From a bacterium (GTDB lineage Bacteria > Zhuqueibacterota > Zhuqueibacteria > Residuimicrobiales > Krinioviventaceae), in assembly GCA_963674595.2 (NCBI GenBank), contig CAXXFV010000027.1, positions 352,001 to 416,000 on the forward strand: DNA of 64,000 nt, in the 5' to 3' direction. This document shows, in pieces, positions 1 through 64,000 of the stretch. Position 1 is the stretch's first letter. Each line of letters starts with the position of its first letter. Below the pieces are notes generated by a model. The model was not told the origin of the DNA, did not search any database, and saw only the letters and a list, made by a program, of their open reading frames with translations. Made by a program: the position numbers and the translations under genes.

Positions 1-1789
1 GTCCCCGTTCTTCACACCAGGAATAGAGCGGAGTGGCATGGTTCAACGTCGCATAAAGATATTTAACCGCATCATCACCTTCATTGCGATACAATTGCAC
101 TTCAGCCAGATTATCAAGGGCGATAGCCACCCACAAGCCGTCCTTTAACCATCCCGTATTAACCGGTAATCCGCCGGGACTTATCCATGATTCAAGTTTA
201 TTTATGGTACCGTTTATCAATTTATGATTTCGTTGCAACGTGGCACAGGGCCAGGCAGCATACAGAGCGCCCCAGCGACTGCCGTCTGTTTTGTTGGCAA
301 CACCGGGTATCCATTGATAACCGTTTTCAGAAATAGCACCATGATCCAGTGACCATTGCAAGTCTTTCAATCCGGTGCGATGAATATTTGTCAACTCTTC
401 AATATCATTTGTTTTTTCCAAAATACGAGCCGCCTCAAGCGTCAGCGAGTCTGCATAAACTGTCCAGATATTATGGGGCAGGAACACACCAATCAGATCA
501 TCCCCATCCATTAAACCGCAATCCCCCATACCGCGCGGCATCAAACCATACTCCGTCGTCCGTTTACCGTCAACTAATTTTCGGGTTTTCATTCGCTGGG
601 TTTCCTGCCAGCGGGAACTGGCCAGCATTCGAGGATAAACACCTTCAAGATAATCTTTGTCCTTTGTCAACAAATAATGTTCCATAACAGCCCACGCCTT
701 AAAACCCGTAATTCCCCACATATAATGCGCCCATCCTTTCGGATCGTTCCAGTTGCCATCTTTATCCTGAAGATCAATACAAACCTGAAGTCCCAAAGCC
801 GCATCCGCATGCAGGCCGACCTGATCTAAAAAGATAGAAACGATTGAAGGCTCACCTGAGCTGGCAGCACGATATTTTTCAGTACCCGGAGTACCGGCTA
901 TATATTCGGGAGTGACATGTTCCCTCATTATAAAACAGTCTGCCAGTCCGGCATAAAAGGCATTTTGAACAGCCGGGTCAGGAATATGAATTTGCACAGC
1001 TTGTCCGACAAGATCATACCAGACTTTTTTAGCCTGATTAAACTCTTTGCTCCAATCCATTTTTCGAAGAGTAACAAGCTGAGAATGGTAGGCTACATAG
1101 GGACGAACTATCCAGCCGGTCCTTTTTTCACCAGGTTCCAAATACCATACCTGTGAAATTGTAGTAACTGCCTTTACAGGTTGTTCATCTCCACCCGTCA
1201 TAAACAGTATAATACGATCAGCCCTGTCATCCATCCCGGCCAGCATCACATCACTGTCCCAATCGATCTGAATCCAGGCAGGATTATAGGCCCTTGTTAT
1301 TCTATCGTTAACACAATTAATGGTAATACTATGGCTTTGGTTATCGTTATTTTCCATATCAATTCGTACAAGTGCGGCTGATTCTGCACCAATAACCTGC
1401 ATTTTTGTTAGAACAGACTGTTGCTCGTACGTTGTTTCCACCATTGGCAGCCAGCCTTCAGCACGTTGATAGGTACAGTTTGCAAACTCTTTTCCGTCTA
1501 GCTCCGGTTTTATAAAAACATACCAATTGGCATCCGGTTTGGTAAAACTCGCCACAGGTTTGCTTAACAAGTTGTCGAAAGACCACTTTAAACGCATTTG
1601 CTGAGGATAGACATCAACCAGGGTTTTATCGCTGGCATTTGGCATGGATACTGTCAACCGGTGCGGTGTGGAAAAAGCATAACTAAAATCCACCGTCATA
1701 GCAGAATTATTTTCGGTATTATCTTTTGCACTTGCAAATGAAATTAAAGTAAAAAATGTCAGAATAATTTTAATATATCTCTTTTTCAT
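1..1789 (-). CDS. Secreted putative (alpha/alpha)6-barrel glycoside hydrolase-like protein, 3' end runs off window (not in ORF track)
   Basis: Read by hand: ATG at 1789 with AAGGAG RBS at 1795-1800. MKKRYIKIILTFFTLISFASA signal peptide; open frame towards position 1; segments such as AWAVMEHYLLTKDKDYLEGVYPRM and YGLMPRGMGDCG are typical of six-hairpin glycosidases. Confidence 0.7.
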   Translation of the reverse strand, partial: MKKRYIKIILTFFTLISFASAKDNTENNSAMTVDFSYAFSTPHRLTVSMPNASDKTLVDVYPQQMRLKWSFDNLLSKPVASFTKPDANWYVFIKPELDGKEFANCTYQRAEGWLPMVETTYEQQSVLTKMQVIGAESAALVRIDMENNDNQSHSITINCVNDRITRAYNPAWIQIDWDSDVMLAGMDDRADRIILFMTGGDEQPVKAVTTISQVWYLEPGEKRTGWIVRPYVAYHSQLVTLRKMDWSKEFNQAKKVWYDLVGQAVQIHIPDPAVQNAFYAGLADCFIMREHVTPEYIAGTPGTEKYRAASSGEPSIVSIFLDQVGLHADAALGLQVCIDLQDKDGNWNDPKGWAHYMWGITGFKAWAVMEHYLLTKDKDYLEGVYPRMLASSRWQETQRMKTRKLVDGKRTTEYGLMPRGMGDCGLMDGDDLIGVFLPHNIWTVYADSLTLEAARILEKTNDIEELTNIHRTGLKDLQWSLDHGAISENGYQWIPGVANKTDGSRWGALYAAWPCATLQRNHKLINGTINKLESWISPGGLPVNTGWLKDGLWVAIALDNLAEVQLYRNEGDDAVKYLYATLNHATPLYSWCEERG

Positions 1790-1843
1790 TTTTACTCCTT
1801 TTTAACTTGAATACATTTTTATTTTATATCCAATAACCATTAA

Positions 1844-3304
1844 TTATGGTTTTAATCCTTCATTATCTTTTTCCGTCATATAGCTAAATAATTCTGCATT
1901 TTTCAAATAAAACCTTAACCGAATCGGTTGTCCTTTCATGAGACTGTCATTATTTTTCCATTTAATATGGTGCCGAACACTATCACTTTTGACAGGCACA
2001 CACTCTTTATGAGAATAACCGGGAATAATTTCTCCCTCGGCATCGAGTACAGCAACCGATAGATTGCCCTGATGAGCATCAGCATTAACAATAAGATGAT
2101 CACCTGATGTTGTAAAAGTGCCGGTTTCGATCCATCCTCCCTTTTCATCAGCCTTTATAGAGACCATTCCATCCAGCCTCCAAACAGCACGTGCGATTGT
2201 TATCTTTTTTTCAGGTACATACCCGCCGTGCGTTGTGGTTATTGCCGTATAATATATCCACATTTCATTATCAACAATAACAGGTGAGTTGGCAACTCCC
2301 AGGATACACCCCGCATCATAGTCATAGGGTCCGTTTGGAATTACCGGACTCCGGTCCGAACAACGCTGCCATTCCCGTCCGTCACGACTGTGAACAACCT
2401 GAACATCTATCGGGCCGTCATATTTACTTTGTTTGGGCCCCTTTTCCTTTGGCTCGCCATTATAACGAAAATGAGTTATCAAGCCTAGCCACTGACCAGC
2501 ATATTGAAATGCCGATATGTTATAAAATTGTGAACAAATGCCCCCTTCTGCCCTGGTTTGATCATCATCTGTTTCATCCGGCGCCATAACCAATTCAGGC
2601 TCTGACCAGTTTTGCACATCTTTACTTGTCGACAGATAAACCAGCCTGCGTCTGTGTCCGCGATATTCATGCGTCAGCTTGTGAAATGCTAAATATTCCT
2701 GTCGGCACGAATCAAAAGCCAAAGTGCAGGTATCACTGCCATCCAAAACAGGATTCTTAAGGTATGGCTTCCAGTTTAAACCGTCGGAAGAACAGGCCGC
2801 ATAATATCCGCGAACCGGTTTTTTGATACAACCGATCATAGTATACCGTTTATCAGGGTCACTAGACTGAGGATTAAAAACAACACTGGGACTGTGCATA
2901 GCGTATACAATATTATTATCTGTGGAGCCCTCATAATCCCAAATTCCTAAACCGGGCCGATCCCAAACAATGCCGTCTTTTGAGGTCGCTGCCATGATTA
3001 AATTAAAACTACTCATATACCACATGGTAAAAGAATCATTTTTTGCATCATACAAAACAGTCCCATAAACGTAAACACGGTCGTCTTCCCAGGGTTTTTC
3101 CGCATGCAAAACAGGTGACGGTAATTTTTTACAGGCATTTGCTTTCCTCACCACACCTTCTTTGTTCGCAATGCGGTAATCATCAACAAATATTTGTCGC
3201 TGTCCGGGGAATAAAGTAAACGGCGCACCTGCAGATGAAGGTGAATAAAGAGCACAAATAGAAAAAACTAGTATTATTGAGAACGAAATTTTATAGAACA
3301 TCAT
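1844..3304 (-). CDS. Secreted five-bladed beta-propeller glycosidase-like protein (GH32/43/130 superfamily-like)
   Basis: 486-aa ORF with signal peptide; repeated S-x-D-G-x-x-W motifs (TSKDGIVW, CSSDGLNW, HSRDGREW); KNPVL; C-terminal RLDG beta-sandwich. Confidence 0.7.
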   Translation of the reverse strand: MMFYKISFSIILVFSICALYSPSSAGAPFTLFPGQRQIFVDDYRIANKEGVVRKANACKKLPSPVLHAEKPWEDDRVYVYGTVLYDAKNDSFTMWYMSSFNLIMAATSKDGIVWDRPGLGIWDYEGSTDNNIVYAMHSPSVVFNPQSSDPDKRYTMIGCIKKPVRGYYAACSSDGLNWKPYLKNPVLDGSDTCTLAFDSCRQEYLAFHKLTHEYRGHRRRLVYLSTSKDVQNWSEPELVMAPDETDDDQTRAEGGICSQFYNISAFQYAGQWLGLITHFRYNGEPKEKGPKQSKYDGPIDVQVVHSRDGREWQRCSDRSPVIPNGPYDYDAGCILGVANSPVIVDNEMWIYYTAITTTHGGYVPEKKITIARAVWRLDGMVSIKADEKGGWIETGTFTTSGDHLIVNADAHQGNLSVAVLDAEGEIIPGYSHKECVPVKSDSVRHHIKWKNNDSLMKGQPIRLRFYLKNAELFSYMTEKDNEGLKP

Positions 3305-3401
3305 GTTTAATTCGTCTCCTGAGAATTTTCACAAAATAAAATCCGGGACCAAATTATTAAAAAATGACGCTAATTATCATTCTATTAAAATGGATACGAT
3401 T

Positions 3402-4589
3402 TTAAAACGAACTGTTTTTATTTTTTATTTTTTTAATCACTCCCAGCGGATTTACAGCGCTGGCGACATAGTTGTTAATTTTGACATAATCAACGTTGAT
3501 ACATTCATAAGGTCCGCGCTGCTGGTAATCCGATATCAGATCGGTTAATATTTTGCTGCTTTGCTCAGGATATTTTTCTAAAAGTGCAAAAGCAATCCAC
3601 CCGGAAGCCGTACCCCAATAAGCGCCGTTTTGATAGGTCCCGGGTTTGACCGGGATTAACGTTTTTTTCCATGTTTCCGGTTCAGTAAGATGCCTGATCT
3701 GACCATTCATAATATATTTTTCGCGATTGTTATACAAAAAATCAACAATCCTGCTTTTTTTATCGCCCAATGGAAATCCGATATAAACAGCGTAAGCGTT
3801 ACCCCAAATATCAATCTGACGGCAGTCAATTGTTGCGGCGTAAAACATTCCGGAATCTTTATCCCAAAGTTTCTCCAGACTTTTTTCAATTGTTTTTGCC
3901 CTTTTACCATATTCGGACACCATTTGCTTGTCACCAGTTTGTTTATATAATGCCGTCAATTCCCAGCAAGCTTCCCAGTAAAGCAGAGAAGAAAACAACA
4001 ATTCTCCGGTTTTCTGGATTGTATCTGTAAAACCATAGGGAGAGTGCGGAAACCGTGGATCGATATAAACCAAACCATCGACACTGCGAGGAACATAATC
4101 CATCGCTGCATCAAGTTTTTTAGAACAGGATTTAAAAAATTCAATATCCTGTGTATTTTTAACATATTCGGCAACCAGTTTGACCATAAATTGCGTATTA
4201 TCTGAAGGCGGATCGCCAAGAGGATTATCAACAGGTCCGGCACTGTATATAGCGAGACCGTCTGCCCTGACCCTGTCCGGAATACAACCATCTGCCCGCC
4301 TACCGTTTAACAGATAAACGATAGCATTTTTCACATCACCATTCGGTATAAGGTGAAACGCATTTTCAACCATATAACCAAAATCACGGGTCCACATGCC
4401 CTTGTAATTTCCTTCACCGTCCGGTGTGTAAAGTGTGGTGCTGTCAAATCCTGTGACCCGGCAGCCCATAATCTGTTTTTCAGCTTCCTGCTCCAACCAG
4501 GTTTCCATTTCCACCGGAACGATATTTTTCTTTTTTGTACAGCCCAAAAGCACCAAAAATGAAAATAATAGCATAACTATCTTTTTCAT
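3402..4589 (-). CDS. Lipoprotein, putative six-hairpin glycoside hydrolase
   Basis: ATG at 4589 preceded by GAGG; lipobox LLGC; MWTRDF, YGFTDT and YQNGAYW motifs typical of (alpha/alpha)6 inverting glycosidases. Confidence 0.7.
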   Translation of the reverse strand: MKKIVMLLFSFLVLLGCTKKKNIVPVEMETWLEQEAEKQIMGCRVTGFDSTTLYTPDGEGNYKGMWTRDFGYMVENAFHLIPNGDVKNAIVYLLNGRRADGCIPDRVRADGLAIYSAGPVDNPLGDPPSDNTQFMVKLVAEYVKNTQDIEFFKSCSKKLDAAMDYVPRSVDGLVYIDPRFPHSPYGFTDTIQKTGELLFSSLLYWEACWELTALYKQTGDKQMVSEYGKRAKTIEKSLEKLWDKDSGMFYAATIDCRQIDIWGNAYAVYIGFPLGDKKSRIVDFLYNNREKYIMNGQIRHLTEPETWKKTLIPVKPGTYQNGAYWGTASGWIAFALLEKYPEQSSKILTDLISDYQQRGPYECINVDYVKINNYVASAVNPLGVIKKIKNKNSSF

Positions 4590-4643
4590 GACAAACCTCA
4601 ATTTTTCAAGAATATAATAAATAACTTTTCCTTATTTCCAAAT

Positions 4644-7600
4644 TTACTCAATCACTGCGTTAATCACATCCATCACAATGCGAAATTCACTATCCGCACC
4701 GGTCGGATTCCAGGGTGTTCCGGCAGATTCGCTGATGCCGTCTTTGAGAATTTGCTGAATTTCTTTTTCATTATTTTGCAACTTGGCTTTAACCCATTGT
4801 ACGACAATATCATTATCAGATTTGGCGTTTTCCCAGTCTCGCAAAAGCCGGTCGGCTTTATCTTTTTCACCGAGTTTGTTAAAAGCCAGCATACTGACGT
4901 AATTCACCGAGCTCCAATCATTTTTCAAGGATTCGGTAGCAGCCGCTATTTTATTATAATATTCTTTGGCCTGGTCATCTCTGCCCATCTTTTCCAGACA
5001 CAATCCTGTTATATAATCTTCCAATCGCTCGTCTGTTACCGTTGGTTTTCCGGTACCGAGATTTTCAGGATAAAGCCGGGCGTCATTTGCCGCCTGTTTT
5101 GCCTTGTCATAAGAACCCTTTTTAATAAATTCAGCCGCATACAACAGGCAGGCACGTCTGTAAATCACATGCCCAAAACGCGCTCCCTCTGAAGGAAGAA
5201 TCGTTGTATTTTTTAAAACATCCAGACATTTTTTATATTTTCCGTTATACAAAAGTCCCTGAGAATAATCCAGAGCCAGTTTGTACTTTTCCCTTGAAAA
5301 CCTGGCAAACGCTTTTTGAGAATTTTGTAAAGCATTGCTGTAATCATTGCGGTTCAGGTAAAAATTAGAAAGTTCATGCCATGTCAGCCATTGTTCGGGA
5401 TCCATTTGTAAGGCTTTTTCTAAATCGTATAATTTCTGTTCCGGTTGTCCGTCACCGATTTGATAACGAATCAGATAAAACGGGGCATAATCCGGCTGAT
5501 CACCGAGTTGCCGCAACAGGGTCTCAGCCTTCTCTCTTTTATTAATATTATAATATAACAAAGCCAGATAATAGTCTGGTTTCCAGCTTTTGCTATTCTG
5601 AATAGCCCATGTAAGCACAGGGATGGTTTCCTGACGATATGGAAAAACCAGAAAGGGACTCATGTTATCGGCCTTATCCAGAAACTCGATGCCTTTAGCA
5701 TTATCTCTATTTATATAGGAGCGCCAGTAACAGACAGTCGCGTTTTGGGGAGATAAGGATAACAGTTTTTGGGCTATATCCAGACAACCAAGTTGGTAAT
5801 AAAAGAGCATATTCTCCAGATAGGTTTCTACAGGAAATTCGTTTCTGATCATGGATGTAAAATTAGTTAAATTTTCTTTCTCCGGATTGAGCAAATATTT
5901 TTCAAAACGGGCAAAATGGTTCAACGGATCGATGGTGAGGATGTCTGCCAGGACTTTCTCCGCCTGGTCCTTTCTATTTTGTAAACGCAGTGTAACAGCC
6001 AATACCTTTAGAGCGTTTATATTTTTTCGGTTAAAATCCAAAGACTTATATACGTATCTTTCAACACGATTGTATTTTTTTTCAACAAAGGCAATTTCAG
6101 CCAATTGCTGAAAAGCAGCGGAGCGATACTCCATATCACGTGACGCCCAACTGAATCCGTCCTTTGCATCGGCCATGTTGCCAAGTTCACGATTAATAAC
6201 ACCCCATATAAAATTGGCACCAGCATCATAAGCATCATTTGCCAGCGCTTTTTTAGCATATTCCAGTCCTTTTTCATAATCTGTAAACCGGTAACAGATT
6301 TCGGCCAGTAACGCCAGTGCCGGATTATAATTCGGCTCTTTTCCAAGACAGTTTACAAGAGTGTTATAAGCACTGGAAAAAGCGCGTTGACGGTATTGTT
6401 CCAGGGCGGTTGTATATAAACCATTGACCGATTCCCAGTCAAAATCCGGATTGGCCACCAGCGGTCTGGACAAACGGTTCTTTTTATCTCTTTCCATGCT
6501 ATAGTGTAATTTTTCATCACCAAGACAGACATCTAACGGTTCTGACGGACCATTAATCTGAACAGAATCGATGAAAACACTATTTGCCGCAATTTTCACA
6601 TGTTTTGAATAAACTTGTTTGCCACCGAATTTTATGACAAGATCATCATCAATCTGCTGTAAAGCGCTGATGCCGACATGAACCTGTTCAGCCTGCATGG
6701 TAACATTCATCGAACCATAGGGTGAGCCGTCTATCATGCCGCCGATATCTTTAACAGGAAACCACAGTTCCTGAAAGGACTGTGATTCATTGGCGCTATA
6801 ATGAACATGTTTAAAGGGAGTTTGACTGCTTGAACTGCCTGCCTGGTTAAACAAAAGACCGGTTTGCATTTCAATGTATTGCAGATTTCCGGGAATATCT
6901 GTTAATAAATTCCTCCAGATTTCACCGCTCCGGGCCAAAGACCAAATCCACAGTTTTTTACCCGGTTTTTCATCGTAAAGCGCCCAGTGACCGTAACCAA
7001 AGTCAGAATTTTTATAATAGCCCCCAAAATACTCGGCATAATTACCAAGTATATGATAGGATTTATTATTACCAAAATTATTATTTGCATAGGCAGAGAC
7101 ATTTCGCCCGTCCTCATTAACGGGCCATAGTCCGAGTTCACCTCCGTGGCCTATTTCATGAGAATCGGGATAATAAAAATACAAATCCTTTGATGCATTG
7201 GCGGCCGCATTCATCCAATGATAACAGGGTTGGTTTAAAACAGTCGGATTAAAAACAAAGCTGTTTGTTTCAAAATAGGCTTTATCCGGATACAGTTTAA
7301 CTTCCACCCGCCATTCCAGTCTGCTGGGAAGGTCCATTGTACCAAGGAAACAACTTACACTGCCGTCATCATTTTTTCTTGTCAGGTAATCGACCGGAGT
7401 GGCTGTCGCCGGAGTATGCCCGATAACACCAAAATTAAATTCCATTCCCCCGGAAGTCCAGGGGCCGCGCATGGCAATATCACGAAACTTGACGACTTTA
7501 TTATAATAGATAAAAGCCTTGTCTTTTTCCTTCTCTATAGCGCCCCACACTTTACCGCCTATTTCAGGCGCCACTACAACCTTAATATACGGATTCTCCA

Positions 7601-7868
7601 ACGTGACCATGTTCCAGGCTTGTTTTTTGCCTTCCAGACTGTAACCATTAAATTTAAAATAAGGATATATTTTGCCCATAATCGGTATCGGACTTGGTTC
7701 GGAAAAGGGATATGTTTTAAACATAATTTTTTCTTCTATAACAGAAGCGTTTTCAGCATAGACAATATATGATGACAACAAAATCACTACTGATAGAAAT
7801 AAAGGGATCAAGAATTTTTTGGTGTTATGCATTTTGGGGTCCTTGTGATTTTTATGCTCTAAAGGCAA
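4644..7868 (-). CDS. DUF5107-domain, TPR-containing protein
   Basis: N-terminal LENPYIKVVVAPEIGGK...GPWTSGGMEFNF signature and many C-terminal TPR-like helices. The true start may be the ATG at 7832. Confidence 0.8.
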   Translation of the reverse strand: MPLEHKNHKDPKMHNTKKFLIPLFLSVVILLSSYIVYAENASVIEEKIMFKTYPFSEPSPIPIMGKIYPYFKFNGYSLEGKKQAWNMVTLENPYIKVVVAPEIGGKVWGAIEKEKDKAFIYYNKVVKFRDIAMRGPWTSGGMEFNFGVIGHTPATATPVDYLTRKNDDGSVSCFLGTMDLPSRLEWRVEVKLYPDKAYFETNSFVFNPTVLNQPCYHWMNAAANASKDLYFYYPDSHEIGHGGELGLWPVNEDGRNVSAYANNNFGNNKSYHILGNYAEYFGGYYKNSDFGYGHWALYDEKPGKKLWIWSLARSGEIWRNLLTDIPGNLQYIEMQTGLLFNQAGSSSSQTPFKHVHYSANESQSFQELWFPVKDIGGMIDGSPYGSMNVTMQAEQVHVGISALQQIDDDLVIKFGGKQVYSKHVKIAANSVFIDSVQINGPSEPLDVCLGDEKLHYSMERDKKNRLSRPLVANPDFDWESVNGLYTTALEQYRQRAFSSAYNTLVNCLGKEPNYNPALALLAEICYRFTDYEKGLEYAKKALANDAYDAGANFIWGVINRELGNMADAKDGFSWASRDMEYRSAAFQQLAEIAFVEKKYNRVERYVYKSLDFNRKNINALKVLAVTLRLQNRKDQAEKVLADILTIDPLNHFARFEKYLLNPEKENLTNFTSMIRNEFPVETYLENMLFYYQLGCLDIAQKLLSLSPQNATVCYWRSYINRDNAKGIEFLDKADNMSPFLVFPYRQETIPVLTWAIQNSKSWKPDYYLALLYYNINKREKAETLLRQLGDQPDYAPFYLIRYQIGDGQPEQKLYDLEKALQMDPEQWLTWHELSNFYLNRNDYSNALQNSQKAFARFSREKYKLALDYSQGLLYNGKYKKCLDVLKNTTILPSEGARFGHVIYRRACLLYAAEFIKKGSYDKAKQAANDARLYPENLGTGKPTVTDERLEDYITGLCLEKMGRDDQAKEYYNKIAAATESLKNDWSSVNYVSMLAFNKLGEKDKADRLLRDWENAKSDNDIVVQWVKAKLQNNEKEIQQILKDGISESAGTPWNPTGADSEFRIVMDVINAVIE

Positions 7869-8025
7869 CGTTTAAACAATAAATCTTTTCATACTTGATA
7901 TTAAAATGAATCAAAAAGACAATGAGTTCGTTTGTTCATTTCGACTGATTTGATATCCGAGCTTTTCAAAACGGATTCGTTTCATAAACGGTTTTTCGTT
8001 CACAAATAATCAGGTCTAAAATAAT

Positions 8026-8060
8026 TCTCCTGCCTAAAACAAAGCGTAATAGACAGGAGA
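8026..8060 (-). terminator. Probable intrinsic terminator hairpin
   Basis: TCTCCTGTCTA/TAGGCAGGAGA 11-bp stem on the minus strand (one G-U) followed by ATTATTTT. Confidence 0.5.
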
Positions 8061-8155
8061 CAATATAATAATAAAACAAAGTATAAAAAGAAAGCTGATA
8101 AACCTTTTAAAAATGATATATTTTTATAAAAAATTCATCAGATTACATGCCAACA

Positions 8156-9148
8156 TCAATCACTAACATCAACCAGGTCTTTAATATAAATCTCACCACC
8201 TTTAAGCGGTAATCTAATAAACTTGGCTCCGGGAGGCCAATGACGATGGTAACAGGTTTCACCACTGACATGACCATAAGCCAGTATAATACCTCCCTTG
8301 TACTTTCCATAATAATTGTTATCATGATCATGTCCGCAAAAGCAGGCTTTTATATTACCCTGTTCAACAAACGCATCATAAACGCTTCCATTATCTTCTT
8401 CAAAACACACATTTTCATGAAATTCACCCTGTTTTTCAAATGTGTCGTCCTCCCACAGCCATTTATATTGAATAAAAGGAATGTGGAAAATCGAAATGGC
8501 CGGTACAATACGCTTATTCTCAGCTTTACTGGCCTCAGATTTTTGTTTGTACCAGTTCACCTGGTCCTCTTTTATCGACTTGTTGCCGGGTTCTGATCCT
8601 GAATCAAAAGCATAAACTTGCCACAATGGTTGTTTTTCTCCTGCCAGTTCCAAATCCACTTTATAATCATATTTTACAGAGTCGCCGCCGGTTTTATGGT
8701 ATCCCAGGATTCCCCATTCGGAATCAACAAAGACCTGATGAATAACGTCTCGACCGTATTTTTCAGGACAATGGTTACCATACTCATACAGCCAGGGTCG
8801 CTCCATGTCATCAAAAGATTGAGCTGCAAACATGAACAAATTTTCTTTGCTCTCTTTTTGATTACCGGTGAACATATCACCAGTTACAACAATAAAATCA
8901 GGGTCATACTGTTTGACGTACATTTTAATTCGTCTTATAACACTAAAATCGCTTTCCCATCGTCCGGGATTACCAAGGTGTAAATCCGTAACCTGTAAAA
9001 TTCTTATAGAATCATTTTTCAATTCACTAAAGATAATTTCATATTCGTCACTTTTATTCTTTTTAATACTCGTTTCAGCGAAAACAATACGATTAAAAAA
9101 GATAAATAACATAATCAGATAAAAAAAGCTAATCCTTCCGGTTTTCAT
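8156..9148 (-). CDS. Calcineurin-like metallophosphoesterase (Dcr2-like), exported
   Basis: DLH, TGD, GNH, FHIP and GHDH metal-binding motifs; N-terminal signal peptide. Confidence 0.85.
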   Translation of the reverse strand: MKTGRISFFYLIMLFIFFNRIVFAETSIKKNKSDEYEIIFSELKNDSIRILQVTDLHLGNPGRWESDFSVIRRIKMYVKQYDPDFIVVTGDMFTGNQKESKENLFMFAAQSFDDMERPWLYEYGNHCPEKYGRDVIHQVFVDSEWGILGYHKTGGDSVKYDYKVDLELAGEKQPLWQVYAFDSGSEPGNKSIKEDQVNWYKQKSEASKAENKRIVPAISIFHIPFIQYKWLWEDDTFEKQGEFHENVCFEEDNGSVYDAFVEQGNIKACFCGHDHDNNYYGKYKGGIILAYGHVSGETCYHRHWPPGAKFIRLPLKGGEIYIKDLVDVSD

Positions 9149-9207
9149 TAAATCAATCCTTTGTTTTTTAATGATTGTAGATATAAATGTTAGTTTAAAT
9201 GTCAGTT

Positions 9208-11313
9208 CTATTCACTTTTATTTAACCGTGCCAGGCCGGGTGGAACTGCTTCCAGTTTCCAGCCTTTCGGTAAATTCACAACAAACGGAGTTTGGGGTGT
9301 TTCTGTACTAATAACTTTAACAACCCCGTCAGCAGCCGTTAAATTTATGATGTGTTTATGTAGTTTTATGCGTGTAACTGTCAGTTCCGGCCAGTCAGCA
9401 GGTAGTTTTGGATCAACTGAAAATCCATCAACCGTTGGATTAAATCCCATAAATCCATAAAGCATGGTCTGGGGAACAAGAATGCATTCAAAAAACTCTT
9501 TATCAAGTCCCAAACCTCCGGGAACATTGCCGCCCTGCAAAGTTCCACGGGATGCATCTTTATAATATTCACGGTATCCTCCGGCTGCCTGGGTTTCATC
9601 AAACCAGACAAGTATCTCTTGCAGCCGTTTCCAGGTATCATCCGGGCCATCGACCAAAACACGACACATTAAATCGTGATAGGAAAAACCGAAAACAGCG
9701 CCGCCGTCCTGCACCTGATTTCCCCAGGGAATGTTTTCAGGTTCAGACCAGCTCCAAACATAATAATCGAGATTACGTTTGGTTGTTGATCTCGGTCCAA
9801 AACGCCAATGATAAATGTCCTCTTTAACAGAAGTATCACCATTTACAACACGGCGGCCTGAAATCCAGTCCCGAATAAGGCGTTCCTGTTCGGGAGTGCA
9901 AAAATTATAATAAACAGCTTCATTATTTAAAAACGTAAATCCATAATCATGAAATTGCCCGTCAAGGTCCACCGCTCCCAAGCGACCGGTTTCATTGTTC
10001 CAAAACCGTTGTGAGCCATAATTCTTGACCTGGATTGCATGTTCACGCAAATCAGCAGGATCAAACATGTTAGCGCTGCTATTTATGCACCACTGCGGAT
10101 GCTTTGTAATTTGCTCTTCAAGTTCGGCGAGATTAAGCAGTGCATCATAATAATAAATGCTTGCCAACGGATCTTCGCCGCCAAAAGGCATCAAATCCCA
10201 ATAATTACTTCCTATACCCTCTCCGGGGAGAATAATCTTTTTTCCATCAGATGTTATCCGGACACCGCTGCGTCCTTCATGACCGGGCCAGGTGGTATAA
10301 ACACATTTGCGTTCACGTGTATCAAACTCGTTCATAATAAACCGCATGGCCGTACGCATTCGTTCCATTTGACTGCGTAAAAAATCGATATTATGTGTCC
10401 ACATAAAGTAATCATGGCAACCACGGATAAAGTTCGAATTATTGATATTATGCCGTGATTCGCACGCCGTGTGAAACGATTTAATAATAACACGGGCCTT
10501 TCCTGTATTGGCAAAACAGATACGTATACGTGTTATGGTATCTTTCCAGCCCGGAATTTTGTAAACAGGGACCATTTCACGATTTTCAATATTTTCAATA
10601 CGAATTGTTTTAGACCCCATGGGCAGAGCGGCATATTCTTTTCCATCAGAGACAGCCGGAGAAAAATAAGCCCGGTTTTCCGGCAGAAATTCCGGTTGAT
10701 TATTAGTCGTCCATTCCAAATAGCAATCTGCCTGTTTTAGACCTGTTGCCCACCAGTTTAACCGCAGCCACGGTGAAACATGGCAATCAACAAAAAATTC
10801 AGGAGTTGTTATCACCGCATCCGGTTCCATGAGTTCTATAACCCATCCCTGATCATTGATCTCAACAGAACGGCCGCCGACAATTTCCCATCCGTCCGGT
10901 TTAACAAGCGGCGCCTCATAACCGGGTACTCCAACGGGAGCAAAATGCCAGCCGACACCACCTGCCTGGGTCCAGAGTGGAAACGGCCAGCCTTCGCTGT
11001 GAGCAAGGCCATCGTGCTGTTGAGTATGTACATACCCGTCAGAACCAATAATTCGCTCAGCAAAGGCATCAGACCACATTTGGTCCATATTTTTACCGGT
11101 GGCCGGCCATAGTGTGGACATGGGCATCCACTCATCCCATAAGGCAATCAACGGTTTGGCCGGTTCGTAATATAGCCAATACATTGCGCGTAAAGATTTC
11201 ATTTCATGCTCATAACCAGGAACAATAAAAGAAGGAAAATCTTTGGGAATCGGTGATGAAAATGCTACAGCCCCCATACACAAAAACATAAAAAATGTTC
11301 TAACTATGGACAT
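9208..11313 (-). CDS. Secreted putative six-hairpin glycoside hydrolase with inserted beta-sandwich
   Basis: 701 aa with signal peptide; DYFMWTHNIDFL and SNYWD motifs; GH65-like C-terminus (GFMGFNP...VDPKLPADW). Confidence 0.6.
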   Translation of the reverse strand: MSIVRTFFMFLCMGAVAFSSPIPKDFPSFIVPGYEHEMKSLRAMYWLYYEPAKPLIALWDEWMPMSTLWPATGKNMDQMWSDAFAERIIGSDGYVHTQQHDGLAHSEGWPFPLWTQAGGVGWHFAPVGVPGYEAPLVKPDGWEIVGGRSVEINDQGWVIELMEPDAVITTPEFFVDCHVSPWLRLNWWATGLKQADCYLEWTTNNQPEFLPENRAYFSPAVSDGKEYAALPMGSKTIRIENIENREMVPVYKIPGWKDTITRIRICFANTGKARVIIKSFHTACESRHNINNSNFIRGCHDYFMWTHNIDFLRSQMERMRTAMRFIMNEFDTRERKCVYTTWPGHEGRSGVRITSDGKKIILPGEGIGSNYWDLMPFGGEDPLASIYYYDALLNLAELEEQITKHPQWCINSSANMFDPADLREHAIQVKNYGSQRFWNNETGRLGAVDLDGQFHDYGFTFLNNEAVYYNFCTPEQERLIRDWISGRRVVNGDTSVKEDIYHWRFGPRSTTKRNLDYYVWSWSEPENIPWGNQVQDGGAVFGFSYHDLMCRVLVDGPDDTWKRLQEILVWFDETQAAGGYREYYKDASRGTLQGGNVPGGLGLDKEFFECILVPQTMLYGFMGFNPTVDGFSVDPKLPADWPELTVTRIKLHKHIINLTAADGVVKVISTETPQTPFVVNLPKGWKLEAVPPGLARLNKSE

Positions 11314-11435
11314 TTTATCCTCCGGTTACTTTTTACACAATAATTTATATAAAAATTAAAAAAACGTCTTTTTGCCACAAAAATTTTCCTTAAAATTCAT
11401 CTTTACATAAAGATATGTTCTTGCCTATTGACCTG

Positions 11436-13562
11436 TCAATCTTGTTTCTTATATTTGATCAAAGCCGAGCCTGGTTGTTTGGTAATGCTGACCAACAGCC
11501 CTGTTTCGACAAGCTCTTTTCCTAAAATCTTATCCTGTTTACCGGTATCAACATCCGTTACAACATACTGTGCATCCGGCTGCAAACCGGTTAATTGCAA
11601 ACGGGATGATTCATAAACACTGTTTTCCCTGCGAAAAGCCTGAATCATTCCTTCTCCTTTTTCAGGCAGATCAAACTGCCAGGCAAGCCAGGCCGTGTTT
11701 TCCTGACTATAGGGCGTCAGCGGATAATAATCACCGTAATAATATTTCTGAACATCAGCATATTGTTTTAAAACATCTTTGGTTTCCTGGGATTTATCGC
11801 CTTGATTGGGGTCCCATAATTGAACACTCAGTCCCGCTGTCATAATACTGCGAATTTCATATTCATTGCCCTTTGCCAGCATGGCACTTCGTCCGGCAGT
11901 ATGTAAAGGCACCCAATGGAACAGACCAAAGCTATGGCATTGCGCATGAATAGCGCTTCGTCCCCAGTCAGTACGGTGCAGGGGAACACTTCGTCCGATT
12001 GTTTCCAGATCAATCCGCCTGCCGCCGCTGGCGCAATTGTCTATTTGTAAATGCGGAAAACGTGCCAACAAGTCATCCCAAAATTTATAGAGACCTTCAA
12101 TATAACGAATTTCCGTCATACCCTGCCGATCAATCTCATCCGCTTCATGCCAGTATTCTATCGGAGCGATGTTGGCATCTTCACGATACCAGTCCAGGCC
12201 CCATTCGTTAATTTTTTGAGAAAGAAAATCGGTTAAAAACTTCCGTGCATCGTCATTTCCCAGGTTTAACAGCAGTTCATGTTCGGTCATTTGACTGCGA
12301 CGACTTTCGCAATGAATCCATTGCGGATCATCATGAGGGACCGGCCAGTCCGTACCTGTTCGCCACTGCTGATAACGTTCCATTGCGTTATTCAGTTCCA
12401 AAGTCCATCCCTCTTTATTCTTGAACTGATACCAGGGTGTTCCTTTACATATTCTGAATAGTTCAAACCAGAGTAAAAAATCCCGATCTGACTTGTGCAG
12501 CTTTTGTGTGAAAGGTTGAAATTCCTGTGGATATAAATTATGTTTTACCTGCCAATCTCCGGCTTGTGATCTCCATTCACTTTTTCCGAACCATTCAGCA
12601 TCAATCCAGTAAAGCTGAACAGGGATGTCGTAATCAATAATTTTATTAATGTGTTTAAAGTGCTCTTCAGCGGTCCAGCCTCCCCATGTTGCCAAAATAA
12701 CCGGCAATGTCATGGGCTTGCCATTAACCTGCGGGCGGTGATGCGTTAAAATAAACCGACGTAACAGATTATTTCCGCGCAGCCATTGTCGCTCCGGTGC
12801 AACTGTAGAGTTCCCCTGCCAAAACATAAGTAAAATTCTGGGCGTGCGTATTTCCTCACCAGGGTGCAGTTTTAAATGCGTTAATGCCATACCCGATTGC
12901 ATAAATACGTTGTCTTTGACACTACGCTTAAAGTTTGCCGCCCACTCGCCTGTCCAGCCGACTCCTAAAATCGTACCTTTTGAACCCATATCAATGTTAA
13001 AAAACGGTAAAATTTCACTTGAAGAACGACCGCCACCGGGTTGAAGATGAATATTGGTATTTGTCTCCAGTTTTTTCTCAACCGGTTCATAATCCTGGAT
13101 ACAGCACAAAGCCCCCTTTGAATAATGCAAAACCGGGGTTGTTTCAGCTACAATCAGACTGTCACTCAACGGCATAATGTTATCAATAATCGGCGTATCT
13201 TTTTTACCGGTATTTTTCAAATGCAAAACCCATTCAATAGCCGGAAAATCACGGTAGATAGTCGCTTCGACAGTCACCTTGAGTCCCGATTGCGAATCTG
13301 TAAATGAAATTGTTTTTAACGTCCGATTTTCATCCAGCTTACGGGAGTCAGCTCTCTTTTTCCAATTACCAATAATGTCAGAAGAGTATTGACCGTTCAA
13401 GATAAAAGAAAACGGCATTTCAGAAACATCGGTTCCCAAATTTTCTTCAACCCAGTTCTCAAGTTGGATCATCTCTTCAGGAGAAGCCGTAACCGCCCAC
13501 ACAGCTTTAGATGTAACACAAAGCATTGATAAAACAAACAATAAAACTAATTTTTTTTTCAT
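11436..13562 (-). CDS. Alpha-galactosidase, GH36 family
   Basis: WIDAEW, FLLWFE, YREDAN (nucleophile region), DNCASGGRRID and RTD motifs; GH36 C-terminal domain (GDYYPL...LTGLQPDAQY). Confidence 0.85.
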   Translation of the reverse strand: MKKKLVLLFVLSMLCVTSKAVWAVTASPEEMIQLENWVEENLGTDVSEMPFSFILNGQYSSDIIGNWKKRADSRKLDENRTLKTISFTDSQSGLKVTVEATIYRDFPAIEWVLHLKNTGKKDTPIIDNIMPLSDSLIVAETTPVLHYSKGALCCIQDYEPVEKKLETNTNIHLQPGGGRSSSEILPFFNIDMGSKGTILGVGWTGEWAANFKRSVKDNVFMQSGMALTHLKLHPGEEIRTPRILLMFWQGNSTVAPERQWLRGNNLLRRFILTHHRPQVNGKPMTLPVILATWGGWTAEEHFKHINKIIDYDIPVQLYWIDAEWFGKSEWRSQAGDWQVKHNLYPQEFQPFTQKLHKSDRDFLLWFELFRICKGTPWYQFKNKEGWTLELNNAMERYQQWRTGTDWPVPHDDPQWIHCESRRSQMTEHELLLNLGNDDARKFLTDFLSQKINEWGLDWYREDANIAPIEYWHEADEIDRQGMTEIRYIEGLYKFWDDLLARFPHLQIDNCASGGRRIDLETIGRSVPLHRTDWGRSAIHAQCHSFGLFHWVPLHTAGRSAMLAKGNEYEIRSIMTAGLSVQLWDPNQGDKSQETKDVLKQYADVQKYYYGDYYPLTPYSQENTAWLAWQFDLPEKGEGMIQAFRRENSVYESSRLQLTGLQPDAQYVVTDVDTGKQDKILGKELVETGLLVSITKQPGSALIKYKKQD

Positions 13563-13675
13563 TGTTCCGTATCTCCTTTGTATATCGATTTACAAAATTT
13601 TAATTTTTAAAAATATGCAATAGTCTAAACGTTATATAATATAATATATTACACAATTTCACTTGAAACAGGATA

Positions 13676-15685
13676 CTATTTCACCAAAACCATTTTCCTC
13701 ATTTGAACATCTGATCCGGCTTTAATACGGTAAAAGTAAACACCGCTGGGAAATTGGGCCGCGTTCCAGTTAATTTGATACTCACCGGCATTTTGAGCTT
13801 TATCCAATAAAACAGCAACCTGACGACCCAAGAGATCATATATTGTCAGGTTTACCGGACCGGAAGCGGCAAGACTGTATTGGATTGTTGTATTTGGATT
13901 AAAAGGATTCGGATAATTTTGTTGTAATGCAAACCCATGAATCAGGCTATTTTCCTTAGTAACTGACGTCAGTGTTGAAAAATCAATCTCTTCAACATAT
14001 TGGGGAATATATCCGCTGACACCATCCTGATCCTCAGCCTGAATCATAATATCATAAACAGAGGAATAATCCTGTAATGGTAATGACAGCGAAAAAGAGC
14101 CCTGATTTCTTTTCATTGAAAATTTACTATACTCAGAATTATTGGTTTCTTTAATGAAAAAATCAACAATTCCGTTCTTATTAATGTCACCGGACAGCGG
14201 CAATTGAAAACGGACAGAGTCGGTTTCCTTAATTGTATTGAGTTTGTGCAGCGTTAACTCATTGGAATAAAGATTTTGAAAAGCATAGGTTAAAACATTG
14301 GTCGAATTTTCAATTGACTGATCTACCGGGAAATTTGGTTTGTGACTTATATAATTAACATCCTCATCAAAAAAATAAATTTTTGCCAAATCAACATTAA
14401 TTATAGTTCCATCATTTCCGTTAGAAGTTATTTTCAGTGAATCGATCGTGCCCAGATCAATAAAATCCGGCATAACAACGGATTGCCAATGTTCACCATT
14501 TCCGGCAGTTACCTGCCTGCCATACCATTTTTCATCGTCTTTTAATTTAACATAAAAGCCTAAATTTCGTCCCGTATTATTTGAAACAGAATAATTAAAA
14601 AACAAATGATATACCGGATCAGTAAATTCAAAACTATCAGGATCATGATGATAGCCGCTATCAAAAACACGGGGTGAATTCTCATGTCGTCCGGCATAAC
14701 AGTACATTCCATAATCCCTGCGAATTTCTTTAATCCATATTTCCATTATTTCCGGATGAGAGTCATAAAAAGAATGATATTCAGAACTTATAAATGGTAG
14801 AATAAACTGCGGATACCTGTTTTTCTCCTCACCTATACCAAATCCATAGGAAAAATTATTATTTGAACTCCCTACTTTGATTGTTGGATGATAATTTCTC
14901 AATGCACGACTATAATTACGTTTATGATGCCCGGTACCCTGATAATACTTTTCAATAAATTTCAAACTATCATCAGAAACATCAATCGTAACATCCCAAT
15001 ACCATTCCACATCCAATGAACTGGCGCGGTCACTCCAAAATTGCTCATAGTCCTGATTTGCTACCGGTTGCCCCATATGTCCGGTATCGTGGGAAAAAAT
15101 AATATTGTTGTAATAGCGCCGAACAGGAGTATTCTCAGGCTGTTGATAATAAACAACAAGAGGGATATCATCTTTGGAATATATCTTGTACGTGTTTAAA
15201 TAGGGCATCAATAAACACGGATAAAAATACGGATTATCCGGTTTTACCAATGCTATTTTTATAGAATCTATTCTAACGAATTCAGCGTCTGGTGAAGATT
15301 TTTCTTTATTAAAAATAATGTCTATATAGTGCTCGCCGGCGCCAAGTTCCCATAAATAACGCGGATATTCATACTTTTTTCTTCCCATAAATGTGATTAC
15401 GACCTGTCGTGTAAACTCAATATCATCTACACAAAAATCACACACAGCGCTTTCGTTATTATATTCCTGCCAGTCCGTATCAGATGACATAACAAATCCA
15501 GCCAATACAGCGCCACTATCCGGGATTGAAAAATAAAATCTCATGGAATCGTCTTCTGCTGTCAATTTTTCACCGACATAATAAGAAACAAACTCCTGAT
15601 TATAATAATCTGCATAGGTATATCCGGCAGCAAAAAATAAAATCAGAGTCATAATACCATAAACTCGATATGTAATATGTTTCAT
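13676..15685 (-). CDS. Secreted protein of unknown function with T9SS type-A-like C-terminal sorting domain
   Basis: Signal peptide; C-terminal LQQNYPNPFNP...SGVYFYRIK...KMVLVK; no recognisable catalytic domain. Confidence 0.75.
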   Translation of the reverse strand: MKHITYRVYGIMTLILFFAAGYTYADYYNQEFVSYYVGEKLTAEDDSMRFYFSIPDSGAVLAGFVMSSDTDWQEYNNESAVCDFCVDDIEFTRQVVITFMGRKKYEYPRYLWELGAGEHYIDIIFNKEKSSPDAEFVRIDSIKIALVKPDNPYFYPCLLMPYLNTYKIYSKDDIPLVVYYQQPENTPVRRYYNNIIFSHDTGHMGQPVANQDYEQFWSDRASSLDVEWYWDVTIDVSDDSLKFIEKYYQGTGHHKRNYSRALRNYHPTIKVGSSNNNFSYGFGIGEEKNRYPQFILPFISSEYHSFYDSHPEIMEIWIKEIRRDYGMYCYAGRHENSPRVFDSGYHHDPDSFEFTDPVYHLFFNYSVSNNTGRNLGFYVKLKDDEKWYGRQVTAGNGEHWQSVVMPDFIDLGTIDSLKITSNGNDGTIINVDLAKIYFFDEDVNYISHKPNFPVDQSIENSTNVLTYAFQNLYSNELTLHKLNTIKETDSVRFQLPLSGDINKNGIVDFFIKETNNSEYSKFSMKRNQGSFSLSLPLQDYSSVYDIMIQAEDQDGVSGYIPQYVEEIDFSTLTSVTKENSLIHGFALQQNYPNPFNPNTTIQYSLAASGPVNLTIYDLLGRQVAVLLDKAQNAGEYQINWNAAQFPSGVYFYRIKAGSDVQMRKMVLVK

Positions 15686-15699
15686 TTTTTTCTTCCTTG

Positions 15700-17991
15700 T
15701 TATTTTACCAATACCATTTTCCGTGTCTGAACTTTTGAACCGGCTTTAAGTCTATAAATATATACACCGCTTGGGAACCGAGCAGCGTTCCAGTCAAGCT
15801 GAAATTCGCCGGCCTTTTGATTTTTATCGACGAGAACAGCCACCTGACGGCCTAATAAATCATAAACTGTCAGGTTTACATGCCCTGCACGGGACAAGCT
15901 GTAATTGATTTTCGTTACCGGATTGAATGGATTGGGATAGTTTTGCTCTAAATCAAAAGCAAGGGGGATACTTGTCTTGGTGGAATTTTTAACATCGGTC
16001 GTCTGACCAACTTTGAACAAAGTTCCTCCACCTGGCAAAAAATCAAAAACAAATGTTGATCCTTCGACAGAATTTTCAATTTGAATATCCTGCCACTGTC
16101 CTGTTACAACATTAAAATATGCAGCACTTTCTACGTTTCGGTTCAATATAACCTGAAGTGATTTGTCTTCATCATAATTTCTGTTCATTAGCATAAAATA
16201 TTCTTGCTCTTCTTTATCCTTAAAAAATCCAACCATAAACGGACTTTCGGGTGTGATTGATTTAAGCAAACATTGGTCTGGTAAAATTTTACAGCCAAGC
16301 GGCACCTGACTCAGATGATACGTTCCTGTAGATGTTAAATTCATTAAAACAGGTCCCAAAGCTCTGATCTCAGAATTTAGACTTTGGATAGCGGCATAGG
16401 CTTCTTCCTTTTCAGGTGATGTCATAATACCATAAGAACCCGCCCATGCAAAATAGGTAATCCCCCTGGTTCCATAAGCCAAAGAAGAATAAACCAGCCA
16501 TCGATATTCATTTTTATTCAGTTTTCGCCATACATCGGGTCTAACCTGGCTATTAATTGCCTGAATGATAATACAAAAGGGAACATCGTATAAAAGTGCA
16601 TATTTTCTTATAATTTCAAGGTTCATAAAATAATCAATTCCATCCGGCGGAGTGACAAAGAAATTATAATGATCATAAGACAAAACTTCAGGTTTTACAA
16701 TTTCCATAAACTGTTTCACATGTTCATCATAACCCGATGTACCTAATTGTTCGTTGCTGGCATACGTGGGAAAAAGATTAATAAAGGAGACCCGTTCAGG
16801 ATCACGTTTTCGGATATAGGAAACAACCTTGCCGAGATTTTCAAAAGCTTTGGCATTTGGTTCATCAACAACGTGATGACCTATAATGTGATCAATATCT
16901 TTAAATTCATTTAAAACAGGATCCAAAACACTTAAATCTTCGTCCATTATTGGTTCAGGAACTAAATTATCTCTGGCGGCAAAATCTCCGGGTATTTTTG
17001 AATAAATATTTAAAAAACAATCCATTCCATAATTTTTTACAAAGTCTACCTGAGACAGATCAGTATTCACACGGTTAATAGTATTAAAATTTGCAGCATA
17101 ATACTCATCATAATCTTCGGTTGTTTGTGCAGGAGCACTCCACGCAGAGATAATAAAAGAATCCTGTTTCCAATACAAATCAGTAAAATCAGCTTTAATA
17201 ATAGCGTCTGTTGTGTCTGAGGTGTCGGAAAAAATATTTAGATTAATTTCAAGTTCTCCAGTGACCGGACAAGCAATCGTCCACATTAAAGAATCTACGT
17301 TGTTAATTTCAAGATTATTTTTTGTTGTTATAGATGTACCGGACGTTAAATCTATTTCATCAGGTAATGATAATACAGCTTTATAATTTTCAATTAACTT
17401 ATCGCCGCTATTTGTAATAACCGCTAAAAGAGGAACAGTATCATCCGTTTTAAAAACAGTCCGCAAAGGTTTAAATTCTACATTAAATCGTTCTCCCATG
17501 GAGACAATCCGGATATAGTCTATATGAAATGTGATACCGGGTGCGCTCGTAAAACTTAGTTTGGTGAAACAAGTAATTTGACTCGTCCATTTTTCATTAT
17601 TGACAACCGGAATTTTATACTCATGAAACAAGCTGTCTCCAGCCATTACAAACTGCATGGAACCGGAGGTTCCGGCATCATTGTCCCAATAAATTTTACC
17701 TGTCTTGACACCATTTGCCTTAATCCGAATAAAGACATAGCCATAATCAACGGCGCTAATAGAAAAATCAGGCCCTTTTAGAGCCGGATTATAACCATTG
17801 ACGGTTGCATCGAGTGTACTGTCGGAAACAGATACATCAGCAAGTGAACGATTTATCTGCCACCCTTCAGTGTCCCCAGCCGTATTAAAATCCCAACCCA
17901 TACCAATTTCCTGAGCAAAACCATTTAATCCAGCAAAAAATAAAAGATAAACCATTACAAACATTTTCAGATAATTCATCATACTCTCCAT
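15700..17991 (-). CDS. Secreted putative TIM-barrel glycoside hydrolase with beta-sandwich modules and T9SS-like C-terminal domain
   Basis: VVDEP, LSYDHY and YSSLAYGTRGITYF motifs (clan GH-A-like); QNYPNPFNP tail. Confidence 0.7.
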   Translation of the reverse strand: MESMMNYLKMFVMVYLLFFAGLNGFAQEIGMGWDFNTAGDTEGWQINRSLADVSVSDSTLDATVNGYNPALKGPDFSISAVDYGYVFIRIKANGVKTGKIYWDNDAGTSGSMQFVMAGDSLFHEYKIPVVNNEKWTSQITCFTKLSFTSAPGITFHIDYIRIVSMGERFNVEFKPLRTVFKTDDTVPLLAVITNSGDKLIENYKAVLSLPDEIDLTSGTSITTKNNLEINNVDSLMWTIACPVTGELEINLNIFSDTSDTTDAIIKADFTDLYWKQDSFIISAWSAPAQTTEDYDEYYAANFNTINRVNTDLSQVDFVKNYGMDCFLNIYSKIPGDFAARDNLVPEPIMDEDLSVLDPVLNEFKDIDHIIGHHVVDEPNAKAFENLGKVVSYIRKRDPERVSFINLFPTYASNEQLGTSGYDEHVKQFMEIVKPEVLSYDHYNFFVTPPDGIDYFMNLEIIRKYALLYDVPFCIIIQAINSQVRPDVWRKLNKNEYRWLVYSSLAYGTRGITYFAWAGSYGIMTSPEKEEAYAAIQSLNSEIRALGPVLMNLTSTGTYHLSQVPLGCKILPDQCLLKSITPESPFMVGFFKDKEEQEYFMLMNRNYDEDKSLQVILNRNVESAAYFNVVTGQWQDIQIENSVEGSTFVFDFLPGGGTLFKVGQTTDVKNSTKTSIPLAFDLEQNYPNPFNPVTKINYSLSRAGHVNLTVYDLLGRQVAVLVDKNQKAGEFQLDWNAARFPSGVYIYRLKAGSKVQTRKMVLVK

Positions 17992-17998
17992 TAAATAA

Positions 17999-20296
17999 TT
18001 ATTTCACCAATACCATTTTCCGTGTCTGAACTTTTGAACCTGTTTTAAGACGATAAATATAAACACCGCTTGGGAATTGAACAGCGCTCCAGTCAAGCTG
18101 AAATTCGCCGGCTTTTTGATTTTTATCCACAAGAACTGCGACCTGACGACCCAATAAATCATAAACGGTCAATTTTACATGTCCTGCATGGGACAAGCTG
18201 TAATTAATTTTCGTAACCGGATTAAATGGATTGGGATAGTTTTGGTAGAGCCGAAAGGTTGTAGACAGGGTTTTTGAGTTTTCATCTACAAACGTATTTT
18301 CGTTACCAATTTTAAATAAAGCGCCGCCACCAGCTAAAAAACTGAAATTAAATGATGAACCACTGATAGTATTAGTTAGAGGGATACTTGCCCATTCACC
18401 TGCATCTATATTATAATAATAAAGGTCATCGATGGTTTTGTTCAAAGTAATTGTTGTTGAAACACTATCCTGATAATCCTTATTAGTTAATATCATATAA
18501 TCTGCATGTTTATCATCTTGGAACATACCAACAACCAGATCCGCATTGTTGGAAGCGGTTTGTACAAAAGCATCAGACGGCATTTCACTACAACTATAAG
18601 GAGTATTTAAAATATGATATATTGATGTTGAAGTTAATGGAAGAATATAGGGGCCCAACGCATTTATTTCTTGATTAAGCTTGCGAAAACCAGGTAAAAG
18701 CTCAGTACAATTAGGCTGTTCCATAAATCCCCAGTTATTCCAGTACAAAATAAAATGATGAAAACCTTTAACGCCATAAGCTAAAGATGTATAAATTTGA
18801 AATCTGATTTCATCTATAGTCGGCATCCTTAAATTATACTCAGCACTTCCATAGATTTGAATACAATTAAAATGTGGAATATCGTATAACAAAGCATATT
18901 TACGATAAACTTGCATATTCTTATAAAAACTGTTATCGAATGGATGATTTGCGTAATCCGTAAAAGGATAGAGATTATAACTTAAAATGTCAGGTTGGAC
19001 TTGATCAATAAATTTTTCTACATATCCATCTTCACCTCCCCACACATTACTGAAAAAATCTCCACTTGTTGCCAAAATACTTATAAAACTCATTTTTTCA
19101 GGGGCAATTTTTCTAAGGTATTGTACAGCTTTATTTAGATTTTTATACCCATATCCTTCCCTGTTTGGTTCATCACACAAAAAATAACCAATTATGGAAG
19201 GATTGTCCTTAAATTTATCAATAACAGGATTAAATTTAGCCAAAGCTTCATCACTAACATCGTCAATCGGTTCTCCGGTATTCGGATATTGCCAGTGGTA
19301 TCCAGCAAGATAGCCAATTCTGACCAAACTCCGCATATTATTTTCTGCAAAAAGATTGATAGATTCTTCATCATACGGTAAAACTTGTGAAAAATCATAA
19401 ATACCAGTTTTCTGATAAGCTGTTACTAACGAGTCTCGTCCAATTGTGGACAAGGGTACACCCCAATTTGACACCCAAATTTTATCATACACCCAATATT
19501 TTTCCTGAACATAAAAACTGATACTTTTTTCCACAGTATCTTTTAAACTGCATATCCTTAATGTAACAGTATAATCTCCCTCTATATAAGCCTTAACATT
19601 CCATATTAAGGTGTCCTTCGCCCCCACTTCCATAGTTGTATATTCACTTTCACCTTCTATAGAGACCAGGTCCATCCCTTCCGGCATTAAAAGTTCCAAT
19701 CTGACGAATCCGCTGTCTTTATCACCTGTGCTTTTTAACCTGGTTAACAAAGGTATTTCATGGTCTTTTTTAAATACCGTTCTCAAAGGTTTAAAAGTAG
19801 TCGCTTCCAGCCACAAACCTTTGCTCATAATTTTAATAAAATCAATCTCTACACAAGCTGGACCATTCGTCCAAAATGAAACCTGCAAGCTCGTTATATT
19901 ATCCAACCATTTACTTTTTTCATATACGGGTATTTCATAAACATTATACTGACTATCGGAATTCACAGTAAAATATGTGTAGCCATATTTATTTGTATCC
20001 GTATACCACGAGACCATACCCCGGGTTATATTTTTTGTTTTCATTCTTATTTTAACGTAACCGAAATCATCCGAATTTACACTAAATTCTGAACTTGACA
20101 ATTTTGCAAAGGACTCTGACGTTTCAGCATATAAATTGCTGTCATTACAGGTAATCTCGCTAAATCCCTGACCATTTTGCCAGCCTTCAGTATCTCCTGC
20201 CGTATTAAAATCCCAACCGACACCTATTTCCTGTGCAAAAACGTTGAATGATAAAACTAGAAAACAACAAACACAAAATTTCAAAATATTTTTCAC
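17999..20296 (-). CDS. Paralogue of 15700-17991: secreted putative TIM-barrel glycoside hydrolase with T9SS-like C-terminal domain
   Basis: Same architecture (AQEIGVGWDFNTAGDTEGWQ, LCDEP, LSYNLY, YTSLAYGVKG, QNYPNPFNP); GTG start after GGAGG. Confidence 0.7.
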   Translation of the reverse strand: MKNILKFCVCCFLVLSFNVFAQEIGVGWDFNTAGDTEGWQNGQGFSEITCNDSNLYAETSESFAKLSSSEFSVNSDDFGYVKIRMKTKNITRGMVSWYTDTNKYGYTYFTVNSDSQYNVYEIPVYEKSKWLDNITSLQVSFWTNGPACVEIDFIKIMSKGLWLEATTFKPLRTVFKKDHEIPLLTRLKSTGDKDSGFVRLELLMPEGMDLVSIEGESEYTTMEVGAKDTLIWNVKAYIEGDYTVTLRICSLKDTVEKSISFYVQEKYWVYDKIWVSNWGVPLSTIGRDSLVTAYQKTGIYDFSQVLPYDEESINLFAENNMRSLVRIGYLAGYHWQYPNTGEPIDDVSDEALAKFNPVIDKFKDNPSIIGYFLCDEPNREGYGYKNLNKAVQYLRKIAPEKMSFISILATSGDFFSNVWGGEDGYVEKFIDQVQPDILSYNLYPFTDYANHPFDNSFYKNMQVYRKYALLYDIPHFNCIQIYGSAEYNLRMPTIDEIRFQIYTSLAYGVKGFHHFILYWNNWGFMEQPNCTELLPGFRKLNQEINALGPYILPLTSTSIYHILNTPYSCSEMPSDAFVQTASNNADLVVGMFQDDKHADYMILTNKDYQDSVSTTITLNKTIDDLYYYNIDAGEWASIPLTNTISGSSFNFSFLAGGGALFKIGNENTFVDENSKTLSTTFRLYQNYPNPFNPVTKINYSLSHAGHVKLTVYDLLGRQVAVLVDKNQKAGEFQLDWSAVQFPSGVYIYRLKTGSKVQTRKMVLVK

Positions 20297-20576
20297 CTAG
20301 ACCTCCACTAGTCTTTATTCTGTTTTATATAGCCAGTTTTTTAATCCAATAATATCATTCTAGTTGTTACCAATATTTGTTAACGGATATGGATTAGCAA
20401 AACAGAAAGATCAATTGTCAAACTTGATTTGTTTAACATCATCTTTTCTGATATACTAAAATGATAAAATTTTTGAGTTAATATATAGGGTATTATATCT
20501 TATTCTAATAATTCAGTAATTTATCAGACTTTAATAACTTGCAGTTGGGTATTATTAACGGGATTTCCGGGAAAAA

Positions 20577-20636
20577 AGTGCCGGTAAAATTATTATCAAA
20601 AGAGTTTGAATAGGTAAGGTGTATTTTACCGGCACT
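20577..20636 (-). terminator. Inverted repeat after the GH92 gene (terminator or stabiliser)
   Basis: Perfect 14-bp arms AGTGCCGGTAAAAT/ATTTTACCGGCACT with a 32-nt loop and a T-run following on the minus strand. Confidence 0.55.
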
Positions 20637-20657
20637 GGAACTTTTTTTTTATAGAAA

Positions 20658-22916
20658 CTATTTATCCAAGCCCCATTCTTTATTAGGTTCGGGGCCCATG
20701 GTGAAAACAAGTTTTCCACCGTTGACGATTTCCTCGTGAGAAATAAATGCTTTATTATAAGGTGTTCCGTCAAGTGTTGCCGATTGGATATAGATATTTT
20801 CCGGTGACAGATTTTTTGCTTCTACAACAAACTCTTTGCCGGGATAAAATTTGGTATCGAGTTTCAGCACAACCTGATCAAAAATTGGTGCTGTTAAAGC
20901 ATAAGTCGGATTTCCAGGACAAACCTGATAAAGTCCCATGGCACTCATTACATACCATGCCGCCATGCAGCCGTAATCATCATCCATTTCCAGTAAATAA
21001 CCATCAGGGGTGGCTTTGTAAATTCTGTCATGAATCGGTTCGGGAAAGAATTGATGTGTACCATAAAGTTGTGTCATGGGTTCAGTCAAAATTTTACGCA
21101 CCCATTTTTGGGTAAACCAGGGCGCACCGGAATAGTTGAACAAAAACGGAGCCTGAAGATCGGGCTGGTTACCGGCGCTATATAAATCATTTTCAAAAAA
21201 GTAGTTTAAATCGTTCGTAAACTTTTTCGGTCCGCCAACCAATTCAATTAAACCGTCAACATCATTCAAAACAAACCAACGCCAGTGCCATTTACTGCCT
21301 TCGTAATTATATTTTTCACGATTCAGTTTCGGATCAGAAGGAAAATCAAGCCATTTGCCATTTTTTGCTCTTGCTCTGAAAAAACCAACCTCGTCATTCC
21401 AGGTATTTCGGTAAATTTGTGATCTTTTCATGAAATAATCATAATCATCTTTTTTATCCAAACCTTTGGCAACTTGTGCAACACACCAGTTATCATAGGA
21501 ATATTCACAATTTTGGTCCGGTCTTTTTGGAATGAATCCTATTTTATCATATCTTTTCGGCATTTGTGCCATCATTTCCTGTTTCATTCCTTTGTACATT
21601 GGGGCCATATCAAAATCGACCAAACCTTTTGTATACGAATCGGTCGGTATTGCCAGCATGTGTTCATGACGACAGGTATGAAATGGTATATATCCATTTT
21701 TTCCCTGGGCCACAAATCCGACTCCATGAGGCGGATGGTCCGTATCCGGGAACGGAAGATAATTGTCTACCTGGCTATAAAGGTCCAAAATAGATTTTGT
21801 TATGTCATACATTAACTGCGGCGCGGTAATGGAATAAAGAGGATACTTTGTCCGGAACGAATCCCAAAACGCAAAATTATCATAATGAGTATGACCGGTT
21901 TCCTGATGGATTTTTTTGTCCAACCCGGGATATCGACCATCAACATCCTGGTTTTTTACCGGTAGAAAATAGGTCCTGAACAAAGCAGTATAAAAAATGG
22001 TTTTATATTCCAGAGAACCTTTAACCATAATATTTTGCAAAAGATCGTTCCACGTAGACTCGGCCTGAACAGCGATTTCATCAAAATTCCAGCCCGGCAT
22101 TTCTGTATTCAGGTTTTTAACAGCACCGTTAATATCAACAGCGGACAGGGCAAGTTTTGCCAAAACCTTATTATCCTTTTGTGCAGGAAAACTAAACAGG
22201 ATGCAAGCACGAGGATTATTAACCTTATTGCCATCCATTACCTGGCCGTTTTCCATTAATACTGCTTTTTCAAATGGACGATTAAATTGAAGAGCAAAAT
22301 AAAAAATTCCACGTCTGTTTAACGTGCCGGTAATCATTGAATTTTCATGCAGCTCAACATTAAATCCACCATTGCTTAAATTTCCAGGATGTAATAAAAC
22401 ATATCCGGTAGAATCATTTGCAAACTCATACCTGTGCATACCGGCCCGTGTTGTTGCCGTTAATTCAACTTTTGTGTGTGTTTCCGGTGAATAAACAGAA
22501 TACCAACCTGGTTTTGCCTTTTCGGTATTTTTATCGATAACCGGATAAAATTCCAACAGCTTTTCAGGCACATTACCTGTAAACGGCAGAAGCGCAACAG
22601 CACCGGCACGATCACCAATAGTGGTCCCACCCGAGCTGCCTTTATGAAAATGGCTGAATCCTCTGACCTGATTATCGGCATAGTTATAACCGGAATGTGC
22701 CCAATCTCCATTTGCCGTTAAACTGCCGGGATAGGTATCGGGACCAAGTTTGACCAAACCACCCGGTAAAAGAGCTGACGGATGCCAATGTCCATGATCA
22801 CCCTGTGAACATATAAATGGATCAACATATTGTGTTACATTCACTTTCTTTTGAGCACATTGACTAAAAACAATAACCAGTATAAAACTTGATATAAAAA
22901 ATATTTTTCTCATCAT
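20658..22916 (-). CDS. GH92 family alpha-mannosidase
   Basis: YVDPFI, FWDSFR, EYSYDNW, YEGS, GNQP, MDDDYGCMAAWY and NIYIQSATLDG motifs; lipoprotein-like N-terminus. Confidence 0.9.
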   Translation of the reverse strand: MMRKIFFISSFILVIVFSQCAQKKVNVTQYVDPFICSQGDHGHWHPSALLPGGLVKLGPDTYPGSLTANGDWAHSGYNYADNQVRGFSHFHKGSSGGTTIGDRAGAVALLPFTGNVPEKLLEFYPVIDKNTEKAKPGWYSVYSPETHTKVELTATTRAGMHRYEFANDSTGYVLLHPGNLSNGGFNVELHENSMITGTLNRRGIFYFALQFNRPFEKAVLMENGQVMDGNKVNNPRACILFSFPAQKDNKVLAKLALSAVDINGAVKNLNTEMPGWNFDEIAVQAESTWNDLLQNIMVKGSLEYKTIFYTALFRTYFLPVKNQDVDGRYPGLDKKIHQETGHTHYDNFAFWDSFRTKYPLYSITAPQLMYDITKSILDLYSQVDNYLPFPDTDHPPHGVGFVAQGKNGYIPFHTCRHEHMLAIPTDSYTKGLVDFDMAPMYKGMKQEMMAQMPKRYDKIGFIPKRPDQNCEYSYDNWCVAQVAKGLDKKDDYDYFMKRSQIYRNTWNDEVGFFRARAKNGKWLDFPSDPKLNREKYNYEGSKWHWRWFVLNDVDGLIELVGGPKKFTNDLNYFFENDLYSAGNQPDLQAPFLFNYSGAPWFTQKWVRKILTEPMTQLYGTHQFFPEPIHDRIYKATPDGYLLEMDDDYGCMAAWYVMSAMGLYQVCPGNPTYALTAPIFDQVVLKLDTKFYPGKEFVVEAKNLSPENIYIQSATLDGTPYNKAFISHEEIVNGGKLVFTMGPEPNKEWGLDK

Positions 22917-22924
22917 ATCTCCAT

Positions 22925-25444
22925 TTAAATTTGATCTTCAATTAAATTTAATTCCTGTATATCCAAATTATTTTCAAATGGAATGAATATCGTTTTAATT
23001 TCACACGAACTCATCTTTAGGTTTACAGTACGATTTATATCAATAATTTTTATATATCCTTCAGAGTCCATTCCATATAATTCAACACAACGCAGTACAA
23101 ACCCATATCGGTCTTCGGCCATTTTTACCACTGAAATGGATATATTTTGTAAATCCGTTTCTATAAAAGATTTTTTCGGTTCAAGACGGGCTTTTTGATT
23201 GGACGCGTTTTGAATAACCGGCGGCTGTAAAAAAACCTCTGCTTTAACGGGAATTTGAGCCCTGCGCCAATCACCAATATGCGGAACAATTTTATATGCA
23301 AATTCATGTATTCCCTGTTCCATAAAACGGCAACTATCAGCATCGGTAACTTGCAGCGGATTATGATGAGACCAGGCTGTGCTGTGCAAAATGGTTATCC
23401 GTATATCACCCTGTTTTACACTGTAACCGCATTTACTGTCATTGATAACAGCCACGCCGTACTGTTCCGCACCGGTTTTGGTGCTGACATCCACCCAACT
23501 TTGACCGGGCTCTTCTTCTCCGGTCATGTTTCTCTCTTTAAATCCATAAGGCACCGAATAGGTGCAAGTTCCATCGGTTATGCCGGTTGGGAAACTTAAT
23601 TTTAATACCTTGTATTTTTCATGCCAGTCCACCAGAAAATCACAATGTAATTCTGCTGAATTTTGATATAATGAAAAGACCTGGGTGATGAATGAATTTC
23701 CCCAGAAACTTTTCACTTCCAAACGACATAATTCGGGACCTTGTTCAAGAATCCGGAACTGTGCATTTGAAAAATTTCCAAGTTCCTGATCATAAGAAAT
23801 TATCCGGTGTCCCCAGGTATCATCCCAGTCTTCTAAAACAACGGGCAATGAAGCGAGTTCGTTTAGGGCAGATTTATTATTCACTTTATCAATAAATGAA
23901 AGAATAGCACCTGTTTTTTCATCAAATTCAATTTTAACGAAATTATTTTCCAGGGATTTTTCTGTAACAAAAAGTCCATTGTTTTGTTCAGGTAAATCAT
24001 TTTTCTGAAAATCCAAACGATATACATGGTAACCGAAACCAGGAATTTTAGCATTAAATAGTATCCGAATACGGGCTTTTCCATTTTCCTGCTTGGCTGC
24101 CGCCGTTGGTAATATTTGATAAGGGACAATATTCCCTTCAGCATCTCTCAGTGTTATAGAGTCCCTATCTATTACACAAGGTGCATTTCGAAGAGACATA
24201 AATTCTATCCCGGTTTCCTGTGGAAATAAAATTTCAGATTCATACTCGATATAGGTTTCGAGTGAACACGCATGGGGATTAAAAACCACAAAAGGCATGG
24301 ATAAAGGATATTCTTTAGAATAGGTATTAATCTGTGAGATCATCAACCGGTAAGATTTGAACATTGTTTCCTGTGCCACGGTCTGCACGAAACCATATTC
24401 GTTACCGGCCTGTACATAAGCTTCTTCGATGGACGACCCTGCCAAAATATCATGGAACTGATTGAACAAAACAAACTTCCAGGCCTTTTTAAAATCTTCA
24501 ACCGGATATTGGTAAAGCGAACATAATGATGACAAGGAAGCCAATTTTTCTGCCGTTAGTAACTGGTTGGTTGTATGCCTGTCCCATTTTTTAACGGCAG
24601 CACAAGCGGAATAACATCCGCGAGCATGATGCAACAAGTCATCTTTTAAAACAGGGATATTATCCTTCTGTGCAGTAACAAACTGTGTATATTCTAATAA
24701 AGATTTATGGATTAAATTAGGAAAAGTTGTTTCCCTTAATTTTTCAATCTTTTCAATTGTACGAATTGTCGGACCGCCGCCATGGTTCCCAACACCGTAT
24801 AAAACCACAGCTTTATCCATGAGAGGTAATTTTTCCCCGAATACCTGTTCGTAATCATTCAATCGTTCTTCTATATCATTTTCATGGGCGTTATATGATT
24901 TTATAATAGAAATTGCGGGAATTTGTGTCCCGTCAATTCCCTCCCAGTTAAAAACAGGCGCGGGGATGGTACTTTTTTCATGGCTTTCCGGGCGCATATA
25001 CATATAACATGTGAAACCTTGTTTAGTTAATATCTGCGGTAATGTCCAGGGGTGACCAAAAGTATCCGGACTGAAAGCGACCGTAATAAATTGATCAAAA
25101 TATTTTTTGAAAAAATGCTGGGCATACAAACCCTGTCTTACCAGGGCTTCTCCGTGCGGACAGTTTACATCTGCTTCCACCCACCAGCCGCCGACAATTA
25201 TCCACCGGCCCTCTTTTACGCGCTGTTTAATTTCTGCAAACATGGCAGGGTCTGATTCAGCAACCCATTCATAAAACTGTGCAGAGCTTGCCAGAAAATA
25301 GACTTGAGGAAATTCCGTTAATCTGTCCAGTGCAGAACGAAATGTTGCAAAAACTTCCTGATACCCTTCTGCCTTGTTCCATTGCCAAACGGGATCCATA
25401 TGTGCGTGACCAATAGCGAATAACTGTAGATTTTTCTTTGTCAT
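22925..25444 (-). CDS. GH38 family alpha-mannosidase (cytoplasmic)
   Basis: GHAHMDPVWQW, GGWWVEADVN, PDTFGH, GVGNHGGGP and NQFHDILAGS motifs; no signal peptide. Confidence 0.92.
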   Translation of the reverse strand: MTKKNLQLFAIGHAHMDPVWQWNKAEGYQEVFATFRSALDRLTEFPQVYFLASSAQFYEWVAESDPAMFAEIKQRVKEGRWIIVGGWWVEADVNCPHGEALVRQGLYAQHFFKKYFDQFITVAFSPDTFGHPWTLPQILTKQGFTCYMYMRPESHEKSTIPAPVFNWEGIDGTQIPAISIIKSYNAHENDIEERLNDYEQVFGEKLPLMDKAVVLYGVGNHGGGPTIRTIEKIEKLRETTFPNLIHKSLLEYTQFVTAQKDNIPVLKDDLLHHARGCYSACAAVKKWDRHTTNQLLTAEKLASLSSLCSLYQYPVEDFKKAWKFVLFNQFHDILAGSSIEEAYVQAGNEYGFVQTVAQETMFKSYRLMISQINTYSKEYPLSMPFVVFNPHACSLETYIEYESEILFPQETGIEFMSLRNAPCVIDRDSITLRDAEGNIVPYQILPTAAAKQENGKARIRILFNAKIPGFGYHVYRLDFQKNDLPEQNNGLFVTEKSLENNFVKIEFDEKTGAILSFIDKVNNKSALNELASLPVVLEDWDDTWGHRIISYDQELGNFSNAQFRILEQGPELCRLEVKSFWGNSFITQVFSLYQNSAELHCDFLVDWHEKYKVLKLSFPTGITDGTCTYSVPYGFKERNMTGEEEPGQSWVDVSTKTGAEQYGVAVINDSKCGYSVKQGDIRITILHSTAWSHHNPLQVTDADSCRFMEQGIHEFAYKIVPHIGDWRRAQIPVKAEVFLQPPVIQNASNQKARLEPKKSFIETDLQNISISVVKMAEDRYGFVLRCVELYGMDSEGYIKIIDINRTVNLKMSSCEIKTIFIPFENNLDIQELNLIEDQI

Positions 25445-25449
25445 AGGTA

Positions 25450-27432
25450 TTATCTCTCAAATTTTTTAGTTGCGTCCGAAAAAGCTTTACCTTTTGCAGG
25501 GAGATTCCGGTACCAGGTAAAATACATTACAATTAAACAAGTTAAAAATATTGAAAACGTGATAATAAAAGATCGATAAGCATGGATAACAAGCTGCATC
25601 GGCCAGAGGAACAATGTGATTTGCCAACCTAATGAAAATGGAAGGGTAATTATATCGTTTCTATGCTCCTTTTTCATTGATTTTTGAATGTCAGCATCTA
25701 CACGATTTCGAAAAGGTTTCCAAAAACCAAAAGGCCGGGTCGTTTTGTAAAAATTTAAAACCACCTCATCTTTTGACGGTTTTGTTAAAAAAGTACCGAT
25801 AATGGTGGCCGCCAGCACAACAAGAGACAAAATCGTAAACTGCTGCCATTCTACAAGATTGGGCCAAAAAGCACGTTGAACAAATGCGCCTGTAATTCCA
25901 ACGATGGTTCCGATTGCAAATCCGCCTCCATTAAAACGCCACCAATAAAATTTAAACATGGCGGGTATAGTAAGACCACACCCCAGACTCATAATAATCC
26001 ACCCCCAAATTTCATTGATGGTTTTTATTTTATAAGCCATCACATAACTTAACGTCACCAAAACCAGAATAAATGCATAAGACACATAAATCAATTCTCT
26101 GTTTGATGATTTGGGTCGAAGATAACGCTGATAAATATCACGGGTGAAAAATGCCGAAGTACGGTTTACATGAGAGTCAAAAGACGACATACAAGCGGCA
26201 ATAAGCGCAACGAGCAACAGGCCCCTTAAACCCATAGGAATATCAAACAAAATAACAGCCGGTAGAATTCTCTCGGGATTGACGGTCCCTTCAAAGCTCA
26301 GCAAACGTAGTTTGTTTTGCCAGTCGTCTGCAAATAAATGTTTCAAACCGTCAATTAACTCTGCCGGATAATTTGCCGGTGTATTCATAATTCCGGATAA
26401 TACATCCGCCCATCGTTCCGGTTGGATATGGGGAATAAAATGTTTAATCATTTCTGCAGCCTGCATCATAACAACCTGATCAGGAAATAAATCGTTAACC
26501 AGATAGAGCCCAAGCACTGCAAATCCAATCATCATGGGCCAACGCACCATCATTAAAGTGATCCACATAAAAGTCAATATATTACTTTCACGCTCATTCC
26601 GGGCGCCAAAATATTTTGGATCTGCACCTTCGGCAACGCCGCCGACAAAACTACGTAAAAAATAAAAAAACACAAAAAGAACAAGATGCTGATATACTTC
26701 ATAGCCCTTTGGCATTGTTGTATTCCATTGAACAGTGCTGCTCATCCAATGAGAATTTCCTGTTACTTTTTCTGCCAACATGGAAAGCGTTGGAGCATCT
26801 GATATTTTTGTAAAAGCCATTAATGAAATTATAAGGACAGCAGACAGAATTATTAACGACTGGAATATATCCGTAAAAACAACTCCATAAAATCCCGACG
26901 CCATCGTATAAATCGTTGCAACAACGATAAGAATTAAAGAACACACAAGAGGTGAAAAAGGCAAAAACATGGATATAAACAGCCCCACCCCTTTTATAAG
27001 ATAAGCAAGTGCACCGATGGTGCCGATTATTCCTGCAAAAGCAAAGGCAAGACGGGCAAACTGTCCGCCCCATTCACTGCCGAACCGATATTCCATCCAT
27101 TCGGCACCGGTCATACATTTAGACCGGTAATGGTACTTACCTGTCCATGCCAGGATAAATGATAACAATAATACTGCACCGCCACGAAATTCAATAAACA
27201 AACCACGTGGTCCAAGGATGAATAAAAATGAAACAATCAACATCGTACCGGCGATATCAAGATACGAAGCCATACCGGAAATACCCAATGCCCACCAGGG
27301 AAGTGTATTACCACCGAGAAAATAATCCTGTATGCTGCTTGATGCACGTTTTTGAAGATAAAGTCCCAGTCCTATTAATATTGCAAAGTAGACAAGAATG
27401 ACTGAATAATCAAAAGAATTTAAAAATTTCAC
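25450..27432 (-). CDS. Sodium:solute symporter (SSS family)
   Basis: DYFLGGNTLPWW motif, many TM helices, IAACMSSFDS. Confidence 0.9.
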   Translation of the reverse strand: MKFLNSFDYSVILVYFAILIGLGLYLQKRASSSIQDYFLGGNTLPWWALGISGMASYLDIAGTMLIVSFLFILGPRGLFIEFRGGAVLLLSFILAWTGKYHYRSKCMTGAEWMEYRFGSEWGGQFARLAFAFAGIIGTIGALAYLIKGVGLFISMFLPFSPLVCSLILIVVATIYTMASGFYGVVFTDIFQSLIILSAVLIISLMAFTKISDAPTLSMLAEKVTGNSHWMSSTVQWNTTMPKGYEVYQHLVLFVFFYFLRSFVGGVAEGADPKYFGARNERESNILTFMWITLMMVRWPMMIGFAVLGLYLVNDLFPDQVVMMQAAEMIKHFIPHIQPERWADVLSGIMNTPANYPAELIDGLKHLFADDWQNKLRLLSFEGTVNPERILPAVILFDIPMGLRGLLLVALIAACMSSFDSHVNRTSAFFTRDIYQRYLRPKSSNRELIYVSYAFILVLVTLSYVMAYKIKTINEIWGWIIMSLGCGLTIPAMFKFYWWRFNGGGFAIGTIVGITGAFVQRAFWPNLVEWQQFTILSLVVLAATIIGTFLTKPSKDEVVLNFYKTTRPFGFWKPFRNRVDADIQKSMKKEHRNDIITLPFSLGWQITLFLWPMQLVIHAYRSFIITFSIFLTCLIVMYFTWYRNLPAKGKAFSDATKKFER

Positions 27433-27521
27433 GTACGATCCTTTATTTTAGTTAGTTGCATATAAAACCAAATTTCAATTTTAACTTTCAACCTGTTCTG
27501 TTTATATACTTTTATATATTA

Positions 27522-29651
27522 TCATTTAAAAACAAGATGGACAGATTGTTTTACGGGCATCTCGACCCCTTTATAATTTTTATAATTGATATTTGTAAAT
27601 TCATCCATATCGTTATTATCCGGTCCGTAAAAATTCTTACTTGATAATTCCGGCAACATAACGACAATTTTTCCATCCGGCAATGTTCCTTTAAATTTTA
27701 TATCTATTAGTAATTTTTCAGATGATTTACAATCGATATTTAAAGAAAGACGTGTTTTTTCAAAAGGTAAAAATAAATTTTGTATTGAAATCTCATGCCC
27801 CATACATTCTTTGGGAATATGAGGAAAAATAATCAATCGTTTTTCAAACCGGTTATATCTAATTCCAAATATATTTTCAATAATAGCCTGAATATATTGT
27901 GAGGCTGTCCAGCCATAACGTGCAACACCCTCACCTGAACCGGTACCTGGCACAACGTATTCGCTAAAATTGTTGTTAAACATTTTTATCGTCGCCCATG
28001 CCAGTTCGGATGCCAAATTATGTTTGCCTGCATCTTCAAGTCCGTTGATAATAAGCATATTTCTCAAAGTCCAAACATCACCGAACCACGCCGTACCATC
28101 ATAAATCCCTGTGGCTTCAACAAACTCTGGTTCTGTTAAAGCGATACTTGTAACCGGATGTATTCCCCAGTTAAAAATTTCAGGATTTACCAGTAAAGAA
28201 ACGAGTTTATCAATTCGTTCTAAAGGTGCAATATTATACCGGAGGGGATCAAATGTTGTACAAATCAATCGGGGCTTTTTCACTTTATTATGTGTATCAT
28301 AATTATAATAGGCATTTGTTTTATCGCACCATAAATATTTATTAATAGCCTGGCAAAGTTGTTCGAACAATTGATTATAAAATTGAGAATCATCTTCATA
28401 GTCAAGATAGCGGGCCAATTTACACGTATTATAACAACCGATGGCAACAGCTACATTCAAATCAATTGGCGCCAATGTTCCGGGGATTGCCTTTTTATCA
28501 CCAAAACTTTTGTCACTAAAACTCTCTTCAAAAACAGCAGTAATCAGACCGGTCCCGGCATCTCTCTTTAATGGAGAAAACCAATAGCCGAGATATTTTT
28601 TCATCATATCAAAAATCAACTCTTGTAGTTGTTTATCATCCGTTCTAACTGCAACATCAAAAGCTGCTTCAAAAAACCGGGGAAGACTGCTGACGTTAGC
28701 CGGCATCCCCCGAACGGCGGAACCGCCCCACAAGTCAATACGGCCATCAGGATTTTGAGACTGAACACCGGCAAATCCCCGCATCATGTTCTCAACAAAT
28801 TTTTGATTAACCCATTTTGCCCCTGCAATGTTTAAACTGGCATCGAGCTGCCACCAGGATTGCCCGTATCTGCCGCCCGGTGCTAAAAACGGATAATTAA
28901 AACCTTTCATAGGAACATCGGTGACAAGACACTCATCGAGAATTTTAAAAGCATCCTGAAAGTGCTCCTGACTAATACCCGGCAGTTTTATTTCAGGTAC
29001 AACCTTGTCACTGCACAAATCAGGACGGGCAGGTGTTTTTGCCGGTTGACCATTAACAATTTTAATCCAGTCAATCCATATATCCCCCCTCATGCCCATT
29101 TGTACCGGTCGGATGCAAATTTGATCGATAATGCCCTGCCATGTACTGTCGATATAACAGACAACCTCCTGCCATTCCGGGCAGTCCGGCCTCATTGTAA
29201 ATCGTGCTGAACCGGCATCTTTATCCTGGTTTTCTTTTGTTCGCCAGTAAATATAGCCATCTGTCTCAGGTGATAAATTCCTGATTTTCATACGGACTTG
29301 ATTAAATTCAGGCACCGATATATCAAGTCCGGATGGAGATATGATATCGTACCTGGGTTTTACTCCCCAAATCTGGTAGGCCCATGAAGAAGGATCAAAC
29401 TTGTTTGTATCCGGCGCAACAGAAATCCAGATGGAACCGCCAATAATCCCGCTTTTATTTCCAGTCGGCAATTGCCAGCCCTGACTGTCATTCCATTTAT
29501 TAAAGTCCCAAAACAGGTCGGATGATTCTGTTTTTAATTTAGGCAGATTTTTCCTGACATCTTTATCTTGCCCGGGCGTTTGACCATAAACAGAACATAT
29601 AATTGAAACATTTGTAAAAAGTAAAAATATTATAAATCTAAAAAATAGCAT
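27522..29651 (-). CDS. Secreted GH63/GH37-like (MGH1-like) six-hairpin glycoside hydrolase with N-terminal beta-sandwich
   Basis: APGGRYGQSWWQLD, APIDLN, WFGDVW, FSEY and YGWTAS motifs; signal peptide. Confidence 0.7.
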   Translation of the reverse strand: MLFFRFIIFLLFTNVSIICSVYGQTPGQDKDVRKNLPKLKTESSDLFWDFNKWNDSQGWQLPTGNKSGIIGGSIWISVAPDTNKFDPSSWAYQIWGVKPRYDIISPSGLDISVPEFNQVRMKIRNLSPETDGYIYWRTKENQDKDAGSARFTMRPDCPEWQEVVCYIDSTWQGIIDQICIRPVQMGMRGDIWIDWIKIVNGQPAKTPARPDLCSDKVVPEIKLPGISQEHFQDAFKILDECLVTDVPMKGFNYPFLAPGGRYGQSWWQLDASLNIAGAKWVNQKFVENMMRGFAGVQSQNPDGRIDLWGGSAVRGMPANVSSLPRFFEAAFDVAVRTDDKQLQELIFDMMKKYLGYWFSPLKRDAGTGLITAVFEESFSDKSFGDKKAIPGTLAPIDLNVAVAIGCYNTCKLARYLDYEDDSQFYNQLFEQLCQAINKYLWCDKTNAYYNYDTHNKVKKPRLICTTFDPLRYNIAPLERIDKLVSLLVNPEIFNWGIHPVTSIALTEPEFVEATGIYDGTAWFGDVWTLRNMLIINGLEDAGKHNLASELAWATIKMFNNNFSEYVVPGTGSGEGVARYGWTASQYIQAIIENIFGIRYNRFEKRLIIFPHIPKECMGHEISIQNLFLPFEKTRLSLNIDCKSSEKLLIDIKFKGTLPDGKIVVMLPELSSKNFYGPDNNDMDEFTNINYKNYKGVEMPVKQSVHLVFK

Positions 29652-29685
29652 TATTAAAATCTTGAGTGGTAATAAATTAAAAATG

Positions 29686-30990
29686 TTATTCGCTAACGTT
29701 GCCTATTATTTGTACATCACCTTTTGTTTTATTTTCAACATGTAAACTTCCGCCTTCAACGCTGTTACCCATTATTACAGCCGAACGAACATTTTCATCC
29801 AGATAAATATGGGCGTTTGGCGTGTTGCCGTTATCCTGAAACCGGCAATTCATCATTTGAAGGGTACCGTTTTTCATTTCAATAAACGGTATTTCAGGTT
29901 TCCAATGACACTCTATCCAATTTTTTGCGTTAAAATTACATGCCGTCAGGTAAACAGTACCTTTGCCTTTATTGACAAGATGGGTCCCGCCAAGTGTTTC
30001 AGCCCATCCCCAAAAACCGCAATTGGTTAATTTTATGGGGCCCTGGTTTTCCTCTTCTATCAATATACCATCCATAAACTGACAATTTGAAAAGGCAACA
30101 CCGGCATGATATTGCGTTTTTTCAACCAGAACGGCTAAAGGCCCGACATCTGAACCACTTTGAGTGATTAAAATATTAGCCTGAGGATCGTTTCCAACAG
30201 GGTCGCCCTGGGTTTCTATAAAACGAAATCCTACCTTGGCCCAGATAACGAAACAGTTGACCATATACTCCCAATCGCAACGACCAATTATAAATCCTTC
30301 AAGATTTTCAACTGTATATTTGTTAATAATTTCTATTTCTTCTCGCATTTGTTTCGGATAGTGAATGCCCCACCAGTTTACACTGTGAATGTGAACATTC
30401 TCTATTCTGCCGATATCGGTGGTGCGGTCAACATAAATTCCTCTTCGCAGTGCACAAATATTGATATCACGTAAATTATGTGCTCCCTGATAAACAGAGC
30501 CACAGTCAATACCGTTATATGCATTTGCAATTGTAATATCAATAACGTTGCTTCGATAACCCAAAATTTGAATGCAATAAGGGTAAGGATGAATATCGCG
30601 GGGAGTTTGTTCGGGATAAACAATACCCAGACCTTTTAATGTGCTGCTTTCTTCAAGTTGAATAAAGGGTGCAGAATCTTCCTGATCACGTCCGGCAAAG
30701 GGCATTAATACCGTCCCTTTATCATAATATAAATTACTCGGACCTACGGCCGTTCCCTGTAATGTTACGGTACGGGGAATTTTAATAACACCATCGAACC
30801 GGAATTTACCGGCAGGCACATGAACAATACCTCCGGTTTCTCCGGCTTTGTTCAGGGCCTCTTGAAAAGCTTTTGTGTTATCTGTAATACTATCACCAAC
30901 CGCACCAAACTCCATTACATCAAAATCAGAAATTCCGGCAAAAACAAATCCGGTACAAAGCAAAAGACACAACAAAATATTTCGAAGCAC
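29686..30990 (-). CDS. Right-handed beta-helix protein (pectate-lyase-3 / GH28-related)
   Basis: DVMEFGAVGDSITDNTKAFQEAL...VHVPAGKF N-terminus; RIENVH repeats; signal peptide. Confidence 0.8.
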   Translation of the reverse strand: MLRNILLCLLLCTGFVFAGISDFDVMEFGAVGDSITDNTKAFQEALNKAGETGGIVHVPAGKFRFDGVIKIPRTVTLQGTAVGPSNLYYDKGTVLMPFAGRDQEDSAPFIQLEESSTLKGLGIVYPEQTPRDIHPYPYCIQILGYRSNVIDITIANAYNGIDCGSVYQGAHNLRDINICALRRGIYVDRTTDIGRIENVHIHSVNWWGIHYPKQMREEIEIINKYTVENLEGFIIGRCDWEYMVNCFVIWAKVGFRFIETQGDPVGNDPQANILITQSGSDVGPLAVLVEKTQYHAGVAFSNCQFMDGILIEEENQGPIKLTNCGFWGWAETLGGTHLVNKGKGTVYLTACNFNAKNWIECHWKPEIPFIEMKNGTLQMMNCRFQDNGNTPNAHIYLDENVRSAVIMGNSVEGGSLHVENKTKGDVQIIGNVSE

Positions 30991-31124
30991 AAAACCTCCA
31001 CCATTACAAAAATATCAGCCTGAATTTAAAAGGTCATTGTAAAAATATCAATTTTTCATAGCAGAAAAATAATTACAATTTCTACAATGACTTGCCTTAA
31101 AATAATGAATAAATCAAAAATCAA

Positions 31125-32498
31125 CTAGACATGAAGCCAGGGTTGTGCTTTAGAATTAGGCATGGGTAATTCATGATCTGGTTGCGGCATAGGCGGGTAA
31201 TCCGGTGCTTCCAGATTTGTGACCAAATCGGAAATTCGTACCGGCATCCCTGTGGCTATTGAATGATTGGCCGCAACACCACATAATATGGAATAAGCGC
31301 CGCCACGATGATCTGCCGCCCGTAAATATTTATCCGGTTCAGTGTCCGGCTGAAAAATATCCTTCAACATTACAGGATCAGCACCGCCATGACCACCTTC
31401 TCCTCCCCATATATCCACCTCATAAGCCGGGGCAAAATGGGGAAATACCCGTGTCCAGGTCCCTTCTTTTTTTAATGATCCGGGTACGGTCCCGTCACCA
31501 CTAATGTATACCTGTTCTTCACATTTGTGTTCAATGCGGCCTTTGGTACCATTAAAGGTAACAACATACCCTTCCCAGGGCATAAAAGCATTTAGCGAAT
31601 AGGTCAATTGTGCACCACTCTGATAATCGATTATCACTGACATGGTGTCTTCTATATCCATATCCGGACTGAATACACATTTGTCCCGGAGATAACCATC
31701 ATACTTTTCATTTTTCAAATATAAACGGTTCAGGTTTTTTATGGATTCAATGTCCAGACAAAAGTTACATCGCTTCTTCTCAGGACAGGTATAACACCTT
31801 GTATCCCGTTTCAACAATCCATATCGGTCTGCTGTTTTGGGCGTGTAAAACACTCTTTGACCGCGTGCAAAAACTGATTTGGGAACCGTGGACAACCACC
31901 AGTTCACCAAATCAAAATGATGGGTTGACTTGTGAACCATCAGTCCACCTGAATTCTCTTTCTTTCGATGCCAGCGGCGAAAATAGTCAGCGCCGTGTTC
32001 CGTGTCCAGCATCCAGTGAAAATCAACAGATAATATATTTCCGATTACACCGCTCATCAACAAGTCTTTAACCTGGGCCCTGGGCGGTGCATAGCGATAA
32101 TTAAACGTTACCTTACAATGCCGGCCGGTTTCTTTTTGCGTATCCAGAATAGCCTGACATTTCTTTTCATCGATGGTCATTGGTTTTTCTGTTATCACAT
32201 CACAACCGGCTTTCATGGCTTTAATTATATATTCATCATGAGCACAGTCACGGGTCGTGACGATTACACAATCCGGTTTAGTCTCTGTTAACATTTTATC
32301 AAATTCATCCGCCCCATATCCGGGAACCTCTACGCCATAGCCATGTGCCCAGTCAATTCGGTCCTTTAAGCGTCCGGCATTGTTATCACAAAATCCCACC
32401 AGTTCACTGCTTTCTGAATATGTTTCCAAAATTGCTTCACTATACATCTCTCCGCGGGACCCAAGCCCGACTTGAACATATCTTTTTTTCCGTACCAT
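31125..32498 (-). CDS. Gfo/Idh/MocA family oxidoreductase
   Basis: VGLGSRG Rossmann motif, ITEKPM, HGADYFRRWH, GGLMVHKSTHHFDL, GHGGAD. Confidence 0.92.
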   Translation of the reverse strand: MVRKKRYVQVGLGSRGEMYSEAILETYSESSELVGFCDNNAGRLKDRIDWAHGYGVEVPGYGADEFDKMLTETKPDCVIVTTRDCAHDEYIIKAMKAGCDVITEKPMTIDEKKCQAILDTQKETGRHCKVTFNYRYAPPRAQVKDLLMSGVIGNILSVDFHWMLDTEHGADYFRRWHRKKENSGGLMVHKSTHHFDLVNWWLSTVPKSVFARGQRVFYTPKTADRYGLLKRDTRCYTCPEKKRCNFCLDIESIKNLNRLYLKNEKYDGYLRDKCVFSPDMDIEDTMSVIIDYQSGAQLTYSLNAFMPWEGYVVTFNGTKGRIEHKCEEQVYISGDGTVPGSLKKEGTWTRVFPHFAPAYEVDIWGGEGGHGGADPVMLKDIFQPDTEPDKYLRAADHRGGAYSILCGVAANHSIATGMPVRISDLVTNLEAPDYPPMPQPDHELPMPNSKAQPWLHV

Positions 32499-32541
32499 TA
32501 TTTCCTCATTTAACTGTAGATAATTTTATTATATAAAAATT

Positions 32542-32591
32542 CTTCCGCAGGGAATCTGATGCCTTTTCCTTAAATCATATCCCTGCGGAAG
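32542..32591. other. Intergenic inverted repeat (12-bp GC-rich stem)
   Basis: CTTCCGCAGGGA (32542-32553) / TCCCTGCGGAAG (32580-32591). Confidence 0.6.
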
Positions 32592-32611
32592 GTGCCAAGG
32601 AGAAGTATTAA

Positions 32612-34798
32612 TTAGCCCCCTAAACTTACCAAAAATTTCAACATAAAAATAATAAACAACAATACACCAACAGATGATATAAAACCCAGGGTATCCTCTT
32701 TGTCCCATTTTTCCAATTCCCAGTTTGAATTTGGAAAAAGTTTATGATGATCAAATCGCTGTGGATTGGCTAATGACAGGGCCATTTCTTTTTTATCTTT
32801 TTCAATATCCGGATTCACTTTGGTTTTCATTTTTACAAAAAATCTATCCAAAAGCTCCTTATTATCAGCACTGGTGACAAGAGAAACCAGAATTAAAATT
32901 AAGAATGGTGTAAACGTTCTAATAATAACCCGAATCGTTTCATTAAGTGCATAGGGATTATGTTCCAAATTAAATCCCATTTTATCAATAAGGACAAGTT
33001 CCAAACTGATCATTCCTGCGCCATATTTTTGCCCATTTTTATCATATTTTATTCCTTGTGTCCAAAAAATAGATTTGTGCGGCAGGCGATCTATTTTAAC
33101 AAATTTTTCTCCAAGCTTAATGGGGCTGGGTTCAGGACCGATTGCCAATCCTTTTTGATTCAATTCGTGCCATTTGGCAATTTCTTTTTCACGTACTTCC
33201 ACATCCTGTTCATGTGCCGTAAAAGAACGCTCCAATGGTTTTGGTTCCGTCATTTTCAGCAGATAGGAATTTGTTCGTAATGACGGAAATACGACCGGCG
33301 TCAACAAAGAAGCAAGAGTAAAGATAACAAGTGTAGCTACAATGGATGTCCAGGCAGCTTTACGATTGGCACGACGCCATTTCATTCCTAACCAGAAACT
33401 GGCTGCAACAACAATGTTAAACTCCCAGGTAAACTTCATCATTTGTAAAATACTGTCAAACTGTGTTGCCACCAGTGCACCACCAATTACAACAGCAGCG
33501 CCGGCAATTCGTCCCACCAGAATAAAATGTTTTTCACTTCTTTTTTTAGAAAAAGGACGGTATAAATTATGAATTATTAAACTGGAAGCGGTGATCATTA
33601 AACAATCAGCCGTAGACATAAGAGCGGCCATTAAACAGGCAATCATAAGTCCCAGTAAACCTACATTAAGAGATCCCAAAAGATCACGTGCTGTGTAACC
33701 CCATACTAAATCAGGATTGTGGACCTGATCAGCATATAAAACGATGGCGGCCAAACCCAAAAGTCCCCACAGAATTGTGCAGAACCGCTTCATAAAATTA
33801 CCGGATGTAAAGCCCAAACGCGCTGTAAATTCATCTTTGGCGGCGGCAATGGTAACAAGCATATTGGGCGTCATAACCACGTTTATAGTAGACATGACCG
33901 ATATGGCTACAATGTAATACCAGGTAAAATCGATACAGGCCGGAGAACCGAACAAATCAAAAAACGATTCCGGTAACCGCTGGTGAATGGTTGTCAAGGC
34001 ATCAATCATGCCTTCACCGCCATATATTGAATTTATTTTTGAATAAGCAAAGGGCAACAGCATAACCGACAGAATAATTATAAAAAATCCCTGCAACGTA
34101 TCCGAGAGAAAAGCGGCTTCAAGCCCCCCTGCTACGGCATATATCATAACAATTAAACAAACAATCCAGATAATTGCTGTTTCACTAATGTGAGGAAATA
34201 ATTTTTGTGGTTTTTCAAGCTGAAGCTGGGCTAATCTTTCTTTTTCTTCACCGGAAAGTAATGAATAATCTGAATTTTTTAATGTTTCATATTCAAGAGC
34301 TTTGTTGTATTCAACCATTTCCTGTTGATTTAATTCATGTACTTCCTTTGGAATAATGGCAACGATGGTTTTTGTCATGGCGCTGAAACCGATGGCAATA
34401 TTTGCCATCATGCAAAAACAACCGATTACGGCATAAGTTGCCGCCATATTTTTTGAGCCGTATCTTTCTTCAAAAAAATCACCCATTGTTAAAACACGCA
34501 TACGGCGAAACCAGGGAGAAGTCATCCAATACAGCGGAGTTGCAAACAGCATAAGCAACGAACTCCAAATTCCTCCGGCTCCATTTGTATAGGTAGTTGT
34601 TGTTACACCGACAGCATTTTCGGAACTTGTCGCCTGTCCGAAAGCAGCAAAGGTCTGAATAATTTTGCCGGCCCGCCTTCCTGCCAGAAAGTAATCTTCC
34701 TGATTCTCAATTCGTCGCATTGACCAAACTCCGATCAATACAACAACGATAAAATATGCAACAATAACAATTAAATCTATAATGGGAAGTCCAAACAT
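32612..34798 (-). CDS. Sodium:solute symporter (SSS family) with two hydrophilic insertions
   Basis: EDYFLAGRR, TMGDFFEERYGS, AVAGGLEAAFLSDTLQG and LMAALMST motifs. Confidence 0.9.
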   Translation of the reverse strand: MFGLPIIDLIVIVAYFIVVVLIGVWSMRRIENQEDYFLAGRRAGKIIQTFAAFGQATSSENAVGVTTTTYTNGAGGIWSSLLMLFATPLYWMTSPWFRRMRVLTMGDFFEERYGSKNMAATYAVIGCFCMMANIAIGFSAMTKTIVAIIPKEVHELNQQEMVEYNKALEYETLKNSDYSLLSGEEKERLAQLQLEKPQKLFPHISETAIIWIVCLIVMIYAVAGGLEAAFLSDTLQGFFIIILSVMLLPFAYSKINSIYGGEGMIDALTTIHQRLPESFFDLFGSPACIDFTWYYIVAISVMSTINVVMTPNMLVTIAAAKDEFTARLGFTSGNFMKRFCTILWGLLGLAAIVLYADQVHNPDLVWGYTARDLLGSLNVGLLGLMIACLMAALMSTADCLMITASSLIIHNLYRPFSKKRSEKHFILVGRIAGAAVVIGGALVATQFDSILQMMKFTWEFNIVVAASFWLGMKWRRANRKAAWTSIVATLVIFTLASLLTPVVFPSLRTNSYLLKMTEPKPLERSFTAHEQDVEVREKEIAKWHELNQKGLAIGPEPSPIKLGEKFVKIDRLPHKSIFWTQGIKYDKNGQKYGAGMISLELVLIDKMGFNLEHNPYALNETIRVIIRTFTPFLILILVSLVTSADNKELLDRFFVKMKTKVNPDIEKDKKEMALSLANPQRFDHHKLFPNSNWELEKWDKEDTLGFISSVGVLLFIIFMLKFLVSLGG

Positions 34799-34808
34799 TT
34801 AATCCTCG

Positions 34809-35672
34809 CTATCTTCTTTTTGTCATCAATGGTAATACTTGATTGTCGTAGCAGGAGTCAATCTGCAGTCCGTCAACTTCCCAAGCCAACATTTTTCGAA
34901 CATCATTTTGTCCCTGTTGAAAGGCATCTCCTGTTTTATAATGGCTTAAATTTACGCTCGCAATGATTTTTAAACCCATTTTATGGAACTCTTTGAATTC
35001 ATCTTTATTAAAATGCTTGGGTGAATTAAAAATAAAATAAAGTTGATTAAAATTCTTTGGTAACTGCGGCAGCATTTCTCTGGTTGTTTTAGCATCTTTT
35101 CGCCATGCAACCATAGCCTTGCCTAAAAATCTTTCCGTAACTTTATCCTGGTTGTTTTTTGGTCTACCGTCCAGGATAAACAAGGCATTTTTTAAAAGTC
35201 CGTGGTTGCTTAATGATTTCTCCACTTCCATAATATATTGTTCAAGAAATTGGTCGGAAACACCCTTTGTGTCAACCATAACATCAATTCTGCCTTCACA
35301 CCGAACACAATATTCTTCAAAGGTTGGAATTTGTTCCTGGCTTTTTAACAGCTTTATTTGTTTCAGTTCTTCAAGAGTCAGATCAGAAATATTTTTATCA
35401 ATACCTGTTTCTCGTTTTAAATTTTCATCATGAAAACATACAACATGACCATCTTTGGTCACTCTGGCATCAATTTCAATATGTGTATACCCTCTTTGGA
35501 TTGCTTCTTCCAAACCTTTAATACTATTTTCGGAGCGTTCTTCATCGACAACACCACCACGATGAGCAACCAGGATAAAGTCTTTTGGCAGCATCTGGTT
35601 TTTGGAACAAGAAAAAATAAAAAGGATAGTTAAAATTGTCATCAACATGTTAAAATTAATCTTTTTCATCAA
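34809..35672 (-). CDS. Glycerophosphodiester phosphodiesterase family lipoprotein
   Basis: AHRGG, ENS, IEIDARVTKDG and HD motifs; lipobox IFSC. Confidence 0.88.
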   Translation of the reverse strand: MMKKINFNMLMTILTILFIFSCSKNQMLPKDFILVAHRGGVVDEERSENSIKGLEEAIQRGYTHIEIDARVTKDGHVVCFHDENLKRETGIDKNISDLTLEELKQIKLLKSQEQIPTFEEYCVRCEGRIDVMVDTKGVSDQFLEQYIMEVEKSLSNHGLLKNALFILDGRPKNNQDKVTERFLGKAMVAWRKDAKTTREMLPQLPKNFNQLYFIFNSPKHFNKDEFKEFHKMGLKIIASVNLSHYKTGDAFQQGQNDVRKMLAWEVDGLQIDSCYDNQVLPLMTKRR

Positions 35673-35835
35673 ATTACCTTTGTTTAATATTTTTCATTTC
35701 TCTTTTTACAATAAACAAGTCTGTTTGTTTTGCTTGCTCTGATATTAATATATTCAAATAAAAATTTGCATTGAAATATTTAGATATTATTTATATAAGA
35801 AAATTATATTGCTTATTATTTTCTTAAAATAACAA

Positions 35836-37521
35836 TTAGTTAAAACAGTTTTTTAAAACAAAATCTTTAACAACAACCTGAGGATTGTTTGAGTATTTAT
35901 CCAACACAAGGTTATAAAGATAATCTTTTTTCTGTTTTTCCAACTGTGTTATTACCTGATCCTGCACTTGATTAAAGGGAATATATAATTCGTTAATATC
36001 AGCTAAAAATAAAATTGAAAAGCCATCCTTGTTTTTTACAGGCCCTGTCATTCCACCTTTTGAAAGTTTAAATGCAGCTTTTCCTATTTCACCCATGTCA
36101 GATTTTTTTATGTCTCCAAGATCACCCTGTTTCTGCCGAAATCCCTTTCGTTGTGTATATTTTTCAGCCAAATTTCGAAATGTTTTTTCAGTTCTATCAC
36201 CAGCTTTTAATTCTTTAATAACATCCCACGCTTGTTGTTCATTCTTTAACAAAATCTCTAAAACATGCAAATCAGGATTAAAATAATATTTCCTTTTAAT
36301 ATTGGTATAAAAAGACTCATAATCCTTTTGAGATAAGGAATAAGAATCCACATAGTTGTTAAAAAACAGACTTGCAAGAATCTCTGTTCGTTTTTCTGCT
36401 AAAATATTTTGTACCTTTTCATCCTTTTGCACTTTTTTGTTTTTCGCTATATCTAATAAAAAATAATTACGTAGGCTCATTGCAACGGCGCTGTACATTC
36501 CTTTACCCAATGCATTTGGAGATACTGTGTAAAGGTATTTGAAAAACTGTTCAACGGTCCATGCACCACCATCATAAACTGCAATATTTTCATTATGATA
36601 TTTATCAAAAATATTTTGAAATGAGGTTTTTTCCTTTTCCAGATAATCCGGGTTTAGCTTCTTATCCTTAATATTCCTTCTTTCCTTTTCGAACAGAACT
36701 ATTAACGGCAAATTCATTTTAATATTTTTTTCGCTCATCATTTTTTTTATCCGCAGGTCAGCATTATGCTTTAACAAACGGTTGTATAACTGCTGCTCTA
36801 TACTTTTTTTCCTCGTATTAAATTCCATTTCACGAAGAATAGGATTCACGATTTTATTGTTTAATCGAATAATATGCCATCCGTATTTAGACTCTACCGG
36901 TTTAGAAATTTCACCTATATTTAAAGAATAAGCTGCGTTTTCAAAATCCCATTCCAAATCACCCCATTGTACCATTCCTAAATCACCGCCATTTTCTTTA
37001 AAAACCGGATTTTTAAAACATTCTTTTGCAAGATTTTCAAAGGATTCTCCTTTTTGCAGACGGTTATAAAGAGAATCAATACCGGCTTTTGTATGTGAAA
37101 CAAGATGGCTCAAATCCAGTTTTGTATGTTGCCGTTTAAAAGCCTCTTCAATTTCTTCCGGTGTTATGGGTTCCATGGTTTGTTGTATTTCTTTCTCATA
37201 CAATCCGTGAATCATGGCAGAGGCAGATTCTGTTTTCATCAGATTTTTATAAATTAAAGTTGTATCAAAACCAGCATTGACAGCCTCTTTAGCTAAAAAG
37301 TAGGCTGTAATCATTTTGTCTATATGGTTTTTCCTTTGTTCAAAATTATCCTGAACATCTACCGGAGAAAACTGTAAATCTTTTAAATAGCTACGTGCAA
37401 AGGATGCAACTGAAATTTTATAATCATCAACCTGAGCGACAGTTTTATTTTCATCATTTGGTTTGGAACAGGCCAACAGGAATAAAAAGGGTATAAAAAT
37501 ATGTTTGACATTTAATCTCAT
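35836..37521 (-). CDS. Parvulin-type peptidylprolyl isomerase (PrsA/SurA-like) lipoprotein
   Basis: Lipobox LLAC; GESFENLAK, GGDLG and ISKPVESKYGWHII; second parvulin domain. ATG 37521 preferred over 37563. Confidence 0.85.
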   Translation of the reverse strand: MRLNVKHIFIPFLFLLACSKPNDENKTVAQVDDYKISVASFARSYLKDLQFSPVDVQDNFEQRKNHIDKMITAYFLAKEAVNAGFDTTLIYKNLMKTESASAMIHGLYEKEIQQTMEPITPEEIEEAFKRQHTKLDLSHLVSHTKAGIDSLYNRLQKGESFENLAKECFKNPVFKENGGDLGMVQWGDLEWDFENAAYSLNIGEISKPVESKYGWHIIRLNNKIVNPILREMEFNTRKKSIEQQLYNRLLKHNADLRIKKMMSEKNIKMNLPLIVLFEKERRNIKDKKLNPDYLEKEKTSFQNIFDKYHNENIAVYDGGAWTVEQFFKYLYTVSPNALGKGMYSAVAMSLRNYFLLDIAKNKKVQKDEKVQNILAEKRTEILASLFFNNYVDSYSLSQKDYESFYTNIKRKYYFNPDLHVLEILLKNEQQAWDVIKELKAGDRTEKTFRNLAEKYTQRKGFRQKQGDLGDIKKSDMGEIGKAAFKLSKGGMTGPVKNKDGFSILFLADINELYIPFNQVQDQVITQLEKQKKDYLYNLVLDKYSNNPQVVVKDFVLKNCFN

Positions 37522-37650
37522 AATATCTTTCTGGAAAAAATTAATTAATAAGAAGGGCTGCATCTAAATGTTTAAAACGGAATGATATGGCGTACAAACA
37601 TTAAAAACACTTGATTTGATACAGCCCTGCTTTCATTGGTTTGGAGGATC

Positions 37651-38694
37651 CTAAAAAATTAAACCAACAGAAAATCGCTGTGCACTATCTAAAACATCCC
37701 AATCTGACCATGCATAGTCAATGCGTATACCTGTTTGACCACGCCGATACAGATCGATACCTCCTCCAAAGGTAACACCATTAATATGGTCTTTTTCAAA
37801 CATGTTTTCATAACCACCACGCAGATAAAACATGTTATTAAATCCCCATTCAGCACCGATATTGATACCTTCCTTGGCGTTGCTTGGATGGTAAGCATCC
37901 ACACTTAGCAGCAAATTACCCAAAGTCCCCATATTACTTTCATATGACATTCCAATCCTAAATAGAACTGGTAAGTTTGATGCATCTGTATCATAATTAA
38001 CCGGTACACGATCAAAATTTTCTACTCCTTCATCCGGATCAACAATGGTCATTAGATGACGGCCGCCATAGGATAATTTAGTACCAAAATTGGTCATTGC
38101 CGCCCCCACCCTCAATCCGCTAATCATCGTATTATAAAAAACACCAACATCAACGGCAGCGGCCGAACCGGACATCGTCCAAATTCGCTGACGAATATAC
38201 TTGCCGGTAAAGCCAAATGAAAATCTATCTGTCAAGGCCGTAGCCCAGGTAAGCCCAAAAGCAAAATCACGCCCGTCAAACATTTCCCCGGTTCCTTCAG
38301 GCATTTCAACAGTTCTAACCTTTTCTTCACCATAACCTAAACTGATAAGGCTAAAACCAAAAGATGAATGTAACATCGGCAAAGGAACAACAAGCCCAAC
38401 AAAGTCATAATTTGTATCTACCAGCCACTCGTTGTGCATCACTTCAACCTGGACTTGATTTACCCAAGCGATACCAGCCGGATTCCAGTACAATGCTGAC
38501 ACATCATTTGCTACAGATGCGTAAGCGCCTCCCATTCCCATAGCTCGGGCACCGGCTCCAATTTCCAGAAATGAGGCTGCATTTGTTCCGGTTCCGGAAA
38601 CATCCTTAACAAAGCTGACCGGATCACTGCTTTCTGCAAATAGCAATGAAACCGATAACAAAAAAATCAAAATTAAAACTAGTTTTGTATTCAT
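37651..38694 (-). CDS. PorV/PorQ family outer-membrane beta-barrel
   Basis: GTNAASFLEIGAGARAMGMGGA...ALYWNPAG signature; C-terminal Phe. Confidence 0.85.
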   Translation of the reverse strand: MNTKLVLILIFLLSVSLLFAESSDPVSFVKDVSGTGTNAASFLEIGAGARAMGMGGAYASVANDVSALYWNPAGIAWVNQVQVEVMHNEWLVDTNYDFVGLVVPLPMLHSSFGFSLISLGYGEEKVRTVEMPEGTGEMFDGRDFAFGLTWATALTDRFSFGFTGKYIRQRIWTMSGSAAAVDVGVFYNTMISGLRVGAAMTNFGTKLSYGGRHLMTIVDPDEGVENFDRVPVNYDTDASNLPVLFRIGMSYESNMGTLGNLLLSVDAYHPSNAKEGINIGAEWGFNNMFYLRGGYENMFEKDHINGVTFGGGIDLYRRGQTGIRIDYAWSDWDVLDSAQRFSVGLIF

Positions 38695-38710
38695 AATAAC
38701 CTCAATAGGT

Positions 38711-41700
38711 TTATTTAATTATTGCCAATTTACCCTTTACTCCACCAATTCCTGGGGCCTCAACATAATAAAAATAGTATCCGGCAGCGACTTCCAATCC
38801 GTCCTTGGACCGCAAGTCCCAACTCTCGCGCCCTTGAAGGATGGATTCATCATGATTAATTTCACGAACCAATCGTCCAGCAACTGTAAATATTTTAATC
38901 GTACATTTTGCCGGTAAATTTACGAAATCAATACGGCGATTTCCCCGGCCAAGCTCTGTTTCGATTAACTTTGTTTCAAGTGTACTTTGTGCAAGATAAG
39001 GATTGGGTACAACATAAATATCACTAAGATCATCTTTTAGAGTTTGTGACTCTACTATGTTACCTCTCATAGTAAATTCATAAACATCATTACGATTAAA
39101 TGGTTTTTTTGTTGTAACTTTTAAAACGTCACCATTCTCAGGTAAAACAATTTCTTCGTCAGCAGGACTGTTTACATTGAACCGCCACGATTTTTGTGTG
39201 TTTTTATATGTATTATCAGACTGTAAAACCGGTTTGATATAAATAGTAATTTTATCTCCGGGATAAAAGCAACCTGCATATTCTTCAGGTTTCGCACGAG
39301 CCTCACTGTATTTAAAAGGCAATTTGAATTCATCGCCCACATCTGTAACATCCCAAATCTGAAAATTTGTGGGAATCTTTTTCGTCATTGACGTGTCAGC
39401 GCCTACTTTAGATATTCTCACCTCATAATCACGTGGAACAGCTCTCGCAAGATATACATCAAGGTAGCAATCTAAATTAGTGTTACTTTGAACCCATCCA
39501 ACAGTATCTGCAGCAAGCCAAAGATATTCTTGTTTTAAAGCGTTTGTAGTTTTTGCATCATTTGTAATAATCAGTTGAAAACCATCATATATTTTATCGT
39601 CTAAACTGGTTTCTTCATTAGTATTAAAATAAAGGTCTTTATCATCATCGGCCATCGGTATATAGCCCATATTTAATAGAGTATCATCATCTGTAATATC
39701 TACTAAATAACATCCGTTTGTATAACCGGTATATAAACTGTCACCATCTCCGATCAAATCTTGAAAATAACCATCATCCTTAAAACCAATTCGATAAGTA
39801 TGATTGTTTAGTACTTCAGCAGGTGAAATAATATTAATAGATATTGAACCTGTTGCATCACCGTCAACATGTTCAATAGTATCTTTAACATGTGGTTGAA
39901 TATATCCGGCAGACATTTCCTGAGGAATTGTAACCGCACAGTTTTGATCTGTAAATATAACCCTTCCCAAGGCATCTGTTTGAATAGTCATGGAACATTC
40001 GGTTGGTGATATCGGCTGTAAATTTTCCTTTTCAACCAATTCTCTGCTGTAAAAATCGACATCATATCCTTTATCATAGGACGTTACAGCATAATAATAG
40101 GTCCGCCCATTTGTAAGGTTGGTGTCCACAAAAGAGTGCCTCAGACCTGTATCAGTTCCCATAGTCATGGCTAAACCATAATCACTGTCGGCGCCACCTT
40201 CCCGTCCTGTAGTAATTGGATGGGCACCGGTTAAACCATCAATCAAATCAAACTGGGCAATTGGTTCATAGTTGACCGGATTTCCATAAGCATCGGTAAT
40301 GGTTTTGACTTCTGTAAAAGTTGGATCTGTACTTCGATAGATTTTGTACCCTTCGAAATCTTTTCCATAAAGCGGATCCAATGATTCTTCAGCTAGTGTA
40401 TCCCACTGTAAAACAACCTCACCATCTCCGGCAATGGCCTTTAACCACGGTTTTCTCGGCGGTTTGGCAAAATTATAATCATTATCATAAATGATTTGCA
40501 TGGTACGTTTGTTTCGTAAAATATCATCAAAATCATTTCCAAATAAACATGCAATTGCATATCGATGGAACGGATCACCACCATGAGACTCTGCATATTC
40601 TTGCACATTATATAAAGGCACATAACCAGATCCATAAGTAAAACTTATATCATTATCCCAGTTAGGTTCCCTTACTTCTTGACCAGGAACGAGTTCAACT
40701 CTCCAAAAACCATCATCATCAATCATTCTTGAGTTAACACTTCTTAAATAAAAAGAGGTCAATCCAATTTGATCAGACTCATCATTATCCGTATTATCAA
40801 AATTTGGTTCATTTGGATCCGGTTTCCCATTACATTCAGTCCCGTCATCATCCGGTCCGGTATAGTCCTGCATTCCAGGACCAATACCGTCTGTTCCAAG
40901 ATCGTCACCAGGAGATTCAAAATCCAAAAAACCGTTCATATTTTCATCTTCACCACTATCAAGAATACCGTTATAATTCAGGTCTTCCGTGTCATAAACA
41001 CCGTTCCCATTTTCATCATCAAAACTTTGCCAGTCACCGTCATTATCTTTACCGTCGTATTGAGTCTCATCTATCATACCATCTTCATCATTGTCAATAC
41101 CATCTTCCTTTCCAGGGCTCTCTAAAAAGGCAAAACCAAAATAACCGGTGGGAGCTTTGTGTTCAACACGCCAAAGTTCATTTTTATCCCAAACATAAGT
41201 AATATCCTCTTCCGTATCCCAATCCCCAGTATCATTTCCATGTGCATGAGCAACATCAACATCACATACCATACCAATAACAGAATAATCAACAGTTTTA
41301 CCGTAATTGTAAATATCATAAATAGATATTAAAATATCTTCAGCCAACCGTGCAGCCCATTGATAATTTCTAACTTCAACAGTAACACCCAATCCCATTC
41401 TACAATTCGGCCAGGCTGTTGTATCCGGTATATTTGTTCCAGAAAAATTAAATGGATAATATTTAAATTTATCATTTTCATGATCATCCATCACATAAAA
41501 TGATTCCTGGTCAGCCCGAATATACTCTCCAAACTCTCCATTCCAAACACCGGCTCTATAGCCAACAACATCACCATTTCGATCATCTTCAGGGTGATGT
41601 GCCGGCCAATACGTCGGCCAGGTTTCCCGTCGATGACTCATCGCACAATATTCAACAACATTCTGCATGGATAAATCTAAAATTTCATTTCCGTTAAAAT

Positions 41701-42295
41701 CCTCACTCGATTGCAGCATCCCGTCACCTTCACCATCATCATGTGTGTTGGGAAGCCCATCAACACCCATGTCCTCACTAATACCATACATGGGAATGTC
41801 TGTTGCATCAGGGGAATTATGATTATAATATTTTGGAATAGGGGTAAACCAATATTGATGAGTACCATCAGATGAACCGTTAGGATCTCGTTCAAAACGA
41901 TCCGAAACAATATGTATAACATCACCGTTAATATTAAGCACCTGACCGGCAACAAAAAAATTAAACACATAACCGTAACTTCTTTCATTCGCTCCTTTGG
42001 GCCAGTTCATATTGTAACCGCCTGTCGCATCAGAATATCCTTTGGCAAATTGCCCCTGATTGAAAAAACCGGTTTCTACTAAATTACCATCGTGCACAGA
42101 ATAACGGGCATATATGGCATCCCCAACATCGTCGCTGCTTTGTTTTGAAAGTTTATTTGGAACATAATTTCGACTACTCTGATAAACATTTATATCACCG
42201 TTTTTCTTGGTATCTTTGTTTGTTTCTGCGTTCCCTTGAGTAAAAGGTATCATCAGCAAAAACAACACTAATAAATAATTATAAATAAACCGCAC
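38711..42295 (-). CDS. Large secreted TBDR-associated protein with Asp-rich repeats, FN3-like region and atypical C-terminal sorting domain
   Basis: Signal peptide; DxDxDG repeats; GDGEVVLQWD...FEGYKIYRS...YYYAVTSYD; IYVVPNPY...WDLRSKDG...GYYFYYVEAP...GKLAIIK. Confidence 0.75.
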   Translation of the reverse strand: MRFIYNYLLVLFLLMIPFTQGNAETNKDTKKNGDINVYQSSRNYVPNKLSKQSSDDVGDAIYARYSVHDGNLVETGFFNQGQFAKGYSDATGGYNMNWPKGANERSYGYVFNFFVAGQVLNINGDVIHIVSDRFERDPNGSSDGTHQYWFTPIPKYYNHNSPDATDIPMYGISEDMGVDGLPNTHDDGEGDGMLQSSEDFNGNEILDLSMQNVVEYCAMSHRRETWPTYWPAHHPEDDRNGDVVGYRAGVWNGEFGEYIRADQESFYVMDDHENDKFKYYPFNFSGTNIPDTTAWPNCRMGLGVTVEVRNYQWAARLAEDILISIYDIYNYGKTVDYSVIGMVCDVDVAHAHGNDTGDWDTEEDITYVWDKNELWRVEHKAPTGYFGFAFLESPGKEDGIDNDEDGMIDETQYDGKDNDGDWQSFDDENGNGVYDTEDLNYNGILDSGEDENMNGFLDFESPGDDLGTDGIGPGMQDYTGPDDDGTECNGKPDPNEPNFDNTDNDESDQIGLTSFYLRSVNSRMIDDDGFWRVELVPGQEVREPNWDNDISFTYGSGYVPLYNVQEYAESHGGDPFHRYAIACLFGNDFDDILRNKRTMQIIYDNDYNFAKPPRKPWLKAIAGDGEVVLQWDTLAEESLDPLYGKDFEGYKIYRSTDPTFTEVKTITDAYGNPVNYEPIAQFDLIDGLTGAHPITTGREGGADSDYGLAMTMGTDTGLRHSFVDTNLTNGRTYYYAVTSYDKGYDVDFYSRELVEKENLQPISPTECSMTIQTDALGRVIFTDQNCAVTIPQEMSAGYIQPHVKDTIEHVDGDATGSISINIISPAEVLNNHTYRIGFKDDGYFQDLIGDGDSLYTGYTNGCYLVDITDDDTLLNMGYIPMADDDKDLYFNTNEETSLDDKIYDGFQLIITNDAKTTNALKQEYLWLAADTVGWVQSNTNLDCYLDVYLARAVPRDYEVRISKVGADTSMTKKIPTNFQIWDVTDVGDEFKLPFKYSEARAKPEEYAGCFYPGDKITIYIKPVLQSDNTYKNTQKSWRFNVNSPADEEIVLPENGDVLKVTTKKPFNRNDVYEFTMRGNIVESQTLKDDLSDIYVVPNPYLAQSTLETKLIETELGRGNRRIDFVNLPAKCTIKIFTVAGRLVREINHDESILQGRESWDLRSKDGLEVAAGYYFYYVEAPGIGGVKGKLAIIK

Positions 42296-42355
42296 GTCGT
42301 GTTCTCCTTTATTCGTTTAAAAATTTTATATTTGAAAACGACAATTATTATAAAA

Positions 42356-45289
42356 CTAAAAATTAAATCCAACACCCAATTGTACTCGTCGTGGTTTACC
42401 ATACCAGGTCGGACGATTAAATACTTCATCAGGCGTAAATATACCTACTTGATTAATTTGCCTTACTGTGTTCTCCCATAGAGACGGCAGTTCAGCGTAC
42501 TTGTCGGTTTGCCCGGTTACATTCCAGATATAAAGTTCGTTCAAATGATCAAAAATATTTTCAATATTAAGAAATACTTGGTAATTAAGTGAACCAAGCT
42601 TTAATTGTTTTTTTAACTTTAGATCAACATTCCAACGCAGTGGTTTCTGTTCAGAATTGTTAAACTCATTGTCGGGAAAAGCATACTGACCTAATGAAGA
42701 AGGAGTGTAAGGTTCACCACTGCCTAACCAGCCTAAAACACTGGCACTCCAGTCACCAGGTTTGTTATACAAAAGCGTGGCATTAACCGTATGACGCTGA
42801 TCCCAATCAAGTGGTATAACCTGACGCTCGACCATTTCCACAGGATCTCCACCAAGACGCGATGATACCTGTATGGCGGCTAATGCACCCGTGCTGGATG
42901 AGCTTCCTTCAGTATATTGATATGTATAATCCAGCGATCCGGAAATGTTATCTTGACCCAATTTCTTTAAAGCAACAGTAAATCCTTTAACATTACCGTA
43001 ATCACGATTCACATTGCGATAGTAACCGATTAAATCAAGTGTTGTAATTTCTCGTGAACCCAATAAATTTCTAAAATCTTTGTAATACATGGTAACATCA
43101 ACAGCATAATCATCTGTTAATCCCTGCTGTAATCCAATTTCATAAGCAATCGTACGTTCCGGTTCCAGTTCAGCGTTCCCTAAATTTAAACCGCTAAGGT
43201 AATTTCTGGGTATAGTTTTTAAGGGATAAGCATACATCTTGGAAAAACTCGGCATCTGGAAAAAGTGACCATACGCAACATGAAAAGCGCCACGGTCTGA
43301 TATTGGAAAAGAAAAACCCAGTCGGGGGCTTAGCTGGTATTGAGTTTTTGCTTCTCTCAAATTGTTCTCTTCGCCTAACAAGTGTGCTTCTTTACGCTCA
43401 TTAATCAAAACGTTTTCATTCGAATCAAAATAGTCGAGTCTTAAGCCGGCATTGAGAACCATCTCTCCCATTTCAAGCTTGTCTTGAATAAAAACAGCCG
43501 CTTCAAAAGGCTTGATATCAAAATCCATGAAACGCGTGATCTCATCAGCAGTCGGATAACGGTAACGTTCAGCACCGTCATGGTACTCTTCCCAATTTTT
43601 CCAATAATCAACCATGTGATCCCAATAGTCAGGCCAGGTAAACTCTGAACCTTTTACTGTCGTGTCCCACGCATATTTATCCCATTCATCGGTTACATAA
43701 GGTCCGTATGAATAAACATTATAAAAATGCTGTTTAACTTCAAAACCAGCTTTGATCAAATTATGACGGTCGATCTGCCAGTTAAAATCACCACTGGCAA
43801 GAAAAATCTTTTCAAAATTTTTATCGTCACGGCCCGAATATCCGCCACCTGTAGCCCCAAGCGAAAATCCGTTGGCACTGCTGCTAAACGGTTGTATCCC
43901 TTCATCTCCCGGATAACGCGCATAATAGTTATCATCACGATAGTAACCTTTACCATGTTTGTATTGATAACTGAGATTCAGATTGTAAAAAAAGTTGGTC
44001 GATAAAACGTGACGAATATTAAAAAATTGGTTTCGATAGGTAAGCCACGATTCACCAAGATTGTCCGGTGCATACCGAGAAGAAGAGCTTCCTGTCTTTG
44101 CATTAATAGTCGTATAAAATAGAGAATATGTAAACTTTAATGACGAAGTGGGTTCATAAATCAGTTTTCCGTTTAAACTAAATTTCAAATACTCATTTAA
44201 CGGGCCCTGATCACCATCACCTGTTCGCAAAGAATCAGGAATATAAATCTCTCCCGTATTCTCTCCCTGTTCTGTAAAATGTTCCGTGTACCATCTGCGG
44301 TATGTCGCAATTTTCCACCCGTCTATTGAATTAAATCGCCGGTCATACCAATGATAGGTTTCGTACTGATGATGATCAAATTCATCTTCATCAGGCTTTT
44401 CTGTTGAAACACGTGCAGACAGCAAAAATCCAAGCTTATTAGAAAAAATTGGTAACGGTCCGGTTACACTTCCCTGAAAATCATATTCTGCGATAGGATT
44501 AATTTTATCAATACCAATAAATGTGTTGGTTTTATTACTAATATAATCGCCGGAATAAAGTTGAAAACTACCATGGTATTCTTTTTCAGGACGTTTTGTA
44601 ATAACATTTATAACACCAGACTGAGCAGCACCGTATTCAGCATTAAAAGTACCGCTAATAACCTGCAGCTCATTAATCATAGAAGTTGCAATAGATGTAT
44701 TGGAACCACCATTCTGAGAATAACTGTTGCTAACCGGAACACCATCAACCAGGTAGGCAACTTCACGGGCACGACCTCCACGAAAGTGCATTTTACCATC
44801 GGCACCTGTAACAACACCGGCCTGAAGTTGCACAATTTCATTCATACTGGTTACCGGAAGACTTTCAATTGTTTCAGAATTTACATAACTAGCTGTATTG
44901 GTACGTCCCATTTCTACAATCGGTCGTTCTGCCATAATCGTTACAGTTTCACCTTTTAATGCCTCCGGTGAAAGCGAAATATTCTGTGTTGTAGTTCTAT
45001 CTGAATTGACTTTAATATCCTGAACCTGCACTTCACCATAACCAATCATAGAAACAAACAGTGAGTATGTTCCAGGCGGTATGTTTAAAATTGTATAATA
45101 ACCTTCAATGTCTGTTGCAGCACCCGTATTGGTTCCAACAACTGTTACGTTTACAGCAGGTAACCCTTCTCCTGTGTCGCTATCAATTACCCGACCAGCA
45201 ATTTTACCGGTTACAGCCGCAAATGTATTACTTGTAAAAACCAAAATAAGAGCAGCAAGTAATAAATAAACTGTCTTTTTTAATGCCAT
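42356..45289 (-). CDS. TonB-dependent receptor with N-terminal carboxypeptidase-regulatory-like domain
   Basis: TGKIAGRVID, HFRGGR...YLVDG plug, GTFNAEYG, SPRLG, C-terminal PRRVQLGVGFNF. ATG 45289 with AGGAG RBS. Confidence 0.92.
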   Translation of the reverse strand: MALKKTVYLLLAALILVFTSNTFAAVTGKIAGRVIDSDTGEGLPAVNVTVVGTNTGAATDIEGYYTILNIPPGTYSLFVSMIGYGEVQVQDIKVNSDRTTTQNISLSPEALKGETVTIMAERPIVEMGRTNTASYVNSETIESLPVTSMNEIVQLQAGVVTGADGKMHFRGGRAREVAYLVDGVPVSNSYSQNGGSNTSIATSMINELQVISGTFNAEYGAAQSGVINVITKRPEKEYHGSFQLYSGDYISNKTNTFIGIDKINPIAEYDFQGSVTGPLPIFSNKLGFLLSARVSTEKPDEDEFDHHQYETYHWYDRRFNSIDGWKIATYRRWYTEHFTEQGENTGEIYIPDSLRTGDGDQGPLNEYLKFSLNGKLIYEPTSSLKFTYSLFYTTINAKTGSSSSRYAPDNLGESWLTYRNQFFNIRHVLSTNFFYNLNLSYQYKHGKGYYRDDNYYARYPGDEGIQPFSSSANGFSLGATGGGYSGRDDKNFEKIFLASGDFNWQIDRHNLIKAGFEVKQHFYNVYSYGPYVTDEWDKYAWDTTVKGSEFTWPDYWDHMVDYWKNWEEYHDGAERYRYPTADEITRFMDFDIKPFEAAVFIQDKLEMGEMVLNAGLRLDYFDSNENVLINERKEAHLLGEENNLREAKTQYQLSPRLGFSFPISDRGAFHVAYGHFFQMPSFSKMYAYPLKTIPRNYLSGLNLGNAELEPERTIAYEIGLQQGLTDDYAVDVTMYYKDFRNLLGSREITTLDLIGYYRNVNRDYGNVKGFTVALKKLGQDNISGSLDYTYQYTEGSSSSTGALAAIQVSSRLGGDPVEMVERQVIPLDWDQRHTVNATLLYNKPGDWSASVLGWLGSGEPYTPSSLGQYAFPDNEFNNSEQKPLRWNVDLKLKKQLKLGSLNYQVFLNIENIFDHLNELYIWNVTGQTDKYAELPSLWENTVRQINQVGIFTPDEVFNRPTWYGKPRRVQLGVGFNF

Positions 45290-45513
45290 CTTGCATCTCC
45301 TGACTATATGTATAGACAACTAATTATTTAAGTTATATATTATAAATTATTTACTTAACCGTGTTAGTTTATACATTAATAGATTAACTAAATACATCTT
45401 GAATTACTTAAATTAAATAAAAGCAAATGATATCTTTATTATTGACAAATAGTTAGAATCAACAATAGACATATCACTTTTAAAATTGACTTGAGGATTA
45501 TTAAAATATAAAA

Positions 45514-45546
45514 TTCAGAGCCTTTTTATTAAAAAAAGGCTCTGAA
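45514..45546 (-). terminator. Intrinsic terminator after the 45556 gene
   Basis: TTCAGAGCCTTTTT-ATTAA-AAAAAGGCTCTGAA, a perfect 14-bp stem about 10 nt past the stop codon. Confidence 0.7.
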
Positions 45547-45555
45547 AAAAACATA

Positions 45556-48500
45556 CTATTTCGTTAATACCATCTTTTTAACAACTTGTGTTTGGTTTGT
45601 TGAAACAGCGTAGAAATAAACACCGGAAGCAACACGGTATCCATTACTATCTGTACTATTCCAAACAACCTGATGTGAACCGGCAACTTTAACGCCGCTG
45701 AATAATGTATTAACCAATCGTCCATTAATATCATAGATTTTGATTTCTACATTTTCTTTATTCTTCAATGTGTAAGCAATTGTTGTTGTCGGGTTAAATG
45801 GGTTCGGATAATTTTGAGCCAACTCGATAGCAACTGGCAATTGAGTTTTATTGGGCTCAAAAGACTCTACACTTTCCGCATAATATTCCCAGACATACTC
45901 GGCAGGACGATCGACACCATCACGACGGTTGTTATGCCACAAATCTGGTCTACCATCCTTGTCTCCATCACCATATGCACCCATGGAACCATGAATGTCT
46001 AGTGTAGTGTCCAAATTAGCCGTCTTGGCACATTCAATAATTTTGTAATAATTCCAATGAGTTGGATTGGTGTAATCCGTACCAACAAACTCGGCATCCA
46101 TGATAACACCACCTAATTGCACCTGGTTTCCTAAATTAAAATATATATCAGGATAACCATCACCATCTGCATCGCCTGGCTGACAAATATCAAGGCTCAT
46201 GCTTACTACATCACTGCCTATCATGTCTGCTACCTTTTTAACTCGATGCCAACTGGCAGACGTCATCAAATTCGCAGGATCCTGTGCATTCAAGTCTGTT
46301 ACCCACAACCATTTGGCACCGCCACCTGTAGCATTGCTTTCTGAACACAGGGTGATCAACTCTTTATCACCATCTTTATCCAAATCACAGAAATTGTACT
46401 CATTTCCATATCTCACTGTATCAGTCGGTATGATCCAGGGATCATCATTACCCCAATGATAAACCTCCCATTGATCTTCACCAAGACAATCCAGGTATAC
46501 CAAATCCTGCGTGCCAACATCACGGTTCGGCAGGTACAGCTCGTCGTAGCCATCATTGTCCAAATCACATCCAATGATCTCGGCTACACTGTACTCTATA
46601 CCATAGGTGGCACGGTCAACCAGAACCTCAACATTAAACTGAACTTCGCCTGGTACCAAATTACCGGATACTTCAATAACGGCAAAATAATACAACGGAT
46701 CACCCTTGTAATTGATGCCAAATTCACCGTTACCATCTTTGTCCCAGTCGCCGGAACCATTGTAATACTCGGTATGTACCTCTCCATCTTCTCGACCTGT
46801 CGGACATTCATCCCAGTCTACTGTCCAGTCTTCAGGTAAAAATTCATCAGAACCATCTTCATGAACAAATACCCGAATCGGTGGTATATGATTGTCCTCT
46901 CCAGGGGCAGGAGTCGAACGGATTAACAGTAACTCATCTGTTCCATTACCGTCTAAATCTGTTGCGGTTACGCCTCGTTCACCTGTGTAAAGACTGGTCG
47001 TGCCGTCTGCAGCATAATAATCTGTAAACCAACGGAATTCGTAATTGTCATTACCTGCATTTTCAAAAACATAGGTGCGTTCGTAATTGTTGTCATCATG
47101 AAAGAACTCTAAATTACCATCTCCATCCATGTCAAACCAGGCTCCACCACAATGTCCACGATAGGGCACTGGGATACCTGATCCTTCTACGATCTCATTC
47201 GTTCCAGCTTTGTCCGCTATTGGTCCCATCCAGGATAATTTCCAACCCATGTTAGTTGCATCATCCTGAGGTTCAGGAGCACCGCGATATTCCCAGACAT
47301 ACTCAGCAGGACGATCGACACCATCACGACGGTTGTTATGCCAGAGGTCTGCCATGCCGTCTTTGTCTCCATCACCATATGCACCCATGGAACCATGAAT
47401 GTCTAGTGTAGTGTCCAAATTAGCCGTCTTGGCACATTCAATAATTTTGTAATAATTCCAATGAGTTGGATCGGTGTAATCCGTACCAACAAACTCGGCA
47501 TCCATGATAACACCACCTAATTGTACCTGGTTTCCTAAATTAAAATATATATCAGGATAACCATCACCATCTGCATCGCCTGGCTGACAAATATCAAGGC
47601 TCATGCTTACTACATCACTGCCTATCATGTCTGCTACCTTTTTAACTCGATGCCAACTGGCAGACGTCATCAAATTCGCAGGATCCTGTGCATTCAAGTC
47701 TGTTACCCACAACCATTTGGCACCGCCACCTGTAGCATTGCTTTCTGAACACAGGGTGATCAACTCTTTATCACCATCTTTATCCAAATCACAGAAATTG
47801 TACTCATTTCCATATCTCACTGTATCAGTCGGTATGATCCAGGGATCATCATTACCCCAATGATAAACCTCCCATTGATCTTCACCAAGACAATCCAGGT
47901 ATACCAAATCCTGCGTGCCAACATCACGGTTCGGCAGGTACAGCTCGTCGTAGCCATCATCGTCCAAATCACATCCGATGATCTCGGCTACACTGTACTC
48001 TATACCATAGGTGGCACGGTCAACCAGAACCTCAACATTAAACTGAACTTCGCCTGGTACCAAATTACCGGATACTTCAATAACGGCAAAATAATACAAA
48101 CGGATCACCCTTGTAATTGATGCCAAATTCACCGTTACCATCTTTGTCCCAGTCGCCGGAACCATTGTAATACTCGGTATGTACCTCTCCATCTTCTCGA
48201 CCTGTCGGACATTCATCCCAGTCTACTGTCCAGTCTTCAGGTAAAAATTCATCAGAACCATCTTCATGAACAAATACCCGAATCGGTGGTATATGATTGT
48301 CCTCTCCAGGGGCAGGAGTCGAACGGATTAACAGTAACTCATCTGTTCCATTATCGTCTAAATCTGTTGCGGTTACGCCTCGTTCACCTGTGTAAAGACT
48401 GGTCGTGCCGTCTGCAGCATAATAATCTGTAAACCAACGGAATTCGTAATTGTCATTACCTGCATTTTCAAAAACATAGGTGCGTTCGTAATTGTTGTCA

Positions 48501-48748
48501 TCATGAAAGAACTCTAAATTACCATCTCCATCCATGTCAAACCAGGCTCCACCACAATGTCCACGATAGGGCACTGGGATACCTGATCCTTCTACGATCT
48601 CATTCGTTCCAGCTTTGTCCGCTATTGGTCCCATCCAGGATAATTCCCAACCCATGTTGTTATTATCTGTTTGGGCAAAAACCATATTGGAAAAAGCAAG
48701 AACAAATACAAATAGTGTACATATAACGACTATTCGATTTAGTTTCAT
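45556..48748 (-). pseudogene. Secreted FG-GAP/VCBS-like repeat protein with T9SS-like tail, internally duplicated and split by a +1 frameshift (real or sequencing error)
   Basis: ORFs 48077-48748 (signal peptide) and 45556-48216 join into ~1063 aa if one A at 48098-48100 is removed (the sister repeat has AA at 46694-46695). DxDGDGxxE/D repeats; QNYPNPFNP tail. Confidence 0.75.
45883..48658. repeat. Direct tandem duplication, ~1.37 kb x2 (45883-47253 and 47287-48658)
   Basis: Near-identical sequence at offset 1404/1405 with a 33-bp linker. I counted roughly 17 differences by eye. Confidence 0.95.
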
Positions 48749-48907
48749 ATTGTATCACCTTTCTCTTAGTTAATGTTTAATAGTATTCCATAACTAAAAT
48801 TCTACTGAAAAAAAAACTCGACGGCTCTACCTCCTTTCTTTTGCTTTATATAATTACTTTATAATTTTAGCATCACCTCCTTAAAAATTAAGTCCACAGT
48901 TACAAAA

Positions 48908-50560
48908 TTAAAGATAAATTTTTATTTTATATTCTTCTTTTGCTTTCTGGTACCATTTATCTATCAACATTTCACTATTTTTTGACAAATAATCATTACG
49001 GACCTGTTCCTTAACTTCATCAAGACCTTGTAGACGTTCCGGGTCGATAGAAATTAATTTTATAATCGAATATCCGCCTCTATATTTAAAAGGATCACTT
49101 GTCTCACCAATTTTCATTTTATCAGCCGTTTTACCAAGGTTTCCGTTCTGATTGGAACTAAAGGGTCCAATACTTCCATCCTTGTTTCTGCCTTTATATT
49201 GGCAATATTCTTTGACTAAATTTGTAAAATTATGACCCTTAACAGCCAAACGATACACCTTATCAATATCCTCTTTTGTTTTACGGAAAATTTCTTGCAC
49301 AACCATCATTTTTGGTTTTATATATTGACGTTGGTTTTGAGTGTAGGACTGTAGGTATTGCTCATCAGAAAGATTAACTTTATCAAATATTTCACGTTGA
49401 ATAATAACATCTTTTAAACGGCGATTTAACCAATTTTCCAGTTCTTTTTTTACCTGTGGTTCTTTTTGTAATCCCTCTTTTATAGCTTTGTCACGCATAA
49501 TTCTATTATGGTTCATTTCTTCAAGAATCATATTTACAAATTTGGGGTTTGATAAAGACTTCCAATAATAAGGGAACGCTTCATTAAAAAAGAATCCTAC
49601 AGAAATTTCTTCAATTTTTGATTTTGTTAACGGTAATTGTTTTTCTTCAATTGTAAATAATCCTGCAGAATCTTGTTTTGCTGTCAACTTTTCACAACGT
49701 TTACAAAAGAATTCGATATTTTTAGAAATAAATTCCAGGTTATATTCTTTTTGAAGATTTTTAACAAGTTCTTGAAAAAGATCATGTCTTTGTTTTTTTG
49801 ATATTCTCTCAATATTTTCTTTTAAATTTTCTTTTTCATCCTGAAAAGAACCTATGGGTTGAGGTATTCTTTTTTCCAATTTCACAATAAAAAAGGCGTT
49901 ATTTGCAAAAAAGATGTTACTGATTTGCCCTTCTGATAAATTATAAGCTTTTTCATATACGTAATCTTTTGTGTTAAAGCAGTCACTTAAGCCCATGTAT
50001 CCGCTATCTTGATTAGCATATTTATGTTCAGAATATTGAGCAGCCAGCTTTTTAAAATCTTCTCCGTTATCAAGCTTTGCCAGAATATTTTTAGCTTTAT
50101 CCTCTTTTTCTTTTTTATTATCACCGTTAGAATCAACATAAAATTTCATTCGTAAAAGTATCAACTTGTCTTTAGACCACTCGTAATACTTTTTATACAA
50201 CGCGTCAGTAAAAATTTTATTGTCTATTTCACGTTTTTTAAATTCTTCTGATGCAAGCTGTTTTTCAATTTGTTCGGTCGATTTTTTTATCTCGTCTTCC
50301 TTGTCTAAACCGAGTCTCTTTGCTTCAATTAATAAAAGCTGATTTTTTAAAATTTCATTAAAAAGTTTTCTCTTTGAATCGATATCCACTTTTTCATAAT
50401 CATAGCCAGGGTACAATTTATTATAGTATTTAATAAAATCATTTTCAGTAATTAAAAGTTTGTATTTACCTTCTGCTAAGACTTTTTGATCAGGTTTTTT
50501 TTGACAATGAAAGGAAATAATAATGGTAAAAAGCAGTATAAAGGGAAATAGTCTTTTCAT
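48908..50560 (-). CDS. Parvulin-type peptidylprolyl isomerase (PrsA/SurA-like), probable lipoprotein
   Basis: GEDFKKLAAQYSE, SGYMG; second domain (KDGSIG...GETSDPF...GGYSIIKL); SFHC lipobox-like. Confidence 0.85.
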   Translation of the reverse strand: MKRLFPFILLFTIIISFHCQKKPDQKVLAEGKYKLLITENDFIKYYNKLYPGYDYEKVDIDSKRKLFNEILKNQLLLIEAKRLGLDKEDEIKKSTEQIEKQLASEEFKKREIDNKIFTDALYKKYYEWSKDKLILLRMKFYVDSNGDNKKEKEDKAKNILAKLDNGEDFKKLAAQYSEHKYANQDSGYMGLSDCFNTKDYVYEKAYNLSEGQISNIFFANNAFFIVKLEKRIPQPIGSFQDEKENLKENIERISKKQRHDLFQELVKNLQKEYNLEFISKNIEFFCKRCEKLTAKQDSAGLFTIEEKQLPLTKSKIEEISVGFFFNEAFPYYWKSLSNPKFVNMILEEMNHNRIMRDKAIKEGLQKEPQVKKELENWLNRRLKDVIIQREIFDKVNLSDEQYLQSYTQNQRQYIKPKMMVVQEIFRKTKEDIDKVYRLAVKGHNFTNLVKEYCQYKGRNKDGSIGPFSSNQNGNLGKTADKMKIGETSDPFKYRGGYSIIKLISIDPERLQGLDEVKEQVRNDYLSKNSEMLIDKWYQKAKEEYKIKIYL

Positions 50561-50803
50561 AATAGTACACTCATTTTTGATAGATTAAAAAATTTTCACT
50601 TTTAAAAATATATTTCGTCAAGATAATGACTAGAAATTTTTAAGACATTCTTTAAATTTATAAAACGATAAATTAAAACTTTACTGCAAATTAAGAAAAT
50701 ATATCTTAAACCTGATAAAATATACACATTATTATATATCATTACTCATTACTTTCCGAAATATATGTGTTTCGTTAAAATAAAAAAATATTACACAACT
50801 AGT

Positions 50804-51859
50804 TCAAAATCCAACACATAGTGAAAATTTTTGTGTATTATCAAATAATCCAAAATCTTCATAACTATAATCAAGATAGATATTGATTAGTGATCTTGGT
50901 ACTCTCAATTTTAAGCCGCCACCTAAAGTTAAACCTTTTTCCGTATCATCTTCAAAAAGGCTTGAATACCCGCCTCTTAGAAAGATTTTATCAAAATATG
51001 CCCATTCACAACCAACGTTTAGACTTCTTACGTTGTCTGACGGCTCAAAGAATTCTATTGCAAAAAGTAAAGGCATTTGACTGTCACGATTGAGAACAGC
51101 AGACATACCGGCACGAAAAGTAATCGGAATGTTGTATGAACCTGTTTGTAAATCAGCGTCAATTTTTTCATTGTTACCGGCTTCGTTTTCAACAATATCG
51201 TGATAGACAAAAGTATCACGACCGAAATATCGCATTTTCCCACCCATATTGGACATTGCGGCACCGATTTTGAAAAAGTCAAACAAATCCGTAAATGTCA
51301 CGCCTAAATCGACGGCCATTGTGCTGGCTGTCATGTGCCATAGTTGACTTCGGATGTATTTTACAGTACCACCGATGGATAATCGATCGTTCAAAGTTCT
51401 GGCATAAGTTGCCCCTAAAACCATATCATTTGAAGATGCCCACTCTCCATAACCTTCCGGATAATCAGGTGTTGTTACTTCAATGTCATCCATTGTTAAA
51501 GTATTCAATGAAAATCCTATAGTTCCCAGGTTACCAAGAGGTAAGGCAATACCAATAAAATCATGACCCAGGTCGGCAATCCAATCTGAATGAATAAGTG
51601 CAATTTGGCTTTGTTTCATTGTAGCGATTCCAGCAGGATTCCAAAAAAGAGCGGTAACATCATCAGCAATTGAGGTATATGCTCCCCCCATTGCATTAGC
51701 ACGAGCACCAACTCCTATAGAGAGAAAAGCAGCCGCTGTGGTTCCAACTTTGGAGACATCACTGTTAAATCCGGATATTTGGAATTGAGCATAGCTTTTA
51801 AACGAGTTCCCAAGTATCAAATATACCGCAAGTGTAAATAAAACTATTAACTTTTTCAT
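50804..51859 (-). CDS. PorV/PorQ family outer-membrane beta-barrel
   Basis: VGTTAAAFLSIGVGARANAMGGA...ALFWNPAG; C-terminal Phe; paralogue of 37651-38694. Confidence 0.85.
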   Translation of the reverse strand: MKKLIVLFTLAVYLILGNSFKSYAQFQISGFNSDVSKVGTTAAAFLSIGVGARANAMGGAYTSIADDVTALFWNPAGIATMKQSQIALIHSDWIADLGHDFIGIALPLGNLGTIGFSLNTLTMDDIEVTTPDYPEGYGEWASSNDMVLGATYARTLNDRLSIGGTVKYIRSQLWHMTASTMAVDLGVTFTDLFDFFKIGAAMSNMGGKMRYFGRDTFVYHDIVENEAGNNEKIDADLQTGSYNIPITFRAGMSAVLNRDSQMPLLFAIEFFEPSDNVRSLNVGCEWAYFDKIFLRGGYSSLFEDDTEKGLTLGGGLKLRVPRSLINIYLDYSYEDFGLFDNTQKFSLCVGF

Positions 51860-51882
51860 ATTTCGCCTCTAAAATTTTACTC

Positions 51883-54800
51883 TTATTTAATTACCATAAA
51901 TCGACCAACTTTTTGCCCAATACCAGGAGCTTCAACATGATAAATGTAATTTCCAGGTGCTATATGCATATTGTCTTTCGACATGACATCCCACACGGCT
52001 GTTCCTTCGATTATTGTTGAATGGTGCTCAATTGTGTCTACAAGATAGCCTTGTACCGTAAAAATACGTATTGTGCAATCTTTTGGCAAATGAGTAAAAT
52101 GTATTTCCATTGGTCCACGACCAGCTAAATACGGACTAAAAGGTTCCCATCGTTCGGTAACTACATAGGGATTTGGGACAACCCGAATATCAGCCATTTC
52201 ATCTTTGGCATCTTTAGTATTAATATCTGTAGGTTTTACATTAAATTCATAAGTCTCACCGGGTTGAGGTGGAACATTGACACGTATTTGATAAACATCA
52301 CCCGGTTGCGGCCTTATCCGTCCTGTTGAATCACCAGAAATATCTTTTCCTTTTAAAAAATCAGAAAAATATATGTCACCTGCTGTACGATTATTTCGAT
52401 ATTCAGGACGAACGCCTCGCTTGGGTCCTAAAACAATTTGAACTACATCTTCTACTCCCCAGGTATCACTATAATCCCAGTCGATTACAGCACAGTGAAC
52501 CGTATCTTGTATGGTTGGAGAATAAATATAAAAAGGAACTTTAATTGGCACAATGTTTCTATTTAGTTTTATAGTAGTGTATACCGGTTCTTCAGTGAAT
52601 ATAATATCCAAGTCCCAATTAGGAGCGTCACTGACTGAATAAATAACGTCCATATTACATTTACTGTCTTTAGTAAATTCACTGGTTAATAAATTTTTAT
52701 CAGTCGAATAATCCATTTTGACAATTAGTCCGTCAAAATATGGAGATTCTTCATTATTTGAAGCGAATTCGGTAAAAGGACAAATTGTGTCTGCTTCAGC
52801 CCCATTATTCAAACCCAAAATTTGATAATATGGACTACTTGTCCAGCCGGAATCCGGGTAATCAAATTGTAATAAATATGTTTTTTCTTTGAGATCAAAA
52901 GGATTGAATATCTCATAATTAATAGCTGTTTTTGAAGTTGGGCCATACTGTAATTCAGTGCTTTTTATACCAGGAGGAGTATAACCGGCAGAAGCCACTG
53001 TAGGTGTTACAACAGCACAGTTCCTTGCTATGGATTCGACATTATTTAAAACGTCAATATCAATATTTACAAGACACTCGGAGGGCAGAATAGCCTGATT
53101 TTGAATTTCTTCAATTGACGTCAGGCCTTCTGGTACATAACCATAATCAAAGGATGCTAAAGCATAATAATATGTTTGACCGTTTATAACATCCTCATCG
53201 ACGTAACTGTGTTTCAGGCCGGTATCTTCCCCAAGATAAAACTGAACACCGTTATATGTACCGGGGAAAAAACCGGATATGCTATCTTTTTTATCACATC
53301 TAAATATCGGTTTTTTGTATGATATGGTACCAAACCCATCGGTTATCAACCGGGCGTCTGCAAAAGTAGGTTCTGTTGATTTATAGAGTGAATATCCTTC
53401 AAAATCATTTACTTTAAAAAATCTATCAAATGTTGATTCTGCCTCTCTATCCCAATATAAATAAACTTTGCCGTCGCCAGGATAAGCTGTTAATGTTGGA
53501 ATTTTTGGAGGTTCTGCAAATCGATAGTTGGCATTATATATTTTTTGAACTGTTTTCTTTTTACGTGCGGCATCTTCAACCTGAGCGGTTGAAGATGGAC
53601 CGGTAGCACAATAAAATGAAAAAGAGAATCTTTGAATTTGGTCAACTTCATGGACTATAGGGCCAGAGTGCCACCATGCGCCTAAATTACTGGCAAAGTA
53701 AAATTCTCCGGCATAGGTGCTGACTGTTTCCTGACACCATTGCCAAACCAGGTCATCCTGATCCTGATTTCTTCGAATACTGTAATTACCAGCCCAAAAT
53801 CCGACCAGACCTAATTGATCTCCTTCATCAAGGTCGGTTTTATCAAAATCCGGTTCACCGGAGGTAGGAATCCCGTCGCCCTCTCCTTCATCGGGTTCAG
53901 TATAAGCTTCATCAAATGGTCCAATACCATCAGCACCAACATCATCATTTAAGAGTTCACCGGGGTCCCATTGTCCGTTGCCATTATCATCGAAAAAAGA
54001 TTCCCAGTCACCATCTTCATCTCCGGACCAGTGATCGCGCTCATAATAACTTCCATTTGTTTCCTGGAGATCATCATCAAATTCACCTCTATCATTATAA
54101 TAACCTGTTGATCCATAGGTCCAAACACCGGGTCCACTATTTCTACTTTCATCAAAAATTCCGTCTCGGTCATTGTCTAATCCGTCTTTCCCAATAGTAG
54201 GACTTTCCAGATAGGCATAACAAACAGCAGGAACCGGACTATAGGCACCTGGTTGTCCTATGTTATTCTCATCATAACAGTAGGCTAAATCTAAATAACT
54301 GTGCCATCCGGCATAATCTTCGTCTTCACCGCCGATATAAAAATCTGCAAACAAAGCGACGTACATGGAATCGTATTGTGTGGTGCCTTCATTCAAAATA
54401 TCATACAGCCAGAAACAGTGAGATTCCACAAGGACGTTACTCCATTGTAAACCCCTTATATACATTTGTGTTCCCAGACCTCTGCGGCTGGGATCATTAG
54501 CATCCGGGAAAAATTGAAACTCTTCATCAGGATCATCGTCTATTACGTAATAAGCTTCCAGGTCGGCATTTTTAATTCCTTTTCCAAAGTAACCATTCCA
54601 TACTCCGGGCCATCCTGGATCAAATGAATCATCCATTTTGTCGGGCCAAATATCCGGCCATGAAAATTCATCATCACTCATGGCAGCGAGATTCTGTATA
54701 GGATTGGCAAAACCGCCGATAGGTTCATACTGCCACAGTGTCAGTCCATCCTCAGACCTGTCATCTTGAGAACCATAGGCTGTTTCACAAATTGCCTGAA

Positions 54801-55074
54801 GCTTATCATTAACATCTCGAACATGTGTCACAATAAGCGGTGCAATTCCCTGAACATGTTGATGTCCGCTGCCTTTCGGATATTCGATGACGTAGCCAAG
54901 GGCTTCGCTTGCAATGCCCCTGTTATGAAAAGGAACACGTACTAAATTAGCATCCATTACACCGTATTTTCTAAAGGAAGCGTTTCCATCCTCTTCTCTC
55001 TGGGCAAATGCCTGATAAATGGGGCATAATAACAATAAAGATATGAATAACTGTATATATGTTTTAATTTTCAT
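51883..55074 (-). CDS. Large secreted TBDR-associated protein, paralogue of 38711-42295
   Basis: Same blocks: ADLEAYYVIDD, AYLESP, DGLDNDRDG, GDGKVYLYWD, FEGYSLYKS, IRVVPNPY, GNYIYHVEAPGIG...GRFMVIK. Confidence 0.75.
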   Translation of the reverse strand: MKIKTYIQLFISLLLLCPIYQAFAQREEDGNASFRKYGVMDANLVRVPFHNRGIASEALGYVIEYPKGSGHQHVQGIAPLIVTHVRDVNDKLQAICETAYGSQDDRSEDGLTLWQYEPIGGFANPIQNLAAMSDDEFSWPDIWPDKMDDSFDPGWPGVWNGYFGKGIKNADLEAYYVIDDDPDEEFQFFPDANDPSRRGLGTQMYIRGLQWSNVLVESHCFWLYDILNEGTTQYDSMYVALFADFYIGGEDEDYAGWHSYLDLAYCYDENNIGQPGAYSPVPAVCYAYLESPTIGKDGLDNDRDGIFDESRNSGPGVWTYGSTGYYNDRGEFDDDLQETNGSYYERDHWSGDEDGDWESFFDDNGNGQWDPGELLNDDVGADGIGPFDEAYTEPDEGEGDGIPTSGEPDFDKTDLDEGDQLGLVGFWAGNYSIRRNQDQDDLVWQWCQETVSTYAGEFYFASNLGAWWHSGPIVHEVDQIQRFSFSFYCATGPSSTAQVEDAARKKKTVQKIYNANYRFAEPPKIPTLTAYPGDGKVYLYWDREAESTFDRFFKVNDFEGYSLYKSTEPTFADARLITDGFGTISYKKPIFRCDKKDSISGFFPGTYNGVQFYLGEDTGLKHSYVDEDVINGQTYYYALASFDYGYVPEGLTSIEEIQNQAILPSECLVNIDIDVLNNVESIARNCAVVTPTVASAGYTPPGIKSTELQYGPTSKTAINYEIFNPFDLKEKTYLLQFDYPDSGWTSSPYYQILGLNNGAEADTICPFTEFASNNEESPYFDGLIVKMDYSTDKNLLTSEFTKDSKCNMDVIYSVSDAPNWDLDIIFTEEPVYTTIKLNRNIVPIKVPFYIYSPTIQDTVHCAVIDWDYSDTWGVEDVVQIVLGPKRGVRPEYRNNRTAGDIYFSDFLKGKDISGDSTGRIRPQPGDVYQIRVNVPPQPGETYEFNVKPTDINTKDAKDEMADIRVVPNPYVVTERWEPFSPYLAGRGPMEIHFTHLPKDCTIRIFTVQGYLVDTIEHHSTIIEGTAVWDVMSKDNMHIAPGNYIYHVEAPGIGQKVGRFMVIK

Positions 55075-55098
55075 AAAGCCTCCACAAGATCAAATAAA

Positions 55099-57774
55099 TT
55101 AAAATTCGAATTTAAATCCAACGTTTACTAAACGTGGAGCGCTATAATAATCTTGATGGTAATAATAATCATTAATTGTATTAACACCGGTAACCAGATC
55201 ATCTGTTAACCACTTTTGATCTATGGAATATCCGGCCTTTCCAGAATCCGTATAAATTGTAATTTGATTATCAAAATCAAAAAGGTTATAAATCTTTGAA
55301 AAGAAAATAGCTTTAAATTTTGAAAATTTAAAAGTCCATGTACAATTTAAATCAAAATTTATAAAAGGGGGTTTACGTTCCGTATTTTCACGACTGGGAT
55401 AATAACCGGAAGTTTCAGGTGTGTATGGAAAACCTGATCCCATTTTACTTACTATACCAATACTCCACCTGTCTTTATCCTGTACTGTTGCTGTAAAATT
55501 CAGACTGTGTGTACGGTCCCATTCCAAAGGTATTAATTGTTTTGTAATTTCTGTGGGCGGATCTGTTTGACTTTTAAGGTAAACATCCTTTGGGTCCGAA
55601 GCATTACCTTCTGCAACCATATAAGTATAATCAACAGTTGTTGATAAAAACTGACTGCGCTGTTCAAAAGCAATAGTAAATCCGAACGTTTGGCCGTAAT
55701 CACGATTTACATATCTTGCATATCGAGCCAAAGTGGGCAGTAAGGTATATACTTCCATACCTAAAAGATTACGAATATCTTTATAATAAACTGTCATATC
55801 GACAGCCATACTTTTTGTCAGTTCATGTTGTATTCCGATTTCATAAGTTGAAGTTTTTTGAGGCTCAAGATTGGTATTTCCGATGGTGACATAAGAGTCC
55901 AATGGTATTCTGAAATCAGGATTATCATAAAGAAACTCAAATGATGGTATCTGAAAAAATAAACCATAAGACAGATGCAATACACTTTTTTCGGTAACCG
56001 GCAAAGCTATACCAAAGCGGGGACTCCATTGGCTTTTTGCAGAAGATTCAATACGTTCACTGGTTCCAGGCTTTTGCAAATTCGATGGATATACGCCATC
56101 CGGATCAAAATAATCGTAACGTAAACCAAGATTCATTATAAAATAGGACCATTCAATCTTGTCCTGAATATAAGCACTTAGTTCAAGTGGTTTTTTTGTA
56201 AATTCTGTATAATTGGGGCTGGATTTATCGACTGGCTTTGGTTTCCAGTCTGTAAGTTGACTCAATTGGATTATATAATTTTCAACATCCAATTGATGCG
56301 AGCGGCCTTCAACACCACATTTTATTTGATTCAGATTATTTGCCTGCCATGTCAAGTCTGATTTTACAATATTAGTAGTGGTTTTACGAAAATTATGACG
56401 TTGATCGTTGCCGCCCATATAAAAACCATAACCACTTGTTATTGATAATATTTCCCGAGAGGCATATCTTTCATCATAAGGACTTTCATAAACATAGGAA
56501 CTATATTCTTTACTTAAACTTGCCGCTTTCATATTGATAAAAGCGCTGGCATTAATCACATAATCGTAATGCAGCATGTGTGAACTACTATTGCTGAAAT
56601 AGTTTAATCTTCCATCCGGATTATACTTGTATTTATGTTCGTATTTAGATGATTCTCCATCTTCCAAAATATATTCATAAGTAATTTTATGGCTGTTGAA
56701 AGGTTTGGCAATTAATTTTCCATGAGCAGAAAAACTTTTGGATGAATTTAAACCAATGTTTTCTCCATCACCAGTTGCAACAATGTTCCAGTTTTCGCGA
56801 TAACGTGATAAAGCAGAAGAATCAGTAGGAGAAAAGACTCGACGTCCAAACATATAACCGTTGTTTGAGGCATAACGAAAAGAACTAAAGAAGGAAAGTT
56901 TATTCGAATAAACAGGACCAGACAATGTACCCTGAATATCACCAACATCACCAAAACTTGCTAAACTATTTAATGATACATATTCCTCAGTAAAATTTCC
57001 TCTTTTTCCTTCATTTCCATTTTTTACGACTAGTGGGATTGTTCGCCCGCTTAAATAGGCGCCCGTATATGTAGAAATCATACCGCTAAATTTCTGTTCC
57101 GGTTCTTTTGAAACAATGTTAACAATTCCCGACATAACCCGGCCATATTCGGCATTAAATGTACCACTTATAACTTCCACTTCTTCAACAGAATTAGATT
57201 CCAGATTAATCATCTGAGCGCCGGAATAGACATCATTAACAGCAAGGCCATCAACCAGATAAGCTACTTCACCGGAACGACCGCCACGAAAGTGACCATC
57301 AACAACACCTGCCTGTAAATTTACAACCTGGCCAACACTTTCAAGGTGCAAAGCTTCCATTTGTTCACTGGAAACTCTTGCAGAACTTGACGTCAAATCA
57401 GCCTGAACCAACGGACGTTCTGCGATAACGGTAACTTCCTGCCCCTCGATGATGGTTTGAGAAAGACCAATTGAAATTTTTCGTGTTACATCAACACTGA
57501 TACGAACATTCTCAATTTTCTTTGTTGTGTACCCCATAGATCTAAACAGGATATTATACGTACCGGGAGGAATATTTATTATGTAATATTCACCTTCCAA
57601 CCCGGCCGAAGCGCCCAAATTAGTCCCTTCTACCAGTATGTTTGTTCCTGGTAAAGGTTCATTTGTTTCAGCATCATAAACCTTTCCCATAATTTTACCG
57701 GTAGTAGCTGCATGCAAAAAAGACGTATGAATAATCAAAAATAATACAAACAGCCCGATTCCAGCTTTTTTCAT
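55099..57774 (-). CDS. TonB-dependent receptor
   Basis: TTGKIMGKVYD, HFRGGRSGEVAYLVDG, GTFNAEYG, SPRFG, C-terminal PRLVNVGFKFEF; GGAGG RBS. Confidence 0.92.
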   Translation of the reverse strand: MKKAGIGLFVLFLIIHTSFLHAATTGKIMGKVYDAETNEPLPGTNILVEGTNLGASAGLEGEYYIINIPPGTYNILFRSMGYTTKKIENVRISVDVTRKISIGLSQTIIEGQEVTVIAERPLVQADLTSSSARVSSEQMEALHLESVGQVVNLQAGVVDGHFRGGRSGEVAYLVDGLAVNDVYSGAQMINLESNSVEEVEVISGTFNAEYGRVMSGIVNIVSKEPEQKFSGMISTYTGAYLSGRTIPLVVKNGNEGKRGNFTEEYVSLNSLASFGDVGDIQGTLSGPVYSNKLSFFSSFRYASNNGYMFGRRVFSPTDSSALSRYRENWNIVATGDGENIGLNSSKSFSAHGKLIAKPFNSHKITYEYILEDGESSKYEHKYKYNPDGRLNYFSNSSSHMLHYDYVINASAFINMKAASLSKEYSSYVYESPYDERYASREILSITSGYGFYMGGNDQRHNFRKTTTNIVKSDLTWQANNLNQIKCGVEGRSHQLDVENYIIQLSQLTDWKPKPVDKSSPNYTEFTKKPLELSAYIQDKIEWSYFIMNLGLRYDYFDPDGVYPSNLQKPGTSERIESSAKSQWSPRFGIALPVTEKSVLHLSYGLFFQIPSFEFLYDNPDFRIPLDSYVTIGNTNLEPQKTSTYEIGIQHELTKSMAVDMTVYYKDIRNLLGMEVYTLLPTLARYARYVNRDYGQTFGFTIAFEQRSQFLSTTVDYTYMVAEGNASDPKDVYLKSQTDPPTEITKQLIPLEWDRTHSLNFTATVQDKDRWSIGIVSKMGSGFPYTPETSGYYPSRENTERKPPFINFDLNCTWTFKFSKFKAIFFSKIYNLFDFDNQITIYTDSGKAGYSIDQKWLTDDLVTGVNTINDYYYHQDYYSAPRLVNVGFKFEF

Positions 57775-57922
57775 GTAACCTCCAATATCAAATCGTCAAA
57801 ATCAAATTTTATATTAATATTGAATGACTCTTAATTTTTAATCAAAAATTTTTACAGTAAATAATTTTAAAAATTAATATTAGGCGTACTCTTGCATTTA
57901 TAAAAACCATACAAAATATGAT

Positions 57923-59017
57923 TTAATACAGTTTGACTTTAACAACAACGACTGCATGATCTCCCAACATCTTTTCTAAAGTATCCGGGGGATAAGCAGC
58001 GGGTATGATACGAGGAGAGAACTTGTCTCTTTTCACTTCCATATCTTTAACCAGGAGATAATCAATTTGGTGTTTAGCTAATTTTACTTTACCATTTTCA
58101 AAAATTTGCTGGGTTGGTTGGCCAATTTCGTTACATTCTTCAATCAAAAAGCCATTTTTTCGTAATTCAAAGAATAACCGTTCCTGAAGGATTGCATTTA
58201 AATCACCGCCCATTAAAACCGGATTTTTGGGTGAATAAATTGCCAGCTCGTTAATAATCCAATTCATTTGTTCATAACGAGTTTTAAATTGTCCTGCATC
58301 ACTCTCCAGGTGGGTTGATACAAGTGTTATATTTTGATTATTGCAGGTAACAGTAGCCATTAAAGCCATTCTACCGCCTAATCTTTTTTGGTAACTATTA
58401 TACCATTTATCAATACCAGGGAAACGAATCATTTTAACATTTTTTAAAGGATATTTGGAGAGTATAGCGTTACCGTGGAACCCCCTGTCATTAACTCCTG
58501 GGTATTTTATACGTTCTTCTTTTTCGCCATTGGTTAATTCAAGAAATTCGACACCGTATAAATAATTCATTTTTAGTGAATCAGCCATTTGCTGAGTTGT
58601 GTGTTCGTTGGCAGAACGAGCCATCCCAAAATCCATTTCACCCAGAAAAATAAAATCCGGATTTACTAAAGCAGGATGTTCATTGATAAGCTTGACACAG
58701 TCACGCCAATGACGGCCGCGTTCCATATTCCAGGCAATAATTTTAAGAGAATGACCTGTCTGGGCATTATTAAAATTATTATTCAATTCCAGTTCATTTA
58801 TTTCGGGGATGAGTGAGTTGAGTTCAGCAGGTGATAACTGATCAGTATTAAGTGAAAGTTGGGAACGTTTTTCATTAGAGATGAGTTTTAACTTAGAGAC
58901 GACTTTGGTAAAAATTTGAGGAGTTTCAGAATATGCTTTATTATCTTTCATACAACCCTGGTTTAAACCAACAACCAGAAGGATGCAGATTGACATGAGA
59001 AAGTGTCGTCTATTCAT
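57923..59017 (-). CDS. Endonuclease/exonuclease/phosphatase (EEP) family protein, exported
   Basis: AWNMERG, LGEMD, GNAILSKYP, STHLES, GGDLN, IDY and GDH motifs; N-terminus MNRRHFL. Confidence 0.85.
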   Translation of the reverse strand: MNRRHFLMSICILLVVGLNQGCMKDNKAYSETPQIFTKVVSKLKLISNEKRSQLSLNTDQLSPAELNSLIPEINELELNNNFNNAQTGHSLKIIAWNMERGRHWRDCVKLINEHPALVNPDFIFLGEMDFGMARSANEHTTQQMADSLKMNYLYGVEFLELTNGEKEERIKYPGVNDRGFHGNAILSKYPLKNVKMIRFPGIDKWYNSYQKRLGGRMALMATVTCNNQNITLVSTHLESDAGQFKTRYEQMNWIINELAIYSPKNPVLMGGDLNAILQERLFFELRKNGFLIEECNEIGQPTQQIFENGKVKLAKHQIDYLLVKDMEVKRDKFSPRIIPAAYPPDTLEKMLGDHAVVVVKVKLY

Positions 59018-59372
59018 ATTTTCTCTCAATAATAATTATTTGCAAAAATTAAATTTTTAATATAAAAACATACAAAATGATGATTATTCTTTTATGTTAC
59101 AACTCCGGTAATGCAGGTAAACGAATCCAACCAGGCCATTTCAAGATCAGGTTATTACAAAACCTGAAAAATAAAAAAACCTTGAAACGCAGCAATACTA
59201 TTTTATTTAAATTGTGAATATTTTTCCTTGCTAAATAGACAGGAAAAATATATTTTATAAAGATGAACATATAAAAAAATAAACTTTTTTATAATTCAGC
59301 AGGCCAAAAAAAATATTTTCCATAAAAAGCACATTTAATAGTAAACATGATCACTCAAGATTTCAAGTTAAT

Positions 59373-59407
59373 AACCGTTAACTGTAACGGTTAACGGTTT
59401 GTTAACG
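59373..59407. promoter_or_regulatory. Candidate operator in the divergent promoter region
   Basis: Perfect 10-bp inverted repeat AACCGTTAAC-N7-GTTAACGGTT plus a further GTTAACG at 59401. Confidence 0.5.
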
Positions 59408-59533
59408 TTTTTGATTTAACTTTTCTTAAAACAAACTTGATTATATATTAACTTGTTCTTTAAATACTATTTCGATATTGTACATTAAATATTTTATCGA
59501 TATATTCGATTCGAGATAAAATGGTAACTACAA

Positions 59534-60811
59534 ATGATTAGTAAAACACTCAAAAAGCAAATCGTCGAAAAAATTTTACAAAGTTCAGAATTCGCAAATT
59601 CAAAAACGAATAAAGATCTGTTAACGTATTTGATTAAAAATCATCTGGACGGTGAAATTCCAAATGAGACAGAAATTGCAATTGAAATTTTAAATAGAGA
59701 TAAAAGCTTTAATTCGAGTGAAGATCCGATAGTGCGTGTTCACATGCACAAGCTACGGAAGAAACTTGAAAATTATTATCAGACTGAAGGAAAAAATGAA
59801 AAAATTCATTTAGAAATACCTAAAGGAAGGTATGCTTTAAAATTTTCTACAGTCTGTCAGGATCCGGTTTCGGAGACTAAAAAAAAGCCTTACTTTTATA
59901 TTGCCATGATTGTTGTTTTATGCATTATATGCGCGGCTTTGGGATACCAGACATGGTCTCTGAATGGAAAAATGAAACAGCATTCTATAATTAGTAAAAA
60001 AGATAAAATTTGGAAAGAATTCCTGAACGGTTCTCACCAAATTCTTTTTGTTCTCGGCAACCATTTGTTTTTTTCCGAATATTCAAAAGACTTAAAAAAA
60101 TGGAGATATGTACGGGATACTGCTATAAACAGTAAAGAAGAGTTGGAAAACTTTATCAAAACATATCCCAAATTTTATGTTGAAGAAACCAATGAAGCAT
60201 ACTTTCCGGATAGCGGTATCTTTGGTATGTCACCGTTACTTTACACACTGTATCCTGTTCGTAATAAAATAATCTTTCGCCGTGCAATGGACGTTACACC
60301 GGCTTTTCTTCGCGAGTATGATATACTTTTTGTGGGCAGTATTAAAACACTTGGAATATTAAACCAAATTTTTTCCGCCTCAAACTTTAAATACCATGTT
60401 AGACCTAATGAATTATTTTTTACTCCTCCGGAAACCCCTCTGGCCCGCAGTGATTATTCAAAAAAGATTTTTTATACAAATCCGGAAACACTTAAAACCG
60501 ACACGCTTGAAACAACATTTAACAACTATACCGGTTACAATCGTGATCTTGCTGTTGTATTAAAAGTTCCTGGTCCGATGAAAAACACAATCTTTATTAT
60601 CTCTTCCTTCTTTTCATCCGGAGCACCGGAAGTTGCTAAATATCTGACAGATAAAAACACTCTTGAACAAATAGAACAGAGATTTATCGAAAAATATACT
60701 TATGTTCCAGACTATTTTGAAATTCTATTCGAAGTTAGAGGAATTGAAAAAACGGGGCTTTCAACCAAGATCATCTACTTTAACGAACTTGTGAATGCCA
60801 ACATCTGGTAA
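59534..60811 (+). CDS. Membrane-anchored one-component transcriptional regulator (N-terminal winged-helix-like domain, TM helix, periplasmic sensor)
   Basis: ILQSSEFANS...LLTYL...ETEIAIEIL...DPIVRVHMHKLRKKLENYY...IPKGRY N-domain; single TM segment (YFYIAMIVVLCIICAALG). Confidence 0.75.
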   Translation: MISKTLKKQIVEKILQSSEFANSKTNKDLLTYLIKNHLDGEIPNETEIAIEILNRDKSFNSSEDPIVRVHMHKLRKKLENYYQTEGKNEKIHLEIPKGRYALKFSTVCQDPVSETKKKPYFYIAMIVVLCIICAALGYQTWSLNGKMKQHSIISKKDKIWKEFLNGSHQILFVLGNHLFFSEYSKDLKKWRYVRDTAINSKEELENFIKTYPKFYVEETNEAYFPDSGIFGMSPLLYTLYPVRNKIIFRRAMDVTPAFLREYDILFVGSIKTLGILNQIFSASNFKYHVRPNELFFTPPETPLARSDYSKKIFYTNPETLKTDTLETTFNNYTGYNRDLAVVLKVPGPMKNTIFIISSFFSSGAPEVAKYLTDKNTLEQIEQRFIEKYTYVPDYFEILFEVRGIEKTGLSTKIIYFNELVNANIW

Positions 60812-60915
60812 AAAGTTATACTAACAACTTGAACTCTTGATGAGAAAAAATCAAAATTAACAGATAAAACTGTTTTAACATCTGCATTTTCAGACCAGAA
60901 TTTAAGGAGCAGTAT

Positions 60916-61878
60916 ATGAAAAAAGTAGTTTATCTATTTTTACTTTTCACACCTATTTTCGCCCAGTCACAACAATCCGACTTTCTCCACTTAAACAAAA
61001 TTATAGCCAGACTGGAAGCAAATCAAATTGCTTTGGGAACCTGGTGCAGCGCCCTCCATCCTTCAAATGCTGTCGGTATGATAGACTGTAATGGCTACCC
61101 CACTTTTGAAGAATCTCAAAACAAAGCGATGCTTGATTTTATACTCATCGATATGGAACATCAACCATTTGATATCAGCATGTTGAGAAATTATTTGTTG
61201 GCATTAAATTCAAAGCGTGAGGTTGCCGCCAAAGGCAATTTGCAGCCTAATATTGCAACTCTTGTTAGGATTCCTGCAGACGGCAACCAACCAGTTCATG
61301 CAATGATAAAACAAGTTTTGGATATAGGTGTTCATGGAGTTGTTGTTCCACATGTACAAAATGCTCAGGAAGCTAAAAAAGTTATCAGTGCTTGCCGTTA
61401 TGTTCAAACAAAAAGTTCAAAATATTCTTATCCGCAGGGAACAAGAGGAGCATCTCCCTGGCTGGCCTCTTATCTGTGGGGACTTTCATTACCGGATTAT
61501 GTTGCCAGGGCAGATGTTTGGCCTTTGAATCCTGATGGAGATATTATGGCAATTTTGATGATAGAAGATATTGCCGGTGTAGAAAATATTAAAGAGATAT
61601 TAAAGGTTCCCGGAATAGGAGCGATTATTTTCGGGCCCTATGATTTTAGTTTTTATGCAGGTTGCCCCGGAGAAACAACCAACAAGACTGTGGTACAAAG
61701 TTGGCAAATTATTAAAAAAGCTTGCGACGAAGCAAACGTTCCGCTCATTGGCTTTGCAAATGAAAACAATATAGATGAAAAATTAAAAGAAAATTATAAA
61801 ATGATATTGGCGGGTCACGATGTTCGGAATAACGGTACGTTCCCGCAAGTCCTAAAAGCAGTTCAAAAAACATATTAA
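60916..61878 (+). CDS. HpcH/HpaI aldolase/citrate lyase family protein with N-terminal signal peptide
   Basis: DFILIDMEH, LVRIP, VLDIGVHGVVVPHV, MIED and IFGPYDFS motifs; AAGGAG RBS. Confidence 0.85.
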   Translation: MKKVVYLFLLFTPIFAQSQQSDFLHLNKIIARLEANQIALGTWCSALHPSNAVGMIDCNGYPTFEESQNKAMLDFILIDMEHQPFDISMLRNYLLALNSKREVAAKGNLQPNIATLVRIPADGNQPVHAMIKQVLDIGVHGVVVPHVQNAQEAKKVISACRYVQTKSSKYSYPQGTRGASPWLASYLWGLSLPDYVARADVWPLNPDGDIMAILMIEDIAGVENIKEILKVPGIGAIIFGPYDFSFYAGCPGETTNKTVVQSWQIIKKACDEANVPLIGFANENNIDEKLKENYKMILAGHDVRNNGTFPQVLKAVQKTY

Positions 61879-61917
61879 ATACATAATAATTTTCTCAATT
61901 ATACATACAATTCCTGA

Positions 61918-61946
61918 TTGAAATTATATATAAAGTGTGTTATATT
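61918..61946 (+). promoter_or_regulatory. Sigma70-type promoter for hairpin copy 1
   Basis: TTGAAA-17 bp-TATATT with TG extended -10. Confidence 0.65.
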
Positions 61947-61951
61947 TAATC

Positions 61952-62021
61952 AGATTTAAACGAGCATCACCCCCGGCGACGGCGACCCCCCTAAGTCGTT
62001 GCTGAGATGCTCGTTTTTTTT
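61952..62021 (+). ncRNA. Candidate C-rich small RNA, copy 1
   Basis: Core 61961-62013 folds as a two-stem hairpin with an ACCCC bulge and GACCCCCCUAA loop; U8 tail; upstream promoter. Start inferred. Confidence 0.65.
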
Positions 62022-62073
62022 ATGTCTTAAAGATTCAGAAATTTCCTGACGTATAAATACAAGGTTCTCCCTA

Positions 62074-62107
62074 TTGTTTTGATTGATATAAAGTTTTACC
62101 TTATACT
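62074..62107 (+). promoter_or_regulatory. Sigma70-type promoter(s) for hairpin copy 2
   Basis: TTGATT(62079)-17-TATACT(62102), overlapping TTGTTT(62074)-17-TACCTT(62097). Confidence 0.6.
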
Positions 62108-62108
62108 A

Positions 62109-62183
62109 GTTAATTTGATTTAACGAGCATCACCCCCGGTGACGGTGACCCCCCTAAGCCGTTGCTGAGATGCTCGTTTTTTT
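62109..62183 (+). ncRNA. Candidate C-rich small RNA, copy 2
   Basis: Core 62124-62176; three substitutions versus copy 1, all keep pairing; U7 tail. Start inferred. Confidence 0.65.
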
Positions 62184-62263
62184 ATGTTAATATGTCTATA
62201 AAAATAAAAATTTATATTTTTTAATTAAGAAAATTCCTTACGTAAAATTACACATTTTCCCTA

Positions 62264-62292
62264 TTGTTTTATTTAATAAAGAGTTGTATATT
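62264..62292 (+). promoter_or_regulatory. Sigma70-type promoter for hairpin copy 3
   Basis: TTGTTT-17 bp-TATATT. Confidence 0.6.
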
Positions 62293-62297
62293 TAATT

Positions 62298-62376
62298 AGT
62301 TAATTTGATTTGTCGAGCATCACCCCCGGTGACGGTGACCCCCCTAAGCCGTTGCTGAGATGCTCGACTTTTTTTT
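62298..62376 (+). ncRNA. Candidate C-rich small RNA, copy 3
   Basis: Core 62314-62366 identical to copy 2; closing pairs changed AA/TT to GT/AC (compensatory); U8 tail. Start inferred. Confidence 0.65.
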
Positions 62377-62508
62377 GCCCTTCTTATATTTAACTTCTTT
62401 TTTTATTCTTTAGAATTTCGTACTTTTCAAAACAGGTCATACGGAAATGGAGACTCATTTTCTAAAATTAAGTATAGTCTCAAAACTTAATTAAAAAAGG
62501 ATATTCAC

Positions 62509-62697
62509 GTGTCCACAATTATCCCTAAAGGTGAAAAAACAAGACGTGCCGTAAAATGGATTTCGGAACAAAGTAAAAACTCTGACAAAGATACGAAAAC
62601 ACTTGTAGCCTCGGCAATTTCGATGTTTGATCTGAATCCATTCGAATCGGAAACGCTTTACCATTTTTACAAAGATACTACAAATTCCAGCGAATAA
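62509..62697 (+). CDS. Small helical hypothetical protein (62 aa)
   Basis: GTG start after AAAGGA; protein-like composition (KGEKTRRAVKWISEQ...FDLNP); stop lies 1 nt before the next ATG. Confidence 0.7.
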   Translation: MSTIIPKGEKTRRAVKWISEQSKNSDKDTKTLVASAISMFDLNPFESETLYHFYKDTTNSSE

Positions 62698-62698
62698 T

Positions 62699-64000
62699 AT
62701 GTTACTGATTTATCCACCTGTTGCCAAACCTGCTGAAGCTCCGGCGGGACTTGCACAATTATCCGGTGTTTTCAAGAGCACAAGCCATAAACTTATCGAT
62801 GCCAACATTGAAGGTCTCTGCTACCTGCTGAACAAACAATATCCACCGGAAAACGCACGCCACAAAATGGCACTTCACAATTTGCATAAAAATCTGGAAT
62901 CAATTCAAAATATTAAAACATACTTACCTATTCATCATTATAACCGAATCGTTAAAGATTTAAGTCGAATTTTACAGTATCATGGATTAAAATATAATAC
63001 AAGACTGGGATTATCTTCTTTTAAACATACACATCTGACCCCGGCTAAAAGCACCGACCTGCTTTATTCAGCAGAACATCCTGAAGAAAATGTTTTTTAT
63101 CCTTATTTTCGGGAAAAGATCATCCTTGAAATTGAAAAGCAGCAGCCGGAAACGGTTTGCATTTCCATCATTTATCTTGACCAAGCTCTAACCGCCTTTG
63201 CGTTAATCGGAACAATAAAAAAAACGATGCCCTGGATCAAAATAATTATTGGCGGTGGTCTTGTCACTTCATGGATGAGCCAGCCAACATGGAACAACCC
63301 ATTTCACGGTTTGATCGATCATATCGTTTCCGGGCCGGGAGAACAATTTTTACGGGACTATTGTCATATATCAGAAAGCCCGACCCATGTTACACCGGAC
63401 TATTCACAGTTAAAAAATATAAATTACTTTTCACCGGGGTTTATTCTCCCCTATTCAACATCTACCGGCTGTTACTGGAAAAAGTGCACATTTTGTCCGG
63501 AAACAACAGAGCAAAATCCCTATAAACCAAAAGACAACAAAAAGATAATTCAGGACCTGATAAAATTTAAAGAACTAAAGCCGGTGCTGCTGCACTTTTT
63601 AGACAATGCCCTCAGTCCCAATTTTCTGGAATTCCTGATTAATGCAGACATAAAAATTCCCTGGTACGGATATGTAAGGTTTACGGAAAAATTACTTGAA
63701 AGGGATTTTTGTTTCAAACTTGCACAGTCCGGTTGTGTTATGCTGCAACTTGGACTGGAATCCGGCAGCCAGACTGTTCTGGACCGGTTACAAAAGGGAA
63801 TAAACCTGGAACAGGTAACAATAATCCTGAAAAATTTAAAAAACGCAGGTATTGGTACATACGTGTATTTTTTATTTGGCACACCGTATGAAAGTTACGA
63901 TGAGGCGCAGAAAACATTGCACTTTATTCAAAATCATTTTGAATATATAGATTTTATGAATCCTGCGCTGTTTAATTTACCAAAATTCAGTAAAGATGTT
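62699..64000 (+). CDS. Cobalamin-binding-type radical SAM protein, truncated by window end (not in ORF track)
   Basis: Read by hand: ATG 62699, MLLIYPPVAKPAEAPAGLA...; IIIGGG; STGCYWKKCTFCPE (CxxxCxxC, 63470-63496, in frame); later HFLDNA, GCVMLQLGLESGS and YFLFGTP. Confidence 0.88.
   Translation, partial: MLLIYPPVAKPAEAPAGLAQLSGVFKSTSHKLIDANIEGLCYLLNKQYPPENARHKMALHNLHKNLESIQNIKTYLPIHHYNRIVKDLSRILQYHGLKYNTRLGLSSFKHTHLTPAKSTDLLYSAEHPEENVFYPYFREKIILEIEKQQPETVCISIIYLDQALTAFALIGTIKKTMPWIKIIIGGGLVTSWMSQPTWNNPFHGLIDHIVSGPGEQFLRDYCHISESPTHVTPDYSQLKNINYFSPGFILPYSTSTGCYWKKCTFCPETTEQNPYKPKDNKKIIQDLIKFKELKPVLLHFLDNALSPNFLEFLINADIKIPWYGYVRFTEKLLERDFCFKLAQSGCVMLQLGLESGSQTVLDRLQKGINLEQVTIILKNLKNAGIGTYVYFLFGTPYESYDEAQKTLHFIQNHFEYIDFMNPALFNLPKFSKDV

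Follow-up and report, generated by a model that had tools for sequence, protein, structure and literature searches.

Among the described small RNAs (sRNAs), LhrC of Listeria monocytogenes carries three UCCC motifs and is controlled by LisR, a regulator of the OmpR type. Precedents for base pairing include RsaE/RoxS, LhrC, 6C and RNAIII-type loops, and a different arrangement is found in Qrr-type sRNAs, which combine a sigma-54 promoter with an NtrC-type activator. Rfam 15 includes 6C, RsaE, CsrB/RsmY/RsmZ and Qrr.

We analyzed an array of three short hairpin units in a bacterial genome of 6.6 Mb. Like LhrC, the units look like near-identical short sRNA genes arranged partly head-to-tail, each equipped with a promoter and a terminator; loops or single strands expose C-rich motifs, and a two-component regulator probably drives transcription. 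Rfam 15 had no matches at gathering scores in the whole window (the 64-kb stretch of DNA that was analyzed). At E<10, the region 61850-62450 gave noise only, the best being tsr25 (17.9 bits versus a cut-off of 63), with Lig_thermometer, PK-repZ, bxd_4, ctRNA_pGA1 and LSU_trypano_mito also far below their cut-offs. The comparison with Rfam proposed in an earlier note on this DNA thus matched no family. Our data support the view that the three neighboring copies are sibling genes of a previously undescribed sRNA family of KSB1-type bacteria.

Structure of the tandem array

The array lies inside a 630-nt AT-rich spacer, in which the 53-nt cores stand out as GC-rich. It consists of direct repeats with spacings of 163 and 190 nt. 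The repeat unit is approximately 119 nt long, and two of the units show 87% and 65% identity with the reference copy. As the repeat unit exceeds the core, the promoters appear to have been duplicated along with the hairpins. A search of the 6.6-Mb genome with the core pattern (up to 3 mismatches) matched 3 sites on the forward strand and none on the reverse strand or in the control. The features of the region are as follows (MFE in kcal/mol; PWM, 38-nt weight matrix; R2, covariance model introduced in the next section).

60916-61878, + strand: HpcH/HpaI-type aldolase gene, the upstream flank of the spacer
61887-61924, + strand: 38-nt upstream/-35 motif of unit 1 (G000:C27:413887 corresponds to 61887); PWM score 19.3 bits, the weakest of the three
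61918-61946, + strand: candidate sigma-70-type promoter of unit 1, TTGAAA-17-TATATT with TG before the -10 element; 10/12 in a consensus scan
61959-62021, + strand: predicted sRNA hairpin of unit 1 with U8 tail (core 61961-62013); MFE -29.4, z -6.86; R2 score 79.6 bits
62043-62080, + strand: 38-nt upstream/-35 motif of unit 2 (TTCCTGAC..ATAC..CTCCCTATTGTTTT); PWM score 38.7 bits, the best in the genome
62079-62107, + strand: promoter-like element of unit 2, TTGATT-17-TATACT; 9/12 in the consensus scan
62122-62183, + strand: predicted sRNA hairpin of unit 2 with U7 tail (core 62124-62176); MFE -26.3, z -6.52; R2 score 81.6 bits
62234-62271, + strand: 38-nt upstream/-35 motif of unit 3 (TTCCTTAC..TTAC..TTTCCCTATTGTTTT); PWM score 22.7 bits
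62264-62292, + strand: candidate promoter of unit 3, TTGTTT-17-(TG)TATATT; read from the sequence, outside the scan list
62312-62376, + strand: predicted sRNA hairpin of unit 3 with U8 tail (core 62314-62366); MFE -29.0, z -6.23; R2 score 86.6 bits
62509-62697, + strand: 62-aa ORF, the downstream flank, 133 nt past the array end
from 62699, + strand: B12-binding radical SAM gene, after the 62-aa ORF

When the two closing pairs on its flanks are included, each core forms an outer helix of 10 bp, an internal loop (ACCCC facing a lone A), an inner helix of 10 bp that contains several G-U pairs and an 11-nt apical loop, GACCCCCCUAA; in every copy the hairpin is followed by a U7-8 tail. On the + strand, MFE values of the three copies ranged from -26.3 to -29.4 kcal/mol (z -6.2 to -6.9), none of 200 shuffles was as stable, and the MFE structure accounted for 54-75% of the ensemble. 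The reverse strand gave weaker and differently shaped folds (z -2.7 to -4.9). All differences between the copies were neutral with respect to pairing (60/60 cells paired), including one-sided changes at three pairs (C-G/U-G, G-C/G-U) and, in copy 3, changes on both sides of both closing pairs (AU to GC, AU to UA), which thereby became GU/AC. The earlier note had described exactly three cores (starting at 61961, 62124 and 62314), a fold specific to the + strand, tails of seven or eight U residues and pairing-preserving differences, and each of these was found; the last, taken on the three sequences alone, is not significant, since 56 of 500 shuffles reach the same pairing.

Distribution and covariation of the family

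Two covariance models were used, R1 built from the three window copies and R2 from 37 matches. R1 identified homologues in 33 of 61 related genomes, and these had the same hairpin with both stems rewritten by compensatory changes and the loop unaltered. With R2, the family was detected in 48 of 151 genomes drawn across the phylum, including 35 of the 36 sampled genomes of the own order. Thus, the search with a model of the three copies that the earlier note had proposed returned an extended set of relatives. Within the order, family members were present in 16/16 genomes of f1, 12/12 of f2, 1/1 of f3 and 6/7 of f4; sister families of the class were more uneven (f6, 4/4; f7, 2/5; f8, 2/18; f10, 3/10; f12, 1/1), and R2 found no member in the remaining 16 sampled families. 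Positive genomes carried 1-7 R2 matches each, often as tandem pairs. R2 gave no match in 151 genomes of a control phylum of Bacteroidota type, which contains a Ferruginibacter MAG.

We also scanned one genome per species (185,579 species) with the exact pattern and obtained 32 stretches, 27 of which were confirmed by the model. All 27 were in MAGs of the KSB1-type group. The 5 unconfirmed stretches, in Richelia, Bacillota, Ferruginibacter, Saccharibacteria and Lactiplantibacillus, were chance matches. The host group is therefore KSB1-type bacteria, with the submitters' labels of the confirmed hosts being inconsistent. These labels include candidate division KSB1, 'uncultured Cytophagia', Calditrichota, Desulfobacterales, Actinomycetota and simply 'bacterium'.

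Covariation was first apparent in 36 distinct sequences, in which 19 of the 20 base pairs had changed on both sides. In the larger set of 77 distinct homologues (79 matches, 67 loci), all 20 pairs had such changes, in 359 cells. Pairing was retained in 91.8% of cells compared to 67.4% in column shuffles (0/500 reached the observed value), and partners slid out of register paired in no more than 44.5%; these alignments were fitted to the covariance model, and counts for the inner helix lean towards its structure. A structure-blind analysis (MAFFT and RNAalifold) of a diverse subset, 32 of the 77, recovered only 7 pairs of the outer helix and missed the inner helix. Folding of single sequences, which requires no alignment, left the C-run unpaired within an apical loop of 10-14 nt in 77/77 homologues, with a median z of -4.9 and 70 of the 77 below -3.

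The apical loop followed the consensus [G/A]ACCCCCCUAA in most members. Among the 77 sequences, GACCCCCCTAA occurred 34 times and AACCCCCCTAA(T/C) 24 times, the remainder being near variants. The 5' internal C-run (C4-5) was kept in the own order and not always in distant families, and in the family consensus the copies end in a U-run. Both the covariation and the conserved C-run of the loop, which the earlier note had read from three copies, were therefore recovered from 77 distinct homologues, with changes on both sides of 20/20 pairs and a nearly invariant loop. We are highly confident that this is a genuine, conserved and structured RNA family.

Two other origins were considered and rejected. 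A MITE- or REP-like repeat, the explanation that the earlier note had attached to dozens of dispersed promoterless copies, does not agree with the five hairpins at only two loci of the 6.6-Mb genome (R2, E<=1) or with the 1-7 matches in other genomes. A link to retrons or group II elements was suggested by a reverse-transcriptase fragment downstream of one locus, L024, only (1 of 46).

Upstream motif and adjacent two-component system

In all three units a -35 and a -10 hexamer are separated by 17 nt. From the usual spacing, transcription of unit 1 would start near 61952-61954. The hexamers of unit 2 lie 5 nt further downstream than those of unit 3 in our own reading by homology, and the -35 hexamer of unit 3 has 3/6 matches, while the scan rule needs 4/6. 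The scan found 5 promoter-like sites in total versus 4.1 expected by chance. By themselves, the hexamers are weak evidence, such sequences being common in AT-rich DNA, and the common upstream motif is stronger evidence. With respect to the claim of one promoter per copy in the earlier note, the 17-nt spaced elements at all three copies stood and gained a shared motif, but the hexamers as such occur at a frequency close to chance.

Approximately 80 nt upstream of each hairpin are conserved among the three copies. The 38-nt motif in this region has, at many loci, the consensus TTCCT(T/G)AC-N7-ATAC-N5/6-TTTCCCTATTG(T)TTT and ends in the -35 hexamer. Its weight matrix was iterated from unit 3 and applied to 60 unique regions upstream of first hairpins: 27 scored 19.3-44.8 bits and 33 scored -0.6 bits or lower, with a maximum of 5.9 bits in 1200 shuffled upstream sequences. 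All three window units belong to the high-scoring group, the score of unit 3 being reduced by a 1-nt spacing difference. The best sites in the genome scored 38.7, 30.3, 22.7, 19.4 and 19.3 bits (next, 18.1); four of these five are predicted sRNA promoters and the fifth is at C22:16731(-). As the matrix was trained partly on the genome's own four promoters, this separation is somewhat overstated.

The five hairpins of the genome comprise the array and a second locus on another contig, which is the following.

G000:C3:275762-275896, - strand: two-hairpin unit whose first hairpin lacks a U-tail (model R2)

At this locus, a histidine kinase gene (1234 aa, five PAS domains and HisKA_3) is followed by a response regulator gene (221 aa, Response_reg and GerE) and then by the two-hairpin sRNA. 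The distance between the sRNA and the regulator is 123 nt by the R2 hairpin coordinates and 171 nt by a rougher ORF survey. Against the UvrY/SirA/GacA model the regulator scored 148.5 bits, below the cut-off of 280. The promoter-region motif occurs both at the window units and at the second locus and, across the genome, almost nowhere else.

A regulator of this type was the nearest upstream ORF on the same strand at 16 of 46 surveyed loci (40 distinct places, six loci being duplicates of others). Fourteen of the 15 other adjacent regulators were 46-60% identical to that of the own genome, and one was 25% identical. When 43 genomes of the order were searched for the regulator, 37 had a match at E<=1e-40; in 19 of the 37 a family hairpin occurred within approximately 300 nt downstream of the best homologue on the same strand, and in one further genome such a hairpin was downstream of a second match. 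In f4, none of the 6 genomes with a regulator homologue showed this adjacency. From adjacency and motif specificity only, we infer that the two-component regulator may drive all sibling promoters.

Other family members are found in different surroundings. Sigma-54-like elements, TGGCA(C/T)-N5-TTG(C/T), precede hairpins at six loci in f8, f10 and f12, and no activator gene was found beside these six. In f6, one copy is located directly after rpsT and another, a two-hairpin unit, is behind TTGACA-17-TATATT. Promoter types thus vary while the hairpin and its loop persist, suggesting that conservation of function resides in the looped hairpin, the expression of which has been rewired. Units with two or three hairpins were observed at the own second locus, L021 (three), L010/L012, L082/L084/L086 and L088/L089/L096. 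Downstream genes vary among homologous loci and the next gene is often on the opposite strand. A lytic transglycosylase gene was downstream at four of the loci in distant families and is also the third gene after the own second locus; no radical SAM or HpcH neighbor was present at any other surveyed locus.

Proposed function and relation to known systems

In the scheme that we favor, each unit would be a transcription unit of approximately 70-80 nt, with a sigma-70-type promoter, the overlapping 38-nt motif and a short non-conserved 5' leader, and the two-helix hairpin would double as intrinsic terminator by virtue of its U7-8 tail. The NarL/FixJ-type regulator, phosphorylated by the adjacent multi-PAS kinase, would bind the motif and activate all sibling promoters, in which case the sRNAs may be the main direct output of the two-component system. 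The RNA would act in trans via its exposed C-rich loops, most likely by pairing of the loop with single-stranded G-rich mRNA sites, such as G-rich ribosome-binding regions, independently of Hfq. The three-fold tandem duplication may raise dosage in this genome. These proposals agree with the earlier note, which had inferred a dosage-amplified trans-acting regulator or a protein-sponge RNA; the checks for a known family, for homologues, for covariation and for dispersed copies all came out in its favor. For the statement as a whole, that is, sibling sRNAs under two-component control that act in trans through C-rich loops, base pairing included, we consider the chances to be about even.

A base-pairing mode without Hfq fits this 97.6%-complete genome, in which no Hfq domain was found. 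The search for targets in the own genome yielded no coherent set. G5 runs were followed by the start codon of an ORF of at least 100 aa in 6.1% of cases versus 4.3% for C5 runs, and GGAGG/AGGAG in 14-17%. GGAGG/AGGAG seem to be the preferred Shine-Dalgarno words of this genome, and a C6 loop cannot pair perfectly with them. The 161 AGGGGGG sites of the genome included no coherent gene class, and the six best ribosome-binding-site candidates belonged to unrelated proteins, as judged by reading their sequences. In the 400 nt that follow family loci, G5 runs were not enriched, their same-strand density being 1.03 per kb.

We favor pairing of the loops with G-rich sites in mRNAs; the multi-hairpin units, the invariance of the loop outside its C-run and the motif found nearly only at sRNA genes fit a protein sponge almost as well. 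In the latter case, the C6 loops and C4-5 internal loops would be decoys for a C-rich-RNA-binding protein (a small RRM or KH-type protein being candidates), and the two-component system would set the free level of this protein via the RNA, as in Gac/Rsm and BarA-UvrY/Csr. The multi-hairpin units fit such a design as much as that of a base-pairing sRNA, and modular units of 2-3 hairpins at several loci per genome (1-7 matches) are what a sponge would show. Moreover, the loop, including its non-C flanks ([G/A]A...UAA), is invariant across the class while the stems drift, which is typical of a recognition site for a protein or a fixed partner. The regulator is of the NarL/FixJ family, like GacA/UvrY (148.5 bits, under the 280 cut-off), and hardly any sites besides the sRNA promoters carry the motif, as for GacA. 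In addition, a class of mRNA targets was not found in the own genome, which encodes three RRM_1 proteins and in which Hfq was not found. However, no candidate protein was tied in by synteny or co-occurrence, the predicted transcripts have 1-3 hairpins compared to many sites in CsrB-type sponges, and we know of no bacterial protein that specifically binds C6 loops. On balance, a sponge is a possible but rather unlikely explanation. CsrA, for which the genome has one gene, was excluded as the partner because no GGA is present in any apical or internal loop. A broader reading joins these elements: these Hfq-less, uncultured bacteria of the Fibrobacterota-Chlorobiota-Bacteroidota neighborhood might possess a global post-transcriptional switch analogous to Gac/Rsm and made of different parts, in which the C6-loop sRNA genes would be essentially the sole direct targets of the PAS-kinase/NarL-type system, the RNAs would titrate a C-rich-RNA-binding protein, e.g., a small RRM, and sister families would have been rewired to sigma-54 promoters or to the rpsT 3' end. 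Taken jointly, these proposals are speculative and we regard the whole as unlikely.

Two explanations dispense with a role in trans. The hairpin might be a specialized intrinsic terminator or cassette, mainly ending the transcription of neighboring genes and possibly bidirectional, that spread by duplication and whose loop is kept for a terminator-associated factor. By the consensus every copy ends in a U-run, many copies are separated by 3-41 nt from the stop codons of convergent genes (for example, OmpA-family, PBP1C-type, transaldolase and TyrRS), and the f6 copy mentioned above directly follows rpsT. Yet a genome of 6.6 Mb, with thousands of genes in need of terminators, has only five of these hairpins; termination requires neither an invariant 11-nt loop nor an internal loop, the head-to-tail window copies have promoter-like elements of their own and the 38-nt motif, which a plain terminator does not need, and the copies are conserved across the class with compensatory changes, all of which makes this idea improbable. 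The other explanation is a cis-acting leader or attenuator, similar to a riboswitch, for the operon of the 62-aa ORF and the B12-binding radical SAM gene. The position of the array, 133 nt upstream of the ORF (62509) on the same strand, and the possibility of read-through past each of the terminator hairpins are consistent with it. But three serial promoter-terminator units make no sense as a leader, no alternative anti-terminator fold was found (the MFE structure being 54-75% of the ensemble), and genes downstream of homologous loci differ, are often on the opposite strand and nowhere else include radical SAM or HpcH neighbors. A leader function is thus very hard to credit.

Among purely computational finds, this family has unusually good support: 20/20 pairs covary, the 11-nt loop is near-invariant and nearly all sampled genomes of the order have the RNA. 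In addition, the family comes with a testable circuit of kinase, regulator, promoter motif and sRNA. In literature listings and abstracts we found nothing relevant on a regulatory RNA of KSB1-type bacteria, and no Rfam model matched; the family could become an Rfam entry for annotating such MAGs. It would extend sibling sRNA systems with C-rich loops to a lineage distant from Firmicutes, Actinobacteria and Proteobacteria. The regulator and promoter could be moved into a laboratory host, which may offer a handle on signaling in unculturable organisms.

What links the family to LhrC, 6C and cuckoo RNAs, the comparison drawn in the earlier note, is a similar design and not membership. LhrC has UCCC motifs, an OmpR-type regulator and hosts among Firmicutes, whereas the present family has a C6 loop and a NarL-type regulator; UCCC is absent from the window copies, and with no Rfam match homology to LhrC is unsupported. 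The shared arrangement of tandem units, each with promoter and terminator, is seen here at the sequence level only. The conserved feature of the 6C RNAs of Actinobacteria is likewise a run of six or more cytosines in hairpin loops; these RNAs are single-copy, approximately 80-90 nt long and have two such stem-loops, whereas the family described here has several copies and one hairpin per unit, with a C6 apical and a C4-5 internal loop. The single C6 hairpin of each window unit, the KSB1-type hosts and the lack of an Rfam match all separate it from 6C. The CcsR ('cuckoo') RNAs of Rhodobacter and other alphaproteobacteria are likewise tandem homologous hairpin sRNAs with C-rich loops. However, CcsR RNAs carry CCUCCUCCC loops and arise by processing of a transcript shared with an upstream gene for a small protein, while every unit of the present array comes with separate promoter-like elements and a separate terminator. 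Qrr-type RNAs differ in their promoters, as the window units have -35/-10 elements and sigma-54-like elements were seen only at the six loci of distant families.

RsaE/RoxS of Staphylococcus and Bacillus (PMC4409812) is a conserved sRNA whose unpaired C-rich stretches pair with G-rich sequences at ribosome-binding sites, under two-component or redox control, similar to what is proposed above. RsaE is usually single-copy, has another fold with several C-rich regions in different hairpins and belongs to another phylum, and its Rfam model gave no match. With Gac/Rsm and BarA-UvrY/Csr (RsmX/Y/Z, CsrB/C), the family shares a linked regulator of the NarL/FixJ family, here with an upstream motif as its candidate site that is found almost only at sRNA genes, and several sibling sRNAs whose repeated hairpins present one fixed loop motif, although that motif is GGA there and CCCCCC here, and the hairpins per RNA are far fewer here. 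Comparative evidence gives good support for a new family of a known kind, sibling sRNAs with C-rich loops and predicted two-component control.

A second family locus, G-rich sites and promoter motifs in the same genome

The genome that contains the array (G000) carries a second locus of the sRNA family, on another contig:

G000:C3:275762-275896 (-): two-hairpin family unit (locus L068/L102).

This unit is placed behind an operon encoding a PAS-kinase and a NarL-type regulator, and is followed, in order, by SGL, TPR, a 157-aa ORF and a LysM-SLT gene. When the genome was scored with the weight matrix for the 38-nt upstream/-35 motif of the sRNA promoters, which was partly trained on the four promoters of this genome, the sole site outside sRNA genes with a score like those of the sRNA promoters (19.4 bits) was at G000:C22:16731 (-). 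It could either belong to the same regulon or have matched by chance.

Among the intergenic-like sites listed, one located away from the sRNA loci, at G000:C3:15177 (+) and reading TTAGGGGGGG then TAATCCCC, was perfectly complementary to the apical loop over 9 nt. It follows a T-run and lies within a small hairpin-like context. In addition, two sets of dispersed repeats in this genome carry an AGGGGGG run:

G000:C29:44904-49594 (-): first repeat set, four copies spaced 1.1-1.9 kb apart.
C3:117620, C9:141629, C10:52784 and C25:4885: second repeat element, on at least four contigs.

The four copies of the first set have an identical 25 nt ahead of the run.

Genes flanking the array

Three genes near the array in the window were considered:

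59534-60811: 425-aa ORF, two genes upstream of the array.
62509-62697: 62-aa ORF, no Pfam match.
62699-64000: B12-binding radical SAM gene, starting 1 nt past the end of the 62-aa ORF.

The 62-aa ORF and the radical SAM enzyme could represent a small-protein or peptide-substrate pair. The N-terminus of the 425-aa ORF gave a weak match to an OmpR/PhoB-type winged-helix domain (Trans_reg_C, 22 bits, under the 26.2 cut-off), and no connection between this ORF and the sRNA promoters was found.

Family hairpins in related records

Titles of the family-bearing records among L034-L065 included KSB1, 'uncultured Cytophagia', Calditrichota, Desulfobacterales, Actinomycetota and 'bacterium'; the taxon labels given by submitters to this group are inconsistent. 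Downstream of one family locus, a reverse-transcriptase fragment (RVT_1, L024:460-1101, -) was observed, which is probably unrelated to the sRNA family because it was found at only 1 of 46 loci.

Two other contexts recurred in sister families:

L088:1419, L089:1659, L096:1657, L090:1601, L092:1481 and L093:235: sigma-54-like TGGCA(C/T)-N5-TTG(C/T) elements upstream of family hairpins.
L029, L083, L085 and L087: family hairpin directly 3' of the ribosomal protein S20 gene.

The loci with sigma-54-like elements belong to the distant families f8, f10 and f12, and no activator gene adjoined the elements at these six loci. The S20-linked hairpins belong to family f6; the S20 Pfam match itself was obtained for the gene preceding the hairpin at L029, and the upstream sequences of L083, L085 and L087 are alike. 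This arrangement suggests that the S20-linked hairpin is a 3'-UTR-derived or terminator-sharing copy.
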